From Paecilomyces variotii (taxonomy: Eukaryota), in the NCBI GenBank assembly GCA_004022145.1, contig RCNU01000007.1: DNA of 64,000 nt. The stretch is one strand, 5' to 3'. The stretch's first letter is position 1. The number at the start of each line of letters is the position of its first letter. Shown in pieces: positions 1 to 64,000 of the stretch. A program made the translations under genes and the position numbers. The notes beneath the pieces were generated by a model that saw only the letters and a list, made by a program, of their open reading frames with translations, was not told where the DNA came from and made no database searches.

Positions 1-243
1 ATTCACCCTTTTCGCGCCCGTTCCGGCTCCGTCATGATATACTTAGGCAGTTTGTCTGCGCATATGTTAGCGACCATCTTGATCAAATATTGTAATGAGA
101 TATGGTAGGTAGTTTAAGGTAGTGCATTAGCTATATTTCTACTCGCTTAAAGCCGCTTGTTGGAAGTAAATCTAACTGAGCATATCCAAGAAAGAAATCC
201 CAAACGGACTTGCAGATTTGATATGTGCGTGCAATACGCATTA

Positions 244-471
244 ACGGAATTCCCTGCCGACTGGATCACCCGCCCAAGCAGGTTGGTGCCATAACTAAAT
301 GTATACAATTTTAACAATATATATCTTATACATATTTGTTCCAATAACTTTTAGATGCTTAGTTGTTGAGATATCCTGGTTTTGTTTTGTTTTATTTTTT
401 TTAAGGCTATATTATATATAATACGGCACTGATCTGCCAGGACGAGTGATCCGGTCGGCAGGGAATTATGC
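244..471. mobile_element. Non-autonomous MITE-like element, Tc1/mariner (pogo/Fot1-like), 228 bp with ~50-bp imperfect TIRs and TA flanks
   Basis: Left arm 248-293 aattccctgccgactggatcacccgcccaagcaggttggtgccata matches the reverse complement of 422-467 (aattccctgccgaccggatcactcgtcctggcagatcagtgccgta). TA lies at 242-243 and 472-473. The interior is AT-rich and non-coding. Confidence 0.75.
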
Positions 472-746
472 TAACGCTCAATTGCGCATAGGTCCACCTT
501 GTAAATTAATAAGGGGGAAGATCTCTACGGGGAGTAAACGGCGGCAGGTTAGATGGGCCATTGCATGGCAGCTTGGTTGACTAGAGCCAATGGACATGAA
601 GGTGATTGCGGCTGTGCAAACGCTAAAGCAATATGTACCAATAGGCCTACAGTACCCCATCTCAGTCTAAGGCTAACTACCTACTTACATGGTTTCTTTG
701 AACTCCATCCAATAAAAAAACAATATGCAGATTATTCTTAAGGGCC

Positions 747-774
747 TGCACTTGCACTTGCACTTGCACTTGCA
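747..774. repeat. (TGCACT)n hexamer tandem repeat, ~4.7 copies
   Basis: tgcacttgcacttgcacttgcacttgca seen directly. Confidence 0.9.
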
Positions 775-1383
775 GGGTAAACTGATATAACTGACTGTGA
801 CTAAGCACAAGGACCTGGTAATTGATATTTCAAATTTCTCACATTTTTCATTTGCGAAATTTACACCGAAATCTCATGAAATTTTGAGATTCAAAAAACC
901 ACCGCTATACTAAAAAAGAATCAACATGCGAAAAGTCCTGCTCTCTACTAGCTGAATCTCCTCGCTTACCTTTATACTTAATTTTTAGCGCGCCCCCTGC
1001 ATAGTCTATGCGTTTTGAATTTTGAAAAAAGGAGAGATGTCAGAATCACTGAAATAAATAACAGGTACCAGCTACCGGTCGGCTTTAGGGCTCCCGGGTT
1101 ACACTAGCGTTGCGCCACGAATCCCACGATTGATCTGGAGTATGCTCATCTCAAAGATTGAGTAGAGCAATGAGGCTGGAATATCTGCCGGAGGATGTTA
1201 TATATATAAACGCCATGGCATTCCTCCTTTCTTCTGCATATTCTCTCTACGATCGCAAGACTTTTCCAGGCATTGACAGCTTCCTTTACACACTTTCTAA
1301 TAAGCTCTTATACTTCTTATTGTTGCTGGGGGACTTGTCTTTTTCGCGATCGCTCGTATACCTCCCATTCCATCTCTTTCACG

Positions 1384-2099
1384 ATGTCCCTTTCTAACCC
1401 TCACGCGCCACCCGGACCAAATTGCTCTGGGGTTGGGTCTTCAGAAAACTTCGATACCTTATTTGGGGGAGCATTGTATAATACAGCGTTCGCAGATATC
1501 AACATACTTGATCAGTATATGCGCGTCCCGCAGACCTTGTATGATCCCAGCATCAATACGCTTTCCACATCGACTCCGTTTGATCAGAGTGGTTTTTCCG
1601 AATGGGTCAGGGAGAACACAATGCAGCATGGCTTAGTTGAGGAGAACAGATTTCCAGGCCTCCCTTCAATGAGTTATGATAACTCGACCTCGAACAACTA
1701 TCACCCCAATCCTCCTCAAATACCCACCTCAGCGCCACTCGACGAGAAGGATGATAACGCCGCTATGACTGACGGAAACGTGCCGTCTCGTCGTCAACAT
1801 AGGCCTGGGACAGGGTATGTCAATTGATCTATTACCAGTCGTTTAGTTAATGTTCAATCCCTCGTTTCTAACATCGGTCCTCGTTCTGAAAAAGTACCAA
1901 TCCCGGCCGCGTCAAATGTCGCTGGGAAGGCTGCACATACGCTGGCGATTTCACACGCGATACAACACTCTGGCGACACATCAAGACCCAACATCTCTTT
2001 CCAAATGCGTTCGCGTGTCCTGTCAGACAATGCCGGAGGGCTTTTGGACGCAAAGATAAATATGATGAGCATATGCGCGATGCTCATGGAATGACCTAA
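1384..2099 (+). CDS. C2H2 zinc-finger protein, putative transcription factor; exons 1384-1814, 1895-2099
   Basis: GTATGT donor at 1815, CTAAC branch at 1868, AG acceptor at 1894. The spliced exon 2 reads GTNPGRVKCRWEGCTYAGDFTRDTTLWRHIKTQHLFPNAFACPVRQCRRAFGRKDKYDEHMRDAHGMT*, i.e. two C-x4-C...H-x4-H fingers. Confidence 0.8.
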
Positions 2100-2802
2100 T
2101 GTTATGAAGTGTAGCTTCCGATTCCTTTCATTGGGGAAGCACATACATATAGAAGCGTGTATTTATTATAGGACGTTCTTTTTTTTTTTTTTTTTTTCTC
2201 ATGTTGCGCGCGCAGGCTTTATACCGAGAGACTCTCCAATTATCTAGATTCGAGTGAGAATTCCACTATGATTTGTTCATCGCGATGAAGATAAACTAGA
2301 TACTCACAAGATGTAGTGCAGAACAGATGACTGAAGATTCCATCATATCTGATCTAAGAGAGGTTGAGTGGAGTACCACCGAGCTTTTGATTGGTCGCTT
2401 GGCAAGGTCGCCTTGACCCAAAGTGTCGGGAAAGAACTATGTACAGTACATGGCCAGAACGATGCGGAACAGGAAAAGAATTTCAGTCTATAGTTTTTCT
2501 TTTCTTCGAACGTATAAATGCATCTCCAGTCGAGTGAAAACGTCGCGGTATCATAAACAAGAAGGATAATCCAGAAAGGTTGGCGGGACCACGCAATGCA
2601 AAAAATGAAACATAGCTCTATTGGACTGAAATGCCAATATAGAGATGCAAATCGAAAGGGTAGAATGCAACAAAACTTAGGATAGAAATAAGTCAAGCTT
2701 CTGCAGACAATAGATATTACAGCCGACACTGGCGGCATCGAAGACGCTTGGTATCACTGAAAGAAAGAAAAGATAATGTCCAGAAGGGGTCTTCTCGGCC
2801 GA

Positions 2803-4262
2803 TCACGCGGCCTCTCCTCCCTCAGGGATGTGTCTCTCGTTGACTCCTCTCGCCATTTTCTTCCCAATTTCATAGCTGGAAATCATGATAGCGCATGCGG
2901 GCGCCACTTTGAGACAGCGAGCTACCCAGCCGCGGAAGAGCCCCGAGAGACCTTCTTCACGGAAGATATGAAGGAGGAACTTTAGCATGGGGAATTGCTC
3001 TGGATGGACAACACCCTTGGCTGTAGTCGGGACAGCGCCAGATGTTAATGTCTCGTTGCCGCCGTGCTTAAATATCTGCTGGCGCGTCTTGCCAACATCA
3101 AACGGAGTCGTGACGAAGGATGCAAATGCACCTGACGATGCACCTGCAATAAAGCTGTCCACAAATGTAGACGTGTTGCTTTCCTGCAGTTGCAAATCCT
3201 TGTAGCTCCGGTCGTCGGACGATGACTGGGCTTTCGTCCTCATGATGGTCAGGGACTTTCGAGCCTCCTCGTAACCCCACCAGTAGAGTCCAGAAAATGG
3301 TACATCCCGCCACAGCGTCAGTGTCAAACCGCGCCAGAGTGAACCGTAACCAGTCGTCTGAGTCATCTGGTGCAAGCCCTTCAGGGTGGCCCTGAAGTGG
3401 TCGGCACCGGTGCCAGAGGTAGCTTGAAGCCGTGTCTTGAACATCTCTATAGGACTGATTACCGAAGCCGCAGCAACCCTTGCAGCAGAACCAGCGATTA
3501 AAGGTGCCCAGACGTCTCCAAAGAATCGAGGTATTGGGCTCTTGGGATCGGAGCGTAGCCAGTCATACCCGGTGAAGTAGATCACGTTGGCTGGAATTGC
3601 CATTACCAAAGTTGGACTGAGCCCTCGCCATAATGTCAGTAGCCCTTCGTTCCGAGCAATCTTCCGCAAACCATCGAAGGTGGAAGTAAATGTCCGTCTT
3701 TGTGTCTCTTCCACGGCACACGCATGGATAATGGCAGAGCTTCCCTGTATCGTACTACCGCCGGGCCCTACCATACACATCTGCGCGCTGTCACCAACCC
3801 AAAAGACTTCTCGACAGCATGCCGTGACACCAAGATTCGGAGGCAGTTCTTTGAACGCACTGGTAGAATGTGCTGCGAATCCGCGACTTTGCTTCGGCTG
3901 AGATTGGAGTCGAACACGAACAACATCAAGAGGGGTCACTGCGCGTGAAATTATTAGCATTTGGTTCATACCCTAGCGAACCTTGCGAGGTCTTCCGTGG
4001 CTCTCGTATACGCACCGAGAAGGGACGTGAGAAGACTACCCCACGTCGCAGAGATCATCCTCTGAGTAGCTGAGATATTCTCGTTCTCCTCCTGGGGAGC
4101 ACTTGCTAAGGACTCCTGGCCCCCGTTACTCGATAGAGAAGCCATTGTTGATCTTTCATGATAATTCCAGCCTCCCTTTCCAGATCCATGTGCTGTTCCC
4201 CCAAGGTCCGAGCGGTATCGGCCTGCGCCCGCGCCCGTCGAGTCAGGCCAAGCGGCGGACAT
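2803..4262 (-). CDS. mtm1: Mitochondrial carrier family protein, Mtm1/SLC25A39-40-like; exons 4262-4016, 3938-2803 (start could instead be the ATG at 4145)
   Basis: Three carrier signatures (PLDVVRVRLQ, PIEMFKTRLQ, PFDVGKTRQQ), a Cys-containing matrix loop (ACCREVF), TLWRDVPFSGLYW and KVAPACAIMISSYE. Intron GTGCGT..CAG. Confidence 0.85.
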
Positions 4263-4743
4263 GCATCCGTCGAAAGTCGAAGGTCCGAATGAGTTCCGAC
4301 GAATCCTCACTCACTAGAAGAGGTTATGTATCACCGAGTCGCAGATGCTGGAGCGTAGACGCGAAGAAGAAGGATGGAGCAATATGTTTTTCGCCTGCGT
4401 TCTCGACGGCAAGAAGATCATGATGCAGTCAGCGCAGCCTTGACCGGTTTCCGCGGAGGCACTTGGCCCGATCGGGTTTGGGCTCGGAGATTAGCAGCTC
4501 AGCCCGTGACCGTCGCGGACCCTAAGTCAGATCGCCGTTGAATAATAATACGGAATAACGACTCTCAGCTCACTCCAGGAAGTCTTGTCGATCCGAGATG
4601 GAATAGGGCAGAAGCTCTATCGAGATTGTTCTGCTCCTCTTCGCGCCGTCGTTGAGCGGTATCTCCATCCATCGGCCTCTCTGACCGCCCCGGCTCATGT
4701 CCTATCAATTCTAACTCTGTCGCCACTATCTACCTAATCGACG

Positions 4744-6443
4744 ATGGCAGACGACGCAGAGCTCGAGTCTTTCAGACGCCAATGGCGCGAGGAGGTTTCG
4801 CACCGGACAAGGCAACAGACGAAGCAGCAACCCCAAGACCAGGCAGCCCCGTCTTCGGAACGGTTTCCCCCAACACGGCATGAAGCATCGGACCGCAAGG
4901 AGGATGACCTGCTGGAAGAGGATTCCCGATCGCACTCCTATGCAGAGTTTGTTCAGAAAGTCGAAAAATTGAGTCTAGGAAGGGAAGATGAGGACGGTTT
5001 CCAGTCACTGCCTCAGAAGGAACCAAGCTCTGCCCTGGAGCACTTTGAGAAGGCAGTGGAGAAGGAGGCTGAAGGAAGTTTGGGAGACAGTCTAAGTCAT
5101 TATCGCAAGGCATATAGGGTATGGCATACAACCTTCTTTGATGCTTCAGTGCTATACTGATGTGCCACCAGCTTGACTCCAGCGTCGACAAGACGTACCG
5201 GAAGAAGCATTTCGGCCATGCCTGGAAGCCAACGCAGCCTGCTGCTTCCCAAGCTCCAGTCGTCCCAGAGTCATCGTCGGTGACACAAGAGGACGGCAAT
5301 CCCCTGCCTACTCCTGAGCTGATTGCTTCGTTCGCAAACCTGAAAATTCCACAGGCAGAACCGCTTATTGAGAACACTCCACCACCACCGTGCCCTATCT
5401 CCGAGGTCCCCTCTGAGGTCATCGTGGAAATCTTAAGACACGTTGCGCTGATGGATCCTGCCTTACTGCCCCGCCTTGCCCTGGTATGCAAGCGGCTTGC
5501 CTACCATGTTGCCCACGAGCAACATATCTGGAAGAGACTGTGCCAGGGGCCAGAGTTTGGATTTGAGAGCATGCACTACTCTTTTGCTTGTGATGTTGCG
5601 GGAAACCCGGTCCACACGCTTGGGACACGCTACACTCCATTCCCTCGAGACCGCCCTGTCGAGATTCCGAAGCCACTGTCAACGTGGAGTCAAGTTTTCC
5701 AGACATTTCCCAGGATCAGGTTTACTGGAGTGTACATTAGCACCGTCAATTACACACGACCTGGAGCAGCGTCCGCCTACTCGACGGTGTCTTGGAACAC
5801 TCCGATCCATATTGTGACCTATTATCGATACCTTCGCTTCTACCGCGACGGAACGGTTATTTCCTTGCTGAGCACGACCGAGCCTGTTGATGTGGTTCCT
5901 CATATCAGCAAGGAGAACGTGATATCCGCCCGAGCAGCCGCTTCCCACCAGCGCCATCAGAGGCATATTTCCGATTCTGGGAACACACTATCTGGAGATG
6001 CTGCCACCAATCCAGTGCCCCCTACGGCGATGGCGACTCTGAAATACGCTCTACGTGGCAGGTGGCATTTGACACCCCCAACTCAAACTGCATCCGAAGA
6101 TACAGATACCGGTGAACCGTCAAGATCCAGGCCTAGTGCTCACTCGCACAAAGCCGGTCAGACGACTGGCATCGGTCACGATCCGCGCGATCTCGTTATT
6201 GAAACAGAAGGCGTAGACCCAAAATACACGTATATGATGCATTTATCCCTTCGCTCTCCAACTGCTTCCCGCCCTGGCGGTCCGAACCAGGCACCTTCTA
6301 ACGTCTCCAAGAACACAAAACTGATATGGAAAGGGTTCTGGAGTTACAACAAGTTGACAGACGACTGGGCCGAATTCGGACTGCGGAATGACCGAGCGTT
6401 TGTCTTTAGACGTGTCCGTGGCTGGGGACTGGACAATAAGTAG
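4744..6443 (+). CDS. hrt3: F-box protein, Hrt3/Pof7/FBXO9 family; exons 4744-5118, 5172-6443
   Basis: N-terminal ELESFRRQWREEV, a helical segment ALEHFEKAVEKEAEGSLGDSL, F-box ISEVPSEVIVEIL...LALVCKRL, and PRIRFTGVYIS...VTYYRYLRFY. Intron GTATGG..CAG. Confidence 0.85.
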
Positions 6444-7152
6444 TTGGTGAGGCGCTGCTAGTTATATATGAGTACATACGCATAAAGATGTAAGTATGTT
6501 GAGGCAGTCGGTCACGTACAGTCAATGACGTCTGGAGACCTCGAGCCGCACATATAAATATGGCCTGTGCATATTCCACCAAGTAGCTACATATACTGCC
6601 TGGACGGAGAGGAAAACAACATGATTGCACGATAAAGAATGATTCTAAGATTAGATACTAGATTAACGAAGATCAGTTTCGAGATGAGTTAACGAGATTA
6701 CTATGTTCCACACAAGACAGAAAGCACCCCCATAATAAACCTACACTCACCAAAAACAAAATCATGAAAATAAGCCATATTTCAGTAATAATATGAAAAG
6801 CGACGATGCATATAATCCACCCCAGCTGTTCAATAAACAATAATATCCGTTCCAATACACGGAAAAACCAACGATTCTTGGCGCGGGTCACTCGGCCGCT
6901 TCTTATCGATAAGCTTAAAGTTGTTTGGCAGAAAAATTTCGGGGCGAACATAAAACTTTAGCCTCGCCCGCGGTTTTCTCTCGCTTTTCCCCAGACAACA
7001 AACCTTTACCATCCAGATACCCCCCAGCATGTTAGTGCTTTGCAATTAGATTTTTTTTGTTCGTCTTGTCTAATTATTTGTTTTGTTCATTGTTCTATTC
7101 GTAACAAGTCCGTGTTCTTTTCGGGTTTGCGCATTCTGTTAGTGGCGCAAAA

Positions 7153-9682
7153 ATGCCTGAAAAGGTACATACCCGATTCGAGGACTCGGATGATGACACG
7201 GGGAAGGTTGTCGTTCGTCCTCAGAAGGAGGAGCAGGTATCTGTTGCGGCACCTTCAGTGAAAGAGCCGCATCAGAAAAAGAATAAGAAGCGAAAGAGAG
7301 AAGAGACTGCGGAGGCTCAGCCGAATACCCAGCGAGTGGTCATCCGGGATGGAGAAAAGCCCAAAAAAGCTGCGTCGCCAGCCCAAGAGAATGACCAGAA
7401 GAAAGATGAGAAAGATGTGTCAAATGGTTTCCAGTCGAAGAAGAGACATCAAGCAAAGGATCAGAAGGTGATCAGACAGGGAAAGCCATCATCTTCGCTA
7501 AGGGAGAAGGCCAAGGCACTGTATGAGATTCGGAAGAAATTACCCATTTTCCCGCACGCGGATGAGATCCGTCAGCAGCTCAGGAAGAACGATGTGATGC
7601 TTCTTGTCGGTGAGACAGGAAGCGGAAAGAGTACTCAGATTCCGCAGTTCTTAGCCGATGAGAGCTGGTGCCGTCCGAAGACCGTCAAAGTGACGGCGGA
7701 AGACGGGAAACAGAAAGATGTGAGTGTGGGTGGATGTATCGCAATCACGCAACCGAGACGAGTAGCTGCCATTTCTTTGGCGAGACGTGTGGCGGATGAA
7801 ATGGGAACGCCCTTGGGATCATCTTCGCCGGCCAGTAGAGTGGGATACTCAGTCCGTTTCGATACGTCCACGTCGCCCAGTACGAAGGTCAAATATTTGA
7901 CTGAAGGAATGCTTTTGCAAGAGATGCTACATGATCCATGGTTGACCAAATACAGCGCTGTGCTGGTCGATGAAGTTCACGAAAGAGGTGTCAACGTGGA
8001 TCTCGTCTTAGGTTTCTTGCGGAACATTGTTTCCGGAAAGAAAGAGGGACGAGGAGGCGTTCCGCTGAAAGTCATTGCTATGAGTGCTACAGCGGATATG
8101 GAGAGCCTTCTGTCATTTTTCAAGGAAGGATTTGATAATTCGAAGAGCGCTGGATCGGAGGGCACCAACGGTTCGAGTGGTCCTTCCGATGAACATGACC
8201 CCAAGGGAGATGACGAACAAAGTCAAGTGGCAGTTTGTCACATCAAGGGTCGACAATTCCCTGTGAAAACGATCTACACACCTGAACCAGTCCATGATTT
8301 CGTCGACGCAGCACTTAAGGTCATATTCCAAATCCACTGCAAGGAGCCCCTGCCGGGTGATATCCTCGTCTTCCTCACAGGCCAAGAGACTGTGGAAGCG
8401 CTTGAGTATCTTGTCAACGACTATTCTATTGGGATGGACCCTGCTCTACCGAAGGTGCAGGTTCTACCATTATTCGCTGCTCTTCCTCAAGCTGCACAGC
8501 AAAGAGTTTTCCAGCCAGCGCCTCCTCGAACAAGAAAGATAATCTTGTCAACAAACATCGCTGAAACTTCCGTTACGATTTCGGGGATTCGGTTTGTTGT
8601 CGACTGCGGCAAAGCCAAAATGAAGCAATTCCGAACTCGTCTGGGCCTCGACTCGCTGTTAGTCAAGCCCATTTCGAAGTCCGCAGCGATCCAGCGAAAG
8701 GGTCGAGCAGGAAGAGAAGCGCCAGGACAGTGCTACAGGCTGTACACGGAGAAGGATTATCTCGCACTGCAAGAGACAAACACCCCAGAGATTCTCCGTT
8801 GCGATCTGAGTCAGGCTATCCTCACCATGAAAGCTCGAGGTGTCGACGATATTGTAGGCTTCCCCTTCTTGACCAGACCTCCTCGAGAGGCGCTTGAGAA
8901 GGCACTTCTACAACTCTTCAACATCCAAGCATTGGAAGAGTCGGGAAAGATCAGCGCTATTGGACTTCAGATCGCCAAGCTACCTTTGACAGCACCGCTG
9001 GGAAGAGTCCTGCTTGCAGCTGCGCAAAACGGACCCAAATGTCTGTTAGACGTCATTGACATCATATCATGTCTCAGCGTGGAGAACATCTTCTTGAACA
9101 CGACGTCTGAAGAGAAGAAGGAAGAGGCAGAGAAAGCGAGGCGCGATCTGTTCCGCAGAGAGGGAGACCACTTGACTATGTTGGCTACTGTCCAGGGCTA
9201 CGCGGCGGAAAATACGGATCGAAAGGCATGGGCTGAAAGACATATGGTTTCACACCGAGCCATGCAATCTGTCATGGTATGTTTGTACCCAGTAATTCAG
9301 AGCAGGGGGGAGACAAGGCCAGAGAAACTAACAACCCACCCAGGACGTCCGTAAACAAGTCACCGCACAGTGCAGACAGTCCAAACTCCTACCAGACGCG
9401 AATACATGCGCCTTAATCGCGAATGACCAGCCCGACCCCGTTCTCATCCTCAAGAGCTTCCTCACCGGCTTCGCTACGAACACTGCCCGTATCGTCCCAG
9501 ACGGGAGTTACCGCACCATTGTGGGCAACCAGACCGTTGCAATCCACCCGTCCAGTGTGCTGTTTGGAAAGAAAGTCGAAGCTATCATGTACAACGAATT
9601 CGTGTTCACAAATCGGAGTTACGCTCGAGGAGTGAGTGCTGTGCAGATGGACTGGGTTGGTGAAGTTTTAGCGGGACAGTAG
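7153..9682 (+). CDS. dhr2: DEAH-box ATP-dependent RNA helicase, Dhr2/Prh1/DHX33-like; exons 7153-9276, 9344-9682
   Basis: Motifs GETGSGKST, TQPRRVAA, DEVHER, MSAT, STNIAETSVT and QRKGRAGR, followed by HA2 and OB regions; Lys-rich N-terminus. Intron GTATGT..CAG, exon 2 starts DVRKQV. Confidence 0.85.
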
Positions 9683-10123
9683 GTCGGTAGAACTCTGGAG
9701 TTAAGCATTGCACTATTTGATATCCAAGGGCCTCATAACATGCTTCTTTATCCCAGTAAATGATGCTTATTGCGAGGAATCATGGAGTAATAGCATTGAT
9801 AATGATCCCGGTTGTAACTATACCGTATACCCAATTTGTCTCCGCAAAAGAATACCATACATAACTAGTAGCTGAAAGATCAAGGGGAAAACAACTCATC
9901 CAAATAAAACTAGCCATCACTACACCACACAATCAAGCCCTACAGTAACCCAGTAGTAAGCGAAACCAATCTCTCCAAGTCAGGACTAACATCCAGAAAC
10001 CCGGACCATGTCTGACTAGTACGCTTCACAGGACCCACATAACCAAAGTTCCGATTTCAATAGCACACAAAAAAAATTCCTTTCTCAATTGAATCAAACA
10101 AGACCACATGAACCTCATCCACA

Positions 10124-10195
10124 TCCGATATGGTGTAGTGGCTAACATCGCTGTCTCTCACACAGCAGCCGGGGGTTCGATTCCCCCTATCGGAG
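10124..10195 (+). tRNA. tRNA-Glu (anticodon CTC), intronless, 72 nt
   Basis: Acceptor stem TCCGATA/TATCGGA, A box TGGTGTAGTGG, anticodon arm GCTGT-CTCTCAC-ACAGC, T arm GGGGG-TTCGATT-CCCCC, downstream oligo-T. Confidence 0.95.
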
Positions 10196-13050
10196 AACAA
10201 ACAACTATCCCAATGAGAGTTGGGATGTTCCTTTTTGTTTTGCTTTTTGTATGTTGTTTTCTAACTATCATGAGCTCTTCTATATACTGTTTAGGAGAAA
10301 TGTGCAGTCTATGGGTGTTGGGAATTGGGGTTTTGTTTAAGGCGTAAGTGCGGAATATCGGTAGTGTTGAGTTTGGCGAGATGGTAATAGGAAATTTTAT
10401 GTGCTTTTCTTTCCCTTGATTATCGGTGTTAATAGGGCTAGTCAGTGCTTATTTTGAATGTCTACTTAATATGATAGTACTATAGGCAGTGTATATATAA
10501 GGATGTCGTTATTTTATGCAGCGTCAATCTGCTAGGTATTTTACAGAGCGGACAGTTGAACTATACTAAAAGAATTCAGTTACCTGACCTAGCCTTCCTT
10601 TCTAGAGCTGTAAATGATATCTTACTGGCGGAAATACACACAAAAGTAAGATGGCATTGAGCTTATATAAAGACGGTGGTATATTCTTATTTAACAGCCA
10701 TAACCCTGTAAGCAGACTCTATCCTTACCAGTATTATCCCTGCAGGAAGAAGTAAAAAGTAAAAGGTTATTTAGCAAAATACCGAGATTAGTAAGAATTA
10801 TTTCAGTTAGTCAAGTTACTTCTCCATTCTGGCTGCCTATCAACGCAATATGTTAACTAACTTACTATAGAGTTGTGACTCAGCGAGGCAGTAATTGGAG
10901 GCATCGGCCCATTGACCAGTGAATTAATCTCTCACTTCCTTACCAAGGTAATGAATCCGTGAATATCCCCAATCAGGAGGGACAGAACCGTCTGAAGAGC
11001 GCGCTTAATCATCATCGCGATGGCGTATTCGGAGGTTCACTCGTACACCACACGTGATCTCATACCGGATTCGACGTAATTGTTTCCGCATTTGACATCA
11101 TCCGATCTAACTAACTAGGCCACGCGAAGGTGTTTTGGGATGGGGAAAAGCTGGTTAATCTAGCGAGATGGAATCAAACATCTATTGATGGCCTTGATTG
11201 TGTATTTTATTTTATTTTATTCACAGTCGAATCTGATAATAGTTGCTCATGTTGGCCGCATTGCGCAAGGGGCCCGGAATTATATGGGATGACGAGAAAT
11301 TTCCCGTAGTCAGCTGTCGTCGATAACTACAGTAAGTATGGTATATACCATACTGCTGATCATACCTGGCGAGGGTGGACCAGGGACGTACCATATGGTT
11401 TGTCCAGCTGCAACAATCGAGAGTATGGTATCTACCATATTTCCCGGTCGAGTTTAAACTGGTTCAGAACAATACAAAGCCTGCTGGATTCTGGAAAAAA
11501 AGAGGGAACAATGACGCCACAAGGTCGGATGGCCATAGGGCGTTCCAGATTATTCCGGTGGTTGATCGTCTTCTGTGCCTTGTTGGAGTCTCAGATAGGG
11601 TAAACTTAGCAGAAAAACCCGATGTCGGATCAAGGATGTCCACCGCCACTGGCTGAGTAAATTCCACGGCCATTCTGCGGGTACACAGAGTTGATGAAAG
11701 CAGCATTGCAGTAGTAGTCAGTAACTACCGTGAAGTATTATTAGGTGTTATTACTGCAGTCTAGATAAGCAGAGTCTTACGATGGGATGAATATAGTGTC
11801 TGCATTCCGAATTTAGGCCGATTCCGAATCCGATTCTGCAAGTTGCGATCCTCTCCTCGACGAAGAATATATTACAGTCATTAACTAAAAGGGTTGTACG
11901 GGCGAGATTCCATGTTTCTTTCTTGATTCGAGTTTGACGTGAGAGTCATAGTAGGAGCCTTCTTTCAAGCTGAAACGATGACTGATGCCCCTGCAGAGAA
12001 TAGGCGTCTTCCCTGACAGAGGTTCCTTTGTTGGGCAGGGTGTGTAGAGTATGGTAATAATAATAGTATCGAGCTGAATGGGGTCGAAAATGGCCGGCTC
12101 GACTCATCATTCTGTGACTCTATTATTAAACAAACCAAACGAATGAATTATACCCCGGGCTACATCAACATGCAGTCATTCCATATTGACTTTTGTGAGC
12201 CACCTGTGCTGCCCATGGTAAGGGTCATCTGGTAGTTACTTATCAATCGTAGTACTGTCGCCAATGCAGAGAGAATTCCAAAGCTACAGTACCTCTCCCA
12301 GACGAGACGATCTGATGTGATCTGATCTGATCTGAAGCGGACAATACCGGGGGCCAAAGTGTCGTGCTTGGACGATCCCCATGACCAGCTCAGGACAGCG
12401 CAAGGACAGCGAACCCCGCCCAGATCTCGTCCGCTTCTCTGCTAGTACAACGCCCTAGCGACTTGTTCGTGAACCCCCAAAGCCCGGTCATCTGGTTATT
12501 AATATTGATTGCAGCTTAAGTTAGTTACTAGTCCCTACATCTTACGATCTGTCCGATATCGTGCCCCGGTGTCTGCAGACCTCGATCTCGTCACCGCCCG
12601 GGCTGAGTCGGACCTCACCCTCTGCGCAAGACCCAGGATGTCCCTTGGGCTGCACGTCTTCTTGTTGTCTCCTTCATCTCCGGCATCTATTCTCTGGGGA
12701 GTTCAGACCATTTTTTGGAGTACAGCACTGAAAAACGGCGGCGTTTGATACCAAAAAAGGGCGATCTCCAGACTAGCTCCAGCAGCGTCACGGCTACTGC
12801 GACTCCGCGCATCGCAGCGCCCCATCCTTATCATAATCGCGCCTTTCCTGTATCGCCGCGACCCCCCGGTTCTTTGGTCGCCCAACAGAGCGCAGGGGGT
12901 CGAGTACATATTGTCCCTCTGAATCATCGATCTCCCCATTTCTTCCTGACCAACTTTCGTCCTGACTGCGTGCGAGAGTTGGAGACAGTCACAACTGCTG
13001 GCACCATCCTTATCTAACAGCGTCACGGACTCACGGTCTGCCTCCAGGCG

Positions 13051-14952
13051 ATGGCATTCCGCGTCCCAACCCAGGCTCCACGCCGCCTGGCATCATATTC
13101 GACTTCGTTGCAAGCACCCGCCCTTGAGGACCGCCCCGCTGCATCCCAGCAACAAGAGGACGACGCCAGAGAATGGGTGCTCTTCTCGCCGTCTCAGGCC
13201 CCCTCGACAACCCACACCTACACAAACTCCACGGAGCGGACCCCGCGGACAGCTGGCCTGTCCCGCTTGAGTGACTTTGGATCACTGGGGACGGCAACTG
13301 CTTCGAACGTGGACGATGAAGATGATCTCCTCGAGGACGAGGGCACAGAGCTGGACAGCCTGGACGACGGGCTCCATGCCTTCCGGGAACCCGCACTGCC
13401 CGAACTCCCTTCTGGGGGGGTAGACCAGACCCATACTGCAGTTCTACCAACGCACGATGGCCTGGGGACTTTTCAGGCGTCCAGTGAAACGGTTCAAGAC
13501 CACCTGTGGCAGTATGAGTCCTTCAATCCGCGTCGTAGGCCGGAATTGTTATCCAGACGGAGATCAAGTGTACAAAGACAACTGGACACGGTGAACGAAC
13601 TCGATGACGTCGACCCGGATCGGGAACGATGGCAACGGATAGAAAACTGGCGCATGGAACAGAGCAGGGCTTTGTTGCAGGAGGTTGAGCGGGAGACCAG
13701 GAGACGGCGAAACAGCCGCGCCAATCTGCATAGCGAAAGGGGCCATTCTCGCCGGTCAAGCACGATGAGTGGAATCCCAGAAGCACGAGTAATGAGTGAG
13801 ACACGCTCCGCCACAGATCAACCTACATCTCACGAGCGAAATGCGGCCCCTGAAGAGTCTTTCTGGCGCCGCATTACGAGGAAGGTCATTAGGGACCTGA
13901 TAGGAATCGATGACCCGCTACTCTCCGCCATATTGGGAGAGCCAATCCCGGAAACTGAGCAACAATCCCACCAAGAGAAACACGAAGAGAAGGCCGATTG
14001 GACCCCACAAACCCAGACTCGCTTTGAGATGGATCGAATAATGCTGGAGGCAGGCTCCGGGTCGGACAGCATGGCGTCGTGGCAAGAAAAGCTCTTGAAC
14101 CGTATCTCTCACGAACTAGGCATCCTTGTTCACCAGATTTACGAACATCCTGGTGCTTTCAGCACGTATCTGCGACCTTCGGAGGATATGTCAAACCAAT
14201 ATGCTGGAATGCCAGTCAATTCACCTGCAGATCGCTCGTCAAGCATACGGCCGCGGGCCGGCCCCAGGACAACATCGGAGGATAGCACCAACTTTGTTTC
14301 TTCCACTTACTCGCCGCATTTCTCTCCGACTCTTCCAGATGCCACCGGGGACGCACACGCTGCGTTATGGGGTATCGAGGAAGAGAACCCCAGCGATACG
14401 GCGAAGACACCTGCGGCCAGCTCAGAAGAGCCCTTGTCGGAATCGGCGCGCCTGCAGCGTGAGCATGAATACTGGGAGCGAGAGCTTGATGTCATGATGG
14501 TTTTCCGCTATATTCGCAACCGCTTTGGCCGCGGCAATAACAACACCAACAACAACAACGTTAATTCGTCCTCGAGGCGTCGTGCAAACTCAAGCTTGTA
14601 CAGCGCTCAGGATCCATCCCACCGTGCTGCCATCATCCGCCAGCATCATCCGCTGGTCGCTCGTGCACATGCGCGGTCTCAGACGCAATTCCAACGCCAA
14701 CTCCATCTCCATACACAGTCAAGTTCCGGACTCGCTGCTGGACCTGCCGGTACCGCCTCCCCAATCCTGCAACACCGCTTCCGTCGACCAAGTTCCAGCT
14801 GTGCCAGTCAGAGCACCAAAGTCTCAACGAAACGAAACCTAGCTGGTCTGGGAAGTGGCTCTAGCCGGAATTACTGGGACATTGGAGGAAGCGTCGGAAG
14901 CGGCAGTGCAGTATTATCGACAGCCGGCATTGGCGCCTGGGGTGAAGTCTGA
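13051..14952 (+). CDS. Hypothetical protein, 633 aa, Ser/Arg-rich and largely low-complexity; resembles a Pezizomycotina-conserved family
   Basis: Long ATG-initiated ORF with conserved-looking blocks (LPTHDGLGTF, RIENWRMEQSRALL, FWRRITRKVIRDLIGID, HPGAFSTY, YWERELDVMMVF) and a poly-Asn tract. A CTAAC..CAG at 13047 suggests an upstream 5' intron. Confidence 0.8.
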   Translation: MAFRVPTQAPRRLASYSTSLQAPALEDRPAASQQQEDDAREWVLFSPSQAPSTTHTYTNSTERTPRTAGLSRLSDFGSLGTATASNVDDEDDLLEDEGTELDSLDDGLHAFREPALPELPSGGVDQTHTAVLPTHDGLGTFQASSETVQDHLWQYESFNPRRRPELLSRRRSSVQRQLDTVNELDDVDPDRERWQRIENWRMEQSRALLQEVERETRRRRNSRANLHSERGHSRRSSTMSGIPEARVMSETRSATDQPTSHERNAAPEESFWRRITRKVIRDLIGIDDPLLSAILGEPIPETEQQSHQEKHEEKADWTPQTQTRFEMDRIMLEAGSGSDSMASWQEKLLNRISHELGILVHQIYEHPGAFSTYLRPSEDMSNQYAGMPVNSPADRSSSIRPRAGPRTTSEDSTNFVSSTYSPHFSPTLPDATGDAHAALWGIEEENPSDTAKTPAASSEEPLSESARLQREHEYWERELDVMMVFRYIRNRFGRGNNNTNNNNVNSSSRRRANSSLYSAQDPSHRAAIIRQHHPLVARAHARSQTQFQRQLHLHTQSSSGLAAGPAGTASPILQHRFRRPSSSCASQSTKVSTKRNLAGLGSGSSRNYWDIGGSVGSGSAVLSTAGIGAWGEV

Positions 14953-16328
14953 ACGGCCGTCAAGTCAGCTAATCTCCATTCTTTCTACCTTCCATGTCAG
15001 GGAGCATATTATCTGGCCTTTTATACGTTCATAAATTTAGAATACTCATACCATAATCACCAGTGAGGTACATTTCGGAATATTTCATCTCATTCATCAT
15101 CACGGCGGCGTCAGTGTTTGGTCTTGGAAGCTGGAGCAGTTTTTTTTTATAACATGGATATGCAAAGTTACATAATATCACAGGGATTCGGGATTCATTC
15201 TTCAAGAGCAGTAGCAGAGTACGGTACGGCGTTCACTCACAGTCTAGGGGAAGCATCAGTGGGATGGCACGAGCGAATGTATAATGTGTTTTGTTTGTTC
15301 CCTCTTTTTTCTTTTTCTGTATCTGATCTAGATAGATACTTGACTAGATCTCAGTTGGTCTGTTGGAAGTGACTCCTTTCATTCATACAATTATCGCATC
15401 ATAACTATTTCTCTTTATCTTTTGCCCACCTCAATTGAATACTAAATGATCGATCTCTTCCCAATTCCTCCGCCCCTCTGTTCGCCTTCCAACTCCCACA
15501 AGAGATGAGATGATTATCTCCATTCCTTTCCTACTAGTCAATCCGATGTATAACACCGACTAATTACATTAACCCAATGTTTCAATCAGGAAAGCATACT
15601 TGCTTATCTTTTTTTTTCCCCTGCTCAGTACTACAATACCGATTTCATTTCACATTCCTCTAGAAGGCTGATTACTCGTGTCATGTTCATATTGCATGAA
15701 GTGTTTCTGTTTACGAGTTGATTGATTGATTATCAGTGTATGTGTATATGTATTATCATCGGTGGGTTGGATTGCATCTGATGAACTAGGATGGTATGAT
15801 ATTGTGTAGTAGTATACTGGATATTTTCAATGCTGTATTACTACTACTATACTGTACTGTACTTTATGATAGGGTGATATCAATTCAATTGAATGGATGA
15901 GTTCTCTTGCGTGAAGTGGGCGGATACGTCAAGCTTTATCTCTGATTGCTATTGCTACGGAAAATGCAAATTTCTGGCAGAACTGGAGGGCTGGATTATT
16001 CTGGAACGGTAGCTGTTCCCATGACAGGATTCTAGATACATCATTTTGCCCAGTGTGGATATCGTCACACGAAATATTCTGGGGGTCATTACAGCGGATA
16101 GATAGGACAAGAGGCGAAGAACGCTCCTTCTTTTCTCTAGTATCCGGTCCGTTCCAGTCGACCGAGATGGTGCTTCATCCCAATCAACCTGCCCCCTCCG
16201 ATCACTGCCAGTTGGGGTTCTTGAAAAGCCGGGAAAAACCTAGGTGAACAACTCCGCCCGTGGACACAAAGACATCAAATAGATTCGAAGGAAAACGCAA
16301 ATCCGATTTTCTGTCAACACGCCCTAAT

Positions 16329-17297
<969 letters not shown>

Positions 17298-17454
17298 GGT
17301 GTCTGCTGGAAATGGGGAAACTGCACTTCCTGCGAACGGTGGGAGTTGTCGATTAGGTGGTTGTCGAGAGGTAGAAGAAGAGGGACAGGGTCGATTGAAG
17401 TCACTCCCGGGTTGATTTCCAAGCAAATCCGCTAACGATCTCACTGTGGCAAAG

Positions 17455-17467
17455 CCCTAAACCCTAA
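17455..17467. promoter_or_regulatory. Tandem CCCTAA (telo-box/Homol-E-like) motif upstream of rpl10
   Basis: gccctaaaccctaac lies ~160 bp upstream of the rpl10 ATG; function is inferred only. Confidence 0.35.
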
Positions 17468-17794
17468 CTAGCCGGCTACCGCTTACTGACGACCAACCGC
17501 AGTCTGAGCATCGTCCGATTGAAAGTAGATCGCTGATAAATCTCTATGATCAGCTTAATAATTTCATTCTTACTCCTGCATTCTTCAAGCTTGCTAAATT
17601 ATTATATAATAATTATATAGGTATAGGTCTACTATAGATGATAAATGCTACGGAACCCTATCAGGGACAGATTACGTGGTTACGAATTGAAGGACACGAT
17701 TTGGTAGAACATAGGTATTTTTGATTTCATTATTTGAACATAGGCCGTCGGTCTGAAGCCGTCTGGCACAGCGTCGCAACATGAATCATCACAC

Positions 17795-18305
17795 CTAGAC
17801 GGTACCGGTGAGGATGTCGGAGTCACCCTGGTCGAGGATGGCCATGGTGGAAGTGCGGAAGAGCTTACCGCAGGCGGTACCGAGCTCAATCTGTAGGGGA
17901 AGAAGTTAGCGATACAAGTCACCCTCCAAAGCCATGAGCTGTGGCTTCTTCTCAGGGAGCGCCCGGCGGCCAATGGCCATATGCTCGGGCAGCAGATTTT
18001 ACGTACGTTGTTACCGGAGAAGTGGTGGACCGGGGTCTTGCTCAGCATGGAGTAGTACTCGAGCTCACTCTTACGGAGAGGAGGAGCGTTGGCGGCAATG
18101 ATGACCAGCTTGGCCTTGCCGGAGCGGAGGGTCTTGATGGTAGACTTGTAGCCCAGGGTGACTGTTCTCCCCGTCAGCAATGCCATTCTCGATTTGAAAA
18201 TGTGGGAGAGGATGTCTGCGATAACGTACCCTTACCGGACTTCATCACAAGCGCCAGGCGCGAGTTGATGTTGTCACCGGACTTCTTGCTCTTCTTGGGG
18301 GCCAT
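17795..18305 (-). CDS. rpl30: 60S ribosomal protein L30 (eL30); exons 18305-18230, 18161-18007, 17890-17795
   Basis: [62 protein letters not shown]...|[12 protein letters not shown]. Confidence 0.97.
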
Positions 18306-19264
18306 CTCGACGCGATTGAAGTCTTCCTTGGACTTCAGATGAGGATTGATGAAAAAGTGTGCGCTCCGGCCGGTTGTTGTCTGAGAGTTGAGGGATGTTC
18401 TACTCTGGCTCGTCAAAATTGCTGGATATTTTCCACTAGCGGCTGTGTGTGCGGATTTCTCGGATGAATATTTTCCCAGGCCGTCTGACTCATCTGATGA
18501 ACCTGTCACATGACCTTAGCTGACCGGCTGACATAATCACATAGCTAATCAACCGTGTCTGGCCGCTGTGCCTGGGGCAACGAGATCACGGGGAAGATCG
18601 GCCTCTTAGCGGTCAGACTCAGGACTGAGAACAGCCAGAGACGGTGACGGTTAAAAGGTCCAACAACTGTTGTCGTGGCACAGCCCCCCAGGCACTATGT
18701 ATCTGCCAGCCTCGAACACGGTGGCTCGGGGATTATTGACACTTTCCCAGGATGACAATGTGTACCGTTATCATTGGCATGTGTGTTGTCCCCCAGGGGA
18801 ATGAAGGCTGGCGCTGTATTTAGCATCCGGGAGTCGGAGAACAACAACAGCCCCATCACGCCCGTGCTTCTTAAGCTACCGTAGTTGATTAATTAAAGAC
18901 ACGCTACCCCCATATCATCTTTCTTGCGGTCACCGTCGCCTTCCCCAGGAACAATTTGGTTGCCTTCACCCTGTCTGTAACGCCAGACCGTGGTTAAAAA
19001 ACGATCGCAATTTCATTCCCTTGCCGCTGGGTGACAAACGCCCCCCTTGGGAGTACCGTAGTCCAAGCAGCCCGTCAAACCGCCGGGACCACCTGTCGGA
19101 CGTTTGTTTCCACCCCGGCCCCTTAAACTGAAAGATCAATTTATTATTTCTTGACAGTTGTTGCCTGGCCGCCGCAGTCCATTTCAGGTGCTCCCATCGG
19201 TCCACTGCAGTCGCATCGCAAAAAGGAGACCAAGAACGTTGCGCTTATCGTTCCCTCCATCGAG

Positions 19265-21262
19265 ATGTCTGCGACAACCAAAAAACCGGGGACTCCCGCC
19301 AATCCGAGTCGTTTATCCTCGTCCGAGAGTCACTCAGTGAATGGGTCAACGCCACGGAGCCACTCCAAATCACCCAGCACCGCCTCCAACGGCTTAAATC
19401 GTACCCCTTCGACTCGAGGATCTCCCGTTTCTGCTCGTGCTGCTGCCAGAAAGCCCGGTCGATCGAACCTCAGCATGTCTAGTGTACCGCGAGTTACAAA
19501 CGATCCTTCCGAGGAGGACGCCCGAGCGCAAAATGCAGCGCTCATCGGGGAGCTGAAAGAACAGCTGCAGAAGGCAGAGACAGCGTCGGAGCAATACCGC
19601 AAGCAATTAGGGGTTCTGCAGATGCGTCTGGACGAGGCGATCAGCGAACAGGGGAAGTTGGAGGATCAGGTCCATGAAAAGGATAGCAAGATCGAAGCGT
19701 TGGACAACGAGATCCGCGAACATGCGCGACAGATCCGTGACCTCGAGCAGGCTCACGAAACGGAGAGAAACGCCATGCTGCAGGATAAGGAGCAGCAGGC
19801 TAGTCGAGATGAAGAACTACAGGCGACGATCCAGCGTCTCAAAGAGTCACTAGCCCAAAAGGATCGCATCAATGCGGAGGGAGAGCGAAACGTGTCGCGT
19901 TCCTGTAAGTTAACAACGACGGACTCTCATCGCTACTCACAGTATCCTGACATTGTCTCAGCAAGTTTCCGGAATCGTGCATCGCCCGATGTGGACAGCG
20001 GCCAGTTTGCCCCCTCCACTCAGATCGAGCGCAGCCCGTCTCGAAACAATTCTAAATTGCTCCTGCAGAAGGACAAGCTAATCGAGTCCCTGCGTCTGGA
20101 GCTTGCTGAGTCCCAGATCAAGCTCGTCGAGATGGAAAACATGGGAGGAGGTCGCCAGCGTGAATTGGAGAAAGAACTTCTCGAAGCCAGAATGGCGAAC
20201 GCTCGCCTGATGGAAGACAATGAAAGCTATCAGCTGCTACTGAGCGAGAAGACCCTCAATGGCGATTTTGCAAAGAGCGACTTTTTGCACGACGCCGCTC
20301 CCGACACGAAACAAGCCGGCAGCAACTTGGGATCTCTTGCAGACGAACTGGAGTCGGTCGGTGAGGGGGGTGACAGTGATACCAGGAAGCTTGAGGCTGA
20401 AGTAAAGGCACTCAAGGATCAGAACAAGGCCTTGTCTCTCTACATTGAGAGAATCATAGGCCGTCTGTTGCAACATGAAGGTTTCGAATCAATCCTCGAC
20501 AAGGATGAAAAGGATCCTCCGCCTAAGCCCCAAAACCCGCAGGCTAAGGATGATCAGGCTGCCCAGACATCATTCTTGCAGAAAGCCAAATCTGTCGTTG
20601 CACCCGCGCCTGCGCCTGCGCCTAAGGGCAATAATAAACCGAACCACAGGCATCGTCCTAGCAGCTTCGTCCCGCCACCGTACATGGGACCCACGCCTCA
20701 CGAGAACCCGTTGACGGCCCCTAGCATTCCTCTTGGTCGTTCTCAGTCTACACGAAATGGTCACCGCAGGACTAGATCTGACCAGGCCGATGGAGCTGCA
20801 GCCGCGGTGGTTGGACACATGTATCGGGGCAGTGGTGTCGGTCGAAGCACCTCTGGTGGTCCGATAAGCCCGGGGATCAGCCCAACCACGATGGGCCCAG
20901 GTTCTCGCCAGAGCGGCCTCTTCTCGGGAGCGAGCTTCGTGTCCAGCAGTGCTGGTGCACGCACGCCCTCCCTTTCCAGTCAACCGGATCGGAAGAGAAT
21001 GAGCGGATCTAACAGCGTAACCAGTGAGTCAAACGGTGACGTTGGCTCTACGGAGGGAACCTCAAGTCCTCCTCGCTCGATTAGTGGAGGAATGACCAAC
21101 TATCCTGGAGCTGTCATGACGCAGAACAAACTACGACCCCTCCGGCTCGTTCAAGAAAACAAAGAGAGCGAAGAAGACGAGGCCGCCAGAAAGAAGGCAA
21201 ACCGAGGAAGCTGGGTCTCCTGGTTCAACCGCGGCAGTACTGACGAGACTGCGAAGAACTGA
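19265..21262 (+). CDS. Coiled-coil hypothetical protein; probable exons 19265-19904, 19962-21262
   Basis: Long ORF with heptad-rich segments (LKEQLQKAETASEQYRKQL, LRLELAESQIKL, LEAEVKALKDQNKALSLYIERII) and Ser/Pro-rich termini. A 57-nt GTAAGT..CTGAC..CAG intron is present. Confidence 0.85.
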   Translation: MSATTKKPGTPANPSRLSSSESHSVNGSTPRSHSKSPSTASNGLNRTPSTRGSPVSARAAARKPGRSNLSMSSVPRVTNDPSEEDARAQNAALIGELKEQLQKAETASEQYRKQLGVLQMRLDEAISEQGKLEDQVHEKDSKIEALDNEIREHARQIRDLEQAHETERNAMLQDKEQQASRDEELQATIQRLKESLAQKDRINAEGERNVSRSCKLTTTDSHRYSQYPDIVSASFRNRASPDVDSGQFAPSTQIERSPSRNNSKLLLQKDKLIESLRLELAESQIKLVEMENMGGGRQRELEKELLEARMANARLMEDNESYQLLLSEKTLNGDFAKSDFLHDAAPDTKQAGSNLGSLADELESVGEGGDSDTRKLEAEVKALKDQNKALSLYIERIIGRLLQHEGFESILDKDEKDPPPKPQNPQAKDDQAAQTSFLQKAKSVVAPAPAPAPKGNNKPNHRHRPSSFVPPPYMGPTPHENPLTAPSIPLGRSQSTRNGHRRTRSDQADGAAAAVVGHMYRGSGVGRSTSGGPISPGISPTTMGPGSRQSGLFSGASFVSSSAGARTPSLSSQPDRKRMSGSNSVTSESNGDVGSTEGTSSPPRSISGGMTNYPGAVMTQNKLRPLRLVQENKESEEDEAARKKANRGSWVSWFNRGSTDETAKN

Positions 21263-21854
21263 TTACCAACGATCGTCCTATAACATGCGAACGTTTCAAC
21301 GAGTTTCTGATATATATTGACGCTTCCGACGCGGCTCTCTATGATGTTGACATAAGATTGCGACCTGATTGTACAAGGCGTTTGGAGGCTTGACGTGAAG
21401 ATACCTGCAATCTGATATTGAATACCCCGAGATTACAAGAACATCTTTTTCTTTCCTATGTATGATTATGTGTCTATCTCGTCCTTCGTGTTACGCCCTG
21501 TAGGTATCCGGCAGCAGCAAACATCGACTGCACCATATGCTCACCCTTGGTCCCCTGTGTCTACCCGGTATGCCTTGGGTAGTTATATTTCTTTTTTTCC
21601 ATTTCTCCCTACATCTCAGATTTTTATTCTTTAATAACTGTTGCACCATGTGAATTGCCGCTGTTTGGGCAGGTATGAGTGCCGAACTTGGGTGAGGCGG
21701 CAAACTTATCTTTTGGAAAGCAAGCAGACATGATCTACACCATATGAGGATCTATGTCTACATGTATTTATTTATCTATTTACTCACATCCACTTCCTAT
21801 CATAGACTTTCTTTATAATTGAGAAAATATTGGATTTCATTCTCATGATCAGGT

Positions 21855-23465
21855 ATGTTTCAATACAATGGTGAGCGGAGCCCTCGCTGGCATCTAAGCA
21901 CCCCGGCAGATGCCTTCCCGTCTACCTATGAATTTCAATACGGTCCATCAGCCTCTCAAACTGAGCAAACCCCATCTTTTTCACCACAGCCCATACCCCG
22001 TCTGACAGCATGGGGATGGCCTATTAGGTTTCATAATCACTTGAATTGGCCCTGGTCGGATCCTGGTAGCCTTAGCTTCCAAACATACCACGACTTCAGC
22101 GGCAACGATGCTGTTCCAAGCTTTCCAGGCGACAATCTCTGGAACGGACTTCGCGGATTCCACGACCCCTTCAGGGAATATGATGACTTGGGAGGTCAGA
22201 CGCGGGATCTGCCACGCCGTTTCTCGGAGGCATTCGCAGATACTGGACGTACGGTTACAGGAACAGTCGAAGAGGTTGATCAAACCGAAGAAACACAAGA
22301 CCATAGGAGCGATAGGAGCGATCAAGTCGAAACTTCTTCTGTGTCGACTGTTGAGGAGGACGAAACGTCTAGACACCATTGCAGATTAGAAGTGCCTGCT
22401 TCCTCTTCCTCTTCCTCGCCTTCTAAGGATGAGGCGACGCGCATTAGACACCGAACTGCTGGAACTCCTGCCTCATATTCGGAGCCTGCTCCAAATGACT
22501 GTTGTTGCTGTTGTTCTATGCACCATGCCACCCGCTGCAAGTCATGTTCTGAATGGAGATTTCCTAGGACAGGCGAAAACGACGCAGAAACTCCAAGACA
22601 GAGTGATGTTGACGCCATCAGAGACCTTTCCCAAGAACTGAAAGAGGAAGCTACGAACGTCAAGCATGAAAGGCAGTCGTTTCAGCGTCTTAACCAGGAG
22701 TTGAAAACAATCTTGGAGAAACTGGAGAGCGACTTGCCCCGTCTCGCAGAGCGGTCCTCTCCTTCGAGCCATCCCAATAACAATCGACCACCATCTTGGA
22801 ACGACATCGGCTCTCGTTCATATCACAACATCCGTGCGAACCACATTAGGTGGTATTCATTGGATGCACTCGAGGATGTATTCCGACGTTACGACATGAC
22901 ATGGCGTTCTATCTTGAACTCTCGAGAGAACTTAGGGCGTGCAATCCAGGACCTAACCTCAGGTTATCCAAGATCAATCCCATGGCCAAGCCCAGATCTA
23001 CGAATGTCCAGTCTCTCCAAAACCCTGGTGTGGTTCAGCGATGATCGCTCATTCAAGAGGGACAGTCTCTATCTCCCGCCAGAAATCGCAGAGAGTATAT
23101 TCCATCTCCAGCAATGGAATGTGTTTTGCTTCTTCGTCTATGCCTTCAAGTTGGTGCCTTATTATGACAATGACTTCCAGCTGCATTTTTGCATCGATGC
23201 CCGGAGAACGCGTACTGGACGTAATGTTCCTGTTGCGATACAGGAGCGCAGACTCTTAGCGCTCAGGGATCAGCTCATGCATGAAAAGTGGAAATGGAAT
23301 CCACGTCACCTGAATTCAGCAGGATATCACCATGTGAGATTCTACGGAGGAAGAGATGATGTGATCAGTGATGCTGTCAGGGCGGTTTGGGAGGCTGTTA
23401 CACGGGGATTGAAAGCTTGCGACGCAAGTCTGGATCAGTTGGGACAAATGCGGATGTGGATATGA
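21855..23465 (+). CDS. Hypothetical protein, 536 aa, with Cys cluster, coiled coil and an IPWP...W(N/H)P-type C-terminal domain
   Basis: Intronless ATG-initiated ORF of 1.6 kb between AT-rich intergenic spacers. Confidence 0.7.
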   Translation: MFQYNGERSPRWHLSTPADAFPSTYEFQYGPSASQTEQTPSFSPQPIPRLTAWGWPIRFHNHLNWPWSDPGSLSFQTYHDFSGNDAVPSFPGDNLWNGLRGFHDPFREYDDLGGQTRDLPRRFSEAFADTGRTVTGTVEEVDQTEETQDHRSDRSDQVETSSVSTVEEDETSRHHCRLEVPASSSSSSPSKDEATRIRHRTAGTPASYSEPAPNDCCCCCSMHHATRCKSCSEWRFPRTGENDAETPRQSDVDAIRDLSQELKEEATNVKHERQSFQRLNQELKTILEKLESDLPRLAERSSPSSHPNNNRPPSWNDIGSRSYHNIRANHIRWYSLDALEDVFRRYDMTWRSILNSRENLGRAIQDLTSGYPRSIPWPSPDLRMSSLSKTLVWFSDDRSFKRDSLYLPPEIAESIFHLQQWNVFCFFVYAFKLVPYYDNDFQLHFCIDARRTRTGRNVPVAIQERRLLALRDQLMHEKWKWNPRHLNSAGYHHVRFYGGRDDVISDAVRAVWEAVTRGLKACDASLDQLGQMRMWI

Positions 23466-23980
23466 TTTTTCTTGGTTTTATTTTGATGCTTGATTTTGTG
23501 AGAGTTCTTTTTTTTTGCATTTGATTAGATAGAACAGTTGTGGCTCAAATCGAAATTTCTTATCTGAAATAAAGATCTATATATATATCCATATGTTCAT
23601 CTTCAGCAGCTAAAGAGGCACAGGGTGCCAAAAGGTGACACCTAGCAGGAACAAATCCACAAATAGAGTGGCATGTATTTAAATATACACAAAAGTTCTA
23701 ACAATGGCTTCGATAATAATAAGAAGCAAGGATGTCGACTCCTGGACACTGAAGCAATAACAGACTGTACAGTACCTGATGAGCCCGACGGAACAATGTT
23801 GGAGCGGCCACCGACGGGGCTGGACTTGCGGCCAAGTCGCCCGTTGCGCGAGAGACCACCGTGCGGGAAAGCTGGACGGAATAACTAACAATTCCCACCA
23901 GAACATATTACAAGACAGCACTATCCGGGGAACAGAGTCAAAAACATTGTTCATTCCAGTTGAATTCAATACCGCCCACC

Positions 23981-24678
23981 ATGCCTGGCTCACTGTCCCT
24001 CTTCTCCGTCAACGCGGTCCTCATCATGTCGACCGACGACAGCTCCCGCATCTACGCCAAGTACTACTCTCCGCCGCACCCCCCGGCGGGCGTGCCCGCC
24101 AATTCGACGGATTATCCTGGCGCGAACCCCTATCCGACAGTGAAGGAGCAGAAGGCGTTCGAGAAGGGTTTGATGGAGAAGACCAACAAGCAGACCAGCG
24201 ATGTGATCCTGTATGATAACCGCGTGGTGGTCTTCAAGATGGAGAGTGATGTGATGCTCTACGTGGTTGGAGGCGCAGAGGAGAACGAGGTTCTGCTTTA
24301 CAATGTCGTCCTGTCGTTACGGGATGCGTTGGGAATCCTATTCAAGTAAGCATGACCCGCTACTATCGAATTCTCTGGTCAGTCAATTGTCATTTGCGGT
24401 TTGGCTGACGAGACTTCTTGCGTGTTTGTTTCAGGGGCGCTACGGACAAGCGTACGATTGTTGAGAACTACGACCTTGTTGCCCTTGCGATTGACGAGAT
24501 CATCGACGACGGGATCATCCTGGAGACGGACCCTGTCCTGATCGCTTCGCGCGTCAGCCGTGCCCCTGCTCCCGACGCCCCTAACATGAAGAGCATCGAT
24601 CTCTCCGAACAAGGTCTGCTCAACGCCTGGGAGTTCGGTAAGAGAAGACTGGCAGAGGGTCTACGACAAGGGCTGTAG
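23981..24678 (+). CDS. ret3: Coatomer subunit zeta (zeta-COP); exons 23981-24345, 24435-24678
   Basis: SRIYAKYY, EQKAFEKGLMEKT, ENEVLLYNVV, DKRTIVENYDLVALAIDEIIDDGIILETDP. Confidence 0.93.
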
Positions 24679-25336
24679 AAACAAAAAATAATCATACGGG
24701 GAGCGGGAGGCAACGAGGAGATATGGTCGAGGATGTTTCTGGTTTCTTATTTCGCATATATGACTACCGTCTCGTCTCGTTTGGCACCTGGGCCTTTGGC
24801 GCGAAGGGGGTTTTTTACCTTTTTATTACTTTTTATTTTCTTTATGACATGATTATGCCTCTTCGGAGAAGATTCCCTATTTTTTACCATCTGTGAGGAT
24901 CTTGTCGGTCCATTAGAAATGCGTTCGCGAGTTTCAAATAGATGTTCTTCGGGCTGAGAATGGATTTGGTTAATACATATTGGCTGCTGCTGTGCACTGG
25001 GATTGTTCAGTTCGGAATATAAGAGACTAACGTAGGCGATTGCTTTTATACATTTATCATGTTCACATTTAACGAAGCTGGAGTTAGAAGCAGTCGTATT
25101 TCTGTAATAATATCAATAGTGGTAGTTAGTAACTCAGCTAATAGTGGAAAAGCGCCCGCGGAGTCAGTCAGGGACGGAGCATTATTACTTATTATTGAAT
25201 GTTGCCCCGCATACGTCACGCTACAGAGAAGACTCCGAGTCGGAAGAGCCCTTTCAAATTCTCACACACGCGACCCCTCGTCAAACTCTTCCCTGTGCGC
25301 AAATCACTTGACAAACGCCTGCGGCAAAGGCTCAAG

Positions 25337-28300
25337 ATGAAGCAGAGGTTCTCGTCGCTAGATGTCAAGGTACGAAAAGCATTGGAAGACTGTCTCTTCG
25401 AAATGTGGGATGGGATGCTCCGGATACTGACAAAGAGGTTTTATTACACCAGGTCATAACCCGCGAGCTTGACTCTGCGCTGACTAGTTTGCGGGTTTCG
25501 AATATCTATGATCTCTCTTCGGTGAGTTAGTCTTTTTTCACCTCGTAATCGTGTTCAACAGTCGTTATGTGGATTCCGGTATGTATGTACATGTGTGCTG
25601 ACATATAGCAATGCGCAGCGCATCTTCCTGTTCAAACTTGCAAAGCCAGACAATCGCAAACAGCTCATTGTCGACTCTGGTTTCCGCTGCCACCTCACAG
25701 AATACTCGCGCTCGACTGCCACTGCCCCTTCTCCGTTCGTTACGCGGCTTCGAAAGACGCTCAAAACCAGACGGGTTACTTCCGTTACGCAAATTGGGAC
25801 GGACCGCATCATCGACATTGTCTTTAGCGATGGCGTATACCACCTCTTTCTCGAGTTCTTCGCGGGCGGAAACATAATCCTGACGGACCGTGATTACACT
25901 ATCCTAACTCTGTTCCGCCAGGTTCCTGCTGGAGGTGATCAGGAGGAAGTGAAGGTCGGATTGAAGTATACTGTGACGAACAAGCAGAATTATGGAGGGG
26001 TTCCGGAACTGTCAAAAGATAGAGTGAAGGAGACACTACAAAAGGCAATTGCATCTGGAGCTGCTCAGGAGGCGGCAAAGAAGTCGAAGAAGAAGTCAGC
26101 AGATCTTCTCAGGAAAGCTCTTTCGTTAGGGTTTCCCGAATATCCTCCCCTGCTATTGGATCATGCATTTGTAGTAAGGGGATTTGACTCTAGTATCCTT
26201 CCAGACCAGGTTCTGCAGGACGACGGGATCCTGGAGAAGTTGATGGGTGTTTTGGAAGAAGCTGAAAGCGTCAGCAAGCAGCTGTCTGCGAGCGACAAGC
26301 ATCCTGGATACATTGTGGCGAAGGAGGATAAACGACCGGTCCCGGATTCGACAGCGGAGAAGAAGACCTCTTACCTCTACGAAGATTTCCATCCGTTCAA
26401 GCCTCAGCAATTTGAAGGGAAGCCCGAAACCACGATTTTGGAATTTGACGGATTTAACAAGACAGTTGACGAGTACTTTTCATCACTAGAGTCTCAGAAG
26501 CTGGAGTCGAGGTTGACAGAGCGTGAAGAGGCGGCTAGACGCAAACTGGAAGCTGTGAGACAGGAACATGAAAAGCGGCTTGGTACTCTGCAGCAGGCTC
26601 AAGAAATACACATCCGCAAGGCCGAGGCCATCGAGGCCAATGTCTTCCGAGTGCAAGAGGCTATGGATGCGGTCAATGGGTTGATTGCCCAAGGTATGGA
26701 CTGGGTGGAGATGGCGAGATTGATCGAGATGGAGCAGAATAGGAATAACCCTGTTGCTAAGATCATTAAGCTTCCTCTGAAACTGTATGAAAATACGGTT
26801 ACTCTCCTCCTCGGCGAAGAGAATTTCCAGCAGGAAGCGGAAGATGACGAAGCATACGGAAGCGAATCCGAATCAGAGAGTGAGAAAGACAGCGAAGATG
26901 AAAGGCAGGGTCCGACCGCTTCTCAGCTGCTGGAAATTGACATCGATCTGGGCTTGTCCCCATGGGCTAACGCCACACAATACTATACGCAGAAGAAAGT
27001 GGCTGCTGTCAAAGAGCAGAAGACAGCCCAATCATCAACAAAGGCACTCAAGAGCCACGAGAAGAAGGTCACAGAAGATCTCAAAAAGAGTCTCAAACAG
27101 GAGAAGCAGGTTCTTAGGCCGGCGCGGAAGCCGTTTTGGTTTGAGAAGTACCTATTCTTTATTTCTTCAGAAGGGTATTTAGTATTAGGGTAAGTTAGCT
27201 TGTCTCGTGGCCCACGGGTCATTATCTAACTGTGAAGTAGCGGCCGCGATACTCATCAGACCGAGATCCTCTACCGACGATACCTCAAGAAAGGTGATAT
27301 CTTTGTGCATGCGGACCTGGAGGGCGCCACGCCTATGATTGTGAAGAACCGACCCGGACAGTCTGATGCTCCTATTCCTCCTGGTACTCTGTCCCAGGCC
27401 GGTAACTACTCAGTAGCCACGTCGGTTGCATGGGACTCTAAAGCCGTCATGTCGGCTTGGTGGGTACATGCCAACCAAGTGTCCAAAACCACTGAAACTG
27501 GTGAATTGCTGGTCACGGGAGGTTTTGTCATAAAAGGCGAAAAGAATTTCCTCGCTCCATCACAGCTAGTCCTTGGCTTTGCTGTCATGTTCCAGGTGAG
27601 CATGGAAAGCGTCCAGAACCACAGGAAATACCGACTGCACGACGCAGAGGAAACACCGGTAACGGAACAAGTGGCGGAATCCGAGACCCAGAAAGGAGAA
27701 ACTCCAAGCATTGAGACTCCTGCTGAGAATCCCGGTGACGATAAGGAGCAAACATCTTCGGATAACGATGCGGGACGTGCGGATCAGCGAGAAGACAGCC
27801 CCGAGTCAGATGAAGATGACCATCTTGACGAGAAGCCAGCCGAGAACCCTTTGCAAAGCGGTGCCTCTGAACCTGTGGAGGAAGGTATAAAACCAGAAAA
27901 CTTCGACGAGGAGGGATCCGACGACGAGGAAGGCTCAGAAAAAGCGGAAGAGCACGAAAAGGACCAAGAAGCTCCAGAAGAAACCGGTCCCACAAAGGAA
28001 GGGAAGCAGGAGTCATCTCGCCCACAAGCCGGTCGCAGACACCTTTCAGCTCGAGAAAAACGATTAGCGAAGAAGGGAAAGCCGCTGGATGTCCCAACGG
28101 CCTCCAGCGACGTAGCAGATGATGCTTCCTCCATAGCAGCTGATCCACCTTCCCCTTCGACCGCACCCTCTGTGGTAGCGAAATCAGCGGCTCTTTCTCG
28201 CGGAAAGAGAGCCAAAGCCAAGAAAGCCGCTGCGAAATACGCCGATCAAGACGAGGAGGACCGAGAACTTGCCCTGCGCCTCCTTGGCTCTACCAGTAAG

Positions 28301-28945
28301 CCCAACAAAGCCGCCATAGCCGCAGCAGAAAGAGAGAAGCGGAACGCCGAGATAGAAGCACAAAGAGAACGCCGTCGAGCCCAGCACAACCGTGCCGCAG
28401 AAGCAGAGCGCCGACGACTAGCCGCTCTAGAAGAGGGCGCAGACGACTACGACGAAGAAACCGCCAAAGCAGAAGCCGCTGACCTCTCCTGGCTTCCAGC
28501 CCTAGTGGGAACACCACTACCAGAGGACGAAGTCCTCGCCGCTATACCAGTCTGCGCACCATGGGCCGCACTCACCAGATACAAGTATCGCGCAAAGCTA
28601 CAACCCGGAACAGTCAAGAAGGGCAAAGCAGTCAAGGAGATCCTCGGGCGTTGGATCGCCGAATCAACTGCTGGTGCGAAGAAGGGCAAGAAGGAAGATA
28701 TCGAAGAAACAGGCGTCGATAGGGCAACTGCGGAGAGGATGCGTGCGCGCGAAGCAGAGCTCATTAAGGCTTGGAGAGAGGCCGAAATCGTGAATACTGT
28801 CCCGGTTGGTAAAGTGCGGATCATAACTGGTGGAGGTAGCGGTGGAGCTGGTGGAGGAGGAGGAGGAGGCGGAAAAGGAGGAGAAGGGAAGGGGAAGAGT
28901 AACCAGAAAGGAGGAAAAGGTGGTAAGGGAGGAAAGAAGAAGTAG
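25337..28945 (+). CDS. rqc2: Ribosome quality-control subunit Rqc2/Tae2/NEMF; exons 25337-25369, 25453-25521, 25619-27189, 27241-28945
   Basis: MKQRFSSLDVK, LRVSNIYDL, QIGTDRII, LEFFAGGNIILTD (NFACT-N); WFEKYLFFISSEGYLVLGGRD and VHADLEGA (NFACT-R); IPVCAPWAALTRYKYRAKLQPGTVKKGKA (NFACT-C). Confidence 0.93.
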
Positions 28946-29599
28946 TTAATAACCCCCGGTCTTGAGAAGATATTTAGAGATATATGTAGGGCGAGATAGA
29001 CATATTGTATGTATGTACATAAAATATAAACATGGATAGTTAATCTCCTGTGATAGATAGAACTGGAGCCATCCAGGACGATCTAATCAGTCTTATGTAT
29101 GTACGTATGTATGTACTAAGTTATCAGTATCTGATCTGAACTACTAGTTAAGTATGTACTCAGGTTGCGCAGTAGATCATTTAGAAAAAAACATCCGGTT
29201 TTCTCACATCATATTGATAAAGCCTTTTGAATATGTACTACAACGCATACAAATATCAGGGACTTCATATATAGAGGGAATAGAAGAATAAGAAGAAGCT
29301 AGTATATTCATTCTACTACTGAAGATTATTAACAGATCACTCAATCATGATGCAATCATACCTATGTAGCGAATAATGCCAAAAGTAAAAAAAAAAAAAA
29401 AAAACGAGAGCTCTAGAGCAATGCGAACAAGAAATGGGCATCCCGAGAAATAGGAAGGAAGAAAGAAGAACCATAAAGACAAAATAAACCGAATGGGAAA
29501 AAAAAAGGGCACAAAGAAAGAAAAGAAATCTAAATGCGTCTCATGACTTTGATATCGCAGCTAAAAAAAGGAACATCCATTCTTCCTTTTTTCTAAACT

Positions 29600-30910
29600 C
29601 TAAGCCTTGACTTCCGCCTCTGCTGCCTTTCTGAGCCGGTTCATGACGGCCGCAGAGAGATCTCCTTCGTCATCTGCAATTCCTTCGACGTAGATGATCT
29701 CGACGCCTATGCTGTCTAGCGTACGAAGAGCGGAGAAGAGACCTCGCGCGATGGCCTCGACGTCTGATCCGAGCGGGTAGTCGTAGACTTCCTTCAAGAT
29801 AGTCTTGGGGGAACTACCGCAGGGGGATTCTATGGGCATCTTGAATAAGTCCAGCGTTGCCTTCGTTTCTGGTTCTTCCCTGGTCTGTTCGGAAGATTCG
29901 TGTCCTGCGTTGAGCCCTAGGTATTTGCCCCAGTTTCTGGTCCGAACGATTCCGATGTTGTGTGCGCAAACTGCGCTGTTCTCCAGATCCTTGCGGATGT
30001 GATTTGCGACAGATGCTGGGTCTGATTCCGGTTCGAAGAGGACAACCTTTGCTCGAGGGGAATAGTGTCTGTATTTCATCCCGGGAGCACGCGGTACTTC
30101 CTTCACATCTAGAGAACTATCACGGTATCCGATGACGACGTTCTCCCAGCCCTGACATTGTCGTAGCTCCTCGAGCCCAATGCCACCCGGTCGAAGGATA
30201 GCTGGAGGATTTGAAAGACCATCGACGACCGTGCTCTCTACTCCTACACCACAAGGACCTCCGTCTAGAATCAAATCTATGCGTCCATGCAGATCGTGAT
30301 ACACGTGTTGCGCGGTTGTTGGAGATGGTTTCGTCGAGGCATTTGCAGAGGGAGCTGCCAGTGGTCGATCGGTGACATGAATAAGGAGACGGGCGAAAGG
30401 TGAGGCTGGCATCCGCACGCCAAATGTGGAAAGATTCGAGGTGACTTCCTTTGCTAGGACTGAGTGCGGCGGATTCGGAAGGATAATCGTCAAGGGCCCA
30501 GGCCAGAACTTAGCTATTACAGACCTATAGATGGGTGGAATCATATCCTGCTCCGAAGCGGCCGTAAGAGAGTATTTCTCGTCTGCGGGGTTCAGAATGC
30601 GTTGTAACATGTCCATCGAGTCCACATGGACAATCAACGGATTATCAGAGGGCCTCTGTTTGGCTTTATATATGCCCTGAACAGCATCACTCCGTGTCGC
30701 ATCTGCTCCAAGACCGTATACTGTCTCCGTTGGGAATGCAACTGGTATGTCTGTTGTACGAAGCGCCTCCGCTGCTTTAGCGACTGCGGCGGCTTCGGGG
30801 GTTCCTCGACTGCGTTCATCCGCCCACCATTGTGCCAGGGTCTTGGTTCCAGGCCCCTCTGCGTTCAGTGCGTGAACAGGGAGTATTTGCGTCGTCCTTT
30901 TGGTGGACAT
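29600..30910 (-). CDS. sua5: Threonylcarbamoyl-AMP synthase Sua5 (t6A tRNA modification); first ATG at 30910, frame open upstream to 31030
   Basis: VAFPTETVYGLGA, KQRPSDNPLIVH, FWPGPLT, AAPSANAS, GVESTVVD, APGMKYRHYSP, and C-terminal AVMNRLRKAA. Confidence 0.95.
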   Translation of the reverse strand: MSTKRTTQILPVHALNAEGPGTKTLAQWWADERSRGTPEAAAVAKAAEALRTTDIPVAFPTETVYGLGADATRSDAVQGIYKAKQRPSDNPLIVHVDSMDMLQRILNPADEKYSLTAASEQDMIPPIYRSVIAKFWPGPLTIILPNPPHSVLAKEVTSNLSTFGVRMPASPFARLLIHVTDRPLAAPSANASTKPSPTTAQHVYHDLHGRIDLILDGGPCGVGVESTVVDGLSNPPAILRPGGIGLEELRQCQGWENVVIGYRDSSLDVKEVPRAPGMKYRHYSPRAKVVLFEPESDPASVANHIRKDLENSAVCAHNIGIVRTRNWGKYLGLNAGHESSEQTREEPETKATLDLFKMPIESPCGSSPKTILKEVYDYPLGSDVEAIARGLFSALRTLDSIGVEIIYVEGIADDEGDLSAAVMNRLRKAAEAEVKA

Positions 30911-32280
30911 GGTCGCGAAGTAGTGCTGGAAACTGCACCGAGGACGTGCTGCTATTGAGCGCGCCCGAGATAAGACTAGAATCACCGTGACAGGTGAGGC
31001 CAGAGGCCCACAGGCAATCTTAATTGGATATTAGTGGATGCTTCTTTTCTTCTCCAAATAGCTTGGCACTTTTTTTTTCGAATCTTACTTTCTGATTCAG
31101 CGATGTCAGGATTTCAACAGTGGGGTTGGAGTGAGGGGGTTCGTAGAGCAATTCTCGTGATAAAGACTTCCGGAATTAGCTGGTCATTAAATACGGTGCA
31201 AGAGCAAGCGGAAGGAACCGTCTCTCTCTGTCTGCTGTATATCAGAAATCGAAAGCGGTGGAAATGAACTGGCGAAAGGGTTCGGTTTGCGTTTTTCTAG
31301 AATTATTATGAGTCGGAATTTCGGCCTGGACGATGACGTCGGAAGCCGAAATTAACCTAGTCTATATCGCATTGCGGCCTTAGGCTGCTGCGCGCCCCCT
31401 CCATAGAAAATAATCAAATGAACCATTGATATTATTCTTGACAGGGGCTAATTATTTAGTAGATTGTTTTTCTAGCTTATGTTGTGATATGTATGCCATG
31501 ATTTATTTTCTCTATGAGGTGAGGATTTCATGACGGGGTGTCATTAACCCAGAGAGGACCCCGATATGCTTAGAACTGGAACTCATGACTATGAAGGATA
31601 TTCCTCCAAATATTGCTCCAACAAATGTAAAATTTCTCTCTGGTGTTCATATGGCACGTGTTTGTTCTTAGATGGTATCAGCAGAGTGCCACCTGGGGAT
31701 ATGGCGTCGTTGTCTATGTCTATTAGCGTATAGTCTGCATTGTCCTACCGTCATGTGCAAGTATAGATATGCTGTCTATATGGATACTCCCGAGGTTACT
31801 GGTAATACAAAAACTTTTTTCAATATCTTTATTCACTTGTCATCTCACTCAAGGCGGATCAAGGGGTAGTACAAGTACTACATCGGTCATATATCTGCGA
31901 TATTCTCCACGATCTTTGTCTTAATGGCTGGGATCTATTGTGCGATGTAATTCTACATATTACCATATGAACTTACATCTTCTATTGCACTTTACAGTGG
32001 CAATCGCAGTGGATAGATGGTCCTTTTAAATATTATGGTTTTCTGCACAAGCGACAAGGTTAGGTTATCAAATAGCTAGGTTTGGAGATGAGATAATCAG
32101 TACAACACTAACTTAGTTAACTATCTAGACTTCTTATCTCAGTTCGTTTTGAACCTTGAACAAATCTAGCATTATCTTTGTGTCACAAAACGCGAGATAT
32201 TTTCCAAGATTTCAATATCCATCATTATCAATCTCACTGGTAACTGCTTTTGCCTGTCTGGACTCGGGAGATAGCTTCCA

Positions 32281-32294
32281 TCGGTCGCCTCCGA
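32281..32294. promoter_or_regulatory. UaY consensus site TCGG-N6-CCGA within a GATA (AreA) site cluster upstream of adenine deaminase
   Basis: tcgg-tcgcct-ccga is an exact match ~335 bp upstream of the ATG at 32629. HGATAR sites occur at 32065, 32091, 32121, 32134, 32172, 32225, 32269, 32378 and 32408. Confidence 0.7.
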
Positions 32295-32628
32295 CGGACT
32301 GGGCCGTTAGAAGCGCTTATAGACTTGGGCAACTCAGTCCGTCGAAATTTCTCTTCCGCTCAGACCCACTGCGGTGGCTATCAAGAGGGCCAGAGCGGAG
32401 GGTCTCTAGATAACCTCATAAGACATGGAATCGCCATATCTGTTACGAGTGTGCTTTGGATAAAGAAGCAAGAAGCAATTTCCTTTGTCGCCGTACCTTC
32501 TTTTGCTGTATACTTAACTTTCTCATTCCTGCATCGCTGTGGCTCTGTACATACTTATTTGTTGCTTTCTCTTTGGTTTCTTTTGACGTTGTCGAGAGTC
32601 CAGACAGCGACGACTTCCACCAGCCGCA

Positions 32629-33693
32629 ATGTGTCGCAGCCCTCTTCATGACTTCCTCGCAGGCTTGCCAAAATGCGAACATCATGTGCACCTGGAAGGC
32701 TGTCTGACCCCCAGCCTCATTTTCGAACTGGCAGATAGGAATTCCATCAAGCTGCCAGACCCCAAAGATAACCCAGCATACTCATCTCCCGAAGCGTTGA
32801 AAGAGCGTTACGGTCACTTTTCGAATCTAGATGATTTTCTTGGCTTCTATTTCACCGGAATGTCCGTTTTGATCAGTGAATCAGATTTTGAAGCACTGGC
32901 CTGGGAGTACTTCAAGCAAGCGAATGCGGACGGCGTGCACCATGCGGAGGTCTTCTTCGATCCTCAGGTCCATGTTAACCGTGGCATTGCGTACGAAACG
33001 GTGGTGGACGGCTTCAGCGCTGCGTGCAAGCGCGCAGAACGGGAGTTTGAAATGACGACAAAGCTCATTCTCTGTTTCGTCAAGCACCTCCCTCTCGATG
33101 ACGCTCATCGGGTGTACAACCGAGCACTGGAAAATGGCCATTTTGAAGCAGGGATTGTGCACGGGATCGGTTGCTCCTCGTCAGAAGTTGGGCCCCCGAA
33201 GGACATGTTTCGCGAGATTTACGCGTCTGCGAAGTCGAAGGGCATCAAGTTGACTGCACACGCTGGTGAAGAAGGAGACCCATCATACATCAGTGCAGCC
33301 CTTGAGATTGGATCACAGCGCATTGACCACGGCAGAAGGCTGATTGAAGACAAGCAGCTGCTAGAATATGTGGCCAAGGAAGGAATTCTGTTGACGCTCT
33401 GTCCAGTGTCTAATGTCCGTCTACGTGGCGTTGAGAAGATAGAGCAAGTTCCCGTCAGGCAATTCCTCGATGCAGGCGTTCGGTTCTCGATAAACAGCGA
33501 TGATCCAGCCTACTTTGGCGGGTTTATCTTGTCGAACTATTGTGCGGTCGAGGACGCCTTTAGGCTATCTATTCAGGAGTGGAGAACCATTGCGGAAAAT
33601 AGCGTTAGAGGCAGCTGGATCCATGAAGAAAGGAAGCTGGAACTTCTGCAGCGGATCGATGACCATGTTCGAAAATATACCGCTCTCGCATGA
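32629..33693 (+). CDS. aah1: Adenine deaminase (adenosine/AMP deaminase family, Aah1/NadA type)
   Basis: LPKCEHHVHLEG, HAEVFFDPQVH, TAHAGEEG, RIDHG, LTLCPVSN, SINSDDPAYFGG. Confidence 0.9.
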   Translation: MCRSPLHDFLAGLPKCEHHVHLEGCLTPSLIFELADRNSIKLPDPKDNPAYSSPEALKERYGHFSNLDDFLGFYFTGMSVLISESDFEALAWEYFKQANADGVHHAEVFFDPQVHVNRGIAYETVVDGFSAACKRAEREFEMTTKLILCFVKHLPLDDAHRVYNRALENGHFEAGIVHGIGCSSSEVGPPKDMFREIYASAKSKGIKLTAHAGEEGDPSYISAALEIGSQRIDHGRRLIEDKQLLEYVAKEGILLTLCPVSNVRLRGVEKIEQVPVRQFLDAGVRFSINSDDPAYFGGFILSNYCAVEDAFRLSIQEWRTIAENSVRGSWIHEERKLELLQRIDDHVRKYTALA

Positions 33694-34023
33694 AGTTTCT
33701 TTATCACCTTCCGAACTGTTTCTGTTCTTCCACCTTGTGCAGTTTCAATCCCCGTTGTCTAATTCAACATGATATACGGGGGAAAAAAGTGGACAAACTT
33801 CCAGATACGATATCTCGATGGTCAAGTTAGCGCAAAGATACCACCTATGTATTTAACCACATACTATATATTCCGTGAAAACAACAGACCATAGACGCGT
33901 CTGATGATCAACAAGTGTATGCAAAGACACGCCTAGAAGCCATTCGACATTTCTGAGTAGGCAAATAGGAACATGGCTACTTCTCAAATAACCTCTTGCA
34001 GAGATAGTAATCTCAAAAGATGC

Positions 34024-34977
34024 TCATTTCGTATGAGAGCCAGCGTCGACAGGCAAGGTCGTCGCGGTCACGTATGAAGAAGCATCTGAGCACAACCAAA
34101 GGGACGCCTGAGCAACCTCGTGCGGAGCTGCCCAGCGGCCCAGCATGCTCATCTGGCGTGCGTACTCCGTATGGTCAGTCCCCATGGTGATCATTGCCTT
34201 GGCTGACATTTCTGTCAAAATAGCTCCAGGCGCAACTGTATTCACCCGAATATTGGCATCGCCATTCTCGCTAGCCGCCTGTTTGGTCAAGCCAACAATG
34301 CCATGTTTGGCGATAGTATAGGCCACCATATTGGGATGCGCATGATAGGCCACAACTGAAGAGATATTCACAATGGAGCCCCCAGTTCCTTGTTTGCGCA
34401 TTTGAGCAATTTCGTATTTATTGCATAGCGCTGTTCCCTTCAGGTTGATTGAAATCAGTTTATCAAAATAAGCCTCATCAAAGTCCGTCAGGGGTGCTCC
34501 GTCAGGAGTCAAGGCCGCATTGTTGACAGCACAATCAAGTCTTCCGAATTTGGCAACCGTTTGTTGAATGAGGTTCTGTACATTTTCTGAGTCCGAGATG
34601 TCAACTTTGACTGCATAGGCCTGTCCGCCGGCTTTTTCAATCTCTTTCGCAACGTCTTGAGCACCCTGCTCATTGATGTCTGCTAGTACGACACTGGCGC
34701 CTGACGCAGCGAACAGAAGAGCGGTCGCTTTCCCCATGCCCTCAGCTGCACCAGTCACGATTGCAATTTTGTGCTCGAGAACAGGGAAAACTTTCGCCTT
34801 GGGAGCATTCAGCTCCTTCAGCATAGTATTGTAATCTCCTCTTTCAGTGGGTGCCATTGTTCTGGATAATGTATTCTGTAATCGACTTGAATAGAAGTGT
34901 CGTTTGGTTTGGAACGCAGTAGATAGAACGGAATTTGAGAGAAAGGTTATATTTGAACTGGTAAATCCATTCTGCAT
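34024..34977 (-). CDS. Classical short-chain dehydrogenase/reductase; the real start may be the downstream MAPTER ATG (~34857)
   Basis: TGAAEGMG glycine motif, NNAA, NISS, catalytic YTIAK, IRVNTVAPG; intronless. Confidence 0.9.
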   Translation of the reverse strand: MQNGFTSSNITFLSNSVLSTAFQTKRHFYSSRLQNTLSRTMAPTERGDYNTMLKELNAPKAKVFPVLEHKIAIVTGAAEGMGKATALLFAASGASVVLADINEQGAQDVAKEIEKAGGQAYAVKVDISDSENVQNLIQQTVAKFGRLDCAVNNAALTPDGAPLTDFDEAYFDKLISINLKGTALCNKYEIAQMRKQGTGGSIVNISSVVAYHAHPNMVAYTIAKHGIVGLTKQAASENGDANIRVNTVAPGAILTEMSAKAMITMGTDHTEYARQMSMLGRWAAPHEVAQASLWLCSDASSYVTATTLPVDAGSHTK

Positions 34978-35604
34978 AATGGTACTATTATATCTGATTT
35001 TCGCATACCCGCAAACGCCATTGATAATTTTGCGGCACGACGTGGCACTTACTTACTTCTGCAGGTTAAACTGTTCAGAGAAGCGATTGTCGCCCAGAGT
35101 AGCAGTAGAAACATGAAGATACGGAGTATGATAACGCCGTTGACAATTCCACCCATGGAGGGGGGCATGGACTCATGTTTTCAGCACGACCTCCAACTCA
35201 TTTATTCAAGCGGCATGGGTTACACAATTGAGTGGCAGGACTGGCTACTTTTGGCACTTCTATCGCTGTGCGCCAGGACTCCAATGCAATATGAATCAGC
35301 TACGTCGCAATGCCTGTTATATGGTAGCGTTCGCTAGTACATGATTCGCGATCCAAACCAACATGCAGGGTTCAGTCAACCGGCGCAATGAGCTGGCAAG
35401 CAGGGATGCAAAATCCAATCATTGAAATAGCCATAAGAGAAGCAAGAGTTGAGGAACTGCGGATGTCGCCCTAGGCTGCTTGATATCTCTTTGCCCCCCC
35501 TCGTAGAGTCCAACTTGGAACCTTTGAACTGTTCCAGGCTGTATTCTTCCATCGTTTCCTTTTATTTGCAGTTCACCATTTTACCGGTAATGACATAAAC
35601 GACC

Positions 35605-37308
35605 ATGGAGCAGCCAAAAACGAACCCACATACAAGTTGGGTTAATATTCTGGTAAGTTTTATCTTTGGCGTCACTTGGAATCACAATACTGACATTTCT
35701 AGACTGTCATCGCCGCCGGCCTGGGTAGTTTCAATTTCGGATATGCTAATAACGTGATTTCTGGATCCTTCGGTGAACCAACATTCATAGAGAAGTTCCT
35801 TTCTGGGCCTGATGCTTCTGCTAGAACCGATGGAATCATTGGAGGGTCGGTATTTCCAGAACTTAGGCTGCATTAGGATTGCTAATGCTGCTCGCCCTTC
35901 CAGTTTCCTCGGTGGTGCCATCATTGGTTCTATCCTGCAATCGCTCATTTCCAGCGCTTGGGGTCGTCGCGCAGCAACAGGTGTAGCGGCCATCCTTTTC
36001 ATCCTGGGAAATGCTCTGGATGCTGGCGCCGTTCACATTGCCATGTTCATTGTAGGGAGAGTAATTGCTGGTGTCGCTGGGGGGATGACAATCAGTAATT
36101 GCCCTGTTTATATGAGCGAAATATCCCCGCCACATACGCGTGGTCTTCTGGTAGGGCTGCAAGGTGTGTGCATCGTGTGGGCATATATTATCGGTTCCGC
36201 TCTAGCCCTTGGCTTCAGCTTTGTGACCTATGAGTATCAATGGCGGCTTAACTATATCGTCCACATATTCTTTGCCGTTCTGCTGCTCGTCTCCATATTC
36301 TTTCTCCCCGAGTCACCTAGGTGGCTCGCAGAGAAAGGAAGATTTGACGAAGCTTCCGCAATTCTCCAGCGTCTTCACAGAACGGAGTCTGACCCTACCG
36401 GCAAGGTTGCCAATGCAGAGATGGTCCAGATTAAGGCGCAGGTTGAATTGGAGCAGCACCTACCCCGTGGTTATCTTTACATCCTCAGGACCCCTTCCCT
36501 GCGCAAACGGTTTATCTGCACCGCTCTGGTTTGGACAATGGGACAGAGTACTGGAATGAACGCTATAGCTACTTTAACACCAACTTTGTTTGCCTCTCTG
36601 GGATTCGATACCACCCTGCAACTTGGTCTCTCCGTCGTATGGACTGTATGCTTGCAGATCGGCTGTATTATCAACGTTTCCTTATTGGATAGAGTTGGTC
36701 GAAAACGTCTCCTTGGTACGTATCGCTTGCTTTACCTGAATAAAGTCGATCGCTGACCAAGAGTGACGACAGTGATTGGAGGGTTTGGGTCAGTTATTAT
36801 TCTCTCCATCGAAGCTGCCCTTGAAAAATACTATCTAGCCACCAACTATAAACCGGGAATCAATGCGTGTGTGGCTATGTACTTTCTCGTCGCTGTTTGG
36901 TTCACCGCTACAATCGAATGCACCGGCTACGTATATGGCTCAGAAATATGGCCTACACATCTGCGCAGCTACGGGGCGAGTATAACATACGTCGCCTTCT
37001 TCATCAATGCCTTAGCATACAGTACGCCGGCTAGCACCGCTTTTGCTAATATTGGATGGGAATATTACATGGTCTTCGTGGCGGTTACCGTCCCTTGCAT
37101 TATTGCAATTATAATCCTATTTCCAGAGGTATGATTTATATATCACAGTAGCACCGCATAATTCCCTACTAACAGCCATCAACCACAGACCAAGGGACTT
37201 ACACTCGAAGAGATTGCGGGAAAGTTTAACGATACTGTTCCAATCACGTTCGAGGACGCCATTACTGCAGATGTCGCTGAGGTTCCAAAACATGACTATA
37301 TTCAATAA
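35605..37308 (+). CDS. MFS sugar-porter family transporter; exons 35605-35652, 35703-35845, 35904-36715, 36773-37128, 37189-37308
   Basis: LGSFNFGYA, WGRR, GRVIAG, VYMSEISPPHTRG, PESPRWL, DRVGRK, SEIWPTHLR, PE|TKGLTLEEI. Four canonical introns keep the frame. Confidence 0.9.
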
Positions 37309-37864
37309 TTTATCGAACAGCATGGGCGAGTCGTCTTGCATTGAATAGCACATGACAATGCTCTAAAATCGTGACTACATATGGCAATGCTCCGTAAGAT
37401 CAGAGAGATACTGACTACCTATTAATTTCGGGCAACGCAATGTTGCTAGAGTCTATATATAACCTGACTTAGTATTTGATGTAATTACTATGAAATCTAG
37501 AACATGCTAATTTGTTCTCCTTTTATTGGTCCATTGGACTATGTTTTAATTGAGCATTATCTGCTGGTCCCTGCATGTTAACATCAACTCAATTCCATGG
37601 TCTTTTTCGGAAATCTCATATATAGTAGTGCAGAAACCACTACATTCAAGAGCGTATCATTATTTATTGAAGTCGAGATTGATGGTGTCCGCCTAATCTT
37701 CATTTCCTGAGGGCTGTACTAGAATTTTGTAGAGATGTATCTATGTTTTTTTCTGCACAAATGATGCGCATAAATGTGATGACTAATCAAAAACATCAAT
37801 GCCGACATAAATAACTAACAAGCTAACAAGTTTCACGACCCAACCGACCAAGCATCTAAATACC

Positions 37865-38314
37865 ATGACCCAGATTCCCAGAGTTCTCAGCCTCTGTCGC
37901 AGACAGGTTGTCATACCATCCAAACAGCTCATCTCTCTACAGGCCCGACACAACTACATTTACAGATCCATGATGACCACGCCGTCCGCGGACCGCTACA
38001 AGCTCATCTTCTTCGTACCCCACCCCTCCCTCGAAGCCTGCAAAGAGGCCGTCTTCGCTACTGGTGCCGGTACATTTCCAGGAGGGAAATATAGCAAAGC
38101 GTGTTTCCAATCTCCCGGGATTGGGCAGTTTCTTCCTGGCGAGGGCGCGAATCCGAACATAGGCGCGGTGGGCACTGTTGAGAGTGTCGAGGAGATGAAG
38201 GTGGAGATACTTTGCGTTGGGAGAAAGACGATGCTTGATGCTGTCCAGGCTTTGTTGAAGGCACATCCGTACGAGGAGCCTGCTTATGAGGTCTATAAAC
38301 TTGAGAACGTCTGA
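37865..38314 (+). CDS. Stand-alone NIF3/YqfO-type (PII-like insert) domain protein with a putative mitochondrial presequence
   Basis: YKLIFFVP, FATGAG, GQFLPGEGANPNIG, EEMKVEILC, AHPYEEPAYEVY. The ~35-aa N-terminus is Arg-rich and acid-free. Confidence 0.8.
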   Translation: MTQIPRVLSLCRRQVVIPSKQLISLQARHNYIYRSMMTTPSADRYKLIFFVPHPSLEACKEAVFATGAGTFPGGKYSKACFQSPGIGQFLPGEGANPNIGAVGTVESVEEMKVEILCVGRKTMLDAVQALLKAHPYEEPAYEVYKLENV

Positions 38315-38895
38315 GGTCATGGATGGCCTGGGGGTTTCGGTCCGTATCGACTGAATAGGGGCCTTTTTTTTTTCATGGGAGGGATCTGAATCCCATCTGC
38401 ATTATTCGACACGAGCGTATTACAGCAGGATTTGAGTGATATGGGATCCCAACGTATCATAATGACGGGATGATGAACGCTGGTGGAAGGGGACTATCTA
38501 TACACGGAGCTCTTTCGATCAGGGGGGGATGTAGTTGCAACAACAATCCTTTTGGCTTCATCGTATAATGTAATGAGACATACGAGATATTGATACTTGA
38601 TTCGTTTTCGTACCATATAATCATAGTTTAGCCATGTAAGTGTAATGTCAGATACGTCTTTCAGATAGATCAGGATCAGAGGAGACTCAGGAGAGGAACT
38701 CTCATAATTATCGACCTGCTTACGTGCAGGCGATCCTGTTGGCTGACGTGAGCGGCAAATCCGCAGGCGCTGATTGGCTGCGCGAGCTACGGCAAAATGC
38801 CTCCATCGACCCCAACTCGGCATCGACATCGCCAACATCGCGAGAGTCGAGACAGTGTGCCCGTCCAGTGCTCTCGCGCCTTCACATCGCCAGTG

Positions 38896-39901
38896 ATGGC
38901 TTCAAAATTGATCCCCTCCTTCCCGCGGGTCGGCCGCCAACTCATCCCCCAGATTTCCAAGCGACAATGCCGCCCCTTCTCGGTTGGATCGCAGCTGCGG
39001 AGCGAGTCTCTGTTCGTGGTACGTTTCCAGACCACCGTTCAATTGTCGCCGACAATGGGCCATAAGTGGTCCGCAGGCGACATGATTCTGTCTCAATTGG
39101 ATGTATCACTCGAATACTAATGATTCACGTCTTCCAGCACCGCAATAGCCCGCAGAACAACCCCTCGATCCCTTTCAAGTTCAACGCTCAGAACCTCGCC
39201 CTCATCGATGAGATTCTCAAGCGCTACCCCCCGCAGTACAAGAAGGCGGCTGTCATGCCCATTCTTGACCTTGGCCAGCGTCAGCACGGCTACACCAGCA
39301 TCAGTGTCATGAACGAAGTGGCGCGGATTCTGGAGATGCCACCCATGCGTGTGTACGAGGTTGCGACTTTCTACACCATGTACAACCGGGAGCCGGTTGG
39401 CAAGTTCTTCGTTCAGGTTTGCACAACGGTACGTGAATCAAATAGTCTCATTAACAGGATCGGCCCTTTCCGCCGAATTACCTCTTGAGCGACCTTTGGC
39501 TGATTTGCAACTCTTGATAGACTCCCTGCCAGCTTGGTGGCTGCGGCAGTGACAAGATCGTCAAGGCCATCACTGAACACCTCGGAATCACTCCTGGTCA
39601 CACCACTGAGGACGGCCTCTTCACCTTTATCGAGGTTGAGTGCCTTGGAGCCTGTGTCAATGCTCCCATGGTCCAGATCAACGACGATTACTATGAGGAT
39701 CTCACGCCCGAGTCCACCAAGTCTCTCCTGACTGCTCTGAAGGAGTCTGCACTTGCTGCTGACAGTGGAAAGGTGGTCAAGGTTCCTGCTCCCGGTCCTC
39801 TGAGCGGAAGACAGTCCTGCGAGAACAGCGCCGGTCTGACCAACCTGCAGACCGTGGAGTGGAACCCGGAGACGATGATGCGGAAGGACGGAGAAATCTA
39901 A
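38896..39901 (+). CDS. nuo-24: NADH:ubiquinone oxidoreductase 24-kDa subunit (NDUFV2/NuoE); exons 38896-39018, 39138-39428, 39521-39901
   Basis: Presequence, [33 protein letters not shown], and 2Fe-2S ligands CTT|TPC and [10 protein letters not shown]. Confidence 0.95.
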
Positions 39902-40620
39902 GCGTTTTTGATTTTTCTTATATCTCATCTGGTGTATCGGAAGTTTTCGTGTCTCTGGAATTTTATATGACCGGTAGCGGAGACAGGAAGACATTGCCGA
40001 ATGTTTATGTACAGTACATCTATGCTGCATGTTCTCTTCGTCGGATAGATGGGACATGGCCGAGAACGGCATAGTGGAGGTCGTTATTATGGAAACCATA
40101 AATTCAATACCAACTTTAAGACTTTTAGCTCTCATTCTACTGTTGTTTAGCCGGTAGTCTCTCTTAACTAGAGTATGGACAATATAGTTAATATACAGGC
40201 TTATGAAATCATGTCCAGACACCCGCCCTTGCTATCTAGTTTAGAGAAGGTTAGATAGTAGTAATATGGTATTCTGGTGCCCATCAGATGGGAACTTGAA
40301 TTTCGGTTTACTAGACCTTGAGAAATTACTAGTTCATGCGCTATGTACTGTAGTCCACTGGTGCCCGGTGTGATTAATATAGCTCATAGCAATCCCAGAG
40401 TTGACCATGCGAGATATCTTCATGAGTCCTAAGTTACTCTACTAATATGGCATTCTGGCACTCACCAGTCCGCTATTCTAGACACATCTCCTGGTACTCG
40501 AGTGACACGGAAGTGGTTGCTGGCGTGATATTATCAGTTCGGGATTAGAAATTTCAATATAATTCTGGTATTATTCACATCAAAAAAGAAACAATTTGCA
40601 ATTTATCTCCCTCCCTCAGC

Positions 40621-43600
40621 CTAAACAACGCCTTCTCCAAGAGAAAGCCCTTCCCAACCACGGACGTCCGACCCCTGGATCTCTTCCTCCGGCACCAGGA
40701 CGAACTCCTCCCCCCGCTTCACAACGACTCTTCCGCGTCTCTGTTGCAGGATATTGACATCGATGGTCGCCCCGGCCAGGAAATGGTAGATATGGACATG
40801 CTTTTTCTGTCCATACCGGCGGGAGCGACCAATGGCCTGCGTCATTGTCGCCTCATAGTCGTATTGGCTGCTTGCAAGCAGCGGGGAAAGGAAGACCACA
40901 TGGTTCGCGCATTGGATGTTCCTGAGTAGAGGAGGAAAGTCAGTTAAAGGGGTCTCAAGCAGTCAAAAGCAGCTCATTCCTGGTTCACTGATGGTTCACT
41001 TACAACCCGGCCGCGTTCTCTCCTCCTATGTTCAAGACGAGGACCTTGGCCTTGTTCGCCTGGAAATCCAGGACCTTTTGCGCGGCGCTTCGATCAGCAT
41101 GTCCTATTACCAGACAGGAGATCGAGGCGCGCTGCAGTGCCTGGGCTGCGGCTTCCTGGACTCCGGGAAATTGCGCAAACACGATGACTTGATCATCGTG
41201 TGGTACCCGGGAGGGATCCTGGAGTAGTTGAACGAGGGCATCGAGCTTGGATCCACCATACGATGGTCCTACTGAGGCGTCGTTGCCTTCAACCAGCATG
41301 GGCGCTCTAATCACCCGGTACTCCGGTGCGGCTCCTCTGCAGCCATTGACGGCGCATTCCTCTTTCATGACGACTGCTTTTACACAGTCGTCACACACGA
41401 TATGACCGCAATGGCCGAGAACATGGACTTGGGTGCGGTCCGCTGTCTCACGGCCACAAACAGAGCAAGAAAGGAGCTGGCGATCACTTTGCAGCATCCG
41501 TAGAGAAGCCAGGAACCTCAGTGCTCTCTGTCGAAAAACCCATTCCCGCGTGAGGCTTCGAAGAGTCATCGCGACCTCACGTAACGCAGGGGCGAGGTCA
41601 TCGTGCCCTGGTTTTTTCGGCCATGACTGGTCTTTTCGCAGAGGTTGTGTTGTTGTGGCGGGAGCAGCGTCTACCTCAAGTTTTACCCTCTTGGTAGAGC
41701 GTTGGGATTTCGTATCAGGATCTTGTGTTACTTGGACGGCAGATCCAGAACCATCAGCACCTTCCGCAATGTCGTCTTCCTCCTCTGGTTGGCCGCATTC
41801 AGCATTCTCCGTGGCAGGCTTGCCGGCGCTTTTCATTTGCGCAAGTTCTTCATCACTGATGAAGAAATTGTTCCAGTCTTCTGCTTTACATTGCCTCATT
41901 GCTGCATCTATTAGAGGCTGCAGCTGCGAGGTGACATCTGTGTCCCCAAAGTTATGTCCAGAGACATTGTTAACAAAGTCATCCAGATGCCTATGAGGCT
42001 CGCCTAACTCTTGAAAGAGCCATATGGCCAATTTGAGCTTCGATCTCACATCATTGATTAGCTCGTTGAGCTGCTCTGTTCTAGTGACGATGAGATGGTC
42101 ACAAGTCACAGGAGTCTGCAGCAATCCGCCTGAGCCAGTATCCAGAAGGAATGGGCAGCAGCGTTTCAACAATGCTTCTTGAGCGGACTTGCTTGAGCCT
42201 ATGAGCTCATTGATCCTTGCAACCTGGTCGTTATTGAATCTACCGCCGCCATTTCTCCTCAACTGCAGATCTTGGCTCATTAGTTGCATATAGAGTTCAA
42301 GATAGATGACGGTTTCTGCGGCAGACAGTTTAACGACACAAAAGTGCTCCGTCCACGGGATTTCGTCTATCTCAGCGATGTTCTGTTCCGCGTTAGTCAT
42401 TAAACAGCCGGTGTGGGCAGTGTTTTCTTCTTACCTGACGCATGAAGCAGTCGAGAAACCTTTGCGCAACTTCGTGTCTGCGGTCATGCCAGGCCTGGCT
42501 ATGGGGGGTTTTGAAGGAAAGGAATTGCTCGGCATCTTTATGTCGTTTAGTACATGATATTTGCAAGGGAAGGCCTCACTTACCAGATCGCTCGGATCTC
42601 GCAGCTGCGAGGCGCGCATGCTGCGAATTAGAGGGATCTTCCTCATCAATTCCAAGACCAAGCCCCAGGAATTGTGCAATCGATTTCACATCGGAGAACC
42701 CGTTTAATGGTGGAGTCCCTGACAGAACCCATTTGGAACGAGCTTTCAAAGTCAGAAGCGTTGCGATCCTTCTCTCGTTCACATATGTGAATTCGTCTAT
42801 CACAATGCGATTGAACTCGAACATATGAACGAGCACATTCCTGAGTGTCGTCCAGTCCTGGTTAGAGGTTTTGATACCGAAGTCGCTGGCGTCGTCCCAA
42901 AGCTTTTCTTCTTCCTTTTTCTGCGGCAGTTTGCCCTTCTGAACAGCACTCATCTTTCGTTTGTTCCCAGATGCAGGGCCGTCAGCTTCTGGATCCTGAC
43001 CCGAGTTCATCTCCACTTGCTGTTTCTCTTCTTGAGCCTTGGCAAACTGCTTTCCCTTGAGCCGCTTTGACGGCACGTAAGTGTAGTAGGCATTTGCTTC
43101 CTTGAGATCTTTACGTTTCTCCGAAATGGTATGGAGTAGTTTCCGAGGGCCTTCCTCTCGCAAGATGTTAACGTTGTTCGCAATACTTTCAAGGGTCTCA
43201 TTGAACCACTGATCGAAGATGCGTCCATCCCTCAAAGGGACAGATGGAGCCGCAGCAAATTGTTCGACGCGGTTATAATAAGCAGCACCATTGAACACAC
43301 TCCATGACAGAAGAATGATATCTGCCTCTTGAAAGTTCGCGATGGACTTGCTTTTCAGGGATGCTGCCGTGGATATGACGAGAAGTTTGTATGTATTTCC
43401 CAGAAACTTGCGAATTTCAGCCTGCCATTGCTTCACCATTATCTGCGGCACAATTATCAAAGTTGCTTTGAGTGGGATTGATCCATCCGCAAGTCCTGCA
43501 TCCTTGATCAATCGTCGCTTATCTATCTGGGATTGTGTGTCGATCAGTCCGAGGGTCACTGCAGTTTTCCCGTACCCAACTTCATCAGCCAGGATTCCCC

Positions 43601-46600
43601 CGCGAACTACCTTCTCGACCGTTGCTTTGCCCTCAGCGCGCCACATCATAGAAGGGAGAAGAGCTTCCTCAACTTCCTCTTCCTGGAATGGCTGAGCGTT
43701 GTCGTCCTCTTGAGAGATCATCCACTGCAGGGAACGCAACTGTTCGGGACGGAGTTTCATATTCCGGAAGTTTGGTGGCTGAGAGCAGGATGTTGTATCT
43801 TTATTGCTCATCAGAAGGAATCCTCTGGATCCAATCTCTTTGATATCCGGAGCGTTTGGAACGAGACGCCAGCTAAGCCCAACCTCCTGGCAGATTCTGG
43901 GACCCACGAGGTTATCGTAGGCTTGGTGCAACAGGGTACTTATGTTCACGGCGAGTTTGAGATGCACAATGTTCTCTTCGTCCACCATGCTGAAAGCCAC
44001 AAAAGCCGATGGGCGTGACTTGATGTTTCTTTCATATGTGGCAGCTTCGAAAGGGTCCTCATAAGGCACGATAGTTTCGCGACGACCAAGACCCCATATT
44101 GTTCGTGGCTTTTTGGGGGCGCACACGGAGCATATCGTTTCTCCCGGATCAGAAATGTATGCAGAAACTAGGTTCCAATCTTCAAAATCAGATATGTCTG
44201 ATGATTTCTGTATCAACCACGCGAAGTCACTAAGGAATCCTGCCGACTCCATCAGATTAGTAGATTGCCACGACCCGGGCTTCCAAGACGACGGTATTTC
44301 CGACACGGGAACTGCGAACTCCATGAGAACGACGTTAGAATTGTGGCACTCAACATCACCAATAGTCAGAGTATTCATGGTAGAGAGAGTGCGGTACGTT
44401 ATTTCCGAGTCATTGAACGTATCAAGTCTCATTGTGTCGCACTTGGTCCACTTTCTGTAGAAGAGATCCACCTCAGATTTCTCCTCGTTAACGTCTGCTG
44501 ATCGCCATTTATGACTGAGCTCCCCCAAGATAGAACGGCGGGCATTTCCAATGAGACGCTCATGCGAGAACGAAAAGACGAACGGGTCCAATTGGGGGTC
44601 GGCACGTTTTGTCGGATCCAGAAAGAGATAAACAGGAGGACTGTTCTGCGAAGCCAATCTCCTATGCAAAGAAGCACAAGCTGTACCGCAATCAGGAAGC
44701 AGCTCATATGTGCCACGGACATCTATTTCCAAGTCTTTGATAGCCTCATCCGATCCAGAGACAAGAAGGTTATTCCAGACCTTTGCGTCAAAAAAGTGAC
44801 CATCTTGGAGTCCAACTTTCGACTCGTATGCAGCAATCTGAGATCCAGTGCCGCAGATTTCCAAAGTGGTCTTAGAGCTGACAGGAGCACATATCTCCCA
44901 CTGTCCTTCAAGAAGTGAACCAGACTTTGCGCTCATTCTGGCAATGGGCTTTCCAAAAATCTCGCGGTTTATCGACGTGGCTGGCTCGTCCACTGAGGGT
45001 TTTACGTACAGAAGCCACTCAACCTTGTCATCATGAATCTCTAAGCACAGTCTGGAAGAGGGGCCATCATATAGCACGGTCCAGTTTCTAGCCCGTTTGA
45101 TAGACAAGAAACGGAGCTCGTCTCCAAATGCGCGACACACGGATTCCAAAAATCCATCCCATATGTTGTGCGGGCAATCCAAGTCCCTCTTGAGGTCGTG
45201 GTAGTCGTGATCTGAGATTCCAGAGAGTATCAAACGCATTGGGATTATTTGCTTAAGTTTTGTCAAAAACTCCACAGGGTCTTTTCGGTTTTCCAAAGTC
45301 CAATTCGGGAGAGCATGGTAATCATGGGCTGGGTTTCCTGAACAGACTGTACAGGCAGTGTGTCCGCAGAGTGAACATTGAAGAATACCCTTGCGTTTGA
45401 TAGTGGCTTGACCTTCGCAACGACACAGCTGCGAGCTCCTTTTCGCCTCGTCGAGTATTTCAGTTATTTCAATCTCGGTACTTTCGGTAAGTCGTAGAGA
45501 TCGTTCGATCATCTCATAACTATCGTTTGGGAAGATCGTCATGCTATCTTCGTTGTCATCTTCTGGATCTGCGAAGCTACCGTTCTCGAGAACCTTGTAT
45601 CCGCAAATCAAGGCTGATAAGATAGCTGTCCCAACTACAGTTGAAGTCATCGCGTTCCCTGCCAAATCTTGCAAGTCTCTTTGGGACTCCCTGGTCAGAA
45701 TCAGTCGGTCAAGAGGTAAACCTTGCAAAGAGAGTGATTCCAGTCCGCAGAGTGGACCGCCTCTCGTTGTGATGTATGGAATGCCGCTGGGAGTGATACA
45801 TCCCACGATCCCGAACTGGCGAGTATCGATTTCACGGTCTATGCCTTGGGACAGTTCGAGGAAACGTCTATCTGGACGTTAGTCTAACACTTATTGCGAG
45901 CTTAAGGACAACTACTTACTCTTTGTAGTTAATATCGTACCTATTGGTACGAAGCGTGCGCAAGAAATTCATGTCCAGAGTGTCCCAGATACGCTCGGGT
46001 TGTACTCGTGACCAGTCCTGCCAGACAAAGTCAGGCATGTTACAAGAACCGTGGTCCTGGAACTTGGACAGAGGCCGCTTGTATCCAAGTTTGTTGTTCA
46101 AACGGTAGCTCTGATGACGAGCTTGGTACTTGGACCAGTTGGCAGTGCGAGATCTGCTGCTGGCGCTTTTCTCAGCCATGTCCTTCTGAATACGTTCAAG
46201 TCTGGGATCATCGTCGTCAAGAATAAACGCAGATGCAGGAGAGCTTGCGCGACGTTCGAACTGCGCAAATATTTGCGCCCACTCGGCAATAGCATCATTT
46301 GCGATCTGGTCACATCCCTCGCGCTGTCGGTCAATACAAATCATGTATCCTCGTTCGCGAGTCTGTGGGATATAATAATCTTTAGTGTCAACTATCGTGA
46401 AGGCGGCAGCATAACCGATCTTCTGCCAGTCTTCGGCGGCCTGCGCCCATGGGGCACCTTTCACATTTTCGAGAATGACCAAGGGTGGCCGGTAGACTTT
46501 GGCATAGTTCAGGATTCCATAGAAGGTAGAGCCTGACTCCCCCTTATCTTCTAGGGACTTCTTCTGATTATTCAGGTTTGAGAAGTCGACACATGAAGCG

Positions 46601-47376
46601 CCCGCTATGAGGATATCGGGGTTCTTGGGGATCGGTTGTAAGGCTCCGTATGCCGTGACACTAGACTGTTAGTCAACGTATGTTTGATTAGGAAGGTATG
46701 TCTTATACACTTACGCTTCTGATCCTTGCATCTGGGTAACGTCTCTAAAAATCAGGGGCGGATGGAAGTTCGTCTCGATGTATGCTTGTTTCAGAACAAC
46801 TATTTCCGCACTGAATAGGTGGTCGAATTTGAAGTCGATACCGAAAATGTTTTTCAGACCTGGATAGATCAGTCAATACCATTCTTGCGGAGATCCTTGA
46901 GTTATGAAAAGATAATACATACTCTTCCCGACCATCTCCAAGGCAAGTAGAGGGCTTTCAGTGCCGGAACACATAGTCACGACCCTCAGCTTCCTCGAAC
47001 CCATATAGGTCAGGAAGTCTACCAATCCAAGCTGTATGGCACGTCTAGTGATATCATCAAAGATATCCTTCAGGTTGTGAATAGGGGGTAAAGTCGGGTC
47101 AAGACCACTCTGGGAGATATCCATGGGAATCCTCGACCTCAGGATCTCCGGTATGTCACCTTCATAATCTTGCAGGGAATCAGAGACAGTGATCTTCTTT
47201 TGACGCGTCGAACGTGCCAATACTGGAACAGTATATTCCTTTCCTGATTTCCCTGCAGAAGACATTTCAGGACCATTATTGTCATTATCCTGACTGGTCT
47301 CTGAGGTTGGAGGCGCCTTGTTGCCAGACTCAGCAGGACGCCTCGACGCAGAACGCGTCTTTCTCGGCGGCACCAT
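40621..47376 (-). CDS. dmt5: DNMT5: C5-cytosine DNA methyltransferase fused to SNF2 ATPase, RING finger and helicase-C, ~2134 aa; exons 47376-46923, 46859-46715, 46660-45920, 45867-42584, 42535-42435, 42382-41004, 40921-40621
   Basis: MTase motifs: LRVVTMCSGTESPL (I), FSAEI (II), DILIAGASCVDFS (IV), VILENV (VI), PQTRERGY (VIII), QDLAGNAM (X). SNF2 motifs: GILADEVGYGKT, IVIDEF, LSGTP. RING: CSVC..CGHIVCDDC..CAVNGC. C-terminal QAIGRSRRYGQ. Exon lengths sum to 6405 nt, in frame. Confidence 0.9.
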
Positions 47377-48924
47377 GTCTGAGATGATTCTTGAAGATAT
47401 TATCCAGATATCAAGCTTCCGTATCTCCAGGTACTGCCTTTATGGCTTTCCTGAGGAGTAATAGTGAGTATTTTGATAGAAAGAAGTATAGGGCACGTCC
47501 GATCACGTGGAGGTGAATGAGAGGAGGGGGTTAGGACGTGAAGGATCTTAAGTTTGATGAGGTTTGTGACAGTTTAGAAGTGGGCACGCGAAAGATTGGC
47601 CTCACTTGCGCGCAAGTTTTCACAACATTTCCTTTGTTGACAGCACATGTCCCCTTTGGGGCTAGAGTCGTGAAAGCCCAAGCCTGGCTGCACGAAGATG
47701 GGATGGGCGAGCTGTACCATGATTTGTACCCTGTTCAGGAATACATCCTATGGGAATTGCATAATGCTTTATGTACGGGGGGAGATATTACTAGTCATAT
47801 TGTACAGAAAAGCTTGAATTCCTATATCTCTGGGAGAGAAAGGTTCTATATTGATGGTTTGAATGGAGCAAGGAATCTATGTATTTTGATCCTTATTCCG
47901 ATATTTTCTCTTGAATCACAGCACCTAGAAAGGTAGGTACTTACCACAGTATTGCCACAGCAAAGTTCTAAGAACGATTTTCCTTGACACCTCAGATCGC
48001 GAATGGGTATTGAGTCTGTTCTTCCACAAAGCTCTCGTCCGCGGTTTGAGCATTCAGTCAAAGTAGATTCTAGTGTCTCTGTTTCTATGTATATATTCCG
48101 CTACCATGTTGAATGTGTAGCCCTGATTCCCTGTCCATGCATAGGTAAGACCGGAAGAACGAAAAGGGTCCAAAAGCTCAACGCAGTGATACGGGTTTTG
48201 CTCTAATATGGACTGTTAGTTTGATACCCTGAATACGGATCATTACCACCTATAACATAGGGCCGTTAAACAGAACGGAGATATTCAATGAGGTCCGGTC
48301 AAGGAGTTCTTCGACATCCTATGGCGAGGAGACATAATTAACAGTGGGGGCCTGTATATATTAGCAGGAAACACTCCGTAAGGAAGTCTCGAGCAGTCCC
48401 GACCTTGCTATCCATAATGGATCTATGACGCTAGAATAGTATTCATCTGAAGTGTCTTAATGGGAAATTGAATATATAGTTCCCGGGTCGTCAATACAAA
48501 GTTTTGCCAAGAATTGCGAGATTCTGCTAAGTAACCCTCATGGGTGAACTGCTTAGTTACAACTTACGAGGGAGCATTTACGAGGTCTCAAATAGCAGTC
48601 AAGAAGCCTTCATCCGCTCATAATATGTTTTTTTATTCCTGGCACTATTTCTACCAGAGAATAAATTATGTCCTAGATACACAATACGCAAAGAAATACC
48701 TGGCAGTTCAAGCAGATGAGGCATATCGCAACCACCATTCAAAACGAGATCGATCATACCGTAGCTGCAGACGCTCTGGACCATTTCACACCAAATAGTG
48801 CATGCAACCTTGTGACAAACCTTCCAGTTTACGCCATCCATTCCCAGTTAAAATTACCGCCGTTTCTGCGAGAGATAAGAAGAGACAGAGACATCGCGTA
48901 AGCGTTAGGAGATATCGAAACGCA

Positions 48925-49862
48925 TTACCTGCCTGCGCCTTGCATCAACTGTTGGCGCAGAAGCATGATCTGACTCCGCTCCACTGGAGGCAGTGCATCT
49001 ATGGCAGCCTGAGGCATGCTCAGGACCTGCTGCAACAGTTCGTCTTGGCCGGGAACCTGTTGCTGCGCAGGCATTGGCTGTTGTGCCTGCGGAGGTGCAA
49101 AAGGAGCGTTATGGACTGGTGGTGTCGATATTTGGCCTGGGACAGATGCGTAAGGCTGATAGGGCTGAGCAGCTGCAGCAGCAGCAGGCTGTGCTGCTTG
49201 TTCAACAACGGATCCTAGCGTGCTGTAGTCGACTAGGTTCATAAGAAGTAATGCTTGGAATATGGCATAGGCAAGCTGAGGGGCTTGTCGAAGGAGCTCT
49301 GTAGCTCGCGCAGGATCTGCGACTGCCAAAGATTTCATCTGAGAGAGCACATCGAGTAGTTGAGGAGGAGAGAGTGACGAAAGAGTCTGAGAAATCGCAT
49401 TTGGACAATCCAGGTGTGGTGGTACGTCGACGCCAGGAGGGAGAGGAGGCAAAGACGTTGATTGTTGCTGGTATCCTGACTGGCTATCAGGAGCCTGTCC
49501 GGCCATCTGGGATTGCTGAGAGTAGTCGGGAGGAATCGAATCCTTCTCGTTATTGTGTGGCCAATCAACCCGGATCTTCCTTCCCATGATCTCGTAGTCG
49601 TTCAGATTTCGAACAGCAGAAGCAGCAGCATCTGCATCTGCGAAGTCGGCGAACCCATAACCCTTCGGCTTGCCTGTCTCAGGATTCATCATGAGGCGGA
49701 ATTTCGTCACCGTTCCAGCGGAACTGAGGATGTCTTTCACCTGCTCTTCAGTGAGGTCTTTGTATGGTCAGTATGTTCACTGTCTACGATAAGGTCAGGC
49801 AAGCACATACTGTAGGGTATATTCCCCAAGAAGACACTTTTTCCTTGTCTTTCTGGCGCCAT
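48925..49862 (-). CDS. rna15: Polyadenylation factor Rna15/CstF-64; exons 49862-49811, 49757-48925
   Basis: RRM with SVFLGNIPY (RNP2) and KGYGFADF (RNP1), hinge APQLAYAIFQALLLM, C-terminal IDALPPVERSQIMLLRQQ. Confidence 0.92.
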
Positions 49863-50226
49863 ATTTGCGACTGAGCGGGCGCTTTAGCAAGCCCTGCGTT
49901 GGGTGAAACACGCGTAGTCGACGTCTCAAGCAAAAACTGGGAAACAAAGGATCTGATAGACGCTAAACGGAAGCAGCAAGCCTAAGACAGGGACAACCGA
50001 TCTTCCTCTCCTTTGGGGCTCCCAGCAAGCTGCACAAGATTGTTGCAATGCTTCCTCACGATTCAGGAAGAGCTCCGCGGGCGAAGCTCCAGGCGTGTCC
50101 CCATCCGTACTAGGGCGATCGCCCAAACTTTTGACCTTCCGCCGAGCTCCTCCACCCGCCAGGCCCATCTCCAGACGAACCGAAGGCGCTGTCGCGACCT
50201 TACGCATTTCTTCCACGAACAACATC

Positions 50227-51354
50227 ATGTCTGGCTCACCGCGGGATCAATGGGAGCGACTCCAGCTCATGCTGCAGAACCGCGGCAACCGGGGTGGCTT
50301 CGGTGGCTTTGGGGGCTTCCCAAGCGGAGGTGGTAGAGGCGCATTTGGCGGCCTTGGAGCAGTTGTCCTGATCGTGGCAGGAGGATATGCGCTATCGAAT
50401 TCTATCTTCAACGGTGAGGCAGCCTCGTGTTCCATATATCTCCTATGGCTTTTTCGCTGATGCATCATGGTGCAGTCGATGGTGGTCACCGGGCCATCAA
50501 GTACACTAGAATAGGTGGAGTGAAGAAGGAAATCTACAATGAAGGTAAGCAGGCCTACTCACGAATGCCAGGACTTTGTATCTAAGCTGACTTTTTCATC
50601 CAGGAACTCATTTCAAGATTCCTTGGTTCGAGACTCCCATCGACTACGATGTCCGCGCAAAGCCTCGCAACGTTGCATCCCTCACTGGAACCAAGGACCT
50701 CCAGATGGTTAATATCACCTGCCGTGTCCTGTCGAGACCACGAATCGAAGCCCTTCCTCAGATTTACCGAACCCTCGGACAGGATTATGATGAAAGAGTC
50801 CTCCCGTCCATCGTTAACGAGGTGCTGAAGAGCGTTGTCGCTCAATTCAACGCCAGTCAGCTGATCACTCAGCGTGAGAATGTTGCCAGACTCGTTCGCG
50901 ACAACCTTGCCAGAAGAGCTGCTCGCTTCAACATTACTCTGGATGATGTCTCCCTTACGGTAAGTTATGACGCTGGGCACCCTTTTGTGCCGTTGAGATC
51001 ATCCGCTAATATATCTTCCTTTTCCAGCACCTTGCCTTCTCCCCCGAGTTTACGGCTGCTGTTGAAGCCAAGCAGGTCGCCCAGCAAGAGGCCCAGAGAG
51101 CTGCTTTCATTGTCGACAAGGCCCGCCAAGAGAAGCAGGCTACTATCGTCCGCGCACAGGGTGAGGCTCGCTCTGCAGAGCTGATCGGAGATGCGATCAA
51201 GAAGAGCAAGAGTTACATTGAGCTCCGACAGATCGAGAACGCAAGGAACATTGCTCAGATCCTCCAGGAAGCCGGTGGCAAGAACAAGCTCTACTTGGAT
51301 TCCCAGGGTCTGGGTCTGAACCTGAACGCCGAGGGCAACGGTGAGAAGAAATAA
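50227..51354 (+). CDS. phb2: Prohibitin-2; exons 50227-50413, 50476-50544, 50604-50959, 51028-51354
   Basis: [57 protein letters not shown]. Confidence 0.93.
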
Positions 51355-52448
51355 ACCGTCCTGGCTGTGGACTGGAAGCCCTAGCGAGTATGCAGGGGCC
51401 TTTATGCTGAAGTGTGAACGATAGCTTGTAGCAATGGGCTTGGTTCTATTCAAAGGTGATATTCATCACTTGGCGTGATCAGCACCTGTTTCATTTAATT
51501 GGTGACCATGTGGGGTGCGAACAAGGCAAGGAACAGTGTACAAATAGCGATGCAAGTATTTTCTCAAAAATAAGTCAAAAGGCTTTTTCTCTTCTCCGAA
51601 GACGTCCCATAATGACAATCCCTGTAGACGTATGTCAATTCTATATCTAGCCGGGTGATGTTCTAAAGTAGCCTGCGGTAAAAACTCGTGTGCTACAGGA
51701 CGCCCTGAGGGTAAAAAGTGGAATTAATATGTCCTTGAGCACGAAGCGTACTATTTGAGTTTTCTACTTCACAATTCTAGCCCTTCTAGAGTAGACAGTC
51801 CCTTTCATATGGACTCAGAGATGCCCGGAGCCATACAAGCAAGCTCCCTAGAATCCGACACTTCCAACGCTGCCAAAGATAGTCTAGCTGGTTATGAAAT
51901 CGGAGGGACTACTTTGATAGAGGGTGTGACAGCCAATACTGGAAAAAAGAAATAAACCGATTTCATTCCATTCACCCACATAGAAAAAGTATGTAGTACT
52001 GCGTACAAAGATTTCCAGATAAGCGGATCTCATCTATGGATCTACCTATTACTATCAGATAAGAGGGTAAGAAAGGAAATGCAAAGAAAAGAGAAAAAAG
52101 AGAAAGTTATATATCGGAAGTCGACTAGACGACTCGACCAAAAAGGAGAACTCCTCAGAGGTCTGGTCCTAGCTGGATCTAGCATTATATAAAATGTTTT
52201 TTTTTTCGACTGGCGTGTCATTAAGAGTGTATCTGGATATGTCCTAATACTTGTTGGACAGGATTATCCTCTAGAGCCTCTCTACCTTTAATCCACGAAG
52301 CTCCTGGAAGACGGTGATCATTTCCTATACAGATGAAATGGGAATAGATAGAGGTACAGGAAAAGGTAGATTGAAGATCAGGAAAAATCATACACTAGGT
52401 CTCATATCTTGCTACTTTCTTTCATTGACACGCATGGCTTGATATGGT

Positions 52449-53446
52449 TTACCGCTGGAGACCGAAGTCAAGCTTAGGAGCAGGCGGGGAGACCTCCATG
52501 ACTGCAGGACCAGCAATAACGGCGCCATCAGAAACTGTGCCTGAAACTTTTGTGTTTGTCAACATGACAAAGGTTTGGCCCTGGGCCTCCGGTGGGATCA
52601 CAGCCGAGACTAATCCTTGAGAGATCTCAGCTTGGACGCTGACGGTCTCGAGACCACTGACAAAGGTGACGAATGTCTGTTCTCCAAGTTGCACGGACGG
52701 GTCGACGGTGAGTGCTGCAGTCTGTCCTGCGGTGGCCATTTTCTGGTCCCCTGCCATCTGGAGAGATGGGAATGCCTTGAAGGGAAGAGGAGGATTGGTC
52801 GAAGGACATGACTTGATGAAGGTCGAAGCAATTGTAAAAATGGAGTTCGGGGATGCAGCAGTACCGGCAATATTGGCTGAAGCGACTTCGAAGAGGGCAC
52901 TTCGTATGACGGACTGATGGAGGCCTTCAGCGACAAGGATGGCGCCGGCTGCAGCGAGAATATCTTTGGATGAAATGACAGGCGCTCCTCCTAAGTAGGC
53001 AGACACACCAACTCCCTCGAGGACAGATGCTAGGGACACGAAGCTCGAGACATCGGTGAAGGGGAAATTGTATTCGCACGCCGCCACGGGTTGACCTCCA
53101 GCGGCAGAAATTGATTGTTCAAGGAACTGGACGTGGGCTTCTTCATCATGCGCGACAAACAACATCTGTTCGAACGTTGCTGCAGAGACTCCAGCAGTGA
53201 GAAAGTCTACTTCACTGAAGCTGCTAAGAGCAGTTTTGTAGAAAACATTCTCGAGATGTTCAAGCTGGGACCAATCAGTACTTTTCATCATGATCAGTTG
53301 CATTCAAGGACACCCACAGTCAACGCAAATTGAAGCACGTCAAGATCTGTTACCCCTTCTTGACGAGTCTCCAATGGTGCAGGCGCAGAGAAGACACCAG
53401 ATGCCAGAATGGCAGCGAGCACAGCTCGGGAAGAAGAGAACTTCAT
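52449..53446 (-). CDS. Secreted ferritin-like domain protein, Rds1/LsdA-like; exons 53446-53318, 53264-52449
   Basis: Signal peptide MKFSSSRAVLAAILASGVFSAPA, DLDVLQFALT|LEHLENVFY, DEEAHVQFL, CEYNFP, ASVLEGVGVSAYLG, FIKSCPSTNPPLPFKAFP. Confidence 0.88.
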
Positions 53447-55625
53447 ATTCGTTAAATATCAATGAATGACAGGGGAAAAAAATAACCACAGACGGTATTT
53501 ACAGCAATAAAGATAGGATGAAATGCCCAGCACTTCTGAAGAAAGGAAAAGTGAGTGAATAGAAGAGTGGAGAAGCCCTAGTATTTAAACCGCTATGTTG
53601 CAGCTTAAATTTATAGAGGGCAGCTGGGAGATCGTCCCTTTTGAAGACGCACGCATTTTCTCGTTCGGATCTACGAGGAACCGAAAAGGGTCCTGGAGAT
53701 CGTGGTCTGTGCTTCATAAAATTGAGCTTATATACTCCGTACGGAGTAGGTATCGAGAGATACTTGCTTGGGACACCATACTGCTTTTTTGAAACAGGGC
53801 TTGTAGTCCAGATTTCCCGTTTTGGTAATTTGAGACGTTCAGTGTAGCTTCTATGGAAGCCAAGACTTCCTGCCAAGGGATGAGCGTCCGATGCATTGAC
53901 CGTGATAGTAGAGCAATGACACAGTCCGTCACCAGTGGTTATCAAACTAGTCGATGGGATCATCAGCCTAGCTATCTCGCTCGTTCGAGATGTGAATTCG
54001 CGAATAGAAGTCGGTCGTCAAGAAGAAACAAAAAGCTTCACGCCATGGGAAATCAGCCTCGCGTATACCACTGAGGTGTATTATGAGCACAGGACATGAT
54101 TATAGCCTGCATAAATTAGCTAGATAGCGAGCTCTTCGCGTGCGAGGGGCCTGTTTACTCAATGTAGGAATGCTGTTGAAGTCATTATAATATCAATCGA
54201 TATTATTTTCGTATGGAAAGGAGTGATGTGATAGACTAGTATTTCGCTTGGTAAAGAAGAATCGTTTGAGGTACAGATGAGTTCCAGCGGCGTTTCATAT
54301 ATCCCAGAATGGTATGGACAAGATGAAGTGTGCGCCAAATGTCGATCACTGATGCTAAAAGGGGAAAGTAGAAGTCGCACTATTCCCATCGAGTAATACT
54401 CCAGGTGCTATTCTTTCCTCATTCAGCATTCAAGCATTGAGGGTTTCTTGACCGTCAGGGTTGGGTTCGTGGCGGTGACAGCCCGAGAGCCTCCTTATCT
54501 CCTAGTGTAAGGCCAAGAGCTTGATCTTGAGTCCTAAAAAGCGATATCAAACAGCCACAATGATTAGTACTCTGTAAAGGTGAGATCGATATCGCTGGTT
54601 TGGGGAACATGAATCACATCATGGTCCTTGCCACTTAATCACTCCCACTTTGATTATCGCGAGCTCTTCAATGGTGTTTGAGGATGCTATGTAGTTGTCA
54701 GTGTCATTTGGACCTGCTGTCTCGAATAGTTAGTCTAGAAACCAAAGTGTCTTCATCGGTACTGCAGAATGGAAGACACAGTGTAACAGAGAGTGCATGT
54801 GTTTATCCTGCGGTCCTAGATTGAGTCTATCTAGGTAGGTATCGAGGGCAAGCCCGTAGCCTCTAGAGGAACCCGTATTTGGAATGGACTGGCTGTGGTT
54901 TAGTTACTGCTCTATCCTTATATGATTTTTGACTGATGGCTAGAGCTTCGTCTCTGCGATTTCAAGCATATATTTGGCGCAGGAGGCACGAAACGACCGC
55001 TGTGGTTGGGCTGAAAGTTGCGAGCAAATATGTAGTGGAACCATACTTAAGATATCCCACCGCTTCACAGATATTTGCGGTATAAAATGTGGAGAGTGCC
55101 AATGTGACCAGGCAGCTTGGATTCAGAGGGCAGATACGATCTGGAACCATCCGTATGAAATCGAGACTGGCGGTTGGGCGGATTCTCTCATATGCAGATC
55201 TGACCTGCATCCTGTATATAGAGTGTGATCGAAGATGGTATGTGGTTATCATCGCGGAAGCCTCCCACGCACGGTCTGAGATCCCAGATGCGTTGTTATG
55301 AATAATGAAATAACGACGTGTAAGATTAAAACTGCCTGAAGGATAATGAAAGACAATCTCTCCATCGAGCAATAACATTCGATACTCTTTGATATCTGGA
55401 GCTGTCTGCTTCAGAAAGTAGTCTCCGAGGGGCAAAAGTCCACGGGGTTCCACTCGGCGGGGAAAGTTTGGCGTCCCGCATTTTTTTTGTTCCAGATCTC
55501 GACGATTTGCATCGGTCGACATTCTACTTAGCTCGTTGGAACGTCTTCTTTTAACTAACGAAGCTTGCAGAAAGTTCACGCGCTGCCAGATCAGATTGTC
55601 TCTTACTGGCAGACTCAAAGCCATC

Positions 55626-56867
55626 ATGGCTGACCTCAATTCGGAGATCAATGTTGACATCGACGTCCAAGAGATTCTTCTCGCCGCGTCGCAACATGAC
55701 GTCCGCAAACTTCGCACTCTCATACGATCGAACAAGGTGCCCGATCCAGTGAATGTCAAAGACCCCGAGACCGGGTACAGTCCTCTCCATGCTGCGATTG
55801 CCGCCTGTGAGCCCGACGAACAGCCAACAAACGGGGAGCCGAATGGCGTCCAAGCAGACGACGCAGGAGACGAGGAACAACAAAAGACTCTAGAAGAGGG
55901 AAGGGATACTGTCAAATTCCTTCTACAGGAAGGAGCAATATGGAATGACCTGGACTTGAAGAACGAGACACCTGGTTGCTTGGCAAGACGGCTGGGGTTA
56001 ACGGACTTGTACGAGCTCATGGTCGACGCAGGTGTGCGGGCTGAGTTACTGCTCAACCGCCTGGAGGGCTACGAACGTCTCTCGGATGATGGGGAAGGAA
56101 ATGAAGGTGACGATACAGCAGAGGTTCCGGGTACCACGGCAGCCCCAACGGCTCCTGCTGCTTCAGAAGAGACCAGCCAGGAGGCAGGAGACTCGACCAG
56201 CGACCCAGACGTTACCAGTTCACGCTATCTACAGTCCAACTTGACTTTCCGGAATGACCGCCTGCTAGATGAAGATCAGAACGGGGTCATGATGGCTTGG
56301 GAATCCGATATTATGGCGAAGTCCGCTAAAAAGCTCTCACCCACCCCGGGTCTGCGTGTTCTCAACATTGGACACGGCATGGGCATTGTAGACGGATTTT
56401 TCCAAGAACAATCACCAGCCGCTCATCACATCATCGAGGCGCATCCGGAAGTTGTGGCGGAAATGAAGCGAAAGGGTTGGCACGAAAAACCTGGAGTGCA
56501 GATCCACCAAGGCCGCTGGCAAGATATCCTTCCCAGACTGGTCGAGCAAGGCGAGACCTTCGATGCCATTTACTACGACACGTTTGCTGAATCCTATGCT
56601 GATTTCCGGGACTTTATGTCTGAGCAAGTCATTGGGCTCTTAGAACCTACCGGACAGTTTGGCTTCTTCAATGGAATGGGTGCGGACCGACAAATTAGTT
56701 ACGATGTCTATCAGAAAGTCGTCGAGATGGATTTGTTTGAGGCAGGATTCGATGTGGACTGGGAGGAAATCCAGGTACCCAAGTTGGAAGGGGAATGGAG
56801 TGGTGTCCGCAGGCCTTACTGGGTAGTGGATAACTACCGGCTGCCTACCTGCCGCTATATGGATTAA
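55626..56867 (+). CDS. rmt2: Protein arginine N-methyltransferase 2 (ankyrin plus GAMT-like)
   Basis: Ankyrin-like GYSPLHAAI and LLQEGAIWN, AGVRAELLL, GVMMAWE, VLNIGHGMGIVD, IIEAHP, FDAIYYDTFAE, FFNGMGAD. Confidence 0.93.
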   Translation: MADLNSEINVDIDVQEILLAASQHDVRKLRTLIRSNKVPDPVNVKDPETGYSPLHAAIAACEPDEQPTNGEPNGVQADDAGDEEQQKTLEEGRDTVKFLLQEGAIWNDLDLKNETPGCLARRLGLTDLYELMVDAGVRAELLLNRLEGYERLSDDGEGNEGDDTAEVPGTTAAPTAPAASEETSQEAGDSTSDPDVTSSRYLQSNLTFRNDRLLDEDQNGVMMAWESDIMAKSAKKLSPTPGLRVLNIGHGMGIVDGFFQEQSPAAHHIIEAHPEVVAEMKRKGWHEKPGVQIHQGRWQDILPRLVEQGETFDAIYYDTFAESYADFRDFMSEQVIGLLEPTGQFGFFNGMGADRQISYDVYQKVVEMDLFEAGFDVDWEEIQVPKLEGEWSGVRRPYWVVDNYRLPTCRYMD

Positions 56868-58049
56868 CGTCAAGATACCCCAAAAAACAAACCACAAAAG
56901 AAATAGAATATGTTCGTTTCGTTGGACAGTGACCAACAGTCTCGTGTCAACGTCAGCACCTAATCATGCGACTCTAGGCGAAATCCTCCGGGTCACTATC
57001 GCAAGCTAGGCACCAGAACTGTTTTTCTCAAGCATATATGCTTTGTGCGCTGTTCTACCGACTTTCATGTTGGCATTTTCAGATGTCATCTCACTGACTG
57101 AACTGGTTCGATATATGCAGTCAATGCACGTGCTTTAGCTCATACCCCGATGCGTAATGGCAAGCTCTCGCTGGTTACCCGATTTTTATGGGAGCCATAA
57201 TCAAGAACAGCTACCGGTTAATGTCCGCAAATGTATCTTGTGATAACCAGGACCGAATTCTCGAATAGCATTGCGGCCTCCGGCTACGATCAAAAAGGGA
57301 ACCCCGGAATCCAGTACGCAATATTTCCGAGAATCAGATTGTGTTAATGAACCAGCTAGAGCTTTGAAGCTACTTTGAATATCTACCCAGTAGCTTGATT
57401 CGGCTGTCAACGTACAGGCAACCTGCCGGTGCAGGTGCTTGGTAATTTCTCGGATAAATCAGCAATGCCTATTTCAGGCTTCCTGAAGGATATACGCTTC
57501 GGTGGCGCTTAGGGAACGAAAAACTTTTCAAGCGTCACTCTCATATCAAATGGAACATGTTTTGGCAGTGGCTTGGCGAAGGCTTGTGCATCGACGTTGG
57601 CGGAGAAGACCGGATGTCTAGCATGGCCAGAAGCAACATGTCAGTTGACCTGACCAGGAGACTGGGTGGTTGATTCTGAGTTATCAGCTCTGTGCGCATT
57701 CCAAAGAGATACAAATGTCTTCGAGTCGCAGACACTTTGGTCCATTCTGCCTCCATGGGCCTGTTAACAGGATACGTAATTTTACCACAACACCAAAGAC
57801 TGTTAGACATCAGAGGAAAAAGAGACATTGGACTGCGATTTCAGTCTTCCGTCAATACTTCTACCTTGCTACAAGACACACTACACAGATCACTTCCCAG
57901 TTGCATCCGGTGCAGCCCCGGCTTGGCCCGCCTCGTGCTATTATGACATGGCATTTGCATGAGGTTCAAAGCTCAGCACTGTGAAACGGCACGTCATAGC
58001 CCATGAGAGGTACCTTGAAAGACCTTAACTGTCAAAGAACTTTTGTTTA

Positions 58050-58895
58050 GGCTAAAATCGGACCCGCTGAAGCTACTTGAGCGTCAATTGAAGCTCCGAG
58101 AAATTTGTGCCTAGCTACTCGGTATCAATCGTTCTAGGACCTGACAAGAATTCTGGTTTCTGTTCAATCACCGGATACTTAGATGCACCTGCAGTCAACC
58201 ACATCAAAGTTTCTCTACTGTTGAAACAAACCCCTAGGATGAGCAAGGCGGTCCTGCTGTTCTGACCTAGCTCCGTGGTTATACTAAAGTCGTCGGATCT
58301 GCCGACAACTTTATTTCCCCAGTTGTCTTCTTCCAGGATCCACGGATAAAATACACAGCTTGCCCGTGGAGACCCCACACCGTATTTCCCCGCATCCTTC
58401 GATCCGTTCAGTCCTGTGGCTGAGATACCGATGTTCCGCGAGCTGGGATCTCCTCGTGTCCGAATGATGTTCTGTAAAGTGCTACTTCTCTCAGAGCCTC
58501 CAGTTTGCATTCAGAATAATCGCTCCCAGCAAAAATTTCTCTCTCGCCATGTACTCTACGATATTGGGGTTATTCCGTTCTGCAAAGAGCCTTGGGCTCT
58601 TAGTGTAGGACGCTAATTCTGGGGAAGACCGAAGAACGTCCGCCATCTCGCCATTCTCGGAGGTGGGAGATGGAAGCCAGGGAAATTCCTCCATTTCTGC
58701 ACGCGTTCTCGCGTGGCCATGATTCAGCCTAAATCGCAGGCACTCCGATCCCCTGCCTACATTCGGTCGGATATCGGCCAGAGACAGGAGATCGACTCGA
58801 CGACCTTCTATACTTGGATGAGCCCCATGAGTCCTGTGGGGTCCAGATGTATTTCTTTTCCAAAGTGAGAGCCTGCAGTCTGTGTAATATAAATA
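58050..58895 (+). promoter_or_regulatory. xlnD promoter: candidate XlnR sites, CreA sites and TATA box
   Basis: XlnR-type: GGCTAAA 58050, CGGATAAA 58343, GGCTGA 58418 and 58724 (reverse). CreA-type SYGGRG at 58366, 58373 (rev), 58388 (rev), 58619, 58836. TATAAATA at 58888. Confidence 0.55.
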
Positions 58896-58994
58896 CCCAT
58901 GATGGAGAGCTCCATGGACCTCGAAATAGAGAAGACGCAGTCGTGTGCTCTGGATTAACACCATTGACGCCTGATGGTCCACGAGTTACATGCC

Positions 58995-61376
58995 ATGGCG
59001 TCCATCGGCTCTCTTCTCACCGTTCTGGCGGCTCTGGCGCCGACCACACTGGCTCAGGCCAACACCTCTTATGTGAACTATAGCGTCCAGGCGCAGCCAG
59101 ATCTGACGCCTCGGACCCTGGCCACGATCGATCTCTCCTTCCCCGACTGCACCAATGGGCCATTGAGCACGAATCTCGTCTGCAACACCTCGGCGACCCC
59201 GTGGGACCGCGCGAGTGCTCTAATCTCTCTTTTCACGCTCGAGGAGCTGGTTAACAACACCGGTAACACGGCTCCTGGTGTCCCGCGTCTGGGTCTGCCT
59301 CCCTATCAAGTGTGGAATGAAGCCCTGCACGGATTGGACCGCGCAAACTTCACCCCATCAGGGGACTACAGCTGGGCGACGTCCTTCCCGATGCCCATCC
59401 TGTCTATGGCCGCGCTGAACCGGACTCTGATCAACCAAATCGCATCTATCATCGCAATTCAGGGTCGTGCATTCAACAACGCCGGACGGTATGGTTTGGA
59501 CAGCTATGCTCCGAACATCAACGGTTTCCGCAGCCCTATGTGGGGACGTGGACAGGAGACTCCTGGTGAAGACGCACAGTATCTGAGCGCCGTGTATGCT
59601 TATGAGTACATCACCGGTTTGCAAGGTTTGGACGAGGAACACCAGAAATTGCTGGCCACGGCGAAGCACTTTGCCGGTTATGACCTGGAGAACTGGGACG
59701 GCCACTCTCGCTTGGGTAATGATCTCAACATCTCGCAGCAAGATCTTGCCGAGTACTACACGCCCCAGTTCCTGGCTGCGTCACGGTATGCCAAGGTGCG
59801 CAGCTTCATGTGCTCCTACAATGCAGTCAATGGCGTTCCCAGCTGCGCCAATCCGTGGTTGCTGCAGACGCTGCTCCGTGAGTCCTTTGATTTCGTTGAT
59901 GATGGTTATGTCTCTTCCGACTGTGATGCCGTCTACAACGTCTTCAACCCTCACGAATACGCCGGAAACCAGACCGCTGCTGCTGCTGTCTCCCTTCTTG
60001 CAGGTACTGATATTGACTGCGGAACCGATTATCCCTGGTTTTTGAACGAATCCTTCTACGAGGGACGCGTCTCGCGCGGCGACATCGAGAAGAGCGTCAT
60101 CCGTTTGTATTCGAATCTGGTCCGTGTGGGCTATTTCGATGGCAACGATACTGAATACCGGAAGCTGGATTGGAATGATGTCCTGAAGACCGATGCACAG
60201 AACATCTCATATGAGGCTGCAGTGGAAGGAATTGTCCTTCTTAAGAATGACGGCACGCTGCCGCTATCCAAGAAGGTGCGCAGCGTCGCGCTCATCGGCC
60301 CATGGGCAAATGCTACTACCCAGCTTCAAGGAAACTACTTCGGACCTGCCCCCTACCTGGTTGGTCCCCTGGCAGCGTTCCAGGAGACCTCGCTGCAAAT
60401 TAATTATGCTTTCGGGACCAACATCTCCTCTAACTCCACCGAGCAATTTGCCGAGGCCATCAGCGCAGCTAAGAAGTCAGACGTTGTCGTCTTTGCCGGT
60501 GGTATTGATAACACCATTGAGGCGGAGGGCATAGACCGCATGAACATCACCTGGCCCGGAAACCAGCTCACTCTCATTGAAGAGCTTAGCAAGCTCAACA
60601 AGCCGCTGGTAGTTTTGCAGATGGGTGGTGGCCAGGTGGACTCCTCTTCGCTGAAGGAGAACCCGAAGGTCAACTCCCTCGTCTGGGGTGGCTACCCCGG
60701 CCAGGCTGGTGGATATGCTCTGGTCGATATTCTCACCGGCAAGCGTGCACCCGCCGGTCGCCTCGTCACCACACAGTATCCCGCGGAATATGCCACCCAG
60801 TTTCCCGCGACGGATATGAGCCTGCGTCCCGAGGGCAGCAACCCCGGACAGACTTACATGTGGTACACTGGCAAGCCTGTCTACGAATTCGGTAGCGGTC
60901 TGTTCTACACTACCTTCTCCGTCTCTGAGTCCTCGTCAAGCACCAAGAGTTTGAGCGTGAGGGGAGGCAACAGCTACAACATTGTCGACCTTCTGTCACA
61001 GTCCCATGCGGGCTATGAGTACATTGAACAAGTCCCCTTCCTCAACTTCACCGTCACTGTGAAGAACACCGGAAAGACCGCTTCCCCTTACTCCGCCATG
61101 CTCTTCGCTAACACCACGAACGCCGGACCTGCTCCATACCCCAACAAGTGGCTCGTCGGTTTTGATCGCCTGCCAGAGATTAACCCCGGAGAGTCTACCA
61201 CGCTGACCATTCCTGTGGCTATTGGTAGCGTGGCGAGAACCGACGAGGACGGAAACAGGATCCTTTACCCTGGAACGTATGATCTGGCGCTCAACAATGA
61301 GCGTGATGCCGTTGTCAGCTTCACTTTCACTGGTGATGCTACTGTGCTGGAGAGGTGGCCCAGTCCTAGCTCCTAA
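58995..61376 (+). CDS. xlnD: Secreted GH3 exo-1,4-beta-xylosidase
   Basis: Signal peptide, QVWNEALHG, ATSFP, WGRGQETPGED, KHFAGYD, MCSYNAVNGVPSC, nucleophile motif SSDCDAV, GIVLLKND, YPGQAGG, C-terminal Fn3-like KWLVGFDRL. Confidence 0.93.
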   Translation: MASIGSLLTVLAALAPTTLAQANTSYVNYSVQAQPDLTPRTLATIDLSFPDCTNGPLSTNLVCNTSATPWDRASALISLFTLEELVNNTGNTAPGVPRLGLPPYQVWNEALHGLDRANFTPSGDYSWATSFPMPILSMAALNRTLINQIASIIAIQGRAFNNAGRYGLDSYAPNINGFRSPMWGRGQETPGEDAQYLSAVYAYEYITGLQGLDEEHQKLLATAKHFAGYDLENWDGHSRLGNDLNISQQDLAEYYTPQFLAASRYAKVRSFMCSYNAVNGVPSCANPWLLQTLLRESFDFVDDGYVSSDCDAVYNVFNPHEYAGNQTAAAAVSLLAGTDIDCGTDYPWFLNESFYEGRVSRGDIEKSVIRLYSNLVRVGYFDGNDTEYRKLDWNDVLKTDAQNISYEAAVEGIVLLKNDGTLPLSKKVRSVALIGPWANATTQLQGNYFGPAPYLVGPLAAFQETSLQINYAFGTNISSNSTEQFAEAISAAKKSDVVVFAGGIDNTIEAEGIDRMNITWPGNQLTLIEELSKLNKPLVVLQMGGGQVDSSSLKENPKVNSLVWGGYPGQAGGYALVDILTGKRAPAGRLVTTQYPAEYATQFPATDMSLRPEGSNPGQTYMWYTGKPVYEFGSGLFYTTFSVSESSSSTKSLSVRGGNSYNIVDLLSQSHAGYEYIEQVPFLNFTVTVKNTGKTASPYSAMLFANTTNAGPAPYPNKWLVGFDRLPEINPGESTTLTIPVAIGSVARTDEDGNRILYPGTYDLALNNERDAVVSFTFTGDATVLERWPSPSS

Positions 61377-61859
61377 GTAAGAATTAGAAGTTGAAACGGG
61401 GCACGGCGGAGAAGAAACAGCATATATATAGTAAAAAATAAACCATTCAATGTTAATTAGACGAGTATCTCTATAATACTCGCATTACATACGTGCATAA
61501 CTTAATACAAAAAATTCCGACTCGTTCTCTTGTTTGCTTCTCAAGTACGATCCTTTATTCATCACACAGTAGGCAAAGAATTACCAGTATGCTGATCTCC
61601 TATAGAATGTAAACCCCCCTTAAAACTTGGACCATGTTCGCATACTTCATATAAAAGTTCAAGAAACATACAATGCGAGTCTGCCTGCTAGCCAGAAAAG
61701 GAACCCAATCTCAAGAATCCAGTAAATTCCCCTGTAGTAGTTAATCAGAGACCTGGAACAGATAGTAGCTTTGAGTGAAATTACAGATACTCGGTAATCA
61801 CCAACAGAGTAGGTCCCTTCACTCCCCTTTCCATAGGAATATCAAGTGAAGGCCGCAAA

Positions 61860-62288
61860 TACCCATCTACATCTCTATGAATGGAGAGAACGGAGAGTAA
61901 AACGACGTTTATTTCACTCTCTACCCCTCTATTTAAACCCCCATGAATCTTTCTCCGAGTTGCATTTAACTCTTTTCTCGTATACATATCTGCCGTTGGG
62001 TCGGCGGTATATATAACGTTATTTAATATGCCTGCTTCCTCGTTACGATAGTATGTTTAATGGATCAGTCCGGCCAAGGATCTGCCTACACCAGAGGATG
62101 TCGAGGAAATAATCAAACTGCCTGTTCCACGCATCAAGACATCCGTTGCCGGTCTCTTTTTCCTGGACCCGAACGACTACGAAGGAGTCGCAGAATCAAA
62201 ATGGCCCATCAAATATGGGATAGACGACTCGCAATTTGTGTATGACGAAGATACAGACACCTCCACTATGCACTGGCCGTATATCTGA
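61860..62288 (+). pseudogene. Probable degenerate gene relic
   Basis: The frame at 62061-62288 reads WISPAKDLPTPEDVEEIIKLPVPRIKTSVAGLFFLDPNDYEGVAESKWPIKYGIDDSQFVYDEDTDTSTMHWPYI*. It is preceded by in-frame TAG (62049) and TAA (62058), consistent with CAG/CAA C-to-T changes. Confidence 0.35.
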
Positions 62289-62859
62289 TAGCTTATGAAC
62301 TGCCATTCGATACCTAAGTGTTACAGAACTAGCAGCAGGCAGGTACGGCCACGCCCTGGGCAGGCCGGGGCCGGGACATCACATATACTTAGCCTAGTAT
62401 ATTAGCCTTCCCCTCCATAGAGAGGAATATCATCATCTTCATCATCCCACTGCGATCTTTCGTATCACTAAGTTTCATATGTTAATATCATTGAACTTAG
62501 GAGATGTCCACTACTGATGCCGCTGCTGATGCGGTCGTCCTGCTGCTTCCGAGACAGAGCACTCTGTTGACAGATCATATGAAGAAATGGTAATTTTCTC
62601 ATTGATCGATTTCCTTCAGGTGATATACTTGAAAATTTCTCATCGGTTCGGGAAGAGGATCATCTTCCCGCGGGTGATATATGTTCGGCAGACTCCGAGC
62701 TTAGGGTCCGGAGGATAATAATTCTTTCAATAATTCTTATAATTATTGCATTGCAGCACTTCTGCTTCCAGTCGATGCTCTCTTCAAGACCGTCCCTCCT
62801 TCGGTCACTCAAAATGCCATTTGGCTTCCTATTCTGATCCCCTTCTAAGCTTTGCTGGT

Positions 62860-63797
62860 TAGAGGGATTCTACAATTTCTTTCTAACTAGGAGTTAGAAA
62901 TTTAACTTATTAAGATCATTGGACATAATGCTTTTATAACTTTAAAGAAAAAATTAACTAAAAATAAGATAGATAGTATATTTCTATCTCTCCCTCTCTC
63001 TTTTTCTTTATATATATATATACTTATATATATAATTATTAACTGGCATATAGTCTATACTCTATTAGGCTTATAAAAATTAAATATATAATTTATATAT
63101 TTTAGAAGCTATACTTTATATAAATTAATAAGAATTATCTGCTCCTTATATATAGGATTATACTAGCAGAATATTAATATAATTCTTAATTATAAAGCAA
63201 TAAAATTTAAAATAATAAAAGGGAATATTTATAATATATACCCCTCTACTGTCCTAATAATACTTAACTATATATTATATTAAAGTCTATTAGCTAATAT
63301 CCTAATAAGAATTATCTTCCCTTAGGTATAGAATAAAACTACTCCCTTTATCTTTTATATAAAGATAAAAACTATATTAATACTAGTTCTTTATAATAGG
63401 TAGTTAGGTTTATTATTTATATATATAGATTTAATCTTTAAAAATATTACTATAACTCTATTATTCTTAAATATATATAGAGTATATATTTACTAGCCCC
63501 TAGAAGATAAAACCTAGGTATATATCTTTTATATATATTATATTAAGTATTAATATCTTATAGAGTATAAGAGTATATATATAAGAATATAATTATAATA
63601 TTCTTTTAATAAATTAACTCTATCTATATAAATAAATATATATTATATATTATATAGTATAAATAAGTCTTAATATAATATAGGTGTTTTATATATATTA
63701 ATTACAATATTAATTACTAATCTAAGTTAATATATTATTAAAGAGATTATATCTTTATTAAAAGATATATTTAATTTATTCTCCTATTTAAATTATA
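62860..63797. repeat. RIP-type AT-rich block (mutated repeat or transposon relic)
   Basis: Abrupt shift to very high AT with abundant TpA, very few CpA/TpG, and no CpG seen between ~62804 and 63824; no ORFs. Confidence 0.85.
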
Positions 63798-64000
63798 TAG
63801 ACTGGTTATATGGGTGGTTTGGTTCGGTTCAGGGGAGGGTTAGACTGCCTATAGTGGGTTTTAGTTTAAGGCAGGAAAACTATACTTAAACCGAACTATA
63901 TTCTGGCGGTTCGGTTTAAAACTAAAAAAACCAAAATATTTGCTAAGACCGGGCGCTAAACTAACTTAAGTTAGATTTTTCTTAAACAGTTTGGTTTAAA
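63798..64000. mobile_element. Probable DNA-transposon terminus (hAT-like) running off the window edge
   Basis: Starts TAGACTGG at the composition boundary, then has GGTTY/RAACC subterminal motifs in both orientations (ggtttggttcggttc, aaaccgaac, ggttcggttt, gtttggttt). The partner TIR is not in the window. Confidence 0.45.

What the first reader, a model, noticed from the sequence alone, without database searches (positions are those of the whole stretch)
40621..47376. Intact DNMT5 (methyltransferase-SNF2 ATPase-RING fusion) in a Eurotiales-type genome
Seen: five separate ORF fragments splice into one ~2134-aa protein with all MTase motifs, including the catalytic Cys in AGASCVDFS (SC rather than PC), ENV and QTRER, plus intact Walker A/B and a RING finger. 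I see no N-terminal chromodomain, and there is an extra Cys/His cluster (CRCE..CSLCGHTACTVC..H) after the MTase domain. Established: Cryptococcus Dnmt5 is an ATP-dependent CpG maintenance methylase recruited via H3K9me, whereas Aspergillus-type genomes are reported to have little or no 5mC. Inference: a catalytically complete enzyme whose substrate, targeting and role in this lineage are unresolved; it may act in a stage-specific manner or in repeat defence.
Basis: partly seen in the sequence, partly recalled or inferred. Interest (0 to 1): 0.75.

Follow-up and report, generated by a model that had tools for sequence, protein, structure and literature searches.

The report
Mould DNMT5 with rebuilt methyl sensor
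This is an intact copy of a known fungal DNA-methylating enzyme, but in this mould and its relatives (Aspergillus, Penicillium, Histoplasma) the residue that lets the enzyme recognise already-methylated DNA has been swapped, which may bear on why many of these fungi keep the enzyme while showing little DNA methylation.

Summary
Confirmed: a single-copy DNMT5 gene of seven exons encoding 2134 aa, 97.5% identical to a Paecilomyces variotii protein. Its presence is known (88 of 94 Aspergilli). The 'Aspergillus paradox' does not apply directly, because this genome also keeps DIM-2, RID and HP1.

Two things were missed. (1) Of 29 residues named in the Cryptococcus structure paper, 25 are kept, but the 5mC trigger N669 is Gly. 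It is Gly in 118 of 121 named Eurotiales/Onygenales proteins and in 0 of 131 named others (127 Asn), and is paired with C593Y. The Cryptococcus N669G/Q673A mutant loses hemimethyl stimulation. (2) One RNA contig shows two spliced plus-strand introns over the methyltransferase exons; only sense intron 6 was seen spliced.

Best reading: an active ATP-gated CpG methylase with a rebuilt sensor, acting weakly or stage-specifically on repeats. No activity was shown.

The parts
46923..47376 (-). Exon 1 (aa 1-151): about 87 aa of unconserved N-terminus without chromodomain, then MTase motif I (MCSGTE, aa 135)
46715..46859 (-). Exon 2 (aa 152-200): motif II, E170/I171/K175 = Cryptococcus E387/I388/K392 (SAM contacts)
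45920..46660 (-). Exon 3 (aa 200-447): catalytic loop S222-C223...N230, ENV, QTRER, first part of the target-recognition domain
46591..46593 (-). Catalytic Cys223 (= Cryptococcus C440)
   Evidence: Cys in 120 of 120 homologues
46126..46128 (-). Tyr378 (= Cryptococcus C593, three residues before R596): clade-specific change
   Evidence: Y 120 and F 1 of 121 named Eurotiales/Onygenales; C 125 and S 6 of 131 named others
45843..45845 (-). Gly455 in the flip-out loop ELSQGIDRE (= Cryptococcus N669, the 5mC trigger)
   Evidence: role of N669
42584..45867 (-). Exon 4 (aa 447-1542): flip-out loop, motifs IX-X, RING1, alpha/beta region, RecA1 with Walker A (43563-43592) and Walker B (42792-42797)
45324..45425 (-).
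   Evidence: regex match in 106 of 120 homologues
42435..42535 (-). Exon 5 (aa 1542-1575), a 101-nt exon after a weak intron (AAG acceptor, no CTRAY match)
41004..42382 (-). Exon 6 (aa 1576-2035): helical domain with R1843 (= R2036), RING2 (41339-41467), start of RecA2
40621..40921 (-). Exon 7 (aa 2035-2134): helicase motif VI GRSRRYG (R2265/R2268/Y2269 equivalents), stop
40922..41003 (-). Intron 6, the only sense intron seen spliced in RNA contigs
   Evidence: runs X1 and X2
46526..46575 (+). Plus-strand (antisense) intron, 50 nt, GTAGAG...CTGAT...CAG, lying over exon 3
   Evidence: (run X1 only)
46696..46755 (+). Plus-strand (antisense) intron, 60 nt, GTATGT...CAG, over sense intron 2 and exon 2
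   Evidence: (run X1 only)
41004..47272 (+). Outer bounds of the inferred antisense RNA; its start is inferred to lie in exon 6, its ends are not mapped
   Evidence: inference; unstranded contigs

Best explanation
An intact DNMT5 of a Eurotiales/Onygenales subtype. SHOWN: complete gene, complete MTase and SNF2 active sites, both RING fingers, and a clade-wide swap in the 5mC-sensing site (Asn669 to Gly, Cys593 to Tyr). INFERRED from the Cryptococcus mechanism: it binds a CpG, contacts the orphan G and loosens the target C with the retained Q454/R458/C470, rotates the ATPase lobe, and ATP opens the SAM pocket for methyl transfer by C223. INFERRED and new: the Asn plug that 5mC displaces is gone, and the new Tyr on the neighbouring helix rebuilds the methyl pocket, so the enzyme still prefers hemimethylated CpG but probably with looser or weaker coupling. 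It copies marks laid on repeats by DIM-2 or RID, reaches heterochromatin through HP1 because it has no chromodomain, and is mostly used in a limited stage (most likely the sexual cycle), being damped otherwise by an overlapping antisense RNA.
For: 25 of 29 residues named in the structure paper are identical. Catalytic C, E of ENV, both R of RxR and N447 are invariant in 120 of 120 homologues. The catalytic domain evolves more slowly than the SNF2 cores in the Gly clade (ratio 0.71; 0.64 in other ascomycetes), so it is under selection. Q668, R672, C684, S667, R596 equivalents are kept in 115-117 of 120 (rest mostly gaps), arguing that CpG recognition persists. Gly and Tyr/Phe go together in 120 of the 120 Gly rows with both sites. 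DIM-2, RID, HP1 and a pre-SET protein are in the genome. Repeats show CpG as well as CpA loss; a fit needs CpG C-to-T at about half the CpA rate. RIP is active in the species (PMC6300479). Antisense splicing dominates the MTase exons in one run.
Against: No methylation or ATPase data exist here. The Cryptococcus N669G/Q673A mutant is the least stimulated by hemimethylated DNA and the N669/Q673 mutant loses most MTase activity, which could mean the subtype is a poor maintenance enzyme. A. flavus (DNMT5+RID) has no detectable 5mC and the Onygenales species U. reesii has lower CG than non-CG methylation (PMC7862722). That Tyr378 forms the pocket is inferred from sequence spacing only; my structure model failed. 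The CpG loss in repeats could come from RID or DIM-2. The antisense joints are in 1 of 4 runs, unstranded, with RNA status guessed; five of six sense junctions were not seen. HP1 binding and sexual-stage expression are untested. No SRA/Uhrf1-like match was found.
Confidence: 0.45

Rival explanations
1. The swap removed the gate: Gly455 leaves the pocket unplugged and Tyr378 stands in for the methyl group or for the displaced Asn, so the enzyme methylates unmethylated CpG de novo. Kept quiet in mycelium and switched on in the sexual cycle, it supplies the CpG half of the RIP-like mutations of Eurotiales.
For: N669 is the residue that unmethylated DNA cannot displace. The swap marks the group in which Dim2 is mostly lost (PMC12543289) and in which DNMT5 is still kept in 88 of 94 Aspergilli without DIM-2 or DNMT1; a strict copier would have little to copy. 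A. nidulans MATE repeats show CpG over CpA mutation, and A. niger and A. fumigatus show CpG besides CpA. TRD columns 398-426 are more variable in the Gly clade.
Against: The Cryptococcus double mutant lost activity on hemimethylated DNA; the passages read report no gain on unmethylated DNA. No 5mC in A. flavus mycelium. The swap is also in this genome, which keeps DIM-2. The laboratory RIP test in P. variotii was reported as CpA-biased. CpG bias also occurs in Tuber, outside the Gly clade.
Confidence: 0.25
2. The swap is a neutral compensated change and the enzyme is an ordinary, constitutive maintenance partner of DIM-2, as proposed for Zymoseptoria Dnmt5.
For: Everything else in the active sites is intact. 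DIM-2 supplies substrate here. Dnmt5 is the proposed source of residual CG methylation in Z. tritici. A single origin on the tree cannot separate adaptation from chance fixation.
Against: Asn is kept in 127 of 130 named outside proteins with a residue there, from green alga and chytrids to Chaetothyriales. In V. dahliae, with the same three enzymes, Dnmt5 adds little. The antisense RNA suggests low sense output in at least one sample.
Confidence: 0.15
3. The protein is kept for something other than making 5mCpG, such as a Rad5/Rad16-like DNA repair or chromatin role of the SNF2-RING part, or action on another base or pairing.
For: Nearest other solved relative is RAD5. No 5mC in A. flavus. The V. 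dahliae authors raise a non-methylation role.
Against: The MTase core is more conserved than the ATPase cores in this clade; SAM and cytosine contacts are invariant. The Cryptococcus ATPase lacks the DNA-binding motifs of remodellers.
Confidence: 0.1
4. The locus does not give a full-length protein (separate genes, retained introns, decay).
For: RNA contigs keep sense introns 1-5 (X1) and intron 4, and nearly all of intron 5 (X2); keeping intron 4 would stop the frame at 42576.
Against: Unbroken 2134-aa frame, colinear with Cryptococcus and over 100 full-length orthologues; the second allele differs by 53 substitutions, none at a catalytic residue; no RIP signature in the gene. Contigs drop minor forms.
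Confidence: 0.05

Closest known systems
Cryptococcus neoformans DNMT5 (PDB 7R76/7R77/7R78/7T02; bioRxiv 10.1101/2021.10.01.462825)
   Same: Domain order MTase-RING1-alpha/beta-RecA1-helical domain-RING2-RecA2; SC catalytic dipeptide; 25 of 29 named residues; 1192 bits (P0001).
   Different: No chromodomain; N669 to G, C593 to Y, N665 to E, Q673 to E, A618 to H; genome also holds DIM-2 and RID; no SRA/Uhrf1-like match.
Aspergillus/Penicillium/Onygenales DNMT5 (e.g. A. nidulans AN6076, P0051; surveyed in PMC9676040)
   Same: Same architecture, roughly 40-50% identity, same Gly/Tyr sensor state, no chromodomain.
   Different: Aspergilli lack DIM-2; this genome keeps it. Small private changes (AGASC for AGFSC, EIVVLK for EIVPFK). 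I found no biochemical study of any of these proteins in the papers read.
Verticillium dahliae and Zymoseptoria tritici Dnmt5 (PMC8091789, PMC8016269)
   Same: Ascomycete DNMT5 beside Dim2 and Rid; V. dahliae's also lacks the N-terminal chromatin-reading domain; small or residual share of methylation.
   Different: Their sensor residue was not checked directly; named Dothideomycete relatives (Septoria, Zasmidium) keep Asn.
Rad5/Rad16/Rad8-type SNF2-RING ATPases
   Same: RING inserted in the SNF2 domain (6L8N hit).
   Different: No methyltransferase domain; 'Rad8' labels on DNMT5 records are a known misnomer.

Membership tests
DNMT5 | C5-MTase domain fused to SNF2 ATPase in one frame | tested here: met
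DNMT5 | SC (not PC) catalytic dipeptide, ENV, RxR, GNAM, SAM contacts | tested here: met
DNMT5 | RING1 after the MTase and RING2 inside the ATPase | tested here: met
DNMT5 | Walker A K/T, Walker B DE, motif VI R..RY | tested here: met
DNMT5 | Groups with DNMT5 orthologues, single copy | tested here: met
DNMT5 | ATP-dependent CpG methylation | not testable with these tools
   needs purified enzyme or methylome
Cryptococcus-type strict maintenance DNMT5 | Asn669 5mC trigger with Q673/N665 lock | tested here: not met
   G455, E459, E451
Cryptococcus-type strict maintenance DNMT5 | Orphan-G, insertion and target-sensing residues S667, Q668, R672, C684, R596, W590, E637, R638 | tested here: met
Cryptococcus-type strict maintenance DNMT5 | N-terminal H3K9me-binding chromodomain | tested here: not met
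   not family-defining: PF00385 is listed for 1 protein (C. floricola) in three lists of 120
Cryptococcus-type strict maintenance DNMT5 | HP1 partner present | tested here: met
   gene present; binding untested
Cryptococcus-type strict maintenance DNMT5 | Uhrf1-like SRA partner | tested here: inconclusive
   no PF02182 match; six-frame search can miss intron-split genes
Cryptococcus-type strict maintenance DNMT5 | No activity on unmethylated DNA | not testable with these tools
   needs in vitro assay
DIM-2 / RID | BAH domain or PC motif, no SNF2 | tested here: not met
   those genes lie elsewhere in the genome

The most novel reading that the evidence does not exclude
The ancestor of Eurotiales and Onygenales turned DNMT5, the strictest known maintenance methylase, into an ungated ATP-driven de novo CpG methylase by one paired swap (Asn669Gly, Cys593Tyr). 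Held down by antisense RNA in vegetative growth and released in the sexual cycle, it is the missing enzyme behind the CpG-type RIP-like mutation of Aspergillus and relatives, and the reason they could lose DIM-2 yet keep DNMT5 without visible 5mC.
Probability: 0.2. Interest if true: 0.85.

Novelty: new variant of a known kind. Interest (0 to 1): 0.55.

Why it matters
Why Aspergillus-type fungi keep a complete DNMT5 without detectable 5mC, and which enzyme makes their CpG-type RIP-like mutations, are stated as open in the papers read. The sensor swap gives a residue-level, clade-wide difference from the only characterised DNMT5, at the residue its authors call the trigger, so Cryptococcus mechanism cannot simply be assumed for this group, which includes Aspergillus, Penicillium, Histoplasma and dermatophytes. 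P. variotii has transformation, crosses and demonstrated RIP and this genome keeps all three methylases, so their shares can be separated genetically. The gene by itself is ordinary.

Tried and rejected
First splice model used the first AG at introns 2 and 3 and gave stops; corrected. A strict motif regex suggested that Penicillium proteins lacked motifs IV and VI (69 and 86 of 120); the alignment showed TAC and QENV variants with Cys and ENV intact, so 'dead Penicillium DNMT5' was dropped. 'Extra zinc cluster', 'SC is unusual' and 'chromodomain loss is unusual' were rejected. Relaxed selection on the catalytic domain was not found (crude mean distances, no intervals). AlphaFold of aa 448-636 without alignment failed (pLDDT 34); no fold search was run. 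Pairwise C/T context counts between repeat copies are confounded by saturation; I rely on observed/expected ratios and the simulation, which started from window DNA, not a true ancestor. The bacterial promoter scan is irrelevant to a fungus. Runs X3 and X6 show no joints at all and run into intergenic DNA, so they say nothing on splicing; X2 has no cover above 44251, which is no evidence. The longest plus-strand shadow ORF has no Pfam match. Names could not be had for the Asn-bearing sister rows or the two outside Gly rows P0256 and P0300. The chromodomain hit L029 is not HP1. Bewick et al. 2019 was not held.
Full report
Observation. The gene lies on the minus strand at 47376-40621. Seven exons joined at six GT-AG introns (48-82 nt) give 6405 nt and 2134 aa with one stop. 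Five introns have a CTRAY-type branch match; intron 4 has none and an AAG acceptor. Pfam finds DNA_methylase, SNF2 and weak RING and Helicase_C matches in the expected order. The best database hit is a Paecilomyces variotii protein of the same length, 53 substitutions and no indels, none at a catalytic residue; the next hits are Aspergillus proteins at about 47%. So the organism is P. variotii or very close. The gene has normal composition (GC 0.50, TpA/ApT 0.56) and is not RIP-mutated. It is the only DNMT5 found by the PF00145 search of the genome.

The protein aligns along its length with Cryptococcus neoformans DNMT5, PDB 7R76. That chain has GTSCVDYS, and the structure preprint discusses S439 in place of Pro as a family trait. 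The 'extra' Cys/His cluster aligns with the chain's cluster after the MTase, where the preprint places RING1. The chromodomain is the exception, not the rule: PF00385 is listed for one protein, from Cryptococcus floricola, in three overlapping lists of 120; its N-terminus matches none of the other 336 N-termini or the window's at E<0.1 (337 of 366 long proteins had a usable motif I); 12 homologues with long N-termini have no Chromo match. The lack was already noted for V. dahliae. DNMT5 itself is reported in 88 of 94 Aspergilli.

Genomic setting. The same genome holds a DIM-2 (open frame of 1166 aa from Met, BAH plus MTase, E 1e-36), a RID, HP1 (chromo and chromo-shadow pieces) and a pre-SET protein (its SET part was not examined). 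No SRA domain was found (absence not shown). DIM-2 is absent from all Aspergilli surveyed and nearly absent from Eurotiomycetes, so this genome is the less usual, complete case and the no-substrate paradox does not apply to it. Of 48 reverse-transcriptase matches, 45 carry stops; of the 20 fetched, 18 have RIP-type indices. In 14 of these (the AT-richest; L007, L011, L016, L019, L021, L022 left out) observed/expected is 0.25 for CpA, 0.38 for CpG, 1.49 for CpC, 1.79 for CpT. A CpA-only simulation raises CpG to 1.69; the best of 180 grid points needs rates CpA 0.12, CpG 0.06, CpC 0.015, CpT 0.005. So CpG in repeats has been a target, but RID, DIM-2 or DNMT5 could each be the cause.

The sensor. 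Chain numbering plus 29 gives Cryptococcus numbering (checked by hand on C440, N669, C684, K1469, R2036). Of 29 residues that the preprint names, 25 are identical; D1725/E1726 were mapped by motif because that part of the alignment was cut. The four differences are A618H, N665E, N669G and Q673E. N665 and Q673 vary widely in the family. N669 does not. In the preprint it plugs the methyl pocket, is pushed out by 5mC, bonds R596 and frees Q668, the 'first domino'; unmethylated DNA cannot move it. The N669G/Q673A mutant has the least hemimethyl-stimulated ATPase and the N669/Q673 mutant loses most methylation; a single N669 mutant is not reported in what I read. Among 428 homologues the column holds N 278, G 128, gap 12, S 7, D 3 (an alignment-free regex gave N 276, G 126, S 4, D 3, 19 unmatched). 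Sorting the named rows by hand: Eurotiales, Onygenales and Arachnomyces, 121 rows, G 118, D 1, gap 2, N 0; all other named taxa, 131 rows (Chaetothyriales, Dothideomycetes, Lecanoromycetes, Ascobolus, Arthrobotrys, Agaricomycetes, C. floricola, chytrids, Tetraselmis), N 127, S 2, D 1, gap 1, G 0. The remaining 176 rows were unnamed or unsorted and left out of that count. Position C593 changes with it: Y 120, F 1 against C 125, S 6. A FastTree of 243 sequences (Eurotiales thinned, short or gapped rows dropped; built, so without the named Chaetothyriales) puts 52 of 54 Gly rows in one clade with support 0.999; two unnamed rows gained Gly separately. Parsimony needs 3 changes against at least 43 in 200 shuffles; this shows one main origin, not co-evolution. 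Of 108 columns at least 93% conserved in 144 Asn-type sequences, 17 are under 90% kept in the 118 Gly-type ones or differ in the window, six of them at aa 398-426 around the allosteric loop (column 455 differs by construction). The catalytic domain shows no relaxation: distance relative to the SNF2 cores is 0.71 in 48 Gly-clade proteins, 0.64 in 40 other ascomycetes and 0.54 in 34 basidiomycetes and chytrids; for the TRD 1.03, 0.84, 0.69.

RNA. Of 22 runs listed I laid four. X1 gives one 6506-nt contig, 40598-47272, that skips sense intron 6 but keeps sense introns 1-5 and skips two plus-strand GT-AG introns, 46526-46575 and 46696-46755, with typical donors, lengths and, for the first, a CTGAT branch. 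On the minus strand these would read CT-AC, so they need a plus-strand RNA. X2, another study, skips intron 6 and keeps intron 4 and nearly all of intron 5. X3 and X6 show no joints. The simplest reading (inference) is an antisense RNA that starts in exon 6, runs past 47272 or near it, and outnumbers the sense mRNA there; X1 has no cover at 40300-40546, so read-through from the gene on the left is unlikely. Limits: one run, unstranded contigs, RNA status guessed, minor forms dropped.

Mechanism. Shown: intact active sites, swapped sensor, partner genes, CpG and CpA loss in repeats, one antisense-spliced contig. Inferred: ATP-gated CpG methylation as in Cryptococcus (about 0.85 summed over the first three readings). 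I put 0.45 on a rebuilt pocket that still prefers hemimethylated CpG, used weakly or in a limited stage on DIM-2/RID marks via HP1; 0.25 on an ungated de novo enzyme; 0.15 on a neutral swap with ordinary constitutive maintenance; 0.10 on a non-5mC role; 0.05 on no full-length protein. Published methylomes fit low vegetative activity: none in A. flavus, CG 0.4% against 1.0% non-CG in U. reesii, but 32% CG in Tuber with the same three enzymes; I did not see the U. reesii, A. flavus or Tuber sequences, so their sensor state is inferred from relatives. Aspergilli with only RID and DNMT5 show CpG-type RIP-like mutation, which keeps the de novo reading alive; the CpA bias of laboratory RIP in P. variotii and the loss of function of the Cryptococcus mutant speak against it.

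Novelty. A member of the DNMT5 family, not of the Cryptococcus strict type as structurally defined. A search for DNMT5 with N669, Q668 or 'flip-out loop' returned only the structure preprint; P. variotii with methylation and dim-2 returned one unrelated preprint; Dnmt5 with antisense and fungus gave 13 papers, 10 listed, none on this by title (listing only). Other searches. The library lacks most subscription journals, and the preprint's alignment supplements were closed, so the Gly may have been seen before. Papers seen: 10.1101/2021.10.01.462825, parts 1-4 of 6 (abstract to discussion); PMC9676040, passages and one whole section; passages only of 10.1101/149385, 10.1101/2020.01.05.895227, PMC13297926, PMC8091789, PMC8016269, PMC7862722, PMC12543289, PMC6300479, PMC9998398, PMC4352252, PMC2621366; PMC6533610 not seen. 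The scan's index had no look-alike and no fungal DNMT5 note.

Verdict. Real, intact, and as first described ordinary; the clade-wide sensor swap and the antisense RNA make it a new variant worth a direct test. Interest 0.55.

Noticed in passing
L005:2447-6130 (-), G000:C4: Single-frame DIM-2 with BAH and MTase, in a class where Dim2 is reported nearly absent.
   Followed up: partly
L006:2131-4395 (-), G000:C78: RID-type gene in two frames separated by a likely intron; motifs SPPCQTFS, MEET, QSRKR, GNAVPP.
   Followed up: partly
L034:894-1716 (+), G000:C23; L033:928-1983 (+), G000:C45: HP1 gene split by introns, and a pre-SET protein that may be DIM-5/Clr4 (label recalled). No SRA-domain match in the genome search.
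   Followed up: partly
L007-L026: Retroelement remnants with many TAA/TAG stops and loss of both CpA and CpG; L016 and L021 have normal composition.
   Followed up: partly
P0166 (Blyttiomyces): A chytrid DNMT5 listed with PF01429, which I recall as the methyl-CpG-binding domain: a possible second way of targeting.
   Followed up: no
P0256, P0300 (unnamed): Two DNMT5 fragments outside the main clade also have Gly at the sensor; independent origins that could test the pairing with Tyr.
   Followed up: partly
P0046 (A. sclerotioniger), P0157, P0205 (Trapelia): Asp at the sensor position; P0157 and P0205 pair it with Ser at the C593 site.
   Followed up: no
window 46797-46812 and 46597-46602 (-): Private changes near SAM contacts: EIVVLK for the usual EIVPFK and AGASC for AGFSC, shared with P0001.
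   Followed up: no
window 47379-47700: A separate low-depth RNA contig (13 against 68) just upstream of the start codon in X1; may be the sense 5' leader.
   Followed up: no
P0010, P0026, P0036, P0038, P0039, P0043, P0051, P0095: Aspergillus section Nidulantes-type proteins have N-termini of 300-540 aa before motif I, without a chromodomain match in those scanned; P0041 is listed as a 3235-aa fusion with PF00221, probably a gene-model merge.
   Followed up: no
window 38752-39901 (+), 48925-49767 (-), 50591-51184 (+): Neighbours look like complex I 24-kDa subunit, an RNA15/CstF-64 protein and a prohibitin (labels recalled, not searched): a housekeeping neighbourhood.
   Followed up: no
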